From: Thermodesulfovibrionales bacterium | GTDB lineage: Bacteria > Nitrospirota > Thermodesulfovibrionia > Thermodesulfovibrionales > SM23-35 | Assembly: GCA_963715195.1 (NCBI GenBank) | Contig: CAVQRT010000003.1 | Span: 250,792 to 314,791, forward strand | Direction of reading: 5' to 3' | Length of the DNA stretch: 64,000 bases | Part shown: positions 1 through 64,000 of the stretch, one piece after another | How positions within the stretch are numbered: position 1 is the stretch's first letter | Layout of the letters: every line of letters starts with the position of its first letter | Made by a program: the position numbers and the translations under genes | Notes under the pieces: model-generated | The model's database searches: none | Seen by the model: only the letters and a program-made list of their open reading frames with translations | Told to the model about the DNA's origin: nothing

Positions 1-80
1 CATTCAGCAATGGCTTTATCGATCTGCCCGCGGGAAAGATATTTCTGTGCTTCTTTGATTATACTTGCTTTATCCGCCAT
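1..80 (-). CDS. N-terminal fragment of a probable tetratricopeptide-repeat protein (runs off the window)
   Basis: Manual translation from ATG at 80: MADKASIIKEAQKYLSRGQIDKAIAE..., a TPR-like helix pattern; divergent from rnr. Confidence 0.6.
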   Translation of the reverse strand, partial: MADKASIIKEAQKYLSRGQIDKAIAE

Positions 81-154
81 TTCAGGTATTATTGAAGGTA
101 TCACAATTGACTAAGCCTGTCAATAATATACGTCACCGGAGCGATAAAAATATC

Positions 155-2260
155 ATGGTAAATAAGGAAAGTATCCTTACTTTTTTCCGCACAAAAACAA
201 AAAGACCTGTAAGCTTCCGGGAGCTTATTTCGCTCATGGGGTTGAATCACAAAGAGGCACAGTCTGTCAGGAGAATACTGAAAACAGTGGTGAAATCAGG
301 AGAACTGGTTCAGACACGAAAAGGGCTCTATGGGCCCTCTGAAAATATGTGTCTCGTGCATGGCTATTTCGAGGCACACAGGGAAGGATATGGATTTGTG
401 ATCATGGAAAAGCCCGGCGAACGAGACTTGTTCATTCCTGCACGTGCGACAGGTGGGGCAATGCATCACGACAGAGTTCTGGTTCGCATCGAGAACTCAC
501 AGAAACGCGAAGGCAGCATCGTCAGGATTCTTGAGAGGGCGCACCAAAAAATAGCAGGCAAATTCGAAACTACGAGTACCGGCTTTTACGTGAAGCCAAA
601 GGACAAGTTAATCCCTTTCGAGCTTCCGGTGGCGCAGAGAGACCGGGCAGGAGCAAAGAACGGCGAGACAGTGATCGCCGGGATTATCTCGTATCCTTCC
701 GGGAGAAGACCTGCTGCCGCCAAAATACTGAAAATTCTGAACAAACCTGCAGACCCGAAGGCAGAGGTAGAGTCCATTATCGATGAATTTGACCTCCCGA
801 GAAAATTCCCTCGTCAGGTGCATGAGGAAGCACTCATGCTTGCAAAACAAAAAAGAGAGGCCTCACGAACAGGGAAGAAGCGGAGAGATTTGCGGTCTCT
901 TCCAACCGTTACCATTGACGGAGAGCGCGCAAAGGATTTTGACGATGCGGTTTCGATAAAAATATCTAAACACGGCTACACGCTCTATGTGCATATTGCC
1001 GATGTCGGCTTCTATGTCGACTGGAATTCCGCCGTCGATCTCGAAGCACGGCAGAGGGGAACGAGCGTTTACTTCCCGGACAGGGTTATCCCGATGCTCC
1101 CGAAAGAGCTCTCAGAAGACCTATGCAGCCTCAAACCTCACGAGGAACGACTTGCTGTAACTGTTGAGCTTGACTTTGACAGGCTTGGAACGAGACTCGG
1201 CTCAAAATTATATCCGAGCGTCATTACAAGTGATGAGAGAATGACATACACATCGATAAAGAAGATACTTATCGATAACGATCCGCGCGAGCGAAACAGA
1301 TATGATCACCTTCTCCAGGACTTCGAATTCATGGGTGAATTATGCGGCATTCTCAGAAACAGAAGACTTGAGCGGGGAAGCTTGGATTTCGACCTCCCTG
1401 AACCTGAAGTTCTTCTGGACATACAGGGTGCTCCTGAAGCCATACTGCGTGCTGAGAGAAATTATGCGCATATGATCGTCGAGGAATTCATGATCGCGGC
1501 AAATGAGGCTGTTGCGGAGCATCTTGAGGCGCGCGGTGTGCCAATTCTCTACAGAATCCACGAAGAACCGGACCCGATGAAACTGGAGGATATCGCCAGA
1601 GTCATGAAATCCATCCTCCCAATGAAACATCCTCTCATCAGAACAAGAGACTTTCCCGATATCCTGAGGAAGGTGAAGGGCAAGCCGGAGGAGGAAATTA
1701 TTCATTACATGGTGCTGCGAAGCCTCAAACAGGCACGCTATTCGCCGGTTAATGTCGGGCATTTCGGCCTTGCATCAAAGTGTTACGCACATTTTACCTC
1801 GCCGATCAGGAGGTATCCGGACCTCATTGTCCACAGGATTTTACGCGAGGTTCTGCAGAAGAGACACATGCCGGAGAAACGCATTCAGGAGCTGCGCCAT
1901 GTTCTCCCTGATATGGCATACCATTCCTCCCGGATGGAACGCCACGCCGATCAGGCAGAATATAAGGTCATAGACGCAATGAGGGCATGGTTTATGAAGG
2001 ACAGGGTGGGAGAGGAATTTGAGGCAAAAATCGTGAGTATTACTCCCCATGGATTAAAAGTGAGATTGAAGGATTTCTATGTCGAAGGATTTCTGCACGT
2101 CTCATACATGACAGATGACTTCTATCAGTTTGATGAACGTCAAATGAAACTCATCGGCCGCAACACAAGACGTTCATTTTCGATCGGGAAAGACGTCCGG
2201 GTGAGAGTTGAAAGGGTTGACATGGAAGAGAGGGAAATCATACTGGATATCATAAAATAA
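155..2260 (+). CDS. rnr: Ribonuclease R
   Basis: N-terminal HTH, cold-shock domains (GYGFV), RNB motifs TIDGERAKDFDDA and HFTSPIRRYPD, C-terminal S1; ATG at 155 preferred. Confidence 0.95.
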   Translation: MVNKESILTFFRTKTKRPVSFRELISLMGLNHKEAQSVRRILKTVVKSGELVQTRKGLYGPSENMCLVHGYFEAHREGYGFVIMEKPGERDLFIPARATGGAMHHDRVLVRIENSQKREGSIVRILERAHQKIAGKFETTSTGFYVKPKDKLIPFELPVAQRDRAGAKNGETVIAGIISYPSGRRPAAAKILKILNKPADPKAEVESIIDEFDLPRKFPRQVHEEALMLAKQKREASRTGKKRRDLRSLPTVTIDGERAKDFDDAVSIKISKHGYTLYVHIADVGFYVDWNSAVDLEARQRGTSVYFPDRVIPMLPKELSEDLCSLKPHEERLAVTVELDFDRLGTRLGSKLYPSVITSDERMTYTSIKKILIDNDPRERNRYDHLLQDFEFMGELCGILRNRRLERGSLDFDLPEPEVLLDIQGAPEAILRAERNYAHMIVEEFMIAANEAVAEHLEARGVPILYRIHEEPDPMKLEDIARVMKSILPMKHPLIRTRDFPDILRKVKGKPEEEIIHYMVLRSLKQARYSPVNVGHFGLASKCYAHFTSPIRRYPDLIVHRILREVLQKRHMPEKRIQELRHVLPDMAYHSSRMERHADQAEYKVIDAMRAWFMKDRVGEEFEAKIVSITPHGLKVRLKDFYVEGFLHVSYMTDDFYQFDERQMKLIGRNTRRSFSIGKDVRVRVERVDMEEREIILDIIK

Positions 2261-2262
2261 GG

Positions 2263-2450
2263 AAGGGTTCAAGGATTCGAGGGGCCGAGGATTCAAGTAA
2301 CAAATTCAAAAAAAGACATTGAAGATGGTATACGCTCCCGTATCGTAGAAAAGAGATGAGATTACGATGACGTATTCGTAATCTATTGGTTTAAAAAATT
2401 ATTATCATTCGTATCCCTGACCCCTTGGATCCTCAAATCCTTGAATCCTG
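2263..2450. repeat. Inverted pair of 8-mer tandem arrays (consensus RAGGATTC) in the rnr-mazG intergenic region
   Basis: aagggttc-aaggattc-gaggggcc-gaggattc at 2263-2294; reverse complement of 2419-2450 reads caggattc-aaggattt-gaggatcc-aaggggtc. Confidence 0.8.
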
Positions 2451-2460
2451 TTTTTAAAGT

Positions 2461-3234
2461 ATGGAATTTCAGGAATTGCTACATATCTTGGAAAAGCTCC
2501 GGAGCGAGGAAGGATGCCCGTGGGACAGGGTGCAGACCAGGGAATCCCTCAAGCCCTATATCATCGAAGAGGCCTATGAGCTTATTGAGGCAATTGAAGA
2601 AAACGACCGCGAAAAAATAAAAGAGGAACTTGGTGACCTTCTCTTCCAGATCGCCTTTCAGTGCCAGATTGCGCGAGAGAAGGAAGAATTCACAATGTCC
2701 GATGTCATCCAGGGAATCGGGACAAAAATGGTTGGTCGGCATCCGCATGTATTCGGCAATACCGAATGCAGGACCCCCGATGACGTCGTAAGGCAGTGGG
2801 AAGTGTTGAAGAAACGGGAGGGTAAACTCCGTGACTCAATCCTCGAAGGAGTGCCGCGGGCAATGTCCTCCCTGCTCAGGGCTCACCGGTTACAAAAAAG
2901 GGCTGCTCAGGTCGGATTCGACTGGGAAAAGGTTGAGGATGTCTTAAAAAAAGTCGATGAGGAGATGTGTGAACTGAAAGAAGCCCTGCATTCTGGCAGG
3001 AGAGAAGAAATGGAGGATGAGCTTGGAGACATTTTCTTCATGCTCGTGAATCTTTCACGGTTCATCGGCGTCAACCCTGAAGACGCACACCGCAAAACCA
3101 TCAGCAAATTTATCCACCGTTTCCGTTATATCGAAATGAAGGCTGCGGAACAGGACAGACAGCTTTCAGAAATGACCCTTGAGGAAATGGACAGATTATG
3201 GGACGAGGCCAAAGAGAGAGAGGTAAAGGATTAA
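2461..3234 (+). CDS. mazG: Nucleoside triphosphate pyrophosphohydrolase MazG
   Basis: GCPWDRVQT, EELGDLLFQ, RHPHVFG, GFDW, ELGD motifs; two tandem MazG domains. Confidence 0.95.
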   Translation: MEFQELLHILEKLRSEEGCPWDRVQTRESLKPYIIEEAYELIEAIEENDREKIKEELGDLLFQIAFQCQIAREKEEFTMSDVIQGIGTKMVGRHPHVFGNTECRTPDDVVRQWEVLKKREGKLRDSILEGVPRAMSSLLRAHRLQKRAAQVGFDWEKVEDVLKKVDEEMCELKEALHSGRREEMEDELGDIFFMLVNLSRFIGVNPEDAHRKTISKFIHRFRYIEMKAAEQDRQLSEMTLEEMDRLWDEAKEREVKD

Positions 3235-3279
3235 GTCAATGCTATTACCCTGAGCAAAACAAAAGCTGCATGCAATAAT

Positions 3280-3355
3280 TGGCTCCTGGGGAGGGATTCG
3301 AACCCCCGACCAAGTGGTTAACAGCCACCCGCTCTGCCGGCTGAGCTACCCAGGA
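3280..3355 (-). tRNA. tRNA-Asn (GTT)
   Basis: Minus strand TCCTGGGTAGCTCAG...GGTGGCTGTTAACCACT...GGTTCGAATCC...CCAGGAGCCA; cloverleaf with encoded CCA. Confidence 0.96.
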
Positions 3356-3395
3356 ACAGATTATTTTTATATCAAATAGGAGAGCGCCTTGTCAA

Positions 3396-4472
3396 TCAAG
3401 CGTCAAGACTTAGTTCAGTCACAAACCTCGCAACGAGATCACCGACTTCGGTCGTCCCATAGCCCATCCTGCCCGCTGCAAGGCTCTTGAGATGTTTCCC
3501 CGTAACCTCTATCACTGCCTTTTCGAGGATATCTGCGGATTTCTGCTCACCGAACTGTTCGAGCATCATCCCACCTGCACAGATTGCTGCCAGAGGGTTC
3601 ACAACATTCTGTCCGGTATATTTCGGAGCGGAACCACCGATTGGCTCGAACATTGAGACGCCCCCGGGATTGATGTTTCCCCCTGCGGCAATGCCCATGC
3701 CACCCTGGATCATGGCACCCAGATCAGTGATGATGTCCCCGAACATGTTGTCCGTCACAATAACATCGAACCACTCAGGGTTCTTCACAAACCACATCGT
3801 TGTTGCATCAACATGCGCATAATCAACCGCGATATCCGGATATTCCTTGGCAACTTCATAAAAGACCCTTTCCCAGAGGTCAAAAGCGAACGTCAAAACA
3901 TTCGTCTTCCCGCAGAGGGTAAGTTTCCTGAGTTTATTTCTCTTTCTGCAGTATTCGAAGGCGAACCGTATACAGCGTTCGACACCCTTCCGCGTGTTGA
4001 TTGATTCCTGCACTGCGACTTCATCAGGGGTGCCTTTCTTCAGCACCCCTCCTGCTCCCGCATAGAGGCCCTCGGTGTTTTCCCTCACAACAACGAGATC
4101 GATATTCTCAGGTTTTTTGTTCTTGAGCGGACAATCAACGCCCGGGTACAGCTTGACGGGTCTTAAATTGATATACTGATCAAGCTCAAATCGTAATCTC
4201 AGGAGGATCCCTTTCTCAAGGATTCCCGGTTTTACATCAGGATGCCCTATGGCACCGAGGTAGATAGCATCAAATGTTCTCAATTCATCTACTGCACCGT
4301 CAGGGAGTATTTCACCGGTTCTCAGGTACCGGGCACCGCCAAAATCGTATTCGTGAAAGTTGAAAGCAATGCCGAATCGCGAAGATATTGCCTCCAGCAC
4401 TTTGATGCCCTCCCGGATGACTTCCGGTCCGGTTCCGTCACCGGGAATCACTGCGATGTTATATGACCGCAT
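3396..4472 (-). CDS. leuB: 3-isopropylmalate dehydrogenase
   Basis: GDGTGPE, NLRPVK, VRENTEGLY, NMFGDIITD, FEPIGGSAP motifs; downstream of leuD. Confidence 0.9.
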   Translation of the reverse strand: MRSYNIAVIPGDGTGPEVIREGIKVLEAISSRFGIAFNFHEYDFGGARYLRTGEILPDGAVDELRTFDAIYLGAIGHPDVKPGILEKGILLRLRFELDQYINLRPVKLYPGVDCPLKNKKPENIDLVVVRENTEGLYAGAGGVLKKGTPDEVAVQESINTRKGVERCIRFAFEYCRKRNKLRKLTLCGKTNVLTFAFDLWERVFYEVAKEYPDIAVDYAHVDATTMWFVKNPEWFDVIVTDNMFGDIITDLGAMIQGGMGIAAGGNINPGGVSMFEPIGGSAPKYTGQNVVNPLAAICAGGMMLEQFGEQKSADILEKAVIEVTGKHLKSLAAGRMGYGTTEVGDLVARFVTELSLDA

Positions 4473-4498
4473 CCACAGTTCTCCTGTCTATTTTCTCT

Positions 4499-5011
4499 CT
4501 ATGTATCATTTCTTACTTCTGTTCCTAATTTTCTCTTCGTCCATGCAATGAGCCCTCCGGCATCGATCAACTCCTGCATGAATGGTGGAATGGGGTTTGC
4601 CTTGTAAGCCTCCTTCGTTATCAGATTCCTGATGATGCCTTCATTGGCCTCAATCTCCACCTCATCATTTTCCTTGATCTTCTCCGATGCTTCGGTTGAT
4701 TCGAAGATGGGCAGCCCGATATTAAATGCATTGCGATAGAATATCCGCGCGAAGCTTTTTGCAATCACAGCCTGAATTCCCGCAGCCTTTATTGCGATGG
4801 GAGCATGTTCCCGTGATGAACCACATCCGAAATTTTTACCGGCGACAAGAATATCACCTGATTGAACCTTGCCCGGGAACTCCTTATCAGCATCCTCCAT
4901 CACATGCCTGGCAAGCTCCTCCGGCTCAGAAGTGTTCAAATACCGTGCCGGTATAATCGCGTCTGTGTCAATATCATTTCCAAACTTCCACACTCTGCCC
5001 TTTAGCAGCAT
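4499..5011 (-). CDS. leuD: 3-isopropylmalate dehydratase small subunit
   Basis: [38 protein letters not shown]. Confidence 0.93.
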
Positions 5012-5147
5012 TTCTCCTCCGTATTACCTGGTAAAAACTGACAGCTATTATAGGAGATTCTTCGCTTTATTAACAAGTCAGAGCCGAATCTGCGTGCGTG
5101 AAGAATGCTTACATAAATGGAATCGGGTGCGAATTTTTGATAGAGTA

Positions 5148-6227
5148 ATGAACATGATAGAGGTCGACGGCAGTTTCAGGGAAGGCGGCGGGCAGATCCT
5201 CCGGACCGCACTGAGCCTCTCCTGCCTTCTGCAAAAGCCGTTCAAGATATATGACATCCGGAGAGGGCGCAGAAAACCGGGCCTTATGCCGCAGCATCTT
5301 GCCTGTGTCCGTGCAGCCAAACTCATCTCGAATGCACATGTCACTGGTGATATAATAGGTTCTGCTGAATTGTTTTTCTCACCGGGTAAGGTAAAGAGCG
5401 GGGATTATCTTTTTGATATCGGAACCGCCGGTTCTACATCCCTCGTTTTACAGACCATCATCCCCGCAGTACTTTTATCGAAAGTCGAAAAGACCACCAT
5501 AACACTCATCGGTGGGACCCACGTTCCTTTCAGTCCGTGTTTTCATTATCTCGCAAATGTTTTTTCTGCGATGTTGAAGCTCATAGGAATTGATCTAACC
5601 CTTTCTATAGTTTCATACGGGTTTTACCCAAAGGGAGGCGGAAAAATCAGTGCTGTAGTAAATCCATCAGAAGAAATCAGACCGTTAAGAGTCATCAAAA
5701 GGGGCAATCTTGAACGCCTGGCAGTGATATCCGGTGTCGGTAATCTCCCGTTATCAATAGCGGAGAGGCAGAAAGATGGTTTTTTCAGGAAGTTCCGAGC
5801 TTTCATGACGGACAGTATATGTCCTGTTGGTTTTGAAATAATGAATGTATCAACCCCCGGCCAGGGGACCTTTTGCTTTCTTCATGCAGAATCAGCAGAA
5901 TCGCTCGCAGGCTTTACAACGCTCGGAGCGAGAGGGAAAAAAGCCGAGCTTGTCGGACAAGAGGCTGCAGAAGAATTTCGTGATTATTATTTTACCGGCT
6001 CAGCACTTGACCCTCATTTATCAGACCAGATTATTCTATATCTTGCGATGTGCGGAGAAGAATCAGTATTTTCCACTTCCCGTATTACCGAACATCTGCT
6101 GACAAACCTGCGGGTGATAGGATTATTCCATAAATATTCTTATGAGGTTAGAGGTGAGCATGGCAAACCAGGGACTGTTCGAATCAATCCGTCCAGCAAT
6201 AATATGGAAGACATCTATATGGAATAA
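5148..6227 (+). CDS. rtcA: RNA 3'-terminal phosphate cyclase
   Basis: DGSFREGGGQILRTALSLS, PGLMPQHL, GTAGS, GGTHVP, GFYPKGGG, DPHLSDQ; start at 5148 or 5154, not 4869. Confidence 0.93.
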   Translation: MNMIEVDGSFREGGGQILRTALSLSCLLQKPFKIYDIRRGRRKPGLMPQHLACVRAAKLISNAHVTGDIIGSAELFFSPGKVKSGDYLFDIGTAGSTSLVLQTIIPAVLLSKVEKTTITLIGGTHVPFSPCFHYLANVFSAMLKLIGIDLTLSIVSYGFYPKGGGKISAVVNPSEEIRPLRVIKRGNLERLAVISGVGNLPLSIAERQKDGFFRKFRAFMTDSICPVGFEIMNVSTPGQGTFCFLHAESAESLAGFTTLGARGKKAELVGQEAAEEFRDYYFTGSALDPHLSDQIILYLAMCGEESVFSTSRITEHLLTNLRVIGLFHKYSYEVRGEHGKPGTVRINPSSNNMEDIYME

Positions 6228-6250
6228 TGTCAGGCATATGCGCCTGACAT
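6227..6250. terminator. Hairpin between convergent rtcA and thioesterase genes (probable bidirectional terminator)
   Basis: atgtcaggc-atatgc-gcctgacat, perfect 9-bp stem. Confidence 0.6.
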
Positions 6251-6273
6251 ATAATGTATCCTTGGGTTACTAC

Positions 6274-6687
6274 CTATAAACATTTTTCTTTTATCGGCAA
6301 GAGCCGTGTGAACTCCTCAGGCAACCTCTGTGGTTTCCCGTCTTTTCCGATACAGGCAAGCCTCACGTTCGCCTCCACCAAAAGGGTTTCCCCCCGGAAA
6401 ATGCGGTGACTGAGGGTTATGGTGACATTTGTAACATCTTGTACTTCTGTTGTAACATCAATGAGATCCCCGAGAACCGCCGGTTTTTTATACTGAACGT
6501 CAACATTTACGACTGCAAAAAGGTATCCTTTCGCGTGATAGCTTGAGACATCGATTCCTCTTTCAGCCAGCAATTCAGTCCTTGCACGTTCCATGTACCT
6601 CAGATAGTTTGCATAATAGACGACTCCCCCTGCATCGGTGTCTTCGTAATAGATCTTAACGTTATGATGGTGAACCATGATTTTCAC
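6274..6687 (-). CDS. YbgC/FadM-family acyl-CoA thioesterase
   Basis: IYYEDTDAGGVVYYANYLRYMERARTE hot-dog-fold signature. Confidence 0.9.
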   Translation of the reverse strand: MKIMVHHHNVKIYYEDTDAGGVVYYANYLRYMERARTELLAERGIDVSSYHAKGYLFAVVNVDVQYKKPAVLGDLIDVTTEVQDVTNVTITLSHRIFRGETLLVEANVRLACIGKDGKPQRLPEEFTRLLPIKEKCL

Positions 6688-7319
6688 TATTTTGATTTCA
6701 GAATAATATATGTTGCCCCTAACCCTCCGTCATTATACCTTGCAGTGGCATAAGCCAGAATCCACTTGCTGAATGACCTGTGGAGCAGCCGCTTCAGTGC
6801 TTCCTTGAGGACAGGCCCCTGAGGCGACCTGAGCCCCCTGCCATGAATCACCTTCAAACAGAAGAAACGTTTTTGAATCGCTTGCCTGAAAAAAAACGAC
6901 AAAGCTTCTTCAGCCTCGATGAGCGTCATGCCATGGAGGTCGATTGTATCCTGAACAGAGTAATCCCCGCGGTGGAGTTTCTGTATAATATCTTTTCGCG
7001 TATGAGGCCTGACCCATGCGATATATTCAGCCGTATCAGAGAGCCTCATCTTTGTCTCTCCTCTCACAATGCGATTCAGGATATCAAGGGAATCATCCTT
7101 CTGACGCGGCAGCGGATCAACTTTTGTGCCATGTCCAGGTAAAATGTTCCTGAATTCCGGGATTTCCCTGACATCAGACATGGCTTCCCTGAATAACTCC
7201 TCGTCGGATTTCCCTTCTGCGACATCAGGCTCCTTGAGAGGAAAATGCCTGTTTTCGAGGACAGTCTTCAGCCCTTTGAAGGGTGTATGGGTAAGTTTTG
7301 ACATCCTCACCGTTCTCAT
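6687..7319 (-). CDS. Smr (small MutS-related) domain protein
   Basis: IDLHGMT, VIHGRGLRS, GPVLK, DGGLGATYIIL. Confidence 0.9.
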   Translation of the reverse strand: MRTVRMSKLTHTPFKGLKTVLENRHFPLKEPDVAEGKSDEELFREAMSDVREIPEFRNILPGHGTKVDPLPRQKDDSLDILNRIVRGETKMRLSDTAEYIAWVRPHTRKDIIQKLHRGDYSVQDTIDLHGMTLIEAEEALSFFFRQAIQKRFFCLKVIHGRGLRSPQGPVLKEALKRLLHRSFSKWILAYATARYNDGGLGATYIILKSK

Positions 7320-7413
7320 ACACTATTATAGTAAACTTGAGCAATATGACAAACGGTCCGGTACAATAGTATCATGCATACCAAAGTCTGTTTCAATATT
7401 CGGCCTCTTAGAT

Positions 7414-7512
7414 TGTCATTCCCGCTTGATGGGAATCGTTCTGTTTTCCCCGTCGAAAATGAGGATAAAAAGGGCTGGTTATAAAAAAGATTCCGGACAA
7501 GCCGGAATGACA
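7414..7512. repeat. TGTCATT-tagged palindromic REP-like doublet
   Basis: tgtcattcccgcttgatgggaatc ... gattccggacaagccggaatgaca; related copies at 48314, 51700-51974 and 54564. Confidence 0.8.
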
Positions 7513-7584
7513 GATTTGAAAATCTTAAATAAATTCCCAGACTTTTGAAATGATTCACATAAACATGCATTAAGAGGTTCATGA

Positions 7585-8835
7585 GTGAAATTTGACATTT
7601 TTCCATATCTGCAGGTCTTTCGCAGCCGGCGGATCGCTGTCATAACATTCCTCGGTTTTGCTTCCGGTCTTCCCCTTGCCCTCACCGGTGGAACCTTACA
7701 GGCATGGATGACTGTATCCGGTGTCGATCTTCGGACAATCGGGATATTTGGATTGGTGGGATTACCCTATACCTTGAAGTTTCTGTGGTCGCCTTTCATG
7801 GACCGTTTTATACCTCCCTGGCTCGGGAGACGGAGGGGATGGATAATCACCACGCAGATGTGTCTTGTTATCGGCATTTCAGCCATGGCTTACAGTTCAC
7901 CACAGCATGCCCCCTTCTTCCTTGCCATGCTCGCCCTGTTCGTGGCCTTTACCTCTGCATCTCAGGATATCGTGATCGACGCGTATCGCACTGATATCCT
8001 TCGTGAGCAGGAGCGCGGCTTTGGCGCTGCTGTATTCGTGACAGGCTACAGGATTGCGGCGCTTGTTTCAGGGGCTCTCGCGCTCATCCTTTCCGACCGC
8101 ATCGGCTGGCAAAACACCTATTTACTTATGGCCGGGATAATGGGTATCGGGATTGTATCAACTCTTCTCGGCCCGGAACCTGAGGGGAATTCAACCCACC
8201 CGGGAAGCATGAAAGAAGCGATTTGGGGCCCGATGAAAGATTATTTTTCGAGGAATGCAGCCCTTTTGCTCCTGCTTCTCATTATCCTGTATAAACTGGG
8301 AGATGCATATGCAGGAACCCTCACGACTGCATTTCTCCTCAAAGGTCCCGGTTTTTCAGCAAGCGAGGTCGGAACCATCAACAAGGGGCTCGGTTTTGCC
8401 TCGGTTATCATCGGGGCACTGATCGGCGGAACTCTGATGATCCGGCTTGGTCTCTTCCGCGCTTTACTCATCTTCGGAATACTCCAGGCGGTATCCAACC
8501 TTTCTTTTATGCTTCTTGCCTTAACAGGTAAAAATTATGGAGTGCTCATCTTCACCGTGGCCTTCGAAAATCTGACCGGCGGCATGGGAACTTCCGCCTT
8601 CGTTTCCCTTCTCATGGCAATGTGCAACCATCGTTATACTGCAACGCAATACGCACTCCTGTCTTCCCTTGCGGCGCTCGGGCGTATTTTCATATCACCC
8701 ACATCCGGGTTTCTGGTGGAATCAGTCGGCTGGGCTTACTTCTTTTTTACGACCTTCCTCGTCGCCTTGCCCGGTTTGTTGCTCCTCTGGTGGCTTAGAG
8801 ATGTAATTACAGGACTGAAAACTCAGGTTGATTGA
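7585..8835 (+). CDS. ampG: AmpG muropeptide MFS permease
   Basis: LGFASGLPLAL, KFLWSP, GRRRGW, SASQDIVIDAYR, TATQYALLSSL. Confidence 0.93.
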   Translation: MKFDIFPYLQVFRSRRIAVITFLGFASGLPLALTGGTLQAWMTVSGVDLRTIGIFGLVGLPYTLKFLWSPFMDRFIPPWLGRRRGWIITTQMCLVIGISAMAYSSPQHAPFFLAMLALFVAFTSASQDIVIDAYRTDILREQERGFGAAVFVTGYRIAALVSGALALILSDRIGWQNTYLLMAGIMGIGIVSTLLGPEPEGNSTHPGSMKEAIWGPMKDYFSRNAALLLLLLIILYKLGDAYAGTLTTAFLLKGPGFSASEVGTINKGLGFASVIIGALIGGTLMIRLGLFRALLIFGILQAVSNLSFMLLALTGKNYGVLIFTVAFENLTGGMGTSAFVSLLMAMCNHRYTATQYALLSSLAALGRIFISPTSGFLVESVGWAYFFFTTFLVALPGLLLLWWLRDVITGLKTQVD

Positions 8836-8839
8836 TGAG

Positions 8840-9577
8840 CTATTGCTGCACCTTAGGCCTGAACACAACGATTCCCGGCTTTCCCGCGACATACTCCCTG
8901 AAATCCTGATCAACCACTTTTCTGTACTCGGGCTGTGAGGATGCGTGCCTGAAATATTCGATGTCGTCATGCCTGATGATAAACCCTGCGTGGGAAACAT
9001 CCAGACCATTCACATGAGAAAATATCCCGATGTAATCACCAGATTTGAATTTATCGATCACCTCTCTGTCAACCGCCTCAGAAGGGATATAACTGATGTC
9101 GCGGATCACGGGCTGAATCCCCTGCAAAAAAGATGTCCCGTCTTCCTTTTCATTTAATTTTTTACGGACACAGACTGTCCTTTTTCCTCCGACGCGGTCT
9201 GTAATATCCTCAACATAATCTGCATTGTTTTCCTTCCAGTCGGTAAAAAAATGGTTGCGTGCATAAAAATCAATAATCCCTGATTTGTACCTCACCTTTT
9301 TCAGATGTGCCAAGAACTCAGAGAAGGATGATGAAAGGCGCATCGCTTCAATGTACTCAATAAAGGTCATGCAATCGACCCTTTGCAGATTGACAACAAA
9401 AACCTCACGCGTGTTGCTATCACCTATAAGGGTCGATCCGGAATAGCCAGCACCAAGAAAATGATCCGAGAGAAACTGTATGCGTGCACCGGCATCTTCC
9501 ATATCAGACGCCGTTCTCATGATATGTTCCAATTCTGCAAAGGTATGATTGCCCGGGATTATTTGTTGCCGGTTCAT
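8840..9577 (-). CDS. DUF1460 (AmiA-like, NlpC/P60-fold) N-acetylmuramoyl-L-alanine amidase-like protein
   Basis: VDCMTFIEY, RNHFFTDW, GLDVSHAG, HASS motifs; no signal peptide visible. Confidence 0.85.
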   Translation of the reverse strand: MNRQQIIPGNHTFAELEHIMRTASDMEDAGARIQFLSDHFLGAGYSGSTLIGDSNTREVFVVNLQRVDCMTFIEYIEAMRLSSSFSEFLAHLKKVRYKSGIIDFYARNHFFTDWKENNADYVEDITDRVGGKRTVCVRKKLNEKEDGTSFLQGIQPVIRDISYIPSEAVDREVIDKFKSGDYIGIFSHVNGLDVSHAGFIIRHDDIEYFRHASSQPEYRKVVDQDFREYVAGKPGIVVFRPKVQQ

Positions 9578-9610
9578 GATTCATTTATAATAAACCGGGT
9601 GCTGCATGAA

Positions 9611-10549
9611 ATGAAAATCACTGATATCCATACCCACGGGATTGCTGGTTACGACACGAGAGAAACCACTGAAGAGCATATCCTCAAAATTGCTGAAATT
9701 CATGGTTTCCATGGGGTCTCAGATATTCTTCTTACCATCTATCCGTCTTCTGTCCAGGAAATGCGGAGGGATATGGAGACTGTCAGAAAGGCTGCAGAGA
9801 TTCAGCAGTCATCAGTTCGTCTGCATCAACCGGGTTCGCAAAATCAGAATATCACACAAGTAGGTCCTTCACAAGAATTTCTGCCTGCCGCCTGTCGGCT
9901 GGCAACCATTTCCGGCATTCATCTCGAGGGCCCTTTTCTGAACCCGGACCGGTGCGGCTCTCTGAATGCTACCGCATGTATCAAACCAACAGAATATATG
10001 TTGAAGAACCTTACCGAAGGGTTTGAAAATCTCATCAAAATCATCACGATTGCTCCTGAAATTCCAGGCGCTCTCAGTCTGATAAGAACAATAACCGATA
10101 TGGGTGCTGTCGTCAGCATGGGGCATTCTGATGCTACCTACGCAGAGGCAGAGGAAGGGTTCCATGCAGGCGCAAAGGGTATCACGCATCTTTTCAATGC
10201 GATGCGCGGTTTCCATCACAGGGAGCCCGGAATTGCGGGTTTCGGGCTGTTCAATCAGGATATATATACCGAGATTATCGCAGATCCTTTCCATCTGCAT
10301 GACCGGGTTATTGACATGATATTCAACATAAAGAATCCTGACAAAATCATCATCATCTCGGATAGTGTCAAAGAAACAGACAGAGAAATCAGCAGCTCAG
10401 GAATCAGGAATGACCGCGAAAGACTCTTGGGAGGCAGCATGGCGGTTACCGGGTCCGCAGAGAGACTCGTCAACATGGGATATGATAAAGATATCATCAT
10501 GAGGTGCATAACCAAAAATCCACGGGCATACCTTTCCTGTTTTCGCTAA
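9611..10549 (+). CDS. nagA: N-acetylglucosamine-6-phosphate deacetylase
   Basis: DIHTHG, GIHLEGPFLN, TIAPE, GHSDA, THLFNAM. Confidence 0.9.
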   Translation: MKITDIHTHGIAGYDTRETTEEHILKIAEIHGFHGVSDILLTIYPSSVQEMRRDMETVRKAAEIQQSSVRLHQPGSQNQNITQVGPSQEFLPAACRLATISGIHLEGPFLNPDRCGSLNATACIKPTEYMLKNLTEGFENLIKIITIAPEIPGALSLIRTITDMGAVVSMGHSDATYAEAEEGFHAGAKGITHLFNAMRGFHHREPGIAGFGLFNQDIYTEIIADPFHLHDRVIDMIFNIKNPDKIIIISDSVKETDREISSSGIRNDRERLLGGSMAVTGSAERLVNMGYDKDIIMRCITKNPRAYLSCFR

Positions 10550-10632
10550 TCCGGACAGATTTATTGGAGAGTTATGTATAATTACTAATGAGGTCATAAG
10601 TATGAAGACATTCATTACAAAATCGCTCCTAT

Positions 10633-10666
10633 TCTCCCTTTGCCAAAGAGGGATCAGGGGAGATTT
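10633..10666 (-). repeat. Solo copy of the AATCTCCCC...CCTCTTT...AAAGRGG palindromic repeat family
   Basis: Minus strand aaatctcccctgatccctctttggcaaagggaga; resembles the copies flanking DUF559 (56172, 56560) and the copy at 51621. Confidence 0.7.
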
Positions 10667-10735
10667 TTTCAACAATGATACCTTACTTATGCACTCCTTG
10701 TTCATTACATGAGAAAGCTCTCGGGAGGTTACAGT

Positions 10736-10951
10736 ATGGCAGAAAAGGTTATTATCTACGGGAAAGACGGCTGACCTTATACAGAAAAAGCTAGGTCAGC
10801 GTACAAGGAGAATGCAGTTTATCTGAATGTGAAAACGGATTCTGCACAGTTGGAGGAAATGCTGAAGCACTCCGGCGGCGTCAGAAAGGTACCCGTAATT
10901 CTTGAAGGAGACAAAGTAACCATTGGGTACGGCGGCACCTGAGGCGTTTAA
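10736..10951 (+). CDS. Glutaredoxin-like selenoprotein (UXX-star type) with two in-frame UGA codons
   Basis: GGAGG RBS at 10724; MAEKVIIYGKDG-U-PYT...VRKVPVILEGDKVTIGYGGT-U-GV-TAA; TGA at 10772 and 10940; a hairpin follows each. Confidence 0.85.
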
Positions 10952-10987
10952 TCAGCGGTCGTGAACCGCAAGGAAAATCGTCAAACA

Positions 10988-11860
10988 ATGAAGGGCATTA
11001 TTCTCGCAGGAGGCAGTGGGAAAAGGCTCTATCCGGTAACGCTCGGGGTCTGCAAACAGCTGTTGCCTATTTACGACAAACCAATGATCTATTATCCACT
11101 GTCCGTCCTCATGCTCGCCGGGATACGCGACATCCTCATCATCTCCACGCCCCAGGACCTGCCACGGTTTATCAATATATTTGGTGACGGCACTTCATTG
11201 GGAATCAATTTTTCATACCGGGAGCAGCAGCGTCCAGGCGGCATTGCCGAGGCATTTCTTCTTGGTGAAAAATTTATCGGGCACGATCATGTCTGCCTTG
11301 TACTCGGAGATAATATTTTTTATGGTCATGGACTGACAACTCTGCTGAATAAAGCCGAGAACGATGTCAGACAGAACGGTGGTGCCGCAATATTCGGGTA
11401 TTATGTCAATGACCCCGAACGGTATGGCGTCGTTGAGTTCGATGAACACGGCTCTGTTCTTTCGATAGAAGAAAAGCCCAAAGCCCCAAAATCCAAGTAT
11501 GCAGTTACCGGCCTCTATTTTTATGACCAGACGGTTGTTGAGATTTCGAAAAAGATGAGACCGTCAAGGCGGGGCGAGCTTGAGATTACCGACGTAAACA
11601 GGGAATATTTGAAAATGAAAAAGCTGAGAGTGGAGTTGATGGGCCGCGGATATGCCTGGCTTGATACCGGAACCCACGAAAGCCTTCTCGAAGCAGGAGA
11701 GTTTATTGCAACGATAGAAAAGAGGCAGGGGCTCAAAATAGCCTGCATAGAAGAAATATCCTATAACCTGGGGTATATTGACAAAGAGCAGCTGTCACGG
11801 CTTGCACAGAATTATAATCACAATGATTACGGGAAATACCTCTTGCGGTTAGGAAAATAA
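10988..11860 (+). CDS. rfbA: Glucose-1-phosphate thymidylyltransferase
   Basis: [41 protein letters not shown]. Confidence 0.95.
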
Positions 11861-11866
11861 CAGCCC

Positions 11867-12427
11867 ATGCCATTTATGTTCCATCGCCTTGATATCCCTG
11901 AAATTATCCTCATCGAACCCCGCAGATTTGAGGACAGGCGGGGTTTCTTCATGGAAACGTACAAGCACTCGGATTTTCTCCGGAACGGGATCCATGAGCA
12001 TTTTGTACAGGATAATTATTCCCGCTCTGTGAGAGGTGTACTACGTGGGCTCCATTATCAGAGACCTCCGCATGCACAGGGCAAACTGGTCCAGTGCATC
12101 AAAGGGAAAATCTTCGATGTGGCTGTTGACATCAGAAAAGGTTCTCCGACATATATGCGCTGGGTAAGCACCGAATTGTCTGAAGAAAACACCCGGATGT
12201 TCTACATTCCTCCCGGTTTCGCTCATGGGTTCCTCGCGCTGAGTGATATCGCCGACGTCATCTATAAATGCACCAGAGAGTATTCAGCGGAAAATGACCG
12301 GGGGATTATCTGGAATGATCCTGACATACAGATACAGTGGCCGGTGCAGGAGCCTGTCCTCTCTGAAAAGGACAACAGTCATCCCTTCTTGCGGGAAGCT
12401 GACAACAATTTCGCATATACAGCGTAA
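11867..12427 (+). CDS. rfbC: dTDP-4-dehydrorhamnose 3,5-epimerase
   Basis: DRRGFFME, GVLRGLHYQ, DVAVDIRKGSPT, GFAHGF. Confidence 0.95.
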   Translation: MPFMFHRLDIPEIILIEPRRFEDRRGFFMETYKHSDFLRNGIHEHFVQDNYSRSVRGVLRGLHYQRPPHAQGKLVQCIKGKIFDVAVDIRKGSPTYMRWVSTELSEENTRMFYIPPGFAHGFLALSDIADVIYKCTREYSAENDRGIIWNDPDIQIQWPVQEPVLSEKDNSHPFLREADNNFAYTA

Positions 12428-12428
12428 T

Positions 12429-13286
12429 ATGAAAATCCTTCTAACAGGCGCCAATGGACAACTTGCAGGAGAATTTCAGCGGTTGCTTGAGCATTATCCT
12501 CATGAGGTTGCTGCTCTTGACAGGGAAATGCTGGACATATCAAACGATGACCATGTTGAACAAGCGTTTATCGCCCACACCCCGGATATTGTTTTCAACT
12601 GTGCTGCATATAATCTCGTCGACCGGGCCGAGCAAGAATATGAATCCGCCTTCAGGGTGAATGCCATGGGAGTGAGAAACCTTGCACGTGCATCCAAAAA
12701 AATGGACTCCCTTCTCGTTCATTTCAGCAGTGATTATGTCTTTGATGGAACGAAGGAAGACTTTTACACCGAGGAGGACATAACGAATCCGCTGAACAAA
12801 TACGGAGAGAGCAAGCTTTCCGGAGAGCTGTTCCTGAAGGAAGAAACTGATAACTTCCTGCTGTTCAGAGTCAGTTGGGTGTTCGGGGCAGGGCAACAGA
12901 ACTTCCTCTATAAACTGCTGGAATGGGCAAAACAGAAAAAACTTCTGAAAGTCGTATGTGACCAGATTTCGGTGCCGACATGCACGAGAGATATCGCCCA
13001 TTTAACGATGTTTGCCATCAATAAAGGATTGAGAGGCGTCTATCATCTTACCAACAGCGGATATGCAAGCCGGTACGAAGTTGCGAGGTTTTTCCTTGAA
13101 AAGACCGGCATGGACAACCTGGTCCTTCCCGTCCGGTCTGATGCTTTTCCCTCTCCGGCAAAGAGACCCTACTTCTCCGCAATGTCGAACATCAAGCTTT
13201 CCCGGGCATTGGACGTGCAGATACCGGACTGGAGAATCGGCATAGAAAGTCATGTAAAGTACCTGTTCGAAAAAGGGGAAATCTGA
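12429..13286 (+). CDS. rfbD: dTDP-4-dehydrorhamnose reductase
   Basis: LTGANGQL, NCAAY, SDYVFDG, YGESKL, AKRPYFS. Confidence 0.93.
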   Translation: MKILLTGANGQLAGEFQRLLEHYPHEVAALDREMLDISNDDHVEQAFIAHTPDIVFNCAAYNLVDRAEQEYESAFRVNAMGVRNLARASKKMDSLLVHFSSDYVFDGTKEDFYTEEDITNPLNKYGESKLSGELFLKEETDNFLLFRVSWVFGAGQQNFLYKLLEWAKQKKLLKVVCDQISVPTCTRDIAHLTMFAINKGLRGVYHLTNSGYASRYEVARFFLEKTGMDNLVLPVRSDAFPSPAKRPYFSAMSNIKLSRALDVQIPDWRIGIESHVKYLFEKGEI

Positions 13287-14242
13287 TGGAAAAACTTTGC
13301 ATCACCGGGGGCGCGGGATTCATCGGGAGTGAATTTGTCAGGCAGGCAGTAAAACAGGATTTTGAAGTGACCGTAATAGACAAGCTGAGCTATGCCGGGG
13401 ATCTTGAGCGTTTAAGGGCGGCAGAAAAGAATTTCGTTTTTCACAGAATTGATATTGCTGACCGGGAAGCTGTACAGCGCGTCTTTGAATCCGGAAAACC
13501 GGATACCATCGTACACTGGGCAGCTGAAAGCCACGTCGACAGGAGCATCGCGGACCCTTCTCCTTTTCTCGATACCAATATCAAAGGAACCCTCGTGCTC
13601 CTTGATGCCGCCCGGCATTTCGGCATAAAAAGATTCATTAATATATCGACAGACGAAGTATACGGAGACCTCGGTGGCGAAGGGCAATTCTGTGAAACCA
13701 CCCAACTGAACCCGAGTTCGCCGTATTCCGTAAGCAAAGCTTCTGCTGATATGCTGGGAAGGGCATATTACAGAACTTACGGGTTTCCGGTTATCACCGT
13801 CAGACCCTCAAATAACTACGGCCCTTGGCAGTATCCGGAAAAACTTATTCCTGTCGTTATTTGGAAGGCTCTCCAGAATGAAAGAATTCCGGTGTATGCA
13901 AAGGGTGAGAATGTGAGGGAATGGCTGTTTGTCGCTGATTGTGTTGAGGGAGTTTTCGAGATAGCAAAGAGCGGGATTGCAGGCGAAATTTATAACGTCG
14001 GGAGCGGCGAAGAGAAGAGAAACTTAGATGTTGTAAAGGCGATTCTTCAGATATTGGGCAAGCCTGAAGAACTGATAGAATTCGTCAAAGACAGGCTGGG
14101 ACACGATTTCAGGTACTCACTGAACTCAGAGAAAATTCACACGGAGCTCGGCTGGAAGGCACGGATGCCTTTTGCTGAAGGAATAGAGAAGACGGTGGCC
14201 TGGTATGTGGACCACATGGATTGGGTAAAGCGGAAGATATAA
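13286..14242 (+). CDS. rfbB: dTDP-glucose 4,6-dehydratase
   Basis: TGGAGFIGS, AAESHVDRSI, ISTDEVYG, PYSVSKA, GHDFRY. Confidence 0.95.
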   Translation: MEKLCITGGAGFIGSEFVRQAVKQDFEVTVIDKLSYAGDLERLRAAEKNFVFHRIDIADREAVQRVFESGKPDTIVHWAAESHVDRSIADPSPFLDTNIKGTLVLLDAARHFGIKRFINISTDEVYGDLGGEGQFCETTQLNPSSPYSVSKASADMLGRAYYRTYGFPVITVRPSNNYGPWQYPEKLIPVVIWKALQNERIPVYAKGENVREWLFVADCVEGVFEIAKSGIAGEIYNVGSGEEKRNLDVVKAILQILGKPEELIEFVKDRLGHDFRYSLNSEKIHTELGWKARMPFAEGIEKTVAWYVDHMDWVKRKI

Positions 14243-14257
14243 TATACTGACCGGCGT

Positions 14258-15697
14258 ATGTTCAAAGACACCATTTTCAGAGAATACGATATACGGGGTG
14301 TGGTAGGCAGGGACTACGATGAGGAGTTCAGTTTTCTCCTTGGAAAGGCTTTTGGCAGTCTGCTCAGGGAAGAAAACAGCGATGCCCGTCGGGTGAGTGT
14401 CGGGAGGGATGTACGCCTTAGTTCAGCGGCATTGGCTGCCGGGCTTATCCAGGGGATCGTGTCGACCGGCATCAGTGTATACGATATCGGCCTCTGCCCT
14501 ACCCCTCTGCAGTATTTTTCCCTTCATCACCTGAATCTCGACGGCGGGATTATGGTGACAGGAAGCCACAATCCCCCTGAGTATAACGGGTTTAAACTCA
14601 GCGTGGGGAAAGAGACTATCTTCGGTGATGAGATTCAGAGAATGAAAAAAAGAATACACGAATATGCATGGCGTGAGTATTCTGCCCAGGGGACAGTTGA
14701 GCCATATGACATTCTCTCCGCCTACCGGGCGTTCATGAAACAGCGATTTTCGTACCTGTCAGAGCCGCAGTACCGCAAACTGAATGTTGTTGTCGATGCA
14801 GGGAACGGGACAGCCGGAATCATTGCACCAGAGATCCTCAAGACCATCGGCTGTGATGTAATTCCACTTTACTGTGAACCCGACGGACGCTTCCCGAACC
14901 ATCACCCTGACCCGACGGTGCCCGAATATATCCGGGATTTGATCCGTGTGACAAAAGAACATGCAGCTGATATCGGTGTTGGATATGATGGTGACGCTGA
15001 CAGAATCGGCGTCATCGATTCAGACGGCAATATTGTCTGGGGCGATCAGATCATGATTGTGCTGTCGCGGGAGATTCTCCGGACACATCCCAATGCTGTC
15101 ATCATCGGAGATGTCAAATGTTCTCAAAAAATGTTCGATGATATCGGGAAGCACGGTGGCAACCCCATTATGTGGAAGACAGGCCATTCCCTCGTCAAGG
15201 ACAAGATGCGGAGGGAACACGCAGTCCTTGCTGGTGAATTCAGCGGACATATCTTCATAGCGGATGATTATTTCGGATTTGACGATGCACTCTACACAAC
15301 GTTCAGGCTGGTCGAGATCATGAAAAAATGTGGCTGTGGAATACGGGAACTGCTCGCCGACATTCCCCGTTCTGTCTATACCCCAGAGATACGCATTGAG
15401 TGCAGAGATGACCGGAAGAAAACTATCGTCGAAAAGTTGACAAGCCTGTGCAAGAAATATGAACAATCAGGGGAAAGCCCTGTTCCGATAAAAAGGATCT
15501 ATGATATTGATGGAGCACGGGTTGTTTTTGAAAAGGGATGGGGTCTCGTCCGGTCCAGCAATACTCAGCCAGTAATTGTTATGCGCTTTGAGGCCGAGGA
15601 TGAAACGTCCCTGAAGATATACCGTTCTTTTCTTGAAGAAGCGTTGAAAACAGTTCAGTCTGAGGGTAACCATATAGACACCGGAAAACCTTTTTAG
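14258..15697 (+). CDS. Phosphomannomutase/phosphoglucomutase
   Basis: FREYDIRG, TGSHNP, DGDADR, GEFSGH, RSSNTQP. Confidence 0.93.
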   Translation: MFKDTIFREYDIRGVVGRDYDEEFSFLLGKAFGSLLREENSDARRVSVGRDVRLSSAALAAGLIQGIVSTGISVYDIGLCPTPLQYFSLHHLNLDGGIMVTGSHNPPEYNGFKLSVGKETIFGDEIQRMKKRIHEYAWREYSAQGTVEPYDILSAYRAFMKQRFSYLSEPQYRKLNVVVDAGNGTAGIIAPEILKTIGCDVIPLYCEPDGRFPNHHPDPTVPEYIRDLIRVTKEHAADIGVGYDGDADRIGVIDSDGNIVWGDQIMIVLSREILRTHPNAVIIGDVKCSQKMFDDIGKHGGNPIMWKTGHSLVKDKMRREHAVLAGEFSGHIFIADDYFGFDDALYTTFRLVEIMKKCGCGIRELLADIPRSVYTPEIRIECRDDRKKTIVEKLTSLCKKYEQSGESPVPIKRIYDIDGARVVFEKGWGLVRSSNTQPVIVMRFEAEDETSLKIYRSFLEEALKTVQSEGNHIDTGKPF

Positions 15698-15724
15698 TAA
15701 AGTAAGAATAAAGGAGAATTCACG

Positions 15725-17137
15725 ATGAAAGCGCTTGTTCTCGCCGGTGGTTCAGGAACCCGGCTCTGGCCTCTCAGCAGGAGGAATTATCCGAAACAGT
15801 TTCTTCAATTGAATATCGGCGGATCCCTCCTCCAGGAAACCGCGAAAAGACTTCTCAAGGTCTTTCCCCCCGATGAGATGATCATCATGACAAACAGCGA
15901 ATACAAGTTTCACGTACTCTCTGATTTGCATTCGTTATTCGGTGACAACCCGATTTCCCGGAACATCATTCTTGAACCTGTGGGCAGGAATACCGCTCCC
16001 GCAATAGCACTTGGCATGAAATATTGCATCGAGAAGCTTGGATGCGGTCAGGATGAGATACTGTTCATTTCGCCTGCTGATCACGTTATAAAGCCCCAAG
16101 AGAAATTCGCTGAGTACGTTGCCTGTGCGGAAAAAATAGCACAAAAAGGTCAGATCGTAACATTCGGGATAAAACCGCTGCGGCCTGAGACGGGCTACGG
16201 GTATATCAGGGCAGGAAGCACAAAGCTTGCCGAAGGAAGTCATGACTATTTCAATGTTGATAAATTCACGGAAAAGCCGAACAGTGAAACAGCGGTTCAC
16301 TACATAAAAGAAGGGACCTATTACTGGAATTCCGGGATGTTCGCCTTCTGCATCGGCACCATGATAGATGAATTCGAGAAATATGCTCCCGAAATACGGA
16401 CAATGCTTGATTACCGCTTTGATGATCTGGTTGAAAATTTTCATACGATGCCAAGTATTTCCATAGACTATGCGGTAGCTGAAAAGTCTGACCGGATTGC
16501 AGTCCTTCCTCTTGATATTTACTGGAATGATATCGGCTCATGGGACTCCCTCTACGATATAGCTGACAAAGATGAAAATGGCAATGTCAAAATCGGGGAT
16601 ATTATCGCCATCGATACAAACGACACCCTTGTCATCAGCAGCAAGCGCCTGGTCTCCACCATCGGATTAGAGGAGTGTCTGATCGTTGATACAGATGATG
16701 CGCTCCTGGTTGCAAAAAAGGGGGAAACCCAGAAAGTCAGGGAAATCGTTGACAAGCTCAACCGTGAAAAAAGACGGGAAGCATCAGAGCATCTGACAAC
16801 CTACCGCCCGTGGGGGAGTTACACTATTCTGGAAGAAGGTGAACGGTACAAGATTAAGCGGATTGTTGTTCATCCCGAAGCACGCCTGAGCCTTCAGAAG
16901 CATTACCATAGATCTGAACATTGGGTGGTTATCCGCGGCGCTGCAAAAGTAACAATCGGGGATAATGAGATCATTATCCATGAGAACGAGTCTGTCTATG
17001 TGCCGAAATCAACGCTCCACAGGCTCGAAAACCCGGGCAAGGTTCCTCTCGAGATCATCGAGGTCCAGAACGGAGAGTATGTCGGTGAAGATGATATTGT
17101 GCGGGTCGATGATATGTACGGAAGGAACAAGAAATAA
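15725..17137 (+). CDS. manC: Mannose-1-phosphate guanylyltransferase/mannose-6-phosphate isomerase
   Basis: LAGGSGTRLWPLSR, EPVGRNTAPA, PETGYGYI, RPWG, HYHRSEHW cupin. Confidence 0.95.
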   Translation: MKALVLAGGSGTRLWPLSRRNYPKQFLQLNIGGSLLQETAKRLLKVFPPDEMIIMTNSEYKFHVLSDLHSLFGDNPISRNIILEPVGRNTAPAIALGMKYCIEKLGCGQDEILFISPADHVIKPQEKFAEYVACAEKIAQKGQIVTFGIKPLRPETGYGYIRAGSTKLAEGSHDYFNVDKFTEKPNSETAVHYIKEGTYYWNSGMFAFCIGTMIDEFEKYAPEIRTMLDYRFDDLVENFHTMPSISIDYAVAEKSDRIAVLPLDIYWNDIGSWDSLYDIADKDENGNVKIGDIIAIDTNDTLVISSKRLVSTIGLEECLIVDTDDALLVAKKGETQKVREIVDKLNREKRREASEHLTTYRPWGSYTILEEGERYKIKRIVVHPEARLSLQKHYHRSEHWVVIRGAAKVTIGDNEIIIHENESVYVPKSTLHRLENPGKVPLEIIEVQNGEYVGEDDIVRVDDMYGRNKK

Positions 17138-17180
17138 TAAAGTCGCATAAGAGAATCTTTCTGATGAAAAGGTGAAAATA

Positions 17181-18335
17181 ATGAAACGGGCGTTAATAAC
17201 AGGCATTACCGGACAGGACGGCTCATACCTAACAGAACTGCTCTTGTCAAAAGGATATGAAGTTCACGGCTTAATCCGGAGGGCGAGTACATTCAACACC
17301 CACCGGATCGACCATCTGTATCAGGATCCGCATATTCCGAGCACAAAACTGTTTCTTCAATTCGGCGATCTGACGGATTCAGGCCAGTTGACGAACATCA
17401 TTTACAATATCAAGCCTGATGAAATATACCACCTCGGTGCGCAGAGCCATGTGAGGGTCAGCTTTGATCTCCCGGAGTACACAGCTGATGTCACTGCGCT
17501 GGGCACGACGAGGCTGCTCGAAGCTGTCAGGAGAAGCGGCATCAAGACGAAATTTTACCAGGCATCCAGTAGTGAGATGTTTGGCGCTGCCAGTCCGCCC
17601 CAGAATGAGAAAACGCCTTTTTATCCCAGAAGTCCGTATGCAGCTGCGAAGGTCTACGCTTACTGGATAACCGTTAATTACCGCGAAGGATATAACCTTT
17701 TCAACTGCAACGGCATCCTGTTCAACCACGAATCACCGCGGAGAGGTGAGACCTTTGTGACCAGGAAAATTACCCGGGCGATCGCAAATATGATAGCAGG
17801 GAAGCAGAAAAGACTCTTCCTCGGAAACCTTGAATCACGGAGGGACTGGGGGTTTGCACCCGAGTATATAGAGTGCCAGTGGCTGATTCTCCAGCAGGAC
17901 AGGCCCGATGATTTTGTGATCGGTACCGGCGAAAGTCATTCGGTGAGGGAGTTTCTGGAAAAGGCTTTTCACTATGCCGGCATCGAGATCGAGTGGGAGG
18001 GCGAAGGCGTCGACAGAAAAGGGAAAATACGTTCTCTGAGATCAGGCGTAAACGATACCATGAAAGCAGGCGACCCCATCATCGTGATCGATCCGAAATA
18101 CTTCCGGCCTACCGAAGTGGACTTCCTGCAGGCTGACATAACCAAAGCGAAAAAGATCCTCGGCTGGGAACCTCGAACAACTTTCGATGAACTAATCAAG
18201 ATTATGATAGACTACGATTTTAAACTCGCAGGTTTGACCCCGTCAGGTGAGGGGATTGATATCTGCAGGAAAAAAGGATTTACCTACACCACACATGATT
18301 TCTCCCTCCATGAAAAGATACGGGAGCGGTGTTAA
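17181..18335 (+). CDS. gmd: GDP-mannose 4,6-dehydratase
   Basis: [35 protein letters not shown]. Confidence 0.96.
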
Positions 18336-18400
18336 ACAATCGCAATACTGTTTCTGACCGCTGCAGTTCAATTACATATGAATGAATCCGGGCTGAGATA

Positions 18401-19468
18401 ATGGAAAAGGATTCCAGGATATACGTTGCAGGGCATCGCGGCCTCGTCGGATCAGCCATTCTGCGAACGCTGCGGGAAAAGCAGTTCACAAACATTCTCA
18501 CCCGCACAAGCGCTGAGCTTGATCTCAGGAGACAGAGCGACACGGAGATATTCTTTGCGCAGGAGAGGCCCGATTATATCTTTCTTGCGGCAGCAAAGGT
18601 CGGCGGGATTCTCGCGAACAATACCTATAAGGCAGAATTCATTTATGACAATATCATGATCGCAGCGAATGTCATCCATGCTGCATATATGCACGGGGCA
18701 AAAAAGCTTCTCAACCTCGGCTCATCCTGCATCTACCCCAAATTGGCACCACAGCCCTTGAAAGAAGAATATCTGATGACGGGGCTCCTCGAACCGACCA
18801 ATGAGCCGTATGCAGTCGCAAAAATTTCTGCCATAAAACTCTGCAGGTACTACAATGAACAATACGGCACGAACTTCATATCGGTGATGCCCACAAATCT
18901 TTTTGGCATTCATGACAATTTCAATCTGGAAACAGCACACGTGCTGCCTGCACTGATAAGAAAATTTCACCTCGCCAAGCTCTTAAGAAAAAAACGATAC
19001 GGGGAACTGGAAAAAGATGTGAGGAGATTTCCCCTCGGTTTCAACGTCTCCAGTCCCTCGGATCTTAAGACGCTCGGCATTGCTGCTGATTCTGTTGAAC
19101 TCTGGGGTACCGGTCAGCCATACCGGGAGTTTCTCTTTGTTGACGACCTCGCAGATGCCTGCGTATTCATTATGAACAACTGTGATGCCGGGGCAACGGC
19201 ATCTTTTGCTGACAACCGGCATGATCACCTGTCGATTGGAGAATTTATCAATATCGGAACCGGGGAAGATATAACCATACGGGATCTTGCACATCTGGTC
19301 AGGCAGATTGTCGGGTTTGAGGGGGGAATTGTGTGGGACACCTCCAAGCCGGATGGAACTCCGAGAAAGCGCCTCGACGTTACAAAAATCAATTCCCTCG
19401 GTTGGGAGCCTAAAATTTCCCTGGAACAGGGGATACGGATGACATACGATTGGTACGTATCATCGTAA
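18401..19468 (+). CDS. fcl: GDP-L-fucose synthase
   Basis: GHRGLVGSA, AAAKVGGILAN, GSSCIYPK, KPDGTPRK. Confidence 0.95.
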   Translation: MEKDSRIYVAGHRGLVGSAILRTLREKQFTNILTRTSAELDLRRQSDTEIFFAQERPDYIFLAAAKVGGILANNTYKAEFIYDNIMIAANVIHAAYMHGAKKLLNLGSSCIYPKLAPQPLKEEYLMTGLLEPTNEPYAVAKISAIKLCRYYNEQYGTNFISVMPTNLFGIHDNFNLETAHVLPALIRKFHLAKLLRKKRYGELEKDVRRFPLGFNVSSPSDLKTLGIAADSVELWGTGQPYREFLFVDDLADACVFIMNNCDAGATASFADNRHDHLSIGEFINIGTGEDITIRDLAHLVRQIVGFEGGIVWDTSKPDGTPRKRLDVTKINSLGWEPKISLEQGIRMTYDWYVSS

Positions 19469-19530
19469 TTCCCGCTCATCCTGTAGATGTGGTATAAAGC
19501 CGAGGAATCTATCACTTTCAGCAAACAATC

Positions 19531-19962
19531 GTGATCGCAATAGACGCCTTTATTTACTGGCTTCCTCCGGTTGCCTGGATGATTTTTATCTCTCCTGTGA
19601 ACGCACTCCTGACTTCACAGACTACATCCTCCCTTATTATGCCGTTGATTGCGTGGCTGTTGCCGGAGGCAAGCCGACATATGATGGAGACTTTACATAT
19701 TCTTCTCCGCAAAACAGGGCATTTCCTGGAATACGCCTTTCTTGCATTCCTTTTGTTCAGGGCATTCCGGGGCAGAGAGAATGCCTTTCAGTTCACCTGG
19801 ATTCTTTGCGCTGCGCTTATCTCATTGGGATACAGTGCATTGGATGAATACCTGCAGACGTTCACCTCTGCGAGAACGGGGTCGTTTTACGACTGGCTTA
19901 TTGATGCTTCTGGAATCGCATGCTCGCTCGGCATTCTGATACGCAAGCATAAGAAGTTCTGA
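19531..19962 (+). CDS. VanZ-family membrane protein
   Basis: RKTGHFLEYAFL, DEYLQTF..RTG..DW..D motif. Confidence 0.85.
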   Translation: MIAIDAFIYWLPPVAWMIFISPVNALLTSQTTSSLIMPLIAWLLPEASRHMMETLHILLRKTGHFLEYAFLAFLLFRAFRGRENAFQFTWILCAALISLGYSALDEYLQTFTSARTGSFYDWLIDASGIACSLGILIRKHKKF

Positions 19963-19963
19963 T

Positions 19964-21217
19964 TCAGGCACTTATTCTTGTATAATTTACCCCCTTCTCG
20001 ATTCCTTCAATCCTGAAAAGAGGATCACCGTCTATCAACTGTTTGAGTTTCGCCGTATCAATCTGATTATAGAAAACAGGTTTTATAAAGGAAGGATCAT
20101 CGGCAGAGCCTAGCAGCCCGTTTTTTAACTCCGGATCATTCGAAATGATATCCGTTAATTTCAGAGCCTTATAAAGCCTGATATAGGTATTTACCCCGAT
20201 GCTGTCCGGGAGCGGCCTTCTCAGGATATCAAAATACTCCCTCAGGGTATCTTCCCTCTCATAAGGGAACCCGGTCAGGAAATCAACCGCTACGCGGATT
20301 CCGTTTGCCTTTGCACGGTAGACACATTTTTCATAATCTTCCCAGTAAAGAGGACATTTCTTCCAGGAATCGACAGTGAGCGTTATGAGATAAGCACCGG
20401 TGTCCTTCAATAACCTGAAGAGGTTCTTGCCGGCGTAAGCCGGCTTCATATAGAGCGCCCACCTGATGGGCAGCCCTGCGTGTTTCAATGCGGAACAGAA
20501 ATCTGCTGCGTATTCATCATTTTCATTGAATTCAGAGTCGCAGAGATGAAAATGATCGTATCCCGTTTCGACAAGGGTTTTGATTTCTCCGACAACGTCT
20601 GAGATCCCTTTAAAAGAAACCGGAGTGTTCGCCTCCAGACAGTAGACACAGGATGAACTGCATCCCTTATGGGTTTCAAATCCTGCAACCCCGCCTCTTT
20701 CGAAATACTTTTGATAATCCAAAGCACCCGATTTTCGCGGGCAGGAAGTGCCGAAAGAGTATATGCCCTGAAACACCCTCCCCTCCGATAATCCCTGCCC
20801 GTATTTCCTTAAAATATCGTTGACCGTTTTTTCGGCAGGACCCTTTACGGCATAATCTGCATCCAGATACTCGAGAATACCTTCAGGATTTGAGAGGAGT
20901 CCGGCCCCCCCAATCATGACGCGAAGACCGTGATGATGCCTCAGATGCCCAACGATTCCTTTGATTTCATTCAGAAAAAACTCGTTGGCATGATAGATCA
21001 CCGTGTCCACATTCCTGACTGTCACTCCTGCTATATGGGGTTGAAATGACCGGATAGAATGGTCGATGTCAGCGTAGAGATTCTCTGAAAAACAGAGATC
21101 GAGGATTTCAGCCTCATGCCCCTGCTCTATGAGAGATGCCGAAAGATATTCAAGGCCGATGGGAGGAACAGGAGGATTGCTATACCTGTTCGGATTGATA
21201 AGAAGAACCCTCATCAC
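19964..21217 (-). CDS. Cobalamin-dependent radical SAM protein, TsrM-like
   Basis: B12-binding N-terminus (LINPN...P.GLEYL, GVTVRNVDT), CSSSCVYC (CxxxCxxC), LCDSEFN. Confidence 0.85.
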   Translation of the reverse strand: MMRVLLINPNRYSNPPVPPIGLEYLSASLIEQGHEAEILDLCFSENLYADIDHSIRSFQPHIAGVTVRNVDTVIYHANEFFLNEIKGIVGHLRHHHGLRVMIGGAGLLSNPEGILEYLDADYAVKGPAEKTVNDILRKYGQGLSEGRVFQGIYSFGTSCPRKSGALDYQKYFERGGVAGFETHKGCSSSCVYCLEANTPVSFKGISDVVGEIKTLVETGYDHFHLCDSEFNENDEYAADFCSALKHAGLPIRWALYMKPAYAGKNLFRLLKDTGAYLITLTVDSWKKCPLYWEDYEKCVYRAKANGIRVAVDFLTGFPYEREDTLREYFDILRRPLPDSIGVNTYIRLYKALKLTDIISNDPELKNGLLGSADDPSFIKPVFYNQIDTAKLKQLIDGDPLFRIEGIEKGVNYTRISA

Positions 21218-21218
21218 G

Positions 21219-22004
21219 CTATGCTATATCGGTTGGTGAAAATATAACCTCATCCCTGAATGACTTTATCAGGTAAATCGATTTCGCGATCTGTTCATCA
21301 AGGACATCGACCATGGCTGCATCGAGTCCGGCACCGGCAAGATATGTCAGAAAGGACGCCTCCAGCCATTTTCTGACCACTCTCGGCATGCCGGGAGAGA
21401 TGTTGGAAATCCAGGCGATGGTATTGACCGGAGGTTCGACGAGTTCTTTCAGGATACGGATACATTCAAGCGAGTTCACCAGATGATTCTGCCCCATTCC
21501 TCTGCTGATGTGCACGACGGAGGGATCGGCAAAGAGTCTTTCGTTGGGGATATCGGCACCATTTGCCTTTTCGATGAGTTCCTCAATGATCTGGAGTTTT
21601 GCTTCCAGCGACGACGGGATTGTTCCTCCTGAAGCTCTCAAAATGAGCGACGCCCCTGTACCGGCAACGAGAGAAAGAAGGTCTTCCTGGTTCTCAGGTT
21701 CTGTCTTCGAGATAAAATTGATGAGAGGCGGTTTCTTGCACAACGGCATGCTCCTTCTGAGCGCCTGAATATTTCTTGAATCAAGAGAAAAGGGACCTTC
21801 CGTATAATCAGAGATAATCTCAACGATCAGCGGCAGACTATCTTCATCGCCGATGCCGTCGAGGGAGCACTGCACATTGATCATATCAGCGCCGGATTTC
21901 TGAATTTCTTCAGCAATGGCCGAGAGCACCTTCTTATCCCTTTTAACGAGTGCATCAAGATAGGCACTGTTTCGCACATTCAAATTATCTGCGATAGCGA
22001 TCAT
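21219..22004 (-). CDS. Pterin-binding methyltetrahydrofolate:corrinoid methyltransferase (AcsE/MetH-folate-domain-like)
   Basis: SLDS, LIN, FADP, ISNIS, AGLDAA motifs of the DHPS-like fold; GGAGG RBS before ATG at 22004. Confidence 0.85.
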   Translation of the reverse strand: MIAIADNLNVRNSAYLDALVKRDKKVLSAIAEEIQKSGADMINVQCSLDGIGDEDSLPLIVEIISDYTEGPFSLDSRNIQALRRSMPLCKKPPLINFISKTEPENQEDLLSLVAGTGASLILRASGGTIPSSLEAKLQIIEELIEKANGADIPNERLFADPSVVHISRGMGQNHLVNSLECIRILKELVEPPVNTIAWISNISPGMPRVVRKWLEASFLTYLAGAGLDAAMVDVLDEQIAKSIYLIKSFRDEVIFSPTDIA

Positions 22005-22090
22005 TTTTTCCTCCCGCAAATTAAATTTATCAGTGTTTTCATTATAACACCATGCTCTCAGTCAACCCAGAAAATGAGTTGGCAAAGTGT

Positions 22091-22220
22091 AGATGTTGTG
22101 AGAAAAATTATTTTTCGATACCTAAATGTACCCTGAACCAATGGATTCATCAACATATTTATTCAGAGAGCATTAATAGATATTTAAATCATCGAGTTCA
22201 ATAATTTTCAAGCAATGTCT
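22091..22220. mobile_element. MITE-like element, copy 1
   Basis: Similar to 24264-24403 along its length; imperfect terminal inverted repeats agatgttgtgagaaaaattat / ataattttcaagcaatgtct. Confidence 0.6.
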
Positions 22221-22232
22221 TCACTTTGGGGC

Positions 22233-24227
22233 TTAGGCTTTTATTCCAACCTCGATCATTCTGTTCCGCATTGCCTTCATCTTGTCCCGCAAAGCCGCAG
22301 CGCGCTCAAATTCAAGCTTCCTTGCGGCTTCCTTCATCTCCGCCTCGAGTTTTTTCAGCGCTTCCTCGTCATATCCGTACCCGCCTTCCTCTTCAGCAAT
22401 TGCGGGCACCGTCCAGTAATCAGCCTCATAGATCGAGCTCAGGACATCCTTGATTTCCGATCTGACGGTTTCCGGCGTTATCCCCAGTTCATGGTTATAG
22501 TTCTCCTGTATTTTCCGTCTCCTCTCTGTCTCCTGCAGGGCCCTCTGCATCGATCCGGTTATGGTATCCCCGTACAGGATGACCTCTCCGTTGATATTCC
22601 GTGCAGCACGACCTGCCGTTTGTATCAAAGAGCGCTCGGAACGAAGAAACCCTTCTTTATCTGCATCAAGGATTGCAACCAGTGAAACCTCGGGCAGGTC
22701 AAGCCCTTCACGCAGGAGATTCACCCCGATCAGGACATCGAAGTTTCCAAGCCTCAGGTCCCGCAATATCGCTATCCGCTCAAGCGTATCAATATCAGAA
22801 TGCAGATATCGTGCCCTTACATCAAGATTCACATAGTAATCCGTCAAATCCTCTGCCATCTTCTTTGTCAGCGTTGTAACCAGGACCCTCTCACCCCGTT
22901 CCGCGCGTTTGCGGATTTCTCCCAAAAGGTCATCGACCTGTCCCGCAATGGGACGGATGAGAAGTTTCGGGTCAATAAGTCCGGTCGGTCTGATAATCTG
23001 CTCAATTACCCTTCCCTTTGATTTTTCAAATTCATAGGGTCCGGGGGTTGCTGACACATAAATTGCCTGATTGATCCTGTGTTCGAATTCACTGAATCTC
23101 AGAGGCCTGTTATCGAGCGCGGAAGGCAGCCTGAATCCGAATTCAATCAAGGGCTTTTTCCTTGACCGGTCGCCTTCGTACATGCCGCCGATCTGCGGTA
23201 TTGTTGCATGAGACTCGTCAACAACAAAAAGAAAGTCATCAGGAAAATAATCTATGAGCGTATAGGGGGGTTCCCCGGGTGCGCGTCCGCTGAGGTGCCG
23301 GGAATAATTTTCGATTCCGTGACAATACCCGAATTCCCTGAGCATCTCCAGATCGAACCTCGTCCGCTGCTCGATCCTCTGCGCTTCAAACGGCTTTCCT
23401 TCGTTCAATAGCAAAGCTATCCTCTCTTCCATCTCTTTCCCGATATTTTGCAATGCGGGGTCAAGCCTTGCACGCGGAGTTATCCAGTGGCTGTTCGGGA
23501 AGATGGCAATTTTATGAAGCTTTCGGATCTTCTCCCCGGTGAGCGGATCAAACTCATGGAGAGCATCGATATCATCTCCGAAGAACTCAATACGGATTGC
23601 CTTATCGAGCGAAAAAGACGGGAATACCTCAACAATGTCACCCCGCACCCTCACAGTGCCCCTCGCAAATTCCCGCTCCGAACGGGTATACTGCATTTCG
23701 ATCAGTCTCCTGAGGATGGCATCCCGTTCTGAATGCATTCCCTCCTCAATTACGAGATGCATATCCATGTAGTCCTTCGGGGAACCGATGCCGTATATGC
23801 ATGAAACAGAGGCCACTACAATCGTATCCCTCCGCTCGAGAACAGCCCGGGTAGCTGAATGCCGCATTCTGTCGATATCATCGTTAATCAGAGCATCTTT
23901 TTCTATATAGGTATCGGTTGTCGGGATGTATGCCTCAGGCTGATAGTAGTCATAATAACTGACAAAAAACTCCACCGCATTGTCAGGGAAGAGTTCCCTG
24001 AATTCACCGTAGAGCTGGGCGGCAAGGGTTTTGTTATGGGCAATCACAAGGGTGGGCCTGTTGAGGCCTGCGATTACATTCGCAATGGTGAATGTCTTTC
24101 CTGATCCCGTGACACCCAAAAGGACCTGGTGCTTCCGTCCTTGCCTGAGCCCCTCCGAAAGTTCTTTGATGGCGTTTGGCTGATCACCCTTTGGGGAAAA
24201 GGATGTAACAAGTCTGAATACGTTCAT
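22233..24227 (-). CDS. uvrB: Excinuclease ABC subunit B
   Basis: [42 protein letters not shown]-terminal UVR domain. Confidence 0.97.
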
Positions 24228-24250
24228 GAGAATTATTTTACCTGGAAAAT

Positions 24251-24416
24251 GAATTCAAAAAGAGGAGATGTTGTGAGAAAAATTATTTGTCGATACCGAA
24301 GTATGCCTCTAACTGATGGTTTCATGATATGTTTATTCACAGGGCGTTTCAAAATAATTTCAACCAAATCATCGATTTAAATTATTTTTCGAATAACGTC
24401 TCCTCTTTTTGATTTT
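24251..24416. mobile_element. MITE-like element, copy 2
   Basis: Terminal inverted repeats tcaaaaagaggagatgtt / aacgtctcctctttttga; interior similar to 22091-22220. Confidence 0.6.
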
Positions 24417-24423
24417 ACGGCAA

Positions 24424-25086
24424 TCAGACAGATTCTGAACAGATGGGCGACAGCATATCATTGAGGGGACATCCGCCGCACAGCGGATTGGTCCTCCTGC
24501 AGAAGGTTTTTCCTGCCCTGACAAAAAGCGCGTGATATTCGTTATACAGAGATACATTCCTCCTGACAGAATCGTGAAAGAGTCCCTGAAATTCATCATA
24601 CGGCCTGCCGGATGCCATAATCCCGTGTCGCGAAAGTATTCGTTTCGTATACGCATCGATGACAAAGACCGGCTTATCGAGGGCATAAAGGAGTATCGAA
24701 TCTGCTGTCTCCGGCCCTATGCCGTGAACCCGGAGAAGCTTTGTCCTGAGCCGACCTGCATCCTCTCCTGCCATATTCTCCATCTTTCCGCGGTAATCAT
24801 TCATGAGGAATGAAAGAAAGGATTGCAGCCTTTGAGCCTTTACATTGAAATAACCCGCGGGTCTGATCAGCAAAGCAAGTTCCTTGCCTGACAATCCATG
24901 CATATCATGGGGTGAGAGAAGATCGTGATTCTTCAAATTCTGAATGGCATTTTCCACATTGCTCCAGTTCGTGCTCTGCGTGAGAATCGCGCCAACCGCC
25001 ACCTCAAACGGAGTATCCCCCGGCCACCACTTCTGTGGACCAAAATATCGATACAGTTTTCTATAGATCACCAGCAGTGTGTTCAT
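24424..25086 (-). CDS. Endonuclease III-related HhH-GPD DNA glycosylase
   Basis: WWPGDTPFEV.VGAILTQ, GIGPETADSILLY, VIDAYTKR, C-terminal Cys cluster. Confidence 0.9.
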   Translation of the reverse strand: MNTLLVIYRKLYRYFGPQKWWPGDTPFEVAVGAILTQSTNWSNVENAIQNLKNHDLLSPHDMHGLSGKELALLIRPAGYFNVKAQRLQSFLSFLMNDYRGKMENMAGEDAGRLRTKLLRVHGIGPETADSILLYALDKPVFVIDAYTKRILSRHGIMASGRPYDEFQGLFHDSVRRNVSLYNEYHALFVRAGKTFCRRTNPLCGGCPLNDMLSPICSESV

Positions 25087-25239
25087 TTTTAATTGTATAC
25101 CATTTCACAGCCTGCTCACTATAATCAACATTTCCTGTAGAAGCGGATATAAAAAAACATAGAATCTGCACCGAAATACTGCTAAAATGAATGGGGGAAC
25201 ATTTAGTATAGTTTTTTATCACATGGGAGGTTTTTAATC

Positions 25240-26586
25240 ATGGAATTACACAACGTTGTTACTGTCAAAGAAGGCCTTGTGGAAATCAGGGATCTCGATA
25301 AACTGAGAAATATGATGGGCGGTCTCATCTATAAAGCGGTGTTTTCGGAAGGTGAAACAAAGACCGCTCTTTTGCTCCTGGTGAAGGAAATTGCGAAGGC
25401 AGCAGGTGCAGTTCCGTCGTCTATCCAATCACTCTATGAAGAGATGGGCAGGTCGTATCCAGGATTTACGGTACCGGCTATCAATATCCGGGGCCTTTCG
25501 TATGATGTAGCACGGGTTATTTTCAAAAAGGCGATGGAGATGAATGTCGGGCCTGTTATATTCGAGATAGCCCGTTCCGAAATCGGGTATACGAAGCAGC
25601 GGCCGCTCGAATATTCCGCGGTTGTGCTCGCAGCCGCAGTGAGAGAGGGATATGCAGGGCCTGTTTTCATTCAGGGTGATCATTTTCAGCTTGTCAGGAA
25701 ATACTATCTCGCTGATCCAAAACCGGAAACAGAGTATGTAAAAGGATTGATCCAGGAAGCCATTGAAGCCGAGTTCTATAATATCGATATAGACACATCG
25801 ACCATTGTTGATATTGAAAAGGAGACAATCAAAGAACAGCAGAGGAACAACTTCGAGATGACCGCCGAACTTGCTTCCTATATACGGTCAATCCAGCCTG
25901 CCGGTGTCGAGGTATCAATTGGAGGGGAAATCGGGGAGATTGGCGGAAAAAACAGCACTGCGGATGAACTAAGGGCATATCTCGATGGATTTCGGGAAAC
26001 GTTTAAAGAGAACAAAGGCTTGAGTAAGCTCAGCGTTCAGACCGGCACGAGCCATGGAGGAGTTGTCCTGCCGGATGGGACACTTGCAAAGGTAAAGATC
26101 GATTTTGAGACCTTAAGGACCCTTTCAGATATTGCACGGAAGGAATACGGCCTTTCCGGATGTGTGCAGCACGGTGCTTCTACCCTGCCTGAGGATGCAT
26201 TTCATATGTTCCCGGAGACGGGCACATCTGAAGTCCATCTTGCCACGGGATTCCAGAATATCATGTATGACAGTGCAGCACTTCCTGCAGAATTCAGGAA
26301 TGAGGTCTACGCTTTTATGAAGCAGGAGTATGGGAAAGAATGGAAGGAAGGTCAGACTGAGGAGCAGTTTATCTACAGTACGAGAAAAAAGGGCTTTGGT
26401 CCCCTAAAGAAGAAATGGTGGGAACTGCCTGCAAACGTCAAGGAACCGATCATGAATGAGCTGAATGCAAAATTTGCCTTGCTGTTCCATAAGCTCAGGG
26501 TTACCAATACTGTCGACATAGTAAAGAAAACCGTGAAGCCGGTAGTAGTCAAGAAGGAAATCAATGCAGAGGTGCCTGGATTATAA
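25240..26586 (+). CDS. Class II fructose-bisphosphate aldolase family protein
   Basis: TVPAINIR, QGDHFQ, GGEIGEIGG, GTSHGG, VQHGASTLP. Confidence 0.9.
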   Translation: MELHNVVTVKEGLVEIRDLDKLRNMMGGLIYKAVFSEGETKTALLLLVKEIAKAAGAVPSSIQSLYEEMGRSYPGFTVPAINIRGLSYDVARVIFKKAMEMNVGPVIFEIARSEIGYTKQRPLEYSAVVLAAAVREGYAGPVFIQGDHFQLVRKYYLADPKPETEYVKGLIQEAIEAEFYNIDIDTSTIVDIEKETIKEQQRNNFEMTAELASYIRSIQPAGVEVSIGGEIGEIGGKNSTADELRAYLDGFRETFKENKGLSKLSVQTGTSHGGVVLPDGTLAKVKIDFETLRTLSDIARKEYGLSGCVQHGASTLPEDAFHMFPETGTSEVHLATGFQNIMYDSAALPAEFRNEVYAFMKQEYGKEWKEGQTEEQFIYSTRKKGFGPLKKKWWELPANVKEPIMNELNAKFALLFHKLRVTNTVDIVKKTVKPVVVKKEINAEVPGL

Positions 26587-26605
26587 GATTTTATTGTTAA
26601 GATAC

Positions 26606-26629
26606 ACCCTGCGGGCTCTGCCGCAGGGT
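26606..26629 (+). terminator. Stem-loop after the aldolase gene
   Basis: accctgcgg-gctctg-ccgcagggt followed by tcttc. Confidence 0.5.
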
Positions 26630-26673
26630 TCTTCACAGTAGACAATAAGCCATTCCATTATTAAGGAGGTTGC

Positions 26674-27276
26674 ATGAAATTCGTAACAAACCTTTTCATC
26701 GGGCTGTTCGTGATTATGAACATCTCTTCAGGTTTTGCTGATGACAAACAAAAACCGTTTACAAAAAAGGAGATCGCAAAAATGGCTGAATCCAGAGCAG
26801 TAATCGAAACGAAATTCGGAAACATGGATCTGAAATTCTTTCCCGAGGTTGCACCAAATCATGTCAACAACTTTATCGAACTTGCAAAAAAGGGGTTCTA
26901 TGATGGCACAACGTTTCACCGCATTATTCCGGGCTTCATGATTCAGGGCGGAGACCCGAATTCGAAAAATCCCGATAAGTCTCAGCACGGTATGGGGGGT
27001 CCCGGATATACCGTAAAAGCCGAATTCAACGAAAAACCCCACAAAAGGGGTATTCTCTCCATGGCAAGGTCGGGGCATCCCGACAGCGCCGGCTCGCAGT
27101 TTTTCATCTGCGTAGCTGACGCCCCTTTTCTCAACAGGCAATACACGGTTTTCGGAGAAGTGATTTCCGGAATGGAGGTTGCCGATAAAATTGTTAGCCA
27201 GCCGAGAGACCGGAAGGATAATCCTAACGAGAGAATCGAGATGAAGATCAGAATTATAGAAGGACCTGAGAAGTAG
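26674..27276 (+). CDS. Cyclophilin-type peptidyl-prolyl isomerase (exported)
   Basis: FYDGTTFHRIIPGFMIQGGDP, LSMAR, SAGSQFFI; N-terminal signal-like segment. Confidence 0.93.
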   Translation: MKFVTNLFIGLFVIMNISSGFADDKQKPFTKKEIAKMAESRAVIETKFGNMDLKFFPEVAPNHVNNFIELAKKGFYDGTTFHRIIPGFMIQGGDPNSKNPDKSQHGMGGPGYTVKAEFNEKPHKRGILSMARSGHPDSAGSQFFICVADAPFLNRQYTVFGEVISGMEVADKIVSQPRDRKDNPNERIEMKIRIIEGPEK

Positions 27277-27290
27277 TATCCGATCAATAT

Positions 27291-28157
27291 ATGATGATGC
27301 GAGAACTAAAATATATTTTCTTTTTTCTGTCGGTCGTGTTCATTGCATCTCCGGCCTGTTCTCAGACAAAGACCGATGCTCAGCAAAAACCGGTTTTCAG
27401 GGTAAGCGACCAGAAAACAATCAGCCACGCACAGATGATCGATGACCTCAAACAGGGTCAGATCGTCTTTGCCGGCGAATCGCATGATAATCAGGCACAT
27501 CACCAACTGCAGCTTGATATCATAAAAACTCTGCATAGCTCCGGCAGGCCTTTGGCGGTGGGTTTCGAGATGTTTACCGAAAAAAGCCAGGGGTTCCTTG
27601 ACAGGTGGGTCTCCGGCAATCTTTCCCAGGATGAATTTATCAGAGTATATTACGAAAACTGGAACTTTCCATGGCCGCTCTATCGGGATATTCTTCTCTA
27701 TCTGAAAGACAATAAAATTCCTGCTATAGGATTGAATGTGGAACCGTCTATTACCCGGAAAGTTTCACAGTCAGGCTTTGCTTCGCTGACGAAAGAAGAG
27801 CTCAAGAAGCTTCCCCCCGATGTTGGCTGTGCTGTTGACAAACACTATATGGATTTCATCCGGAGGGCATATGCGACGCACGGACACGGGAACAGGGAAT
27901 TTCTTTTTTTCTGCCAGGCACAACTGCTCTGGGATCAGGTAATGGCGCGTAATATCGTCAGTTTTCTGCAGAAGAATCCGGAAAGAACAATCATTGTCAT
28001 CACAGGGAACGGGCATGCCTGGAAACGGGGGATCCCTGAACAGGTTCGCCTTTTATCTGATCAATTCAGATACCGGGTACTCTTACCGTTTATTCCGGGT
28101 CATATCGACTCACGGTTTATTACGACCGGAGATGCGGATTATCTTTTGTCGCCGTGA
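27291..28157 (+). CDS. ChaN-family (heme-uptake/Tiki-like) exported protein
   Basis: GESHD...HHQLQ, GFEMF, WDQVMA, GNGH motifs; signal/lipobox-like N-terminus. Confidence 0.85.
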   Translation: MMMRELKYIFFFLSVVFIASPACSQTKTDAQQKPVFRVSDQKTISHAQMIDDLKQGQIVFAGESHDNQAHHQLQLDIIKTLHSSGRPLAVGFEMFTEKSQGFLDRWVSGNLSQDEFIRVYYENWNFPWPLYRDILLYLKDNKIPAIGLNVEPSITRKVSQSGFASLTKEELKKLPPDVGCAVDKHYMDFIRRAYATHGHGNREFLFFCQAQLLWDQVMARNIVSFLQKNPERTIIVITGNGHAWKRGIPEQVRLLSDQFRYRVLLPFIPGHIDSRFITTGDADYLLSP

Positions 28158-28175
28158 TATGGTAATATTTTTCAT

Positions 28176-28252
28176 CGGGGCGTAGCGCAGCCTGGTAGCG
28201 CACACGGTTCGGGACCGTGGAGTCGAAGGTTCAAATCCTTTCGCCCCGACCA
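28176..28252 (+). tRNA. tRNA-Pro (CGG)
   Basis: CGGGGCGTAGCGCAGCCTGGTAGCGCA CACGG-TTCGGGA-CCGTG ... GGTTCAAATCC...CGCCCCGACCA. Confidence 0.96.
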
Positions 28253-28452
28253 GCAATTTTTCTTTAAAAATATATAGTTATACCCGCCTAAATGCTCATA
28301 AAGTAGGGCACAAGTCATTTTTCCAACACATTTCACTTCAGAGAACTACCCGTTTCAGAACAATCAAAACCTCTTCCAGAAAATCTATGAAACCTTTTTA
28401 GACAGAGGGCAAGGGGTGAGACAAGGATGGAACAATCAGAAAGATGGAGATT

Positions 28453-28577
28453 TATCTTCATAATTTATTCATATTTTCTTCGTCATTTCTTCATATTTTT
28501 TTTGTATTCTAAAAACCAGATAATAAAATTTCTTCATTTTGGCAGCCAGTAGCCCTCCTGCTGGCTGCTCACCTCCA
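28453..28577 (+). repeat. ~125-bp element with CCUCC hairpin (candidate sRNA), copy A
   Basis: Inverted copy at 42337-42459; 49-nt core has 48/49 identity. Confidence 0.8.
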
Positions 28578-28835
28578 CAAAAAAAGCTGCGACATACCTC
28601 CTGAAGTCCTCTGGTAAAAGTTCTTCCCGTATCAAAGACCCATGATATCTACGAAACCGGAAGAGGGAATACTTCGATGGGGGAATGAGCTATCACGAGG
28701 CAACCATCTCACGTTCTTCTTCTCTACTCAGCATAGACGAAAACATGCAACAGAGTATTGTTACAAAACCTGCACTCAGCAGTGACACTGCGAAAATAAT
28801 GTATAACATTTACCTCCTCACTTTCTCTGTAACCA

Positions 28836-29114
28836 TCAACTGATTTTTTTACGATTAGAAGGTAGAACGCGAACTCCTGCCTTTCGATGAACTGTATCTG
28901 AAGCATGAAGTTTTTGAAAGTGATCCTTTATCTCTTCTTCAGTAAATTGGAAATGTTTTAACACCATGTAACTATCTATCTCTATTTTTTTTGAAGCCGC
29001 ACAAACAATATTTATCATCTCACTGATTGCCACATGAGTTGGATAATCCTCTTCAATCTCAAGGGGGATGTCTTTCATAAATTTCTTTTTAAATGATTCT
29101 TTAAGATTTTTCAT
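28836..29114 (-). CDS. Hypothetical protein
   Basis: ORF with a GAGGGA RBS before ATG at 29114; no recognisable motif. Confidence 0.4.
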   Translation of the reverse strand: MKNLKESFKKKFMKDIPLEIEEDYPTHVAISEMINIVCAASKKIEIDSYMVLKHFQFTEEEIKDHFQKLHASDTVHRKAGVRVLPSNRKKIS

Positions 29115-29133
29115 TTTATCCCTCTTTTCATGC

Positions 29134-29340
29134 TCAACACTTCTTTGTATCTCTATGTGATAGAAATTCATGCTTTTCAATAATCATTTTTATCAAAGAA
29201 AACCTCTCTTCCAAAGGGATCGTTAAATAGAAAGATGATTCCAACAAAATCGATATCAATTCCTTCATCTTATGTCTGTACTGCACTCTTTCATGCTCAT
29301 TTCTCATCATTAATACACTCATAGTATTATTTTGTATCAT
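29134..29340 (-). CDS. Small hypothetical protein (core MKELISILLESSFYLTIPLEERFSLIK)
   Basis: ORF with an amphipathic helical pattern; start uncertain (29268 possible). Confidence 0.45.
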   Translation of the reverse strand: MIQNNTMSVLMMRNEHERVQYRHKMKELISILLESSFYLTIPLEERFSLIKMIIEKHEFLSHRDTKKC

Positions 29341-29378
29341 TCACACACCAAGAAATAGAGGGGTCCGTCTGATTTCTT

Positions 29379-29415
29379 TGTAAGTACTTGTCTCTTTATT
29401 CTGTAAGTACCTGTC
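29379..29415. promoter_or_regulatory. Direct repeat TGTAAGTACYTGTC x2 (candidate regulator binding site)
   Basis: tgtaagtacttgtc at 29379 and tgtaagtacctgtc at 29402, between divergent ORFs. Confidence 0.45.
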
Positions 29416-29641
29416 CTACAAGAGGGGACACAAATCTGAACTCCTTAACCTAAATGCTTAAAATACAAAGTAGATAACGAACTCAAGATTTTTATGAACC
29501 TTTCGAAGCTGCTTTTGTAGGAGGTGGCTATGAGAAAAAGAAGATGCGATTTTTGCCGACCAACCAGAAATCTCTTATTGCAATTATTTAAAGAAAGAAA
29601 AACAATAAGATTTGTTATACTTACCATTAAGGCGGGAGAAA

Positions 29642-29980
29642 GTGAAACGTTTAGTAATATTGTCAATTATAATGTTAAGTGTTGCGTATGCAACCACGAC
29701 GAAAACCATTTTTGCAGGTCAAACAACGGAAAATATAAATGATAAATCTATATTATCCGGGAAGGTAGTTGAAACAATGGATAGCGGTAGATACACTTAT
29801 GTGTGTCTCGAAAAGAACAATAAAAAGACTTGGGTAGCGGTCTATAAAATGAATGTAGTTTTGGGGCAGCACATGTCTTTTAAACCTGGAATTGAGATGG
29901 TAAATTTTGAGAGTAAAACTCTCAATCGTAAATTTGATAAGATTTACTTTTCAGGAGGGCCAATAACTATTGAGAAATGA
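29642..29980 (+). CDS. Exported small beta-rich protein (NrfJ-like/OB-fold-associated domain)
   Basis: Signal peptide, then SGKVVETMDSGRYTYV..KTWVAV..NFESKTLNRKFDKIYF. Confidence 0.7.
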   Translation: MKRLVILSIIMLSVAYATTTKTIFAGQTTENINDKSILSGKVVETMDSGRYTYVCLEKNNKKTWVAVYKMNVVLGQHMSFKPGIEMVNFESKTLNRKFDKIYFSGGPITIEK

Positions 29981-30312
29981 AATGAATTATTGATAGACAC
30001 AAAACCTCTTTTATCCTTCCATAGATTGTCTTTTCAAATAGCGACAAATCAATACATTCTCTGTGCCAAACCCTTCCTGGAACTGAGATTTTCAGAATAA
30101 TCTCTCTGGTAGCGGGTTGCTTCTGAAAATCACCACCTCACACCGATAATTGACCAAAATTATTTTTGAAAAAGCACTATTACCATTGCGTTTATTCGTT
30201 TTTTTTATGATAATTGAATGGGGTTATTTCTGCTGGTCAGGTTTTAATGTGAGGGCATTACTATTTGAGCGAAAACCTGATTTACTTCAATAATGAGTAT
30301 TAAAGTTAATGG

Positions 30313-31365
30313 ATGACAGCAGTGCGTAATGGCATACAGGCAAACGGAAGTGTCCAATATAGGCTTGAGCGTCTGAGACAGGTATGCGAGGACGCGAAGA
30401 ATGTCTACATCATAATATACGCAAACCCTGACCCCGATGCACTGGCAAGCGCAATTGCCCTAAAAAAAATACTTGAGACAAACAACCGCAATATCAGTAT
30501 AGGGTACACCGGGGCTATCGGGAGACCCGAAAACGCTTGTATGATAAGAAAATTGCAGATACCAGCCTTTCCCATTAATGAGGTGGAAGCAACCCAGTCT
30601 GAGGTCATAGCGATAGTGGACGCCCAACCGCAGTTTTTCACGGACTTCAGACTCCCACGCTGCGATATTGTAATTGACCACCATCCGCTGCGGGATGAAA
30701 TTTCAGCACAATTTGTAGATATAAGGTCTCAATACATATCAACTTCGTCTATCATGACGGAATATCTCAGGGCCGCGGGCATGCGCCTTACCAAAAACCT
30801 GGCAAGTGCTCTTTTTTACGGGATTAAGACGGACGCACGCAATTTCATGGCCGATATGAATCGAAGTGATGTGGAGGCAATAAGGTGGCTCAGGGGCAAG
30901 GCGGACAGAGATATCGTCAAACAGATAGAGTTCTCTCAGTTCACGCATGAGGCACTTGATTACTTCAGCATTGCACTTGTGAAAAGACGCTTTATGAAGG
31001 GAGTCATGTTTTCTCATTTAGGATCAGTTCCATTCTTCGACGTGTGCGTGCAAGTGGCGGATTTCCTGATCCGTGTGGAAGAAGTATCCTGGGCACTTGT
31101 TACCGGTGTGGTAGGCGATACATTGGTAGTAGTTTTCCGAAACGATGGCCTGAAGAAGGACGCTGGCTATCTTGCTCGTAGCACTTTCGGCGACATAGGG
31201 AGCGCGGGTGGACATAAATCCATGGGGCGCGCAGAACTGAAGCAGAACGCTTTACCAAAAGGGCTTCTTCTGTCGGATAACAAAGGTATCGAGGAGTTCG
31301 TACTGAGCTCGCTCGCAAAGATTGACCGCGTCTTTAGCCCCGTCCTTAAGTCTGTCAATAGGTAG
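30313..31365 (+). CDS. DHH-family phosphoesterase
   Basis: NPDPDALASA, VIDHH, GIKTD, SAGGH. Confidence 0.9.
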   Translation: MTAVRNGIQANGSVQYRLERLRQVCEDAKNVYIIIYANPDPDALASAIALKKILETNNRNISIGYTGAIGRPENACMIRKLQIPAFPINEVEATQSEVIAIVDAQPQFFTDFRLPRCDIVIDHHPLRDEISAQFVDIRSQYISTSSIMTEYLRAAGMRLTKNLASALFYGIKTDARNFMADMNRSDVEAIRWLRGKADRDIVKQIEFSQFTHEALDYFSIALVKRRFMKGVMFSHLGSVPFFDVCVQVADFLIRVEEVSWALVTGVVGDTLVVVFRNDGLKKDAGYLARSTFGDIGSAGGHKSMGRAELKQNALPKGLLLSDNKGIEEFVLSSLAKIDRVFSPVLKSVNR

Positions 31366-31614
31366 TTTCTTTTCAAAAACAGGAGGCACTTTGTGCCTGT
31401 TCCGCTCAAACGAAAAACTTATGGCGATTGATCTGCGCAAAATTATGCTGCCTCTGGGTTAAAAGATGCAAACTGGTTGCAAGCAGATGCCAACCACAAT
31501 TTCTTCCAGAACATTTACCTGTTGCGAACCTGATATAATTATGCATAGTTCTTCTAACGAAAATAAGCATGTCTGAGGGAAAACAAACACTGCTAACTTT
31601 AAGAGAGAGAACAT

Positions 31615-32646
31615 ATGGAACTTCACTTTGATAAAACTAACGGACCTGTAGACGACGCTATCTACCAATTAATGGAACTCGCAGGCCCTCTGCGTTACCC
31701 AGAACTTGTCCGCGAAATGATATTGGCTGCTCTGAAGGCTGGCCAAGAAAACACTGAGGAAGCAGACCTTAAACTCATGAACAGCACACTCAAGGAAATG
31801 CGGTTTACCTCTAAAGTGTTTGGTCCTTACCGCGGCATGCGAAAAGTGACTGTTTTTGGCTCAGCGAGGACACAGACTGAAGAATCAGTTTATAAGATGG
31901 CCCGTCTTTTGGGGCAAAAACTTGTTAAAGCAGGGTACATGGTAATCACGGGAGGAGGGGGCGGGATCATGCAGGCGGTTAATGAAGGGGCCGGGCCGGA
32001 ACATTCTTTTGCTGTGAATATTAGACTTCCCTTTGAGCAGAAGCCAAATCCAGTAGTCGAAGGGAATCCTCGTCTTATTACATATAAATATTTTTTTAAC
32101 CGAAAAGTTGCCTTTCTCAAAGAGGCCAGTGCCATTGTGCTTTTTCCAGGAGGGTTTGGTACGCTTGATGAAGCAATGGAAACCCTCACACTGTTGCAAA
32201 CTGGCAAGCACGATCCCATTCCGCTTATTCTCGTGGATGAACCTGGTGGTACTTATTGGTTGAAGTGGCTTCAGTTTTTTGGAGAAGAACTTATGAGCCA
32301 GGGTTATATTAACGCCTCTGATTTTTATCTGTTCGAACGACTAGATTCGGTGGATGCTGTGGTGGAAAGCATTAATCATTTCTATCGTCGATATCACAGC
32401 ATCCGCTACGTTGAAAAACAGATGGTGATCCGACTCTCATCAGGTATTGAGCCACAATCTGTTGAAGAATTGAAAGACCAATTTCAAGATATTCTGATAC
32501 CGGGAGGCAATATATATCTTTCTGGTCCTTTGCCTGCAGAAGCCGACGATCCAGAAGTTGTGAATCTGCCCCGTCTCATAGTAGACTTCAACCGCAAGGA
32601 CTTCGGTAGGCTTCAATATCTTATAGAGGCAATTAACAACTATTAA
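31615..32646 (+). CDS. LOG-family (lysine decarboxylase-like Rossmann-fold) nucleotide phosphoribohydrolase
   Basis: VTVFGSAR, ITGGGGGIM, YFFNRK, PGGFGTLDE. Confidence 0.9.
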   Translation: MELHFDKTNGPVDDAIYQLMELAGPLRYPELVREMILAALKAGQENTEEADLKLMNSTLKEMRFTSKVFGPYRGMRKVTVFGSARTQTEESVYKMARLLGQKLVKAGYMVITGGGGGIMQAVNEGAGPEHSFAVNIRLPFEQKPNPVVEGNPRLITYKYFFNRKVAFLKEASAIVLFPGGFGTLDEAMETLTLLQTGKHDPIPLILVDEPGGTYWLKWLQFFGEELMSQGYINASDFYLFERLDSVDAVVESINHFYRRYHSIRYVEKQMVIRLSSGIEPQSVEELKDQFQDILIPGGNIYLSGPLPAEADDPEVVNLPRLIVDFNRKDFGRLQYLIEAINNY

Positions 32647-32780
32647 CAGCCCTTACACAGCAAATCCCCATCGCCTTCCCGGAATAAACACTTTTTCGAA
32701 GTACTGATCGAAAGTGAGAGTTCAATTCGAAATGCGCAAAAAAAATATTGGTTTCCAAATGAATGTGCTATAATCTCAAC

Positions 32781-33536
32781 ATGCTAAGATTTGTTGCAAC
32801 CGCATTCTTCATCCTGATAATGGGCTTAAGTCAACCTGCCTGTGCTGTTGAACCCCCCACCTCATCAGGGATGACACCCGCTGAAGCCCTGAGTGCTCTT
32901 AAAGAGATTATCCCGGAAGTAAAGGTTTTAGAAGTTAATACAACGCCTATTCAGGGGCTCTTTGAGGTTGCGGTCGAATCGAAAGGCAAGAAAGGGATAC
33001 TCTATCTTGATTCATCCCGAAAGTATCTCATTTCAGGGTCTATTATCGATATTGCGACAAAACAGAATCTGACGCAAGAAAGATCCGCTGAAATCAATAA
33101 AGTTAATGTCGCTGAAATTCCCCTCGATGATGCACTTGTGATGGGAGACAAAAATGCGCTAAAAAGAGTTATCGTCTTCACGGATCCAGACTGACCCTAC
33201 TGTGCAAAACTTCATCAGGAGATGAAGAAGGTGCTGGAGGAAAGAAAGGATATAGCCTTTTATATAAAGTTGTATCCTTTGCCGATGCATAAAGATGCCT
33301 ATGGGAAGGCGAAGACAATTGTATGTGAAAAATCTCTCGCTCTTCTGGAGGATGCCTTTGCAAAAAAACCACTCCCACCAGCGAAATGTGAGACATCTGC
33401 GATAGACGATAATCTGAAACTTGCGGAGAAACTTGGGATACGAGGAACTCCCGCTATCATTATGCCGAACGGAACGATAATTCCCGGCTATAAAGACGCC
33501 ACTTCCCTCATGAATGCTGTCGATAAAGCCTCCTGA
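32781..33536 (+). CDS. dsbC: DsbC-family thiol:disulfide isomerase, probable selenoprotein (UPYC)
   Basis: ORFs 32763-33194 and 33222-33536 are in one frame joined by TGA at 33192 in FTDPD-U-PYC; GTP cis-Pro motif; hairpin 33210-33227. Confidence 0.88.
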
Positions 33537-33638
33537 CGATTTCTCACTGCCTGGCTCTGCCATAGGATACAGACCTCATCTTCCTCCTGAAGTCTAATCT
33601 TCCGAAAATAGTTAAAATGCGATAGATTACTCCCAGAT

Positions 33639-34409
33639 ATGAATATATGGAAACAAAACATATTTTTTGTCCTTGTCGAACCGAGGGAACCGGGTAACAT
33701 CGGTGCATCCGCACGCGCTATAAAGAACATGGGTTTCAGAAACCTTTGCCTCGTTAGGCCTCCGCCTGAGATGTCGGAAGAAGGAAGATGGTTTGCCCGT
33801 AACGCCCATGATGTACTTGACTCCGCAGCGGTCCATGACTCCTTTGAAGAAGCAATAAGGGACAAAGCTGTTGTCGTTGGAACGACCAGGAGAGAAGGAA
33901 AAAGACGCGGGGTAATATTGCCTGTTGAACAGGGTACGGCACGGATTCGTGATGTAGCAGAAAACAATAAAGTCGCAATCCTCTTCGGGAGAGAAGCGCA
34001 GGGACTGAACAATGATGAAGTGGATCAGTGCGGCTTTCTGCTCAAAATCCAGAGCAGTGCGATCCAGCCTTCGCTGAACCTTTCACATGCGGTCCTTATT
34101 ATCGCCTATGAACTTTCAAAGCATGATCAGGTGATAGGTGTTAAATCCGGGAGGGTTAGGAAGAAGAAATTTGACAACTCAACCCTGATAGAAAACCTCA
34201 AGACACATGAAGAGATCACACCCTTATACGAAAGGATATCCGAGGTGCTGGAACTGCTTGAATACATACCGAGGGGCGATAGAAATCTCATGAAAAATAT
34301 CATTGTCAATCTTAAACACTTCATCGGCAGAGCTGGGATGACGGAAAAAGAACTGAGAATGATTCAAGGTTTATGCACACAGATAGAGAAGAAAGTGGAG
34401 AGAAGATAG
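33639..34409 (+). CDS. SPOUT RNA methyltransferase, TrmJ/TrmH family
   Basis: LVEPREPGNIGASARAIKNMG, LFGRE..GL, SLNLSHAV. Confidence 0.9.
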   Translation: MNIWKQNIFFVLVEPREPGNIGASARAIKNMGFRNLCLVRPPPEMSEEGRWFARNAHDVLDSAAVHDSFEEAIRDKAVVVGTTRREGKRRGVILPVEQGTARIRDVAENNKVAILFGREAQGLNNDEVDQCGFLLKIQSSAIQPSLNLSHAVLIIAYELSKHDQVIGVKSGRVRKKKFDNSTLIENLKTHEEITPLYERISEVLELLEYIPRGDRNLMKNIIVNLKHFIGRAGMTEKELRMIQGLCTQIEKKVERR

Positions 34410-34508
34410 AGATGCAAAAATAAACATCAAAGAATTTCTGTTTTTAGATTCGTCATTCCTTTCCAAAGATCTTCCCGGTTGAACCTGATATAATTGTAAA
34501 TAGTTTCA

Positions 34509-34736
34509 ATGGTAGTAGAAACAACCTTTCAAGAAAGGAAGGAACGAATCATAAAACCATTTACAACAATTGCAATTATCGTGTTCTTGCTTATAGGTTC
34601 TATACATTTTCTCCGCCTGTTCTTTCGATGGGAAGTTATCATAAGCAGAATGATTTTACCTATATGGATAAGCGCGCCTGGCTTTTGTATTGCTTCAGGG
34701 CTTGCATTGATGCTGTGGCGAGAATCACGGAAATAA
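34509..34736 (+). CDS. Small two-TM membrane protein
   Basis: KPFTTIAIIVF...H.LRL...W...P.W.S pattern; start uncertain. Confidence 0.6.
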   Translation: MVVETTFQERKERIIKPFTTIAIIVFLLIGSIHFLRLFFRWEVIISRMILPIWISAPGFCIASGLALMLWRESRK

Positions 34737-34802
34737 GAACTATGTCAGCCTTCACTCATACAACACTATTTTGCAAAAAAGCATTGCTGGAGCTTTAATT
34801 TT

Positions 34803-36014
34803 TTGAACAACGCTATTCCTAAACAGGAGTTAACTTCCCGGTGGGATAGGTGCAAAAACCTCCTTCAGCAATCTATCCCTCAAGCTCAGGGGATATTAGT
34901 TTTCTCTCGTTTAAATATTTATTATTTCAGCGGTTCATTTGTCAGCGGAGTTTTTTGGCTACCTCTCAGCGGCGAACCTGTCTTATTATGCAGGCGTGGA
35001 GATGAAAGAGCAAAAATTGAGTCACCGATAAATCATATTTACTCATTTAGGTCTTATAGCGATATTGAAACAATTCTGAACGATTTGGGTTTTTGCTTGC
35101 CTAAACTGGTCGCAGCTGAGATGAATGGGTTATCGTGGGCTCTCTCAAACAGTCTCATCAAACACCTTCCTACTCATCAGTTCATTCCCGCAGATAAAAT
35201 CATAGGTATGAGTCGTGCTAAAAAATCAGAGTGGGAACTCAATATCTTACGAAAAGCAGGCTCCAAACATGCAAGATGTTTAACTGAGTTGCTACCACCT
35301 TTTCTTCACGATGGCATAAGTGAACTTGAGATATGTCATAAAATTTCAGAAATCTTCTTCTCCGAAGGCCACCTTGGAATCTTACGAATGGAAAATTATG
35401 GAGAAGAAGTATTTCTTGGATTTGTCTCTGTTGGGGACAGCGCCAATCATCCCAGCGCCTTTAACGGTCCTGTCGGACTTCGGGGCGTTCATCCGGCGAC
35501 CCCATATATGGGATCAGCATCGGTCAGATGGACAACAGGGAAGCCTTTGACCATAGATAATGGGTTTAATCTTACCGGTTACACAACTGATAAGACTCAG
35601 GTTTACTGGCTTGGAGATAAAGAAAATATGCCAGTGAATGCCATAAATGCACATGCTTTCTGTATCGACCTGCAGAGGCAAATTCTAGAAATTCTGAAGC
35701 CAGGAACACTGCCAAGTGAGATCTGGAACCAGTGCCTTGCTGACGTTAAACGCTCTGAGTGGAGTGATGGTTTTATGGGGTTGGGGAAAAATAAAGTATT
35801 CTTTGTAGGCCATGGCATTGGACTTGCCATAGATGAATATCCCGTTTTGGCAAATGGATTCGATGTGCCCCTTGAAGAAGGGATGACACTTGCTATTGAG
35901 CCTAAAATTGGCATCCCAGGTTTTGGAATGGTAGGAGTCGAAAACACTTTTGAGGTCACGACTGATGGTGGGAAATGCTTAACAGGTAAAAACTTCGATA
36001 TAATAAATATTTAA
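34803..36014 (+). CDS. M24 Xaa-Pro peptidase family protein
   Basis: NIYYFSG, GYTTDKT, GHGIGL..DEYP, AIEPK, GVENTF. Confidence 0.9.
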   Translation: MNNAIPKQELTSRWDRCKNLLQQSIPQAQGILVFSRLNIYYFSGSFVSGVFWLPLSGEPVLLCRRGDERAKIESPINHIYSFRSYSDIETILNDLGFCLPKLVAAEMNGLSWALSNSLIKHLPTHQFIPADKIIGMSRAKKSEWELNILRKAGSKHARCLTELLPPFLHDGISELEICHKISEIFFSEGHLGILRMENYGEEVFLGFVSVGDSANHPSAFNGPVGLRGVHPATPYMGSASVRWTTGKPLTIDNGFNLTGYTTDKTQVYWLGDKENMPVNAINAHAFCIDLQRQILEILKPGTLPSEIWNQCLADVKRSEWSDGFMGLGKNKVFFVGHGIGLAIDEYPVLANGFDVPLEEGMTLAIEPKIGIPGFGMVGVENTFEVTTDGGKCLTGKNFDIINI

Positions 36015-36071
36015 CTAGAAAATAACTTTTATAAGAACTCCTCAAGTCTGAAAACAATAGAACTTGAAAAG

Positions 36072-36806
36072 ATGAAATACAGTGAAACGGACCTAACCGA
36101 AGCGACCAAAATCCTATCTTATTTGCGATCGATGCAGATTTATGCTGTTACGATATTCTGTGCAAGTCTTTTGTATTTGGGGTTAAAAATTTATAATGAC
36201 ACAAAGGGTACCGAGTTATATCTTCTCTATTGTTTTACAGGAATTATTATTTTAGGAAGCCTTTCTATCATTATCCGTCTAAATGACAAAACAGCCAATA
36301 TGTACGGGTTAAGTTGTATTGTTGGAGGCGCTATTTACTTATTTTCCATACTCTATTACCGGGGCGAAACACCGGGCTTTTTTACAGCAGTTGGCTCCAT
36401 TGTAGGCCTTATAGTGATTAGACAGGGAGTAAGTGTAGCGTTTGGCAAGCGTTCACAAGAAGCATTTTCAAGAGTCAATCAAAAAAAGGTTTTATTTATA
36501 AGAAATCTATTAAAGTCACTGAAACAAGCCCTCAGCAATGAAAAAAATACAATTCATTGTACTTATACTGATGATAAGGGGAAAAAAAGAAACCTGGGCA
36601 TTAAGTTACTTGATGATGTCGCGTGTTTTCTTTTAGAGGGGCATTCTACCCCTATTTTTTTTGATCGCAATAATGTTTATATGTTTGAACTTCAAAGCAG
36701 TAAGAATTTTTTACATGTATCTATTAATGTAGATAATCATGATTGGTTAGAAGCTGATTTTAAGTCGGATGACTTTAAAAAATATCAGGCATGGAAAGAT
36801 ATTTAA
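36072..36806 (+). CDS. Hypothetical membrane protein (about 4 TM plus soluble C-terminus)
   Basis: 244-aa AT-rich ORF with hydrophobic N-terminal half. Confidence 0.7.
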   Translation: MKYSETDLTEATKILSYLRSMQIYAVTIFCASLLYLGLKIYNDTKGTELYLLYCFTGIIILGSLSIIIRLNDKTANMYGLSCIVGGAIYLFSILYYRGETPGFFTAVGSIVGLIVIRQGVSVAFGKRSQEAFSRVNQKKVLFIRNLLKSLKQALSNEKNTIHCTYTDDKGKKRNLGIKLLDDVACFLLEGHSTPIFFDRNNVYMFELQSSKNFLHVSINVDNHDWLEADFKSDDFKKYQAWKDI

Positions 36807-36959
36807 AATAAACAAATTAAGATGATAGATTTCTCATTCAAGTCGGAGATAATTTAACCAACGCCTCTGACAGTCTCCTTATAGCGCTATCCCGCGCACC
36901 ATGAGCAACCGATACTTTTTCTCAATCTGAAAAACACGAGGCATTTTCTCACAAGGTGT

Positions 36960-37919
36960 TTATTTCCTCTTTTTTGTAGTAGTCTTCTTGATTTTCTCTA
37001 TCTGCTTCTTCCCAAGATCTGCCTCTTTTGTTTTCGGGTAACGCTCGATCAGTTGCTCAAGGATTACAGTACCGGTCTTTTTGTCCCCGAGCTCGATAAA
37101 CGAATAGCCCTGTTTCAAGAGGGCACCAGGCGCCTTCTGACTCTTTGGGTACTTTTTCAAAAGTGTTTCATAAGCGAGGATTGCATCTTCAAAGTCTTTT
37201 TCCTGATAATAAGTCTCAGCTATCCAGAAGTGCGCATTGTCTGACAACTCATCCCCGGGGAATGCCTTGATAAACCCTTCAAATTTTTCCCGCGCTTCCC
37301 TGTAATGCATATTCTTAAAGGCACTATAGGCTTCATCATATTGCTGCGCGCTGTCACCCGGTGATGTCTGCTTGGCGGTTTTCACATCCGCGGGCTGAAC
37401 CTCTTTTGAAGACTCTTCAGGTCTTCTTTCCGTTTCCTTTGCCTGCCCCCGATCCAAGGGTTCTGCTTGCTGCCCTGCGTGATCTTCGATCATATTCACC
37501 CTGTTCGCTATTTCCCCAATCTGTTTCTCCAGGGCCGTCATCTGTGTCTTCAGAAGTTCTATTTCTGACGTTGAATCTTTGAGTGATTTATCGAGATAAA
37601 ATTTGTTCTCGTCAAACCTACCATTGAGCTTCTGGATGTCACCCGCCAGCGTCGCGAGCTGGGACTGTATCTCTGCCTGGCTCATTCTGACTACCTGAAA
37701 GGACTCTTCCTTCGCGACACCGGTAGTTTTTTCTTTCAGACTCTCGATATCGCTTTTTGCCGCATACGATTCCTTCAGGAGTCTGTTGATATCCGCCCTG
37801 AGCACATCAACATCCTGTGTCGTTGCGCATCCCGATACTATGCAGACAGTCAGCAGCAAACAGCAGAGAGGAAGAAACAAAAGATATTTCATCGTAACGC
37901 TATTCATATGATCACGCAC
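36960..37919 (-). CDS. ybgF: Tol-Pal system TPR lipoprotein YbgF/CpoB
   Basis: Lipobox VSGC, coiled coil, TPR motifs NAHFWIAETYY and APGALLKQG; downstream of pal. Confidence 0.9.
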   Translation of the reverse strand: MRDHMNSVTMKYLLFLPLCCLLLTVCIVSGCATTQDVDVLRADINRLLKESYAAKSDIESLKEKTTGVAKEESFQVVRMSQAEIQSQLATLAGDIQKLNGRFDENKFYLDKSLKDSTSEIELLKTQMTALEKQIGEIANRVNMIEDHAGQQAEPLDRGQAKETERRPEESSKEVQPADVKTAKQTSPGDSAQQYDEAYSAFKNMHYREAREKFEGFIKAFPGDELSDNAHFWIAETYYQEKDFEDAILAYETLLKKYPKSQKAPGALLKQGYSFIELGDKKTGTVILEQLIERYPKTKEADLGKKQIEKIKKTTTKKRK

Positions 37920-38471
37920 TTATCGCAAAACAACAAAATGCGCTCTTCTGTTCTTTGCCCAGCATTCTTCTGTCTGTTCCATGCACTGGGGCTTCTCTTC
38001 ACCGTAACTGACGATCTCAATCCTTTTCGATGCAACTCCGAGAGCGATGAGGAAATCTCTCACTGACTTTGCCCTCCTGTCCCCGAGCGCAAGATTGTAT
38101 TCATTGGTTCCCCGCTCATCACAGTGCCCTTCAACAGAGAGATTTGCACTGGGATTTTTCAAGAGCCAGGAAGAGACAGCATTCAGGACCTGCCTGGCTT
38201 CCGGCTTGATATCATATTTATCAAAATCAAAATAGATGTCTTCGAAAAGCCCGCTCTCCTCGCTGAATCTGGCCGGCTCTTCTGTTGTCTCGATCTTTGC
38301 GAGCTGCTGTTCCGTAATTCTCTCCTCCGGCTTCAGAGTTCCCTTCTTGTCCATGGCTGCGTCTGACAACTGCTGGTCATCAGGTCTGACCTGCTGGGCA
38401 ACTTTTTTCTGCGAGCACCCAAGCAGAAACAGACCGCATATGAGCAGCACACATACTATAATCTTCTTCAT
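37920..38471 (-). CDS. pal: Peptidoglycan-associated lipoprotein
   Basis: Lipobox LLGC, IYFDFD, EGHCDERGTNEYNLALGDRRA, KNRRA. Confidence 0.96.
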   Translation of the reverse strand: MKKIIVCVLLICGLFLLGCSQKKVAQQVRPDDQQLSDAAMDKKGTLKPEERITEQQLAKIETTEEPARFSEESGLFEDIYFDFDKYDIKPEARQVLNAVSSWLLKNPSANLSVEGHCDERGTNEYNLALGDRRAKSVRDFLIALGVASKRIEIVSYGEEKPQCMEQTEECWAKNRRAHFVVLR

Positions 38472-38596
38472 TCTGTCCTCCTTGTTATACATGTATTCCT
38501 GCCAAAGCAGTACTGTAAATATTTTATAGGATTATCCTAATTTTTTCAGACAACCAGCTTCCCCTTTTTCGAAGCAACAGTCGTGAAACATTGCCC

Positions 38597-39862
38597 CTAC
38601 ATCGGCGCCCATCGGGGGCCGTATGCCTTGAGATTCCGGGAGGTAATCCTCTTCTGATTCTCTCCATTAGCCCTCATGATATAAACACCCTTCCTGCCTT
38701 CCCTGTCGGAAGAAAACGTAATATATCTGCCGTCCGGAGAAAAAGACGGGTCTTCATTATTCCCCTGCGAAGTAAGCTGGTTCAGCCCGCTCCCGTCGGG
38801 ATTCACCAAAAAAATCTGGTTCGTGCCGCGCCTTCCGGTAAAAACAATTTTATCCCCTTTCGGCGACCAGCTCGGGGAAGTGTTATAGGAGCCTTCGAAT
38901 GTTATCCTTTTCACATCAGTCCCGTCCTTCCGCATGATATATATCTGGGGACTTCCCCCTTTATCCGAGACGAATGCAATGGAGTTCGAATCCGGGGATA
39001 CTGCGGGTGAGACGTTGATTCCATAGGATGTCGTCAATTTTTTCAGTATGCCGTTCTTCAGATTCAGGGAATAGAGGTCCGGTGTCCCTTCCTTTGACGA
39101 TGAAAATACCAATTCTTCCCCGTCAGGGGTAAAATCAGCAGCAATATTTGTGCCCTGCGAAGAAAACACCTTGTCCACTTTCAAACTTTGAAAGTTCAGC
39201 ACGTAAATGCCCCACCGCCTGTTCTTTTCTGCTGAATAGACAATCTTTTTCCCGTCTCTGGACCAGCGCGGAGACATAAGGATATTTGCTTTCAGCCCGG
39301 TTTTCGTTACCCTGTTTCCGTCCCAGTCCATAATAGCGAACGACTTTTCTCCTTTTTCCTCCGCCACATATGCAATTCGTGACCTGAATATGCCTGATTC
39401 GCCGGTGAGTGCAAAATAGATGTCATTTGCGATTGAGTGGGCAAGCGGCCTCAGTAAATGCTTTTCTGCCTTGTATTGCTTTCTGAATATCTCCCTCCCA
39501 TCGAAAACATCATAGCACGATGCGAAAACAACCAGTTCTGTCCCCTGTCTCGTTGACCCCTTCACGACAGCTTCAATGCCCAGAGGCGTCCAGTTTTTCG
39601 GATTGAATGGCTGCGACGGATTTTCCAGATGAGCTGCCTGGTTTAATTGCGTGAACAGTCCGGTAAAATCAAGGTCATTTCTGACAATCTCCGTAATCTC
39701 CCTGCCTGATGGGCCGGAAAATTCCTGTATTGCAATAGGAAGCCTGGTAAAGGCAGGAGAAGAGATATCTATATAGACCTTCGCCTCTGCAGGGAAGGAG
39801 TCGAAATAAGCAATACAAAGTACAACAAAGACAAAGAGAGCAGTTTTGAATCTTCTTTTCAT
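38597..39862 (-). CDS. tolB: TolB beta-propeller protein
   Basis: NDLDFTGLF, AHSIANDI, PD40 repeats (SPRWSRDG, SPAVSPD, PSWSPKG, PSFSPDG). Confidence 0.95.
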   Translation of the reverse strand: MKRRFKTALFVFVVLCIAYFDSFPAEAKVYIDISSPAFTRLPIAIQEFSGPSGREITEIVRNDLDFTGLFTQLNQAAHLENPSQPFNPKNWTPLGIEAVVKGSTRQGTELVVFASCYDVFDGREIFRKQYKAEKHLLRPLAHSIANDIYFALTGESGIFRSRIAYVAEEKGEKSFAIMDWDGNRVTKTGLKANILMSPRWSRDGKKIVYSAEKNRRWGIYVLNFQSLKVDKVFSSQGTNIAADFTPDGEELVFSSSKEGTPDLYSLNLKNGILKKLTTSYGINVSPAVSPDSNSIAFVSDKGGSPQIYIMRKDGTDVKRITFEGSYNTSPSWSPKGDKIVFTGRRGTNQIFLVNPDGSGLNQLTSQGNNEDPSFSPDGRYITFSSDREGRKGVYIMRANGENQKRITSRNLKAYGPRWAPM

Positions 39863-40527
39863 GGATAAAACCTTACCCCGATTTCCATCTCGTATGGAGG
39901 CGGTTCGAGCGGACTTGCTTTCGCAAGAGCTTTCAACGCTGCCCTGTCGAAGAGCAGATTCCCTGAACTCTTTTCGATCCTCTGGACGAGAGCAGTACCG
40001 TCTTTCAGTATCCTGATAGCGACGATCGCCTCGATATCCTTCCTGCTTGTATTTGGATACACCCACTGCTGCCATATTTCCCGGGTAATTTTTCGGTAGT
40101 AATCGTCGAACAGATCTCCCTTTCCATGAGCAGAGGATGTTTTTGCGGATTCGGCGCCCCGGCCGTCGGCTCCACCCTTAAGGGAAATCATGTTGCGGAG
40201 CTTAACGATCTTTTCAATCTTTTTCTTTGCTGCAAGGGCAGAAATTTTTTCCTGTATTTGCTGACGATCTTTCACCTTATCCTTTTTTGACTTCATTTCG
40301 ATGCTTGTCTGATCGATGGATTTGGCAGTGTCCCGGATGACTCCGGTATTTTTCCCCCGGACGGCTGTACTTTTATGCAACGCATCCGGACTGACAAGGT
40401 TCACGGTATAGGGAGAAGGCATGACGAAATGATTCGACTGCTTCAGGACAAGTATGGTAATGAAGAATACGATCAGATGAAGGGCAGACGAGAGTAAGGC
40501 GGTTTTCCTAAGAGTCGGCTCACTCAT
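39859..40527 (-). CDS. tolA: TolA/TonB C-terminal domain protein
   Basis: N-terminal TM with S..LH, KSSGNLLFDRAALKAL..ASPL.PPP; position in operon. Confidence 0.85.
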   Translation of the reverse strand: MSEPTLRKTALLSSALHLIVFFITILVLKQSNHFVMPSPYTVNLVSPDALHKSTAVRGKNTGVIRDTAKSIDQTSIEMKSKKDKVKDRQQIQEKISALAAKKKIEKIVKLRNMISLKGGADGRGAESAKTSSAHGKGDLFDDYYRKITREIWQQWVYPNTSRKDIEAIVAIRILKDGTALVQRIEKSSGNLLFDRAALKALAKASPLEPPPYEMEIGVRFYP

Positions 40528-40925
40528 TGAAGAGCAATTTTCGGTTCTGTTATCATACCGAGCTTTTCGATTCCGGCCTCCTTTATATCACTCATGACTT
40601 CAACGACAAATCCATACGGCACATCCTTGTCGGCTTTCAGAAACACGTTCGGATTCAGCGCACTGATCGCTTCAAGCTTTTTCCGCAACTCCCGGAGAGT
40701 AACGGTATTGTCATTCATATAGATACGGCCATTCCTTTTTATGACGAGGGTAATCCGTTCCTCCGGAGGAAGGTCCTTGCCTTTTGCCTTCGGCAGATTC
40801 ACATCAATCCCCTGCTGGAGCAATGGCGCGGTAACCATAAAGATCACGAGCAAGACGAGCATAACATCAACAAATGGCGTTACATTAATTTCTGAAAGGA
40901 CTTCTCTTTCCCTGGTAAATTTCAC
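40524..40925 (-). CDS. tolR: TolR
   Basis: EINVTPFVDVMLVLLVIFMVTAP, ADKDVPYG. Confidence 0.95.
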   Translation of the reverse strand: MKFTREREVLSEINVTPFVDVMLVLLVIFMVTAPLLQQGIDVNLPKAKGKDLPPEERITLVIKRNGRIYMNDNTVTLRELRKKLEAISALNPNVFLKADKDVPYGFVVEVMSDIKEAGIEKLGMITEPKIALQ

Positions 40926-41551
40926 AGATTACCCTTTGCGAAAAAATCGAGGAGTTCCTCGGAAAAATCCTCCATGTCGATGATCATCCTTCTGGCCATG
41001 CTGAGGTAGTAGTTATAGGCGATGACAGCGGGAATCGCTGCTGCGAGGCCGGCTGCAGTTGCTATGAGCGACTCAGCGATGCCCGGTGCCACGACAGTAA
41101 GCGACGCAGCGCCGGCAGCACCGATACTTCTGAAGGAATTCATGATGCCCCAGACTGTTCCAAAAAGTCCGATAAACGGAGTCGTCGAACCGGTCGTTGC
41201 GAGAAAATTCAGATATTTCTCGAGCTTTGCTGATTCGAGCGCCCCGTACCTCTTAAGCACTCTTTTGGTCTCGCTCTTGTCCTTGTGCATTTCATCGGCA
41301 AACACCGATCTGAAGAGATTTGCATTCGGACTGATCATGAGGGCTCTTGTGGATTGATAAATCTCATTCGGCTGCCTGCTCGACAGGTATGCCTGCAGAA
41401 ATTGTGCTGTCTCCCTGTTCGCTTTTGCAAAGAAGCGCTGCTTATAGAATATGATAGCCCATGATACAATCGAAAAAAACAGAAGGATGAGTAAAACACC
41501 TTTCACAACAAAGCCAGCCTGCAGGACTAACTGAATCGCCGAATCTTGCAT
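40922..41551 (-). CDS. tolQ: TolQ
   Basis: LATTGSTTPFIGLFGTVWGIM, VAPGIAESL, AAIPAV. Confidence 0.95.
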   Translation of the reverse strand: MQDSAIQLVLQAGFVVKGVLLILLFFSIVSWAIIFYKQRFFAKANRETAQFLQAYLSSRQPNEIYQSTRALMISPNANLFRSVFADEMHKDKSETKRVLKRYGALESAKLEKYLNFLATTGSTTPFIGLFGTVWGIMNSFRSIGAAGAASLTVVAPGIAESLIATAAGLAAAIPAVIAYNYYLSMARRMIIDMEDFSEELLDFFAKGNL

Positions 41552-41704
41552 AATCACCTCAATAGTTTTAGGATATGCAACAAATCTAATTAGTTAAATG
41601 AATTCTTTCTAAAAAGTCAAATGAAGTTTTTGTTATAATATCTTTCGGTTTTTTGTTTTGGTATTCTTTTTCCTGTCTGCTGTCTGCTATCTAATGTTCC
41701 AGAT

Positions 41705-41794
41705 GGAGGGGTGGCCGAGCGGTTGAAGGCGACGGTCTTGAAAATCGTTGTAGGGGTGACTCTACCGTGAGTTCGAATCTCACCCCCTCCGCCA
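41705..41794 (+). tRNA. tRNA-Ser (TGA)
   Basis: GGAGGGGTGGCCGAGCGG...ACGGT-CTTGAAA-ATCGT, long variable arm, GTTCGAATC...CCTCCGCCA. Confidence 0.96.
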
Positions 41795-42109
41795 ACTAAG
41801 TTGTTGGTTTTTAAGGAAACTACTATGCCAAAACTCGTTCCGGACCCGTTCCGGAATGGTTCTTTTTCGGTTCCAGTTACTGACATTCCTTTTACCATTT
41901 ATTTATTCCCCCTATTCTATCACACTTCTTTAAGAAATCAATCGTAACTGAGCTCACAATAAGAAAAAATGTTTCATGAAGAAAATTTAATTGAGAAAAT
42001 TTATAACTCTCAGGATGGGGAAGTCATGGTTTATACTGTCTTCTACATTTTTCTGTGTTACAATTTCAGTGAAATGTCAGTTAAAACGCTCTCATAAAGG
42101 TAAGAGAAA

Positions 42110-42277
42110 ATGACATTCCTTGTAATCACCATTATAATCGTGTTGATTGTGATTGTTATTATGGGCATGATAACTCTGCATAATCATGTCGACAAGACTA
42201 CCAAAGAAATGATGGTTCGATTCTCTATGGTTAACAACAAGGAGACATCCGGCAGAAATCAAGATAATCTGGACTAA
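42110..42277 (+). CDS. 55-aa single-TM small protein
   Basis: Manual translation MTFLVITIIIVLIVIVIMGMITLHNHVDK... Confidence 0.5.
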   Translation: MTFLVITIIIVLIVIVIMGMITLHNHVDKTTKEMMVRFSMVNNKETSGRNQDNLD

Positions 42278-42336
42278 CCCGATTCACTTCTTTTTCGTTG
42301 ACGGCAGGGGAGAAACCGAGAGCGTGAGATTTAGTA

Positions 42337-42459
42337 TGGAGGTGCGCAGCCAGCAGGAGGGCTACTGGCTGCCAAAATGAAGAAAGTTATTTTCTGTTTA
42401 TAGAATACTGAGAAAATATGAAGGAATGACGAAGAAAACATGGAGAACTTATGAAGATA
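42337..42459 (-). repeat. ~125-bp element with CCUCC hairpin (candidate sRNA), copy B
   Basis: Reverse complement of 28453-28577. Confidence 0.8.
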
Positions 42460-42503
42460 GCATCCCAATTTGATTTTTTGAAACTACTCTGCCACTATTA
42501 GTC

Positions 42504-42728
42504 ATGGACCAAGACGAAATTCTCAATCAGATGCAGCAGCAAGTCCGCTTTCTCAATGATGCGCTTGAAAAGTACAAATACCAATTTGACCAGGATACAC
42601 TGGCCCGGCTATCGGAGGAGTTGTCATCGCTTACTCAGAATATCATGGAGATAGACAAAGAACTGCGGTTGTTGCAACAGTTGCAACCTTTGACGGATAA
42701 TGCTCAAATCAAGAAAGACCAGTCTTGA
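42504..42728 (+). CDS. Small coiled-coil hypothetical protein
   Basis: Heptad-rich 74-aa ORF overlapping the next gene's start. Confidence 0.5.
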   Translation: MDQDEILNQMQQQVRFLNDALEKYKYQFDQDTLARLSEELSSLTQNIMEIDKELRLLQQLQPLTDNAQIKKDQS

Positions 42729-43228
42729 ACGACATCACCGGTGTACTGATTGAGATTCTTACCGACCTCATAAAAAGAATTGTTAAACTAATTGTGTTGT
42801 CTGTCCTGCTGGTTTTTGTTTTAAGTATTTCAATTCATGCTGCGACATGGGATTTTCTTGGTAAGACAGTCGATGGAAGTATTTATTATTATGATAAAAG
42901 TTCAGTTAAATACCTCACAGGGAATATTGTACGATTCTGGGGAAAAGAGATTCCAAGCGAAAGCGCGAGAAAAGAGAATATGATAGAACTTGGCTTCAAA
43001 TATCTCGGTTATCTCGATGGCAAATTTATGAAATACAGTAGTCATAAAGTATTAGCGGAGATAAATTGTTCCAAAGAACAAATAAGAACTTTAAGTTATG
43101 TAATTTTTGACTTGGAAGGGAATATTATAGGGTCATTGAATGAATCTTCAGATTGGGTCCGCATAGTTCCGGAAAGTATAGTAGAGTTAGCTTCTGATAA
43201 ATTATGTCGTCAAAAGGGCAGGAAATAG
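42725..43228 (+). CDS. Surface-adhesin E-like exported protein
   Basis: Signal/TM, then W..G...YYYDKSSV...RFW.K...EINC...W..IVPES...LC pattern. Confidence 0.7.
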   Translation: MNDITGVLIEILTDLIKRIVKLIVLSVLLVFVLSISIHAATWDFLGKTVDGSIYYYDKSSVKYLTGNIVRFWGKEIPSESARKENMIELGFKYLGYLDGKFMKYSSHKVLAEINCSKEQIRTLSYVIFDLEGNIIGSLNESSDWVRIVPESIVELASDKLCRQKGRK

Positions 43229-43259
43229 AGGACAGGCAGAGGGCTAAGGGGGATTCGCT

Positions 43260-43415
43260 TTGACAAAGTATTCTATAGCAGGAGCTATAATCGCATTTGC
43301 AGTTACTCATTATATTCTCAAATTGAGTCTTATACCGACAATCCTGGCGACGGCTGTTGGAGGGATTCTTGCCCAAGTTATAGCTACTTTGTTGGTGAAA
43401 ACGAAGAAAAAGTAG
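43260..43415 (+). CDS. 51-aa two-TM protein with basic tail
   Basis: Manual translation MTKYSIAGAIIAFAVTHYILKLSLIPTILATAVGGILAQVIATLLVKTKKK; AAGGGGGA RBS. Confidence 0.55.
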   Translation: MTKYSIAGAIIAFAVTHYILKLSLIPTILATAVGGILAQVIATLLVKTKKK

Positions 43416-43557
43416 CAGAGGGCATCAACAAAGAGATTAAAAAGGAACTGATCAATAAAGTTTAGATATGAATATATTTCGGCTATAATTTTCTAAATCA
43501 TTAACATCGGTAAATTTAGATCTATACCATCCCATATTTCTTTGTTATGATGCCACG

Positions 43558-43710
43558 ATGAAAATACTACCAGCTATTATATTGATATTTTTATTTGCAA
43601 GTTGCGCATCATACCATGATGGCAATAAGAAGGGCATATTCTTGAAAAATGATGCACCTGTGCCAGTTAATGGGAATACCTCGGCGTCGACAAAACTTCA
43701 AACGGTTTGA
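43558..43710 (+). CDS. 50-aa putative lipoprotein
   Basis: MKILPAIILIFLFASC lipobox-like N-terminus. Confidence 0.45.
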   Translation: MKILPAIILIFLFASCASYHDGNKKGIFLKNDAPVPVNGNTSASTKLQTV

Positions 43711-43720
43711 AGGCTTTTAA

Positions 43721-43945
43721 ATGAATGATAATACTATCCTTCAAGGTCTGCCGGATAGACCACTTCTGAGAATTGGTGAGGTTGCACATTTCTTCTCTGT
43801 CTCTCCAAAGGAAGTTTATGGATGGTTCAATTCAGGATTACTTGAGGGGAAAAAGCACAAGGGAGTTATAAAGATAAGCCGGACTTCTGTGATTGATTTC
43901 ATCAAGAAAAATGAGGGAAGAACTGGCGGAAGGAAAATCATATGA
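43721..43945 (+). CDS. Excisionase-like helix-turn-helix protein
   Basis: LLRIGEVAHFFSVSPKEVYGW...G.L...IKISRTSV. Confidence 0.75.
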   Translation: MNDNTILQGLPDRPLLRIGEVAHFFSVSPKEVYGWFNSGLLEGKKHKGVIKISRTSVIDFIKKNEGRTGGRKII

Positions 43946-44195
43946 TAAATTTGCGCCTAACACAGTCTCCCCCTTATACCCGGTTAAAAGCCGGGTTATT
44001 TGTTTCATGCAGAGGCAAAGTTGGATCAGATCGATATCTATCAAAACCTGAAATACCGTAAGAAATGATGACCTTGATAAAGAATGCTCAAGAACGCAGT
44101 TAATCTAACCGGAACTTATGTAATACGCCCTTTTCCGACTCAAACGGCTCTTGCAATATATCCTTAAAGGAGTAACATATAAATAAGAAATGGAA

Positions 44196-44358
44196 TTGCG
44201 ATATTCAGGACGGGATTAACCTGAGGATCAACAGTAGTAAGGGGAGCAGGAGTTGGATGTAGGCGAGTAAGCCTCCCGAAGCGAGGAGGAAACCCAAAGC
44301 ATCCACCGAGCACCCACATGAAAGAAAGAGCTCAAGGTATCCCGAACTGAGATCGCAA
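44196..44358 (+). ncRNA. 6S RNA-like (SsrS-like) rod-shaped RNA
   Basis: Closing stem ttgcgat/atcgcaa, tcag/ctga, cgggat/atcccg, acctgag/ctcaaggt; A-rich central bubble; gggagc/gcaccc and tggatg/catcca inner stems. Confidence 0.7.
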
Positions 44359-44484
44359 GTTATTCTGGAGCCATTTAAGGGTATTTGGTAACCCTGCCAA
44401 CGCAAAAGGCGGAAATTAAGACTGCCGGCGTAGAGAGGTTGTCCAATCAGGCAGAGCCCATAAAATGGCTCTTTTATTTTATGG

Positions 44485-44870
44485 GGCAGTTAGTCTCAGA
44501 CTTTGATCTGCAACAAAGACAATCCCAGCCTCTGTCTTTTATTCGAAGTTCGGGAACCCTTCGTATTTATTAATCCGCTAACTTACAGAGGCTTCAGACC
44601 GAAAGTATTAGGTAATGTTTGGAGAATGTGCAGCTGTAGCAATGTCACGCTGTACGAAGGTACAAGGCATTCATTCTGTTCTCAGATAGTCGCGATATGG
44701 ATAATGTGAATGAGTTACAGGCTCAGGTGCTGATGAGGCATTCAGACATGAGAAGCACAGAGCAATATTACCATGCTAATCCTAAAAAACTCATGGATAT
44801 TGTTGACCAGCTTGATAAGGTGGTTCCGTTCACTCGTTCCGGAACCGTTCCTAAGGGGTCAGCAAAGTGA
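44485..44870 (+). pseudogene. Tyrosine integrase C-terminal remnant
   Basis: LYEGTRHSFCSQ, then after a frameshift LMRHSDMRSTEQYYH; N-terminus absent; ends next to the att repeat. Confidence 0.85.
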
Positions 44871-44973
44871 ATACTGGTAAGGGCAGGAGTGAGTTCGAAT
44901 CTCACCCCCTCCGCCGTATAAGTTGGATGTTGTGCCCTCTGTTCTCACAGTCGCATGAAATGCTTCAGCAACG

Positions 44974-45315
44974 TTACATGCCGAGCGCTTCAACGATCCG
45001 CTTCCTCTGTTTTTCTATGACCTTCTGCCCATGCTCCAGATTTCTGATAATCTCTTTCTTAGCCCCGTCAGAGAGGTCTTTGCCCCGCTCGATGATATCG
45101 CTCACCTTATCTTTCACGTCTCCAGCGAAATCATTAATGCTGTCAACAGTATCTTCGACCAAATAAACGGTCTCTTTTTTGATCCGCCGCGCGGTCTTCT
45201 TTATATCCTTGCGCGTTTCCCTTCCCGACTGCGGTGCGTAAAGCAGTGCAACGGCTGCACCGATGAGGCTGCCCACAAGAAAAGCCCCTGCGATCTTCCG
45301 GTAATCGTTCTCCAT
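44974..45315 (-). CDS. YtxH-domain protein
   Basis: FLVGSLIGAAVALLYAPQSGRETR. Confidence 0.9.
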   Translation of the reverse strand: MENDYRKIAGAFLVGSLIGAAVALLYAPQSGRETRKDIKKTARRIKKETVYLVEDTVDSINDFAGDVKDKVSDIIERGKDLSDGAKKEIIRNLEHGQKVIEKQRKRIVEALGM

Positions 45316-45445
45316 ATTAGTCTCCTTTCTGCTCTTTGTATGTATGCCGTCTATAGTAAACTTTAACAGGTATAAGAGCTGGAGTCAACTTTAATATCCT
45401 GTCGTAAGAGGTTGAATTTTTACCAGATTTCGATCATAGTTAATC

Positions 45446-47326
45446 ATGGCTGAAGACAGGAAAACGATGACAGACCTCATGAAAAGCCCCCAATGGCGGA
45501 TTATTTCGGCCGTTTTTATCTTTCTCCTGTTCATTTTCCTGTGGAACATGTTCTTCTCGATCGGACCGCCCGAGTACCACACCATCAGTTACAGCCAGTT
45601 TCTCGAACAATTACACGCAGGGAATATTCAATCCGTCACGATCAAAGAACTTCAGGTAACCGGTTCGCTTGCGCAGGAAACGTTTATTCAGAAGCCCGAT
45701 GGAAAAGCCACGGTACCGGTAAAAAATTTTCACACGTTTCTTCCGTCTTTCCAGGGTGAGGACCTTATCAAACAGCTCCGGGAAAAAAACGTGGTCATTT
45801 CGGTTGAACCGTCCGAAAAAAGCTCCCTCCTGTGGCAGCTCATGATCGGCATTCTGCCGTGGGTTCTTATCATCGGCGTCTGGGTATTCCTCATGAGGCG
45901 GGCCCAGCAGATACAGGGAGGGCCCGGCGGGCTTTTCACCTTCGGTGCGAGCAAGGCGAAACTGTTCGATGCAAAGAAGGTCAACGTCCAGTTTAAAGAC
46001 GTTGCAGGGATGGACAAAGTAAAACAGGAACTGCGGGAGACCATCGATTTCCTCAAGGATCCGTCAAAATTCAGAAAACTCGGCGCAAAAGTTCCGAAGG
46101 GCGTGCTGTTGGTCGGCCCGCCCGGGACAGGGAAAACGCTGCTCGCGAGGGCTGTGGCCGGAGAAGCACAGGTGCCTTTCTTCAGCATCAGCGGTTCCGA
46201 GTTCATCGAGATGTTTGTTGGTGTCGGGGCATCACGCGTCAGGGATATGTTCAAAAAAGCAAAGGAATCCCAGCCGAGCATCATTTTCATCGACGAGATC
46301 GACGCAGTCGGCCGCACCCGCGGCGCCGGACTCGGAGGCGGTCATGACGAGCGGGAACAGACACTGAACCAGCTCCTGAGCGAAATGGACGGATTTGAGT
46401 CCCACGAAGAGGTGATCGTTCTGGCTGCAACGAACAGGCCCGACGTGCTTGATCCCGCGCTGCTCAGGCCCGGCCGTTTTGACAGACATATCGTGATCGA
46501 CAGGCCCGGGCTGAAAGAACGGAAAGCCATTCTCGAAGTCCATACGAAAGACAAGGTTTTGCATGACGATATCGATTTTGAAAAGATTGCACGGGGGACA
46601 CCCGGCATGACAGGGGCAGATCTTGAAAATATCACAAATGAGGCCGCCCTGATTGCCATCAGGAAAAACAAAGATAAGATTGACATGAGTGATTTTGAAG
46701 AATCAAGGGACATCATCCTGATGGGTCACGTGCGGGAGGAGACCATCAGCGAAGCGGAAAAGAAGATAACAGCATACCATGAAGCAGGGCACGCGCTCGT
46801 GGCATGGCATCTTCCGGGGACAGATCCAATTCATAAAGTGAGCATTATTCCGAGGGGGCTCGCCATGGGCGTAACGCAGCTGCTGCCGGAAGAGGACAGG
46901 CACTACTACCCTAAGACCTATCTGATGAACAGGCTGAGCGTTGCCCTTGCAGGAAGGGTTTCAGAAAAAATCGTCTTCAATGACGTGAGCAGCGGTGCCC
47001 AGAGCGATCTGAAAGAAGCAACAGATCTTGCGGAAAAGATGGTTTCCCAGTGGGGTATGAGTGATAAAGTCGGGCCGGTGAATCTCGGGAGGGGTGAAGA
47101 GCATCCGTTCCTGGGAAGGGAACTTGCCCAGCCGAAGCGTTACAGTGAGGAAATGGCCTGGCTCATGGATCAGGAGATCCGGGAATTGATATCCGAAGCA
47201 GAAAAACAGGCTGAAAAGGTCCTGACAGAGAACCGGCAATCCCTTGTCTCCCTCGCAGATGCGCTGATCAAAGAAGAGGTTCTGGAAAGAAAAGACATAG
47301 AACGGATCATCAAACAGTCGTCGTAA
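45446..47326 (+). CDS. ftsH: ATP-dependent zinc metalloprotease FtsH
   Basis: Two TMs, [29 protein letters not shown]. Confidence 0.97.
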
Positions 47327-47331
47327 GAATA

Positions 47332-48102
47332 TTATCCTACCCTATCAACCATATCCGAAAGCCGAGCAAATTCGCCAATGCTTACGGTCTCCGGCCTTCT
47401 CTGAGGATCAATACCCGCCTCCGTCAGCCATGCTTTTACGTCACTTCGAATGCTTTTGAGTGTATTCGAGAGCATCTTCCTCCGCTGTGAAAAAGCAGTC
47501 CTTATGATCCTGAAAAACATTTTTTCATCCTGCACATCCACAGACGGTTTCTCAAGGATCTGGATTCGGATCACTGCGGAGTCGACCTTTGGTACGGGAC
47601 GGAATGCCTCTTTGGGAACAATGAATTGCAGAGCCGGATCCGCATGGTATTGAACCATGAGGGAAAGCACCCCGTAGTCCTTTCCGCCCGGAGTCGCGAC
47701 AATTCTCTCTGCAACCTCTTTCTGAATGGTCAGGGTCATTGACTTCAGACTCTTTTTCGCGGCGATGAGCCTAAAGATTATCGGCGTTGTAATGTAGTAA
47801 GGGATGTTCGCTACAACGATGAACTCAGGGAGGGTTTCGAACGGGTATTTAAGGGCGTCTCCATGAATCAGTTCAATGTTTTCGTATCCCGCAAGCTCCG
47901 CAGTCAGCCGCGCATATAGCCTGTTATCGAGTTCGATAGCGATCACCTTGCGGGCTCTCTCGCAGAGCTTTCGTGTGAGTTTGCCGGGACCGGGTCCGAT
48001 TTCGACGACGAGGTCCTCGGGCATCAGTTGCGCAGAGTTGATGATCCTTTCGTTGATGAAAGGATCAATGAGGAAATGCTGACCAAGATGTTTTTTTGTC
48101 AT
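47332..48102 (-). CDS. rsmA: 16S rRNA m6,6A dimethyltransferase
   Basis: LGQHFL, EIGPGPG, ANIPYYIT, PVPKVDS, FSQRRK. Confidence 0.95.
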   Translation of the reverse strand: MTKKHLGQHFLIDPFINERIINSAQLMPEDLVVEIGPGPGKLTRKLCERARKVIAIELDNRLYARLTAELAGYENIELIHGDALKYPFETLPEFIVVANIPYYITTPIIFRLIAAKKSLKSMTLTIQKEVAERIVATPGGKDYGVLSLMVQYHADPALQFIVPKEAFRPVPKVDSAVIRIQILEKPSVDVQDEKMFFRIIRTAFSQRRKMLSNTLKSIRSDVKAWLTEAGIDPQRRPETVSIGEFARLSDMVDRVG

Positions 48103-48335
48103 TTTTTCTAATGTGGTCTATTCATATATGACGGCAGATGCAGTATTTTTTCTCATTCTCGATTCCGATCCCAAAAACATCCGGGATCGGAACCTCCGAG
48201 GCTTTTGCCTCTTTATTTTTGTGATACTTTCTTTGACTATCGGCAAAAAAATCCGCTCAAATACTATATCTGCCGTCCAGTTTATGTTATTGATTTCCAA
48301 GGATCTTCAAATCCGTCATTCCCGCTTAGCGGGAA

Positions 48336-49567
48336 TCATTCCTCCTGAACATTCGGTCCTCCTCCCCTGACAAAAGAAAGGACAATCAGTCCTATCAGAA
48401 AAAAAGCAGCCACTGAAAGAATGGCAGGCCTCTGGCTGCCGAATGTCGTTGAAACATATCCGAAAATAACCGGGCCTATGACAGCCGAAGATTTGCCGGC
48501 CAGTGAATATACCCCGAAATATTCAGCCTCTTTTCCCTGCCGGAATAAATTGTACAAAAAAAGCCCTCGAAGCTGCCTGCACCGTTCCGAGTCCGAGTCC
48601 GGCACATGTTGCAACAACCCAGAATTGGTTCTTTGTCTGCACAAAAAAGGCAGTTATCGCAACAATGGCCCATAAGATAAGAGACAGCATGACGACTTTC
48701 CTCGGTCCCCAAAAGTCAATCGGTTTTGCCATGACGAGAGAGCCGAAGAGCGCCGTTGCCTGGACGGTGAGATAGAGGAAGATCAGTTCCCGGGTTTCAA
48801 ATCCAAGCGTTGTTGCGGCAAAAATGCTCGAAAACACGATCACCGTGCTCACCCCGTCTTCATAAACAAGATAAGCAAACAGGAACTTCCCGGGTTCTTT
48901 TCTCCGGACTATTTCCCGAAGTGCTGTCAAGGCTTGCCTGAGACCTGCTGTTGCAGAATGAATGAGGGTAGATGCTCCTTTCTCATCTTTTGGCAGAAAG
49001 AGAAATGCAGGGATCGAGCAGACGCCAAAAAATACCTGCAATCATCAGCCATGTGGCACTGAAATATCCATTCTGAATCAGGGGGAGGGCCAACAGGAGT
49101 GATACGATTGACCCTGCATACCCTACCATAAATCCCCACGCAGAAACCCGTCCCTGATATTCACGCGGTGCAATGCGGGGAAGAAAAGAATTGTAAAAGA
49201 CGAGCCCCCCTTCCATGCCAAGATTTGCTGCCGCGATCAAAAAGAATCCTTCGATGATCATCCCCTTTCCCAGAACGGAAAGGCTTGCAACTGCAAGGAC
49301 GCTCAGAACGGTATAGAAAAACAGAAAGCGTTTTCTGAGACCGCCGGTATCTGCTATACCCCCGAGAAACGGGGAACTCAGCGCAACGAGAGCCATGCTG
49401 ACCGATATCGCCCTTCCCCACCAAAGGTCCCCAAGGCCTGCCTCGTTTCCGACAATAACATTTGTATAATACACGGGGAAGACAACTGCAGCGATCACCG
49501 CGGAGTAGCTCGAGTTCGCAAAATCAAAGAGCGTCCAACTCATGATATGCTTTTTGTTCAGGCTCAT
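48336..49567 (-). CDS. MFS transporter (UMF1/ATG22-like), split by two single-base frameshifts
   Basis: SWTLFDFANS, YNSFLP, QAASRAF, EYFG.Y..GK.SAVIGP spread over three frames; shifts near 49035 and 48533 lie in short homopolymers. Confidence 0.85.
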
Positions 49568-49795
49568 TTGAATGCCGTTATCATATCATCAAGGTCTACC
49601 GCATTCAACAGAATGGGAATAACAATCAAAAATAGCGTGTGGTAGTCTGCGATTAGTGTATAGATGTTAGCGTTTAGTAAGGCTTTTGCCTCAGGCGAAG
49701 GGCTCATTCAGCGAAACAAATTGAGCTTGACAAATTACTATTTTTATAGTACTTATAAAAGTAACAATAATAGTACTAAAAAAGGAGGGTTGACA

Positions 49796-49933
49796 TTGCT
49801 ACTATTTCTGGTGGGAATGGTGGCAGGAGGGCTCATCAGTATGGTGATCATGACTATTCTCTTCGTTGGTTCACGTGAAGATGAAATATCCGAACTCACG
49901 TTGCGTAACCTTACTGCATGCAAAAAGCAATAA
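49796..49933 (+). CDS. Small single-TM protein
   Basis: AGGAGG RBS; MLLFLVGMVAGGLISMVIMTILFVGSREDE. Confidence 0.6.
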   Translation: MLLFLVGMVAGGLISMVIMTILFVGSREDEISELTLRNLTACKKQ

Positions 49934-50042
49934 GCAGGGTAATTTTTTAAACAGAGCTTTGTTCATGAAGAATCTGTTCCTTGACTGCGTGGAATTCCAT
50001 TTTCTCTTTTCCTTTGTGGAATAAACTGTATCAGCAATTAAC

Positions 50043-50231
50043 ATGAAATTCTTGACTGTAACAGAATTAAGGCTCAAGGCAACTGAAATCATCAGAGAAA
50101 TTGAGCAGACGGGCGAAGAAATAGTTATCACCAAAAAAGGAAAGCCCGTCGTCCTGATGCAGTTCATAACGGATGAGATATTCAGCATTAAGAAACCGAA
50201 GGAGGAAAAACAGCAGCTTTCTTTTTTTTAG
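50043..50231 (+). CDS. Phd/YefM-family antitoxin (no adjacent toxin)
   Basis: MKFLTVTELR...EIIREIEQTGEEIVITKKGKPVVLM. Confidence 0.8.
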   Translation: MKFLTVTELRLKATEIIREIEQTGEEIVITKKGKPVVLMQFITDEIFSIKKPKEEKQQLSFF

Positions 50232-50255
50232 CATCATATATATAATGACAACTTT

Positions 50256-51563
50256 ATGGAATTGCTGAAAAAAATCAAAGCCAGGAAGGCGAATGTCGGC
50301 ATCATCGGGCTCGGATACGTCGGGTTGCCAATCGTCGTCGAATTCTGCAAGGCCGGGTTCCCGGTAACAGGTTTTGACGTTGACACCAGGAAAATTTCTT
50401 CGCTGAAGCAGGGGAAGAGCTATATCAGATACATTCCCCATACCACCATACGGCAGTCCCTCAAGCGCTTTACACCGACGACGGATTTTTCCAAACTTTC
50501 CGATATGGACTGCATCATCCTGTGCGTTCCTACTCCGCTGAATAAAAATCGTGAGCCTGACATGACGTATGTTTTCAACTCGACAAAATCCGTTGCACAA
50601 TATCTTCGCCGTGGCCAGTTGATCGTCCTCGAATCTACGACCTATCCCGGGACAACCGATACAGACATGCGCGAAATTCTTGAGGAAACGGGACTGAAGG
50701 CAGGAAGGGATTTCTATCTCGCCTACTCACCGGAAAGGGAGGACCCGAACAATAAGGAATTCTCGACCTCATCCATACCGAAGGTAGTTGGAGGTTACAC
50801 GAAAAAATGTCTCTCCCTTGCCGTGGCGCTGTATGATTCTATAGTGGTCAGAACGGTTCCTGTTTCTTCGACGAGAGTTGCCGAAACGACAAAGCTGCTC
50901 GAAAATATTTACCGAGCCGTAAATATTGCCCTTGTAAACGAGTTGAAAATGCTGTGTGACAATATGGAGATGGATGTATGGGAAGTCATAGATGCATCAA
51001 AAACCAAACCGTTCGGGTTCCAGGCATTTTATCCGGGGCCCGGACTCGGCGGACACTGCATTCCGATAGATCCTTTTTATCTCACGTGGAAAGCCCGGGA
51101 ATATGACTGCACAACACGATTCATAGAACTTGCGGGTGAGATAAACTCATCGATGCCGCACTATGTGGTCGAAAGGGTTCAGCTTGCCTTGAACAGGAAA
51201 GGCAAAGCGCTTAAAGATTCCCATATCCTTATATTGGGAATGGCCTATAAGAAAGATGTTGACGACCAGAGGGAGTCCCCTTCTTTGCGAATCATCCAAA
51301 TCCTGAAGGAAAGAGGGGCTCACGTGCGCTACAATGATCCGCACGTCCCTGTCTGCAGAGGCCACCGGAATTACCCGGACATTGACATGAAGTCGGTCGG
51401 ACTGAATGAACGTGTACTGAGGAAAGCTGATCTGACGCTCTTGCTCACAGACCATACAGCATATGATTATTCCTTCATCGAAAAGCACTCGCAGTGTATC
51501 GTCGACACACGGAATGCTTTTCAGAAAAATGGGATAAAAAGCAACAAAATCAGCAAGGCATAA
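50256..51563 (+). CDS. Nucleotide-sugar (UDP-GlcNAc-type, WbpA-like) dehydrogenase
   Basis: GLGYVGLP, CVPTP, ESTTYPGTT, PGPGLGGHCIPIDP, AYKKDVDD.RESP. Confidence 0.93.
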   Translation: MELLKKIKARKANVGIIGLGYVGLPIVVEFCKAGFPVTGFDVDTRKISSLKQGKSYIRYIPHTTIRQSLKRFTPTTDFSKLSDMDCIILCVPTPLNKNREPDMTYVFNSTKSVAQYLRRGQLIVLESTTYPGTTDTDMREILEETGLKAGRDFYLAYSPEREDPNNKEFSTSSIPKVVGGYTKKCLSLAVALYDSIVVRTVPVSSTRVAETTKLLENIYRAVNIALVNELKMLCDNMEMDVWEVIDASKTKPFGFQAFYPGPGLGGHCIPIDPFYLTWKAREYDCTTRFIELAGEINSSMPHYVVERVQLALNRKGKALKDSHILILGMAYKKDVDDQRESPSLRIIQILKERGAHVRYNDPHVPVCRGHRNYPDIDMKSVGLNERVLRKADLTLLLTDHTAYDYSFIEKHSQCIVDTRNAFQKNGIKSNKISKA

Positions 51564-51620
51564 CCATATTATTCCTATCCAAGGCTATGCAGCGGTTGTC
51601 ATTGACCGAAAATAGATTAA

Positions 51621-51974
51621 CCAGTAATCTCCCCTAACCACTCTTTATAAAAGAGGTGGTTCTTTTTTTTATTACAGTCTGTTCATGAGGTTACATTCAG
51701 TCATGCTCCGACTTGATCGGGGCATCCAGTGTTTAAAAGTTTCTGGATTGCCCGATCAAGAGAATGTGTCGTAATTACCTTGAAATGAAAATTTGTCATT
51801 CTGAACAAAGTGAAGAATCTCATAAGATCAGTATGTTTAAAGCCGAGATTCTTCGGCTCGGGCCTCAGAATGACATTACGACAAAGTCTCCGAGCCGGAT
51901 AATGAAAAACATTTAAACAGCATTTACTATGACAAAAACTTGGAAAACATGGATTCCCGCCTGCGCGGGAATGA
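51621..51974. repeat. Cluster of nested REP/MITE-like palindromes
   Basis: AATCTCCCC-type copy at 51621; gtcatgctcc.../ctggattgcccgatcaag; inverted pair gagaatgtgtcgtaat / attacgacaaagtctc; tgtcattctgaa.../cagaatgaca; ggattcccgcctgcgcgggaatga. Confidence 0.8.
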
Positions 51975-52095
51975 AGACTGTGTGCGGACCTATGATGAAA
52001 AGGAATTTTGAGGTTCTAGTAATTCATCTCTTTTTCTAAATTCCCTCTCATTTCATCCCCAATTTTTAGGGTGGATTCTGATCTTCATTTCCGAC

Positions 52096-52228
52096 TGTAA
52101 AGAATTCCGACAAAATTGAGGGTAAAAAGTGTTAAAAATCTTTACACTTTTTTGTCCCTCAAAATAACGGCTGATAACCTATTGAAAAACATGACGTTAT
52201 AATTCCAGATATTCGGCATGCTTATTGC
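52096..52228 (+). promoter_or_regulatory. Sigma-54 promoter with two upstream TGT-N11-ACA enhancer-like boxes
   Basis: GG-N10-GC in cggcatgcttattgca (GG at 52215, GC at 52227); tgtaaagaattccgaca 52096-52112; tgttaaaaatctttaca 52130-52146. Confidence 0.7.
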
Positions 52229-52261
52229 AAACTTATACAGCAAATGTTCTATAATCTCCAC

Positions 52262-54505
52262 ATGTCGAATCCTGAGCTTTTCGAAAAGAAGTTTTCCATC
52301 CTCCAGGAAATCACCAATACCATCATCATTACCGACAACATCAACGCCCTGACAAATCTGATTCTCGACCTTGCCACCAATTACACGAACGCAGAAAAAG
52401 GCTCTCTCATGCTCCTGAATAAACGCGGAGAGCTTTCCATCTTCGCAGCACGCGGGATAGACAGCGAGCTCATCTCAACCTACAGGATCAGAAAAGGTGA
52501 CGGCATTGCCGGCACTGTTGCTGAAACCCGGCAACCATTCCTCGTTGACGATATTGAAAAGCACGAAGCATTCAAGGGGAAAACGAGGGACCGTTACAAA
52601 ACAAAATCGTTCGTATCGTGCCCTATCATCATCAAGAACAAAGTGCTCGGCGTCCTGAACATGAATGATAAGAGAGACGGGTCGCCGTTCACCGAAGATG
52701 AATTTGAACTGATCAAGGTCATCGCGAATCACGCCGCGATCGCCCTTGAAAATGCCTTTCTCATGAACCAGTTGAGGGCGAAGACCGCGGAACTTGATGA
52801 AATAAACAAAAGACTCATAGATTCCGATATCACGAAGTCTGAATTCCTTACGCTGCTCTCCCATGACATGCGTACTCCCCTGAATGCCATAAAAGGCGCC
52901 GTTTACTACCTGCAGCAGACAAAGAATCTTGCCGCAAGCGGCCAGCGGGAATTTCATGAAATCATCTCCCGGGAAACAGCGAATTTGACATCGACCGTCG
53001 AAAATCTCATCGACTTCCTGAGAATAGAGGATGAAACCAAATTATTGAAACAGTACACAATAAATCTGAACAGTCTGCTCAAAGAAATTTCGGCATTGAA
53101 ATCATTCAGAAAAATCCTCTCCCGCAAGAATCTGAAACTGCTGATCGACATCCCGGATGAGCTGACGGACATTATCGGAGACCGGATCCGGGTCACCCAG
53201 TTCTTTATCAATCTGATCGAGGCAATTAGCCACTACCTCGAGTCAGGTGACACCATTACTGTTTCGGCCGGCGAAAACGATTTTGTACAGGTGGGCATTT
53301 CCTTCACGAGAAAGATGCCCACGCATATTTTATCGTATCTGTCCAATGTCAGACGCATGCTGAATGGCGAAAGGCAGGAGGAGGTGATAAAGCTCTTCAT
53401 CGCACAAAAAATCGCCGAACTCCATAAGTGGGACCTCGCCGCTGAAAATACTGAAGATAATTTCCGGATAACACTAAAAATTTCGAAGAGCATAAAACAA
53501 AAGACTGAAGCGTTCATCAACACGACCATGGATCTGTTCGTGGAGTTCGTATCTGAGCTGCTGAATCTCGAGGTCTGCTCCATCATGCTGGCAGATGAAT
53601 TCACGTCCGAACTTACCATAAACAGCTCAAGAGGCCTCGATGAAAACATCGTAAAAGGCACGAGAATACGGTTTGGCGACCAGATTGCCGGATGGGTTGC
53701 AATGGAGGGCACACCGTTATTGATTGAAGATATCGAGCGCGATCCCCTTTTCAGCAGGAGGAATATTCCCCATTACAGCACAAAGTCGCTGCTGTCCGTA
53801 CCGCTTATGAGTGACAGCAAAGTAATCGGCGTGATAAACATGAGCGACAAAAAAACGGCTCAGCCCTTTACCGAAAGCGACCTGCACGTCGCCTCAATGA
53901 TCAGTGAACGGATTGCTTTTATCCTGAAGAGGCTCCACGCAGGAGAGTTTTCCGACGATGATCTGAAACACTTCATTTCCTCACTGGAAAATATCATCGG
54001 TATTGAGAAGAAGTTTCTCAGAAAGAAAAACCTCGTGTTTGACTTCATGGTTCGGATTATGGATACACTCGGCGCGAGCGAACAGGAGAAAAAGACCGCT
54101 CTCTATGTTTCCCTGCTGTACGACCTCGGGCTTTCGGTTCTCAATGATGCACTTCTGACAAAGCGGGAACTCACAAGCCTTGAGCGCCGCTCTGTCAGGG
54201 CTCATCCCCTGACAACCCTCGACCTCATTAAAGACTTTGAGTTCTCCGAAGAAGTGAAGAAGGCGATCGAGCATCACCACGAGAGATACGACGGCGGGGG
54301 GTATCCTGACGGCATAAAGGGGGAGGAGATCCCGTTTATTGCGAGAGTCCTTACCGTTCTGGACGCCTGGTGTTCAATGATCGAGGAACGGCCTTACCGG
54401 AAGGCGTTTACAAGAGAGGAGGCTTTGGAGGAGATTAAGAAGGGAGCCGGATCACTGTTCGATCCGAAAGTCGTTACCGCTTTGGAAGAGGTATTGAAGA
54501 GATAG
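52262..54505 (+). CDS. GAF-HisKA-GAF-HD-GYP signalling protein
   Basis: Two GAF domains, SHDMRTPLNAI H-box, HHERYDGGGYPDG..GEEIP..AR, RPYRKA. Confidence 0.88.
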   Translation: MSNPELFEKKFSILQEITNTIIITDNINALTNLILDLATNYTNAEKGSLMLLNKRGELSIFAARGIDSELISTYRIRKGDGIAGTVAETRQPFLVDDIEKHEAFKGKTRDRYKTKSFVSCPIIIKNKVLGVLNMNDKRDGSPFTEDEFELIKVIANHAAIALENAFLMNQLRAKTAELDEINKRLIDSDITKSEFLTLLSHDMRTPLNAIKGAVYYLQQTKNLAASGQREFHEIISRETANLTSTVENLIDFLRIEDETKLLKQYTINLNSLLKEISALKSFRKILSRKNLKLLIDIPDELTDIIGDRIRVTQFFINLIEAISHYLESGDTITVSAGENDFVQVGISFTRKMPTHILSYLSNVRRMLNGERQEEVIKLFIAQKIAELHKWDLAAENTEDNFRITLKISKSIKQKTEAFINTTMDLFVEFVSELLNLEVCSIMLADEFTSELTINSSRGLDENIVKGTRIRFGDQIAGWVAMEGTPLLIEDIERDPLFSRRNIPHYSTKSLLSVPLMSDSKVIGVINMSDKKTAQPFTESDLHVASMISERIAFILKRLHAGEFSDDDLKHFISSLENIIGIEKKFLRKKNLVFDFMVRIMDTLGASEQEKKTALYVSLLYDLGLSVLNDALLTKRELTSLERRSVRAHPLTTLDLIKDFEFSEEVKKAIEHHHERYDGGGYPDGIKGEEIPFIARVLTVLDAWCSMIEERPYRKAFTREEALEEIKKGAGSLFDPKVVTALEEVLKR

Positions 54506-54563
54506 CTTCTTCAAACATTTCTGTGGATTCGCAGAAATAAAGTGAGAATTCAATTTCTATTGC

Positions 54564-54643
54564 TGTCATTCCGGCTTGGCCGGAATCCTTCCGAGAGCTT
54601 CTCAGAAAGATTCCCGACGGTCGCTTCATGTGCGGGGATAACA
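54564..54643. repeat. TGTCATT-tagged REP-like doublet
   Basis: tgtcattccggcttggccggaatc ... gattcccgac...gcggggataaca. Confidence 0.7.
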
Positions 54644-54674
54644 GTCTTCTAAATATTTTACATGCTGTGCGCCT

Positions 54675-56046
54675 CTATTTGACATTATTCAACCCGTGCT
54701 TCCTCATGAGATCATAGAGCGTCGGCCTGCTGATCTCCAGCTCCTCCGAGATTTTCGCAAGATTGCCCTTGTGCCTGGTGATGGAATTGATAATCAGTTC
54801 GCGCTCCATCATAGCCTTTGCCTCCTTGAGACTCATGCTCTCAAGAACAGGCAATCTCCTCTTCTTTGATATTTCGGCAAGTCCGAAATCCTTCGGCTCT
54901 ATCACCGAGGTCTCGCACATGATCACCGCTCTCTGGACTCTGTTTTCGAGTTCCCTCACATTGCCCGGGCCACTGATGGGTTTCAAGGAGATCAATGGAG
55001 GCCGGACTGAACCCGATCACCTTCTTGTTCAGTTCCTCGCCGAACCTCCTCAAAAAGAGGTTTGCCAGCAGGATAACATCATCCTTTCGATCCCGTAAGG
55101 GTGGAAGCTTAACCGTAATCACGGCAATCCGGTAATACAGGTCCTCCCTGAATTTCCCCTCCGAAATAGACTTGGGAATGTCGATGCTCGTTGCCGCAAG
55201 GATACGCGTGTCAACATGGATGTCTTCCCTCCCGCCGACCCGCTGAATAATCTTTTCCTGTAAAAACCTGAGCAGTTTGACTTGCAGGCTGAGTGATAAT
55301 TCACCGATCTCGTCAAGGAAAAGCGTCCCCTTTTCGGCATATTCAAACCTCCCCTGCACCTGGGAATGAGCTCCGGTAAAAGCGCCCTTTTCATGCCCGA
55401 AGAGTTCGGACTCAAGGAGATGCTCCGGAATCGCCCCGCAGTTGATCGCAATGAAGGGATAATCCTTTCTGAGACTCATCAAGTGGATGGCTCGCGAGAT
55501 CATCTCCTTGCCGGTGCCACTTTCTCCTATGATCAGTATTGATGCATCGGAAGATGCCACCTTCCGTATGGTCGAGAAGACTTCGAGCATCTCCGGGCAC
55601 TGCCCGATTACCCCGGCGAGCTCGGCTTTTTTCCCGAGGGCCTTATGCAGTCTCCGGTTCTCTTCCTCAAGACCGAAGAGGTGAAATGCGCGGCTTATGA
55701 TAATGCGCAGCTCGTCGAGCTTGACCGGCTTCTGGTAAAAATCATAGGCCCCGATCTGCACTGCTTTCAGCGCATTTTCCCGCTCATCATTCCCGGTGAC
55801 AACGATGACCTTTGTGGCCGAGGAAATTTTCAACATTTCCTCGAGGCATCTGAATCCTTCGTCCGTGCCATCCGGGTCAGGCGGGAGACCCAAATCGAGC
55901 ATGACAACCCTGGGGTGATTTCTCCGGTAGAAAAGAAGGGCTTCCCTGCCGTCCTTTGCGGGGAGAACATCGTATTCTTTCCCCAGCCCCCATTTGAGCT
56001 GCTTCCTTATCTCTTCCGAGTCATCAACAATTAAAAGCTTTTCCAT
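54675..56046 (-). CDS. prsR: PEP-CTERM-associated sigma-54 response regulator PrsR (one frameshift near 54968)
   Basis: REC with LDLGLPPDPD, GESGTGKE, GAFTGA; WPGNVREL broken by an extra C; C-terminal SRPTLY Fis HTH. Confidence 0.88.
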
Positions 56047-56171
56047 AAAATGTATCTCGTTATCTTCTCGGTGACTTCAACAACAAATTGAATCCCCTAC
56101 GCATGCAAAAGCCGCTTTTATCTCCCCCGTTAATTTAGCCTCAGTGACTAGCCCTTTTTTCCTCCCCAACA

Positions 56172-56206
56172 ATTCCCCCTTTTCTAAAGGGGGACAAAGG
56201 GGGATT
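56172..56206 (-). repeat. Palindromic repeat flanking the DUF559 gene (3' side)
   Basis: Minus strand aatccccctttgtccccctttagaaaagggggaat. Confidence 0.75.
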
Positions 56207-56552
56207 ACAAATTTCCATATATCCTTTCAATAACTCCTAAAGAATTTTCAAAAACCTCTCTGTCAGAAAATCGCAATATTTTATACCCCTGTTGACTCAA
56301 CGACTTGTCCCTCATATTATCCTTTTTGATTCCTTCATCAGTATAGTGTTGCCCGCCATCAAGCTCAATGATAAGATTTGATGCAGGGCAATAAAAATCA
56401 ACAATGTAATTTCCAATTATCCTTTGTCTATAGAACTGTCGGCCCTTTAATTGTCTTGCTCGTAGCCTCGACCACAAGAACTTCTCGGCATCGGTCATAT
56501 TTGATCTGAGTTGCCTTGATATCTTCTTTAACCGGGTGTTATATAACAGCAT
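56205..56552 (-). CDS. DUF559 (Vsr-like) endonuclease
   Basis: LRSNMTDAEKFLWSRLR, FYRQ..IGNYIVDFYC, IELDGGQH, GYKILRF. Confidence 0.92.
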   Translation of the reverse strand: MLLYNTRLKKISRQLRSNMTDAEKFLWSRLRARQLKGRQFYRQRIIGNYIVDFYCPASNLIIELDGGQHYTDEGIKKDNMRDKSLSQQGYKILRFSDREVFENSLGVIERIYGNL

Positions 56553-56559
56553 CTACCAG

Positions 56560-56592
56560 TAATCTCCCCTTACCCCTCTCTAAGAAAGAGGG
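56560..56592 (+). repeat. Palindromic repeat flanking the DUF559 gene (5' side)
   Basis: taatctccccttacccctctctaagaaagaggg, inverted relative to the 56172 copy. Confidence 0.75.
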
Positions 56593-58506
56593 TTATTTTC
56601 CTCCGCCTTCCCCGGGCAAATACACGGTAAAAACAGACCCCTTGCCCGGCGAGCTTTCGACCTCTATTCTTCCCCCATGCGCGGAGACAATCTGCCTGCA
56701 CTGGTAGAGCCCTATGCCGAGGCCCTTCTTCTTTGTCGTCCTGAAGGGTCTAAAGAGATGGTTATCGATGAAATCCTTTTCCATCCCACATCCATTATCT
56801 TTCACCTGTATAAAACAATCTCCATTTTTCATGCCGGTTTCGATTTCTATCGCACCTTTTCCCTTCGTGGCATCCATAGCATTCAGGATCATGTTTACGA
56901 TAACATTTTTCATCTCTTCCCGATCAACTTCTGAGATCACAGAAGAGCCCCCACATGCAATCTCTGTCTCTCCACCCATGCCATTGAGCTCCCGGAGAGC
57001 AGCCTTCACGACAGCACTCAGGTCTGACATTTCACTCTCCAGCGTCTTCTTTTCCGGCACAGTCTTCAGTCTCTGCATGAGACCTTTCATCTTATTGACT
57101 GTATTCCCGATCGTTTCGAGCATATCCTTCTGGAATTCCGTGTTGCCGATATGGCTTTTTGCATTATCGAGAACAAGTGAAAGACTCGTGGCAAGATTTT
57201 TGAGGTCGTGAATAACAAAAGCGGATATTTTTGCCACTGCGGCAACCTCACGCGTCTCCCCGAGTTCCTCTGAAAGCCTGAAGTTGAGTATCGCAAGAGT
57301 TGCCTGCCGTGCAAGCGTATTCATGAGATCGTAGTCTTCATAGATGAGCTTCTCAGGGGCCAGTTGGTCACCCAGTGCCAGAAACCCCCTCAGTTCATTG
57401 TCATTGATCAAAGGGACGATGAGCCTTGCCCCGGACTCACGGATAAATGCCGCATCTTCCTGATCAGGTGTGTATTCCCCGTCTGACGTATTCAATACGC
57501 GCTCCCTGTTTACAAGATATGCACGCATGGAATCAGAAATCTTCACGGCTTGTTCCCCGCCGGGCATATTGTGGCTGAAGACAGGCCTGTATGTCTTTGC
57601 CTCTTTATCTATTAGATATAGAGTCCCACCTTTAAGGCCGAACGTTTCTCTGTAGGTAGTAAGAATAGCGTTATATACATCCGCAACGATTTTGCAGGAG
57701 GACAGACGTTCCGTAAATTTGAGCCATTCATCCCGGTATTCATGTTTTTGGGCAAAGAAGTGTTTTCTGAGGAATACAACGGCCCGTCTCCTCGCTCTGC
57801 TGGAGAGCAACACAATGATCATGCCGATGCCGGTTGCAAAGGCGGTAAAGATCGTCAAATCCCTGCTGAAGGAGACGCCGAAGTATCTGAGCCCCTCGCC
57901 GATCAGCCCGAGCATAAGCAGGTATAAGCCAACGGTCAATAACGTCAGTGAACGGTAGAGAATGTACTGGGATACGGCGATTCTGACCCCGTTTCCCCTG
58001 AAGAGCCTTGCATACCCTATGAGAGCGGAAGCGAGGATAAAGACCCCCGATCTGACTGGCGTGAGGTTCATATTGATCGAACGGTACAACAGTCCCTGGC
58101 TGAAATAGAATATCAGAACAGCGAGGATGCTCCCGAACCCGATCACCTCAAACTTGATCCGCCATTTTTCGCTCAATGAAGCTGCTGAGTATGTCGCCTC
58201 AACATTCATCAATGCCATGATGCAGTACACCATCAGGCCCATGTAAAACCAGTAGCCGGCATTTCCGAGGAACATCATCTGTTCGATCTGAATGTCGGGC
58301 GAGTAGAAGAAACTGTCCACAGACAGGAGGATTGTACTGAGCGGAAAAACGGCGCTCACGCCGAGGAATCCCCACCAGATTGGTGAAATCGCCCTGTCGG
58401 ATATCTGCCTCGCGTAAGTCAGGCTGTAAAATAATAGTATCGCTGGGAGGAAAGACTCGAGATGAAGTACGATCTTCTTGAGTGCTATGGGATCATGGCT
58501 GTGCAT
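56593..58506 (-). CDS. prsK: PEP-CTERM system histidine kinase PrsK (5' end cut at a junction)
   Basis: Multi-TM N-terminus, KHFF..KHEYRDEWL, GAF, SAFVIHDLKN, DNGCGM, FRTTK.KGLGIGLYQ. Confidence 0.9.
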   Translation of the reverse strand: MHSHDPIALKKIVLHLESFLPAILLFYSLTYARQISDRAISPIWWGFLGVSAVFPLSTILLSVDSFFYSPDIQIEQMMFLGNAGYWFYMGLMVYCIMALMNVEATYSAASLSEKWRIKFEVIGFGSILAVLIFYFSQGLLYRSINMNLTPVRSGVFILASALIGYARLFRGNGVRIAVSQYILYRSLTLLTVGLYLLMLGLIGEGLRYFGVSFSRDLTIFTAFATGIGMIIVLLSSRARRRAVVFLRKHFFAQKHEYRDEWLKFTERLSSCKIVADVYNAILTTYRETFGLKGGTLYLIDKEAKTYRPVFSHNMPGGEQAVKISDSMRAYLVNRERVLNTSDGEYTPDQEDAAFIRESGARLIVPLINDNELRGFLALGDQLAPEKLIYEDYDLMNTLARQATLAILNFRLSEELGETREVAAVAKISAFVIHDLKNLATSLSLVLDNAKSHIGNTEFQKDMLETIGNTVNKMKGLMQRLKTVPEKKTLESEMSDLSAVVKAALRELNGMGGETEIACGGSSVISEVDREEMKNVIVNMILNAMDATKGKGAIEIETGMKNGDCFIQVKDNGCGMEKDFIDNHLFRPFRTTKKKGLGIGLYQCRQIVSAHGGRIEVESSPGKGSVFTVYLPGEGGGK

Positions 58507-58509
58507 CGA

Positions 58510-61500
58510 CAGCTACAGGCGTTGGTCGGGACAGCTCTGAATGCAGCAGGCATAAACGAACAATGAATCATTCCATTAACTTGCACTGTTTCAGTAAGCG
58601 ACATGATAGTGCCAAGTATAAACAACTCCGGCACTAAATGATATAATAATTAAACATTTATAAAAAGCTAGCATATAAAAAGCTGTAACAACTTTGGTTT
58701 CAGACTTTGTATTTCGGGAAATTAAAATATTTATTAGGTATATACATTCTGCCACTTGATAGCAGATATTTTCTTATATTTATATTCAATTTTTTTATTC
58801 TTTGGAACTCAAGTTTTAATTTCAATCAAATTATTTCAGACTAAGAGTTTCAGGATGTCAAATTTCTTCTCTTCCCTCAAACAAATTGATATCCTAAAAA
58901 CAAAATGTTATGCTGAACTTGGCAACGTGGAATTGGAAACAATTTGCTCATTTCTCAGGCCTGACTTCACCAGCTTGACGGCGGTGGCTGCTTGACGTCA
59001 GCCTCGGGCAACGCTGGAGCAAAGCGCTCGACCTCGTGCTCACCCATTTCGTCTTCGGTGATTGTTCACAACCGCGCGTCTCCAGAAACCTTCGTATCTG
59101 GTTTTCCATGTCATTCAGCAGAGTGAGCACGTTGATGAGGCAGCATGATACCCAAAGCACAGGTGGCTGCATTTGAAGCCAGTGAACTAATCGTTCTCTC
59201 GATCTCAATTGATAACCTGGTTAATAACTCCATCAACTAAATGGATGTAGTCATTCATTCTCCTTGCTCATGAGTTCGACCGTTCTCGAGACAACTTGTG
59301 CTGTTGTTCATTCTGAATATATTTCTCACAAAGTGTTTTGCACAGGGCAAAACAATCAACTTATTTTCCTTTTGGTATCAGTACCAACAAAAACAATGGG
59401 TACTTTCATCTTCTTTATATTTCACTGTAAGATGTTTAGCCAGTAATTTGGCAACTACTCATGTAAATCTTCCCATTGTGGTTGAACTTCAAAGAGCGGG
59501 AATTATGTGAATGACTTGAAAAGCAGCCCGTAATGGTGGAAACCTGACCTTGCAATTAATGAGCAAAATCAACCCCATGCAGGCAATATTATAGTAGATA
59601 TTTCTTTTTAACTTTGATGAAGTCTTTTCACATTATAAGTCTCGTCTCTTCAAATAACCCTGATGGCAACATAAACCGCAAGTGATCAACTCACTGAAAC
59701 TAAACAAATCCCTCGGAGGCTGGTTCGCATAATACATAATAAAACATTTACAAGTTAATATATTTTTCAGAAAGAAGAATGACAATGGTATCACAATATC
59801 GCCTATGAAGCTAATTTGCTATTGAGACTATTCTTCTGTGAATATGGTGCAAACGTACAATCACATCTACAATGGGACTCTCTAGACACACATTAAAGGG
59901 TCGCACCCTCAAGATTTCATTGGAAGGCAAAGGGTTCTAGCCTCTTGGACTTGTCGGTGCAAGACAAGAGGAGTGGGCTTGTAGCCATTGGGTAGCCTTC
60001 TGGTTGACCACTCCCGTTGAGGGCCTCTTCGACCTCGTGGCCGTCATCCGTCCGGTGTCCAACCAGAAGGCAAGAGCTCGTATTTTACTCCTGACAGATG
60101 TTGATTGCGACATGATGATGAGATAACCTAACAGCTCGACACGTACACTAAGGCCGATCCAATCCAGAATTGAAGAGTTACATTTGGAAGCATCTGGTCG
60201 AGAAAGGGCCACAACCACCAGGTACAAGGCTTACCCACTTCACCATGTACACCTGTGATTTGAGGAAGCTATCCGCCCGTTGAATAATAATTCTGGTAAG
60301 GTTGACTCCGCCATGAAGCTACCGGATGATTGGGTTCCACAAAGGAGACATGTCGTTCAAACTTCTGGATTGTTGAGGTCGCTCTCTCGCTAAGGTTGAC
60401 CACCGACTCTGATGAATGAGAGAATTGGAACTCACCAGTCAGCTAGTCGGTCACTCGTCGGCTCCAGCAAAATTTGGCAAAGCAACTAATAAACAATTAT
60501 TCAACTCTAAGTTTTATGATTACTCTAATAAGATAGTGACATTTTCAGCTCACGCTAGATCCATAACAAACCATCACCACATTTTCTAATCAAACCTTCA
60601 TAAAAACAGCATGTTGGAGGGCAGCAGCAGATGGGACCCATGCATTAAAGGAAGCTCATCCTTGCCATGGTCTGTTCTTTAGCTCGATGAATTATTCATC
60701 ATACCACTCCTTACCACATAGTTCGTCGATCCAACCCCTTCCTCGGTATATACTTCATATGTTCTTGGTGTACCTTATTTGGCAGCAATTATTACAAGGA
60801 AGCTTTGTTTATGGCGTGGTAGGGTTAGTCCCGTCATATGACGGACGTGAAGATTTTTAACATAGATATCTCTAAGAGGACATGTAGAAATTAAATAGGT
60901 AGATCAATTAAAGATTTAGTCAAAAGTTAGTCCCTGGTAGATGCCTAATTGAATACAGCTATAATTAATTGATTTGCCCTAAGGGATGGGCTTGATTCGG
61001 CTTCTTGGATAAAGAAAGTCGCCGATGCTTTGATCAACGGCAACTAACACGTACGGTTGTATGCCTAGTGAAGGAGGTTGTAGGGTCCATGCTCAAACGG
61101 GCCGATCACCTAATAAAGAAATCCAAATTGGTTTATGCACGTACACCTGTTGGATTTACCTATCACCTCCTAAGAACATATTGGTCTTGGATCAATAAAC
61201 AAAAATTTACCTATGTGGGTGTATGGATTGATCATTCGTTCGTTGATTATTGGTCTCCTATGGCTATTAATTAATACTCCTATCACCTGCGGCTGTGGGT
61301 GATTGGTCTATGGTCAAAAATCTTTGGATTGACCATTTCTTTTGCCTATGTATCTTTTTGTGCGATGAGCTTATTGATCACCAATGAACATAAGCATCTT
61401 TGGTATCCACATTCTTATATGTGCTTTGATTATGGGTGATCAACGGAAACAGGAAGCCTTTGATATTGGCCTCCCCAAACTCACGGCTTATGATTGTAGT

Positions 61501-63030
61501 TTTAAAATTACTATCCTGTCATAGGGTATAAGGGTTGGAGCATTGTCCCTGATAAGCCAAATTATTAAATTAATGTTAAGTACAAGCAAATAAAAGTTAT
61601 CCCTGTTCCCGGATTTGGATATTCTGGTAGCTGATACTACATAATGATTTTGGAAGCGCTGGCTATACCTGAGGTTTGAGAATGGGTGGAAGACTACTCC
61701 TGCTGTGGATGGAGCGAGACCCTGGGCTCCAATCACGGGCGCGCCAACCTCCTTGCCTCCAAATACAGGGATGTCGAGGTGGACTATGCATATAATCCAT
61801 TATGGCAATTAGTTTGTTATTCCAGACTTTATGTTATATACCCGTCTATGGACAAAATTGATACACAATTCGGCTTTTGGATAATTGATGTGGATCACCT
61901 ATCAATTTAGGAATGTGTTTCCAACTTCCTAGTTTATGTTTACTTAACATATTATGCTTAGGTAAAGACATTGTTAAGGGATTTACTTGCCATTGATTTA
62001 CCGAACAATCATTTACCTATTTATGGTTTGGTTATTTTTGGTATTATGTGGCCCAAGAATCATATACCGAAGAGATGATGATTATTGGTTTATCCAAAGA
62101 CCTTGGTGAAGCCCAGAGGTTTACCTTGGGGGTTTGCTAGATCATATGGGTTTTTGTCGATGACCATTTGTAAAGACTGCCCAAGTCCATTGGATTTGTG
62201 TGTCTTGGAGGATTAAATCCGAATGTCTATGCTTATGATTGGATGATGTCACCCCGGATGTGCTAGCCTAATTAGGAAGAGATTCCGTTGGATCACAACA
62301 TAATGAGGATACGAAACACGTAGTGAGTACCTCATTGATTTTGTTGGTTATCGGAGTTTGCAAAATGAAAAGGGAAATTGAATTCTTTTGTTGGATAAGA
62401 CTTGGGTACCCAAGTCGGTTTGCTAAAAAGAATTAAATAAAGACAGCACAGCATTAGCTATACGCATTTATAACAATGGCGAGCGGGAAAAAATTAATTT
62501 ATTATATTTAGTTGATCGGACCCTCATCCTAATACAGATTCAAGGACAACGGTAAACCTTTGAAGAGAGACGGCTGGGTATTAAATTTCCTGTTGGTGAT
62601 TTTTCCTGTTGCGGTGTCGGCGAAGCCGTTGGTTTGAAGTTTTTAAAAATTTGCTGCCGGTTTGTGAAATTATTTACCCAAATGATGGGCAAGTTGGAGG
62701 GGAGGCGTCGCTTCACTCGAGCGCTCAAGGTTGGTGTCGCTTCGCCTGGAAAAGGACGCTGAGCTTCGAGGCTGTGTGGCGGAGCAACTTGTAAGGAATA
62801 TTAACTTTAAGGTACCACCAATGCTTCAGGCGTCGGGCTCAGACCGGCGTTTTGGGAAACAAAAGATTCCTAAGCTGCTAAATTATCAAATTCTGAAATT
62901 GCAAACTAAGAAAATCCCAAATTAAATTGAATTTCGATGAACTTAATGGGTAGAGCCAAAACAAGCATGCGATTAGTCCCAATAGTCTAAACACTACAAA
63001 GTATAGCTCTACACGCTAGCTTTAAAAAAA
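58510..63030. other. Non-coding, compositionally foreign sequence (probable chimera or base-calling artefact)
   Basis: No credible ORF over ~4.5 kb, abrupt junction inside prsK, AT-richer eukaryote-like texture. Confidence 0.7.
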
Positions 63031-64000
63031 ATGTTTGAGATAATCATTTCATCTCCTTTAGTCCCGGGCTGCTGCTGATACTGGCCATTTATACCCTTAT
63101 GAAGCAGCGGAATGTAATGGGAATAATGTTCTCATTGTGTCGGTTATGCTCCTTGCCACCGATGACAATCCTGACCTATGTATGGAGTATGATCCCATCA
63201 CGCTCAAGATCGTACTTCATCTCGAGTCTTCCTCCCAGCGATACTATTATTTTACAGCCTGACTTACGCGATATACCGACGGGCGATTTCTCACCAATCT
63301 GGTGGGGTTCTCTCGGCGTGAGCACCATTTTTCCGCTCAGTACAATCCTCTGTCTGTGAACACCTCTTCTCTCGCCCGACATTCAGATCGAACAGATGAT
63401 GTTCCTCGGAAATGCCAGCTACTGGTTTTACATGGGCCTGATGGTGTACTGCATCATGGCATTAGATAAATGTCAGGCGACATACTGCACAGCTTCATTG
63501 AGCGAAAAATGGCCGTGAGTTTCAGGTGGGATCGGGTTCGGGAGGACAGTCCTCCGCTGTTTCTGATATTCTATTTCAGCCAGGGACTGTTGTACCGTTC
63601 GATCAATATGAACCTCACGCCAGTTGCAGAAATAGGGGGTCTTTATCCTCGCTTCCGCTCTCATAGGGTATGCACGGCTCTTCACGGAACTGGGGTCAGA
63701 ATCGCCGTATGCAGTACATTCTCTACCGTTCCACTGACGTTATTGAGCGCACCGTTGGCTTATACCTGCTTATGCTCGGGCTGATCGGTGAGGGGCTCAG
63801 ATACTTCGGCGTCTCCTTCAGCAGGATGTGACAAAATATACGCTTTTGCAACCGGCATCGGCATGATCATTGTGTTGCTCTCCAGCAGGAGCGAGGAGAC
63901 GCACCGTGTGTCCTTAGAAAACACTTCTTTGCCCAACATTGAATACCGGGATGAATGGCTCGATTCGGAACGTCTGTCCTCTTGCAAAATCGTTGCGGAT
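63031..64000 (+). other. Inverted, indel-rich second copy of the prsK 5' region
   Basis: 63189-64000 is the reverse complement of about 57679-58497 with many indels; 63031 onward (MFEIIISS...) looks like the missing prsK start. Confidence 0.9.

Follow-up and report, generated by a model that had tools for sequence, protein, structure and literature searches.

As described in the cited portions of the literature, 6S RNA (SsrS, RF00013) mimics an open promoter, binds the housekeeping RNA polymerase holoenzyme, and is released by a product RNA (PMC8876501; PMC13501541). The portions cited here also state that most bacteria have one 6S gene and some have two, with Bacillus subtilis (6S-1/6S-2) and Legionella pneumophila (6S1/6S2) carrying a second paralogue at a separate locus (PMC4211561, PMC8876501). 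In the Bacillus cereus group, the cited part of PMC7726162 describes a tandem ssrSA-ssrSB operon.

We analyzed a 6S-like RNA encoded in a 64,000-nt stretch of DNA from a Thermodesulfovibrionales genome (contig CAVQRT010000003.1, positions 250,792 to 314,791; here, the window). Like 6S/SsrS, the window RNA is a rod with a closing stem, central bubble, apical arm, and core words, and it matches RF00013 over the full model; it differs in that its type is ~165 nt long, scores under the Rfam cut-off, shares only ~46% mean identity with the rny-linked type, lacks a fixed gene neighbor, has its own second domain, and has a predicted product RNA without the conserved GG. As in B. subtilis and L. pneumophila, paralogues occupy separate loci; unlike those pairs, there are five 6S RNAs in this genome and ten in a relative (G156), at changing sites and sometimes inside islands. 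Tandem 6S-like units behind one promoter recall ssrSA-ssrSB, whereas here they occur only sporadically, have the second domain at their end, and are found alongside a canonical 6S at another locus. A literature search found no publication describing multiple 6S genes in Nitrospirota, rRNA-leader 6S, or island-borne 6S, and the survey of Wehner et al. 2014 may list some of the genes reported here.

Judging from sequence comparison, we think it reasonably probable that the window RNA is an extra stand-alone 6S-like RNA of a multicopy Thermodesulfovibrionales family, which likely binds the housekeeping holoenzyme on behalf of the host and is likely island cargo beside a lexA-dinB cassette.

A 6S-like rod in a decayed tRNA-Ser island

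The RNA and its surroundings comprise the following features of the window.

41705..41794 (+), tRNA-Ser(TGA), the integration target (Rfam/tRNA annotation)
41767..41793 (+), left att copy, the tRNA 3' end (exact 27-nt repeat)
41833..41863 (+), short repeat of family D1, found again at 44832-44851; putative arm-type integrase site
42725..43228 (+), cargo gene of the Adhesin_E family (contig C15 has a near-identical copy next to tRNA-SeC)
43721..43945 (+), HTH_17 (excisionase-like) gene (Pfam; found ahead of the RNA in metagenome contig L193 as well)
44021..44544 (+), block common to lexA-dinB-linked copies, 82-89% identity (upstream region, promoter, RNA, second domain, dinB tail)
44151..44178 (+), predicted sigma-70-type promoter, TTGCAA-16-TAACAT (comparative pattern)
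44196..44358 (+), 6S-like RNA, stand-alone type ("class C") (fold, RF00013 match, covariation)
44230-44241 and 44316-44327 (+), central bubble of the 6S-like RNA, 12 nt by 12 nt
44368-44471 (+), second conserved rod domain with internal loops, ~104 nt (comparative)
44472..44482 (+), U-rich tract, predicted 3' end (sequence)
44496..44543 (-), 3' end of a dinB gene (DNA polymerase IV family), final 15 codons with the stop (sequence comparison)
44554..44870 (+), tyrosine integrase C-terminal remnant, split over two frames (alignment to PF00589 integrases)
44889..44915 (+), right att copy (exact 27-nt repeat)

The first-pass annotation of this DNA had placed the RNA between att repeats, with a Xis-like HTH gene on one side and a broken integrase on the other, and this arrangement was confirmed; it had overlooked the second rod (44368-44471) with its U-tract and the minus-strand dinB 3' remnant (44496-44543). 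A genome of the same genus (G001) retains the empty site, with tRNA-Ser joined straight to the right flank, and G002 has 50 nt between the two flanks. The GC content of the island is 39.6%, relative to 46-49% on both sides. The HTH gene matches HTH_17 in Pfam, and the integrase remnant, which has no Pfam match, aligns weakly from 44554 (28-35%, E 1e-3 to 8e-3) with intact PF00589 integrases. Of the marks of a tRNA-targeting integrative element, the locus has the tRNA 3'-end repeat and an empty site but not an intact tyrosine integrase.

Cargo pieces of positions 41900-43480 recur in the same genome at 84-96% identity (C15:8606-9308, C27:7523-7761, C3:14757-15394, and C3:279244-279368), and two of these pieces lie beside tRNAs (SeC and Pro), so small islands in this genome swap parts. 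Tyrosine integrases of ~400 amino acids with an LYEATKHSF-type motif were seen at tRNA-Ser, -SeC, and -Leu genes across the order, often as 1- to 4-kb remnants (L384-L385, L388-L390, L394, L395, L398, and L399).

Every helix that the earlier reading had assigned to the RNA was present. The closing stem is built from TTGCGAT 44196 / ATCGCAA 44352, TCAG 44205 / CTGA 44347, CGGGAT 44211 / ATCCCG 44339, and ACCTGAG 44219 / CTCAAGGT 44331; the apical arm contains GGGAGC 44242 / GCACCC 44310 and TGGATG 44254 / CATCCA 44300. When folded, positions 44190-44365 gave a rod with a central bubble at -59.8 kcal/mol (z -4.98), and none of 200 shuffles was equally stable. RF00013 aligned over model positions 1-187 with 37.9 bits (E 2.4e-5; E 4.1e-6 genome-wide). 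Because this score lies below the gathering score of 46.4 bits, the RNA is absent from a gathering-level Rfam scan, which returned only three tRNAs for the window; copies below the cut-off are likewise missed by annotation. Relatives exceeded it at 2 of 13 loci scanned (L112, 46.7 bits; L103, 49.3 bits). The window RNA keeps the 6S core words GGGAGC, AAGCC, GGAA-CC, GCACCCAC, and CUCAAG, and the unpaired bubble between closing stem and apical arm is kept in the family, with covariation, its strands measuring 11-14 and 10-13 nt in most copies. A coding or toxin-antitoxin reading of the unit was rejected, as all six frames are short or interrupted. Nor does the unit look like a MITE or insertion-sequence-derived repeat, as the shared flanks stop at differing points between copies rather than at fixed ends with terminal repeats.

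Covariation agreed with the fold. In an alignment of 28 copies, 97.4% of the cells at 38 rod pairs were paired, and 11 of the 38 pairs showed two-sided compensatory change. None of 500 shuffles reached the observed level and slid partners paired in only 28-45%, both controls being generous since this alignment (A2) holds close relatives and takes its structure from its own consensus. In a model-fitted alignment of 59 matches, two-sided change rose to 23 of 38 pairs, a figure biased toward the model. Together with the full-model match, these data uphold the 6S-like identity proposed in the first-pass annotation.

The claim that pairing had stayed intact beside a broken integrase also stood, as the window copy retains 38 of 38 pairs while both the integrase and dinB are broken. 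The RNA was the best-conserved segment in all nine relatives compared (81-94%, versus 59-85% for the dinB tail), and it is 89-94% identical to its eight closest relatives, with flanks at 59-88%. Such conservation beyond broken neighbors is the pattern that selection on the RNA unit would be expected to leave.

Ancestry and ties to mobile elements

Given that it holds the last 15 codons of dinB, the window copy derives from a lexA-dinB-linked copy. A 524-nt block is common to the window, a copy on contig C30 of the same genome, and a copy in G003, and the last two face an intact lexA-dinB pair. Homology with the dinB-linked copies runs through the dinB tail and ends ten bases before the integrase remnant, and in our tree these copies are the nearest relatives of the window RNA. 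A single deletion that began within dinB and reached into the integrase may have fused what is left of the two genes and removed the DNA between them, with selection presumably keeping the RNA unit through the event. At eight other loci, dinB is reduced to a tail even though sequence continues, ending at codons 353 to 416, and some of these truncations perhaps stem from one event. The lexA-dinB pair adjoins the RNA in two orientations. A conserved site over the promoter of the lexA-like gene (L343:2270-2300, L074, L194, and L006:12130-12150) resembles a GAAC-N4-GTTC SOS box; none was seen by eye in the promoter of the RNA.

How far the RNA belongs to such elements bears on an alternative that we consider unlikely, in which a mobile lexA-dinB cassette or tRNA-Ser integrative elements have the RNA as a working component that reprograms the host polymerase to their own advantage. 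Consistent with this possibility, three att-flanked tRNA-Ser islands in three genera carry the RNA (the window, L341, and L351), all of them decayed; one of these (L341; G167) has a related integrase remnant and the same dinB tail, with a like flanking-repeat arrangement in other letters. Att copies were found at two of eight tRNA-near loci tested, both tRNA-Ser (L341 and L351). At L193, the HTH gene, RNA, and dinB end share the window arrangement at 79% identity, and the two orientations of lexA-dinB fit the same idea.

Against it, none of seven fully spanned att-bounded islands with related integrases contained the RNA; of two matches among 29 stretches that surround related integrases or islands, one was L351 and the other fell outside its island. 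Among the neighbors of 192 loci, we counted dinB at 28 (4 of them a distant DinB only), purH at 13, a tRNA at 12, and an integrase-like gene, used as bait, at only 2. Enrichment near tRNAs was rejected, as proximity equals background (a tRNA within 1 kb for 5 of 84 copies and 23 of 277 intergenic gaps), and so was the HTH_17 gene as a fixed partner, being present in 2 of 57 family genomes. Searches of 50,697 phage records and 72,556 plasmid records found no match, and four viral pattern scans yielded one contig only (L043). A phage-borne 6S on that contig was rejected, as a picorna-like polyprotein frame runs into the 3' two-thirds of the RNA and the contig is most likely chimeric through misassembly. 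Within L043:1-230, picorna-like sequence adjoins the RNA's 3' portion and the beginning of its second domain; coming from a probable chimera, this hints only faintly, at best, that one RNA contains both domains.

The check for homologues in tRNA-Ser islands or phages, as the first-pass annotation had suggested, found them in islands and not in phages, and the idea of a decoy belonging to a mobile element fared poorly, given three further sites in this genome and a purH-facing site kept in five genomes of two genera (G000, G001, G002, G003, and G016). Apart from these, a variety of housekeeping genes adjoins the copies (90 of 123 neighboring open reading frames scanned). Taken together, the mixed neighbors, background tRNA proximity, empty related islands, lack of phage or plasmid matches, and conserved purH site indicate that the RNA is best described as occasional island cargo rather than a regular element gene. 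The island is a vehicle or resting place, and our best reading is that this 6S paralogue belongs to the host lineage, travels on islands now and then as cargo, and persists longer than the genes around it.

Promoter, predicted transcript, and second domain

The possible sigma-70 promoter noted in the first-pass annotation gained comparative backing: TTGCAA (44151) and TAACAT (44173) are separated by 16 nt, and the pattern TTG-16/17-TA..T lies upstream of 100 of 132 unique nontandem copies with enough flank, relative to 2.6% of shuffles. A simple promoter scan of the window did not list this promoter, whose support is comparative, and its -10 word deviates from the common TAAACT and TAAAAT. A transcript of ~290 nt would start near 44185 and end at the U-tract. 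The 165-nt rod, in which the closing stem and apical arm flank the bubble, would mimic an open promoter and sequester the holoenzyme; release would come from short product RNAs with a predicted start near 44229. Three loci form a subtype without the second domain (L042:1474-1644 (-), L350:2550-2716 (-), and L067:2429-2608 (-)); their upstream region differs and contains an inverted repeat across the predicted -35, possibly a regulator site.

The second rod has no match in Rfam at E 10 and shows two-sided change in 12 of 27 pairs (23 copies). Its model matches 20 of 141 genomes of the order, mostly directly behind the 6S-like rod. An integron attC reading was set aside on inspection by eye, as no attC core-site words were seen in the domain. 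In genus g23 (L321:2005-2290 (-), L322, L323, and L324), the domain lies behind a different rod RNA of ~130 nt, which has its own promoter-like site, lies downstream of a sigma-54 activator gene, and has no Rfam match. Because it also occurs behind this unclassified RNA, the second domain suggests a reusable 3' module; it could serve in processing, stability, or termination.

These features also bear on whether the RNA, derived from 6S, has stopped binding polymerase and become a two-domain transcript with another job, such as protein binding or a processing scaffold. The cited part of PMC8414754 describes GG at product-RNA position 4/5 or 5/6 as conserved in 6S and an adenine just upstream of the product-RNA start as common. 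The predicted product RNA lacks the GG (its template reads GAGGATC, not CC), whereas the rny-linked copies keep the template CC; the score under the Rfam cut-off, the long branch separating this type from the two others, and a second domain not known in 6S that also follows a different RNA in g23 all point the same way. On the other hand, the bubble and its length are kept, as are the apical 6S words and an adenine before the start (present in 24 of the 28 aligned sequences, with the start site being our estimate), and close relatives exceed the Rfam cut-off. We regard a change of function as still less likely than element ownership, and the anatomy of the window RNA fits the open-promoter mechanism of 6S. 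Least probable of all is a functional family whose island copy was stranded recently and is now carried along in silence: its neighbors are broken, TAACAT is atypical, and three other copies could supply the function, but all 38 pairs are intact, the RNA is better conserved than its flanks, and the promoter spacing and second domain are intact. By the evidence of its sequence, the window RNA is a real 6S paralogue and likely functional.

Three types of 6S RNA in the order

A search of the whole genome with RF00013 gave five 6S matches. One, at 82.5 bits on contig C8, lies directly before RNase Y (rny) and YmdB and is the canonical copy; the other four are weak (C30, C3 twice, and C2) and homologous to each other, and one of them is the window copy. 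The separate core 6S that the first-pass annotation had suggested looking for therefore exists, and the window RNA is not at a canonical ssrS locus (before rny or ygfA), the rny site being held by the C8 copy. Its proposal of a second 6S kept while the element decayed fits this canonical gene elsewhere, the empty site in G001, and the conserved RNA beside broken genes.

With a covariance model built from the 28 copies (family counts at a score of at least 111 bits), 38 of 57 family genomes matched, with 74 copies in all; 16 genomes had two or more, and single-contig G156 had 8, so that copy number is not a binning artifact. Strong matches also occurred in families f2, f6, f7, f8, and f12, and 140 further genomes across the phylum (109 from families absent in the order searches) gave no match at E 1e-13. 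A pattern scan of species-representative genomes found 58 loci, 56 of them titled Nitrospirota or Thermodesulfovibrionales; 55 matched the full model and one (L055) only in part. L072 and L088, from metagenome-assembled genomes titled outside Nitrospirota, were pattern matches without a model match and were dropped as chance. Tandem units behind one promoter were found in G004, G010, and G156. In another family, G063 has eight 6S-like matches (L102-L109), of which L106-L109 are more divergent and fall outside the three types in the tree.

The third type, recognized from weak model matches, is situated in one rRNA operon, downstream of the promoter and upstream of 16S; of 20 hand-picked weak matches, 15 were just before 16S and 5 before rny. 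In several families of the order, this leader 6S is found in one of two rRNA operons, between boxA-like words and 40-130 nt before 16S. The rRNA-leader 6S loci are as follows.

L120:2475-2670 (-); L122-L133, L138, L140, L141, and L340

In most relatives the two rRNA operons have differing leader types. The second rRNA leader of this genome (L332, G000:C30:101800-102400) keeps a flanking hairpin and the stem ends and has lost the 6S core, and similar stubs occur in G001-G004, G020, G021, and G024. The leader and stand-alone types have in common a CTGAGG that precedes the bubble, the words of the apical arm, and the lack of the GG motif; in contrast to the window type, the leader type is transcribed with pre-rRNA, lacks the second domain, occupies a separate branch, and is only a stub in this genome. 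At 98 bits or more, the leader type was present in 11 of 12 genomes without the stand-alone type and in 14 of 32 with it, a tally over family genomes at least 90% complete that are kin rather than independent and whose leaders are not always assembled. Strict exclusivity was rejected, as 17 genomes have both types, and any replacement of the leader type is therefore at most partial. G156 has all three types, with ten RNAs.

In a tree from a short alignment whose bootstrap is not settled, the three types were separated, with the stand-alone type on a long branch from the rny-linked and rRNA-leader types; its mean identities to the leader and rny-linked types are close (0.49 and 0.46). Descent from an escaped rRNA-leader 6S was rejected, as the stand-alone type sits on its own branch (98/99) outside the leader group. 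In family f11 (L121 and L134-L136), the rny-linked 6S has its own long AT-rich hairpin behind it, before rny.

This 2.8-Mb genome has seven RpoD-like loci (C31:55134, C30:95486, C30:293823, C2:306728, C8:68896, C22:4889, and C7:28245). Eleven of 178 unique copies of the RNA lie within 2.3 kb of an RpoD-like gene, where seven loci in a genome of 2.8 Mb would lead one to expect roughly 1.5%; these loci are related and nonindependent, and the link to RpoD-like sigma factors is suggestive only. The additional copies may be of use to the several RpoD-like sigma factors that these genomes encode, and may stand in for the 6S type of one rRNA leader in relatives. We hold as doubtful, if less so than the alternatives weighed above, a three-tier 6S system composed of a rny-linked copy, a copy made with pre-rRNA, and a moving two-domain decoy that would travel with the lexA-dinB cassette on tRNA-integrating elements, reach up to eight copies, be tuned to extra RpoD-like sigma factors, and replace the rRNA-linked copy where settled.

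By itself, the location in an island is a modest finding; more striking are how many copies there are, the added domain behind the rod, and the division of 6S into three types within the order. If a 6S paralogue does move on islands, this would be a route for the spread of a global transcription regulator. With five to ten 6S RNAs per genome, in three lineages and with different expression modes, these bacteria would provide a natural test of the need for more than one promoter mimic, and the order would also test whether 6S paralogues match different housekeeping-type sigma factors.
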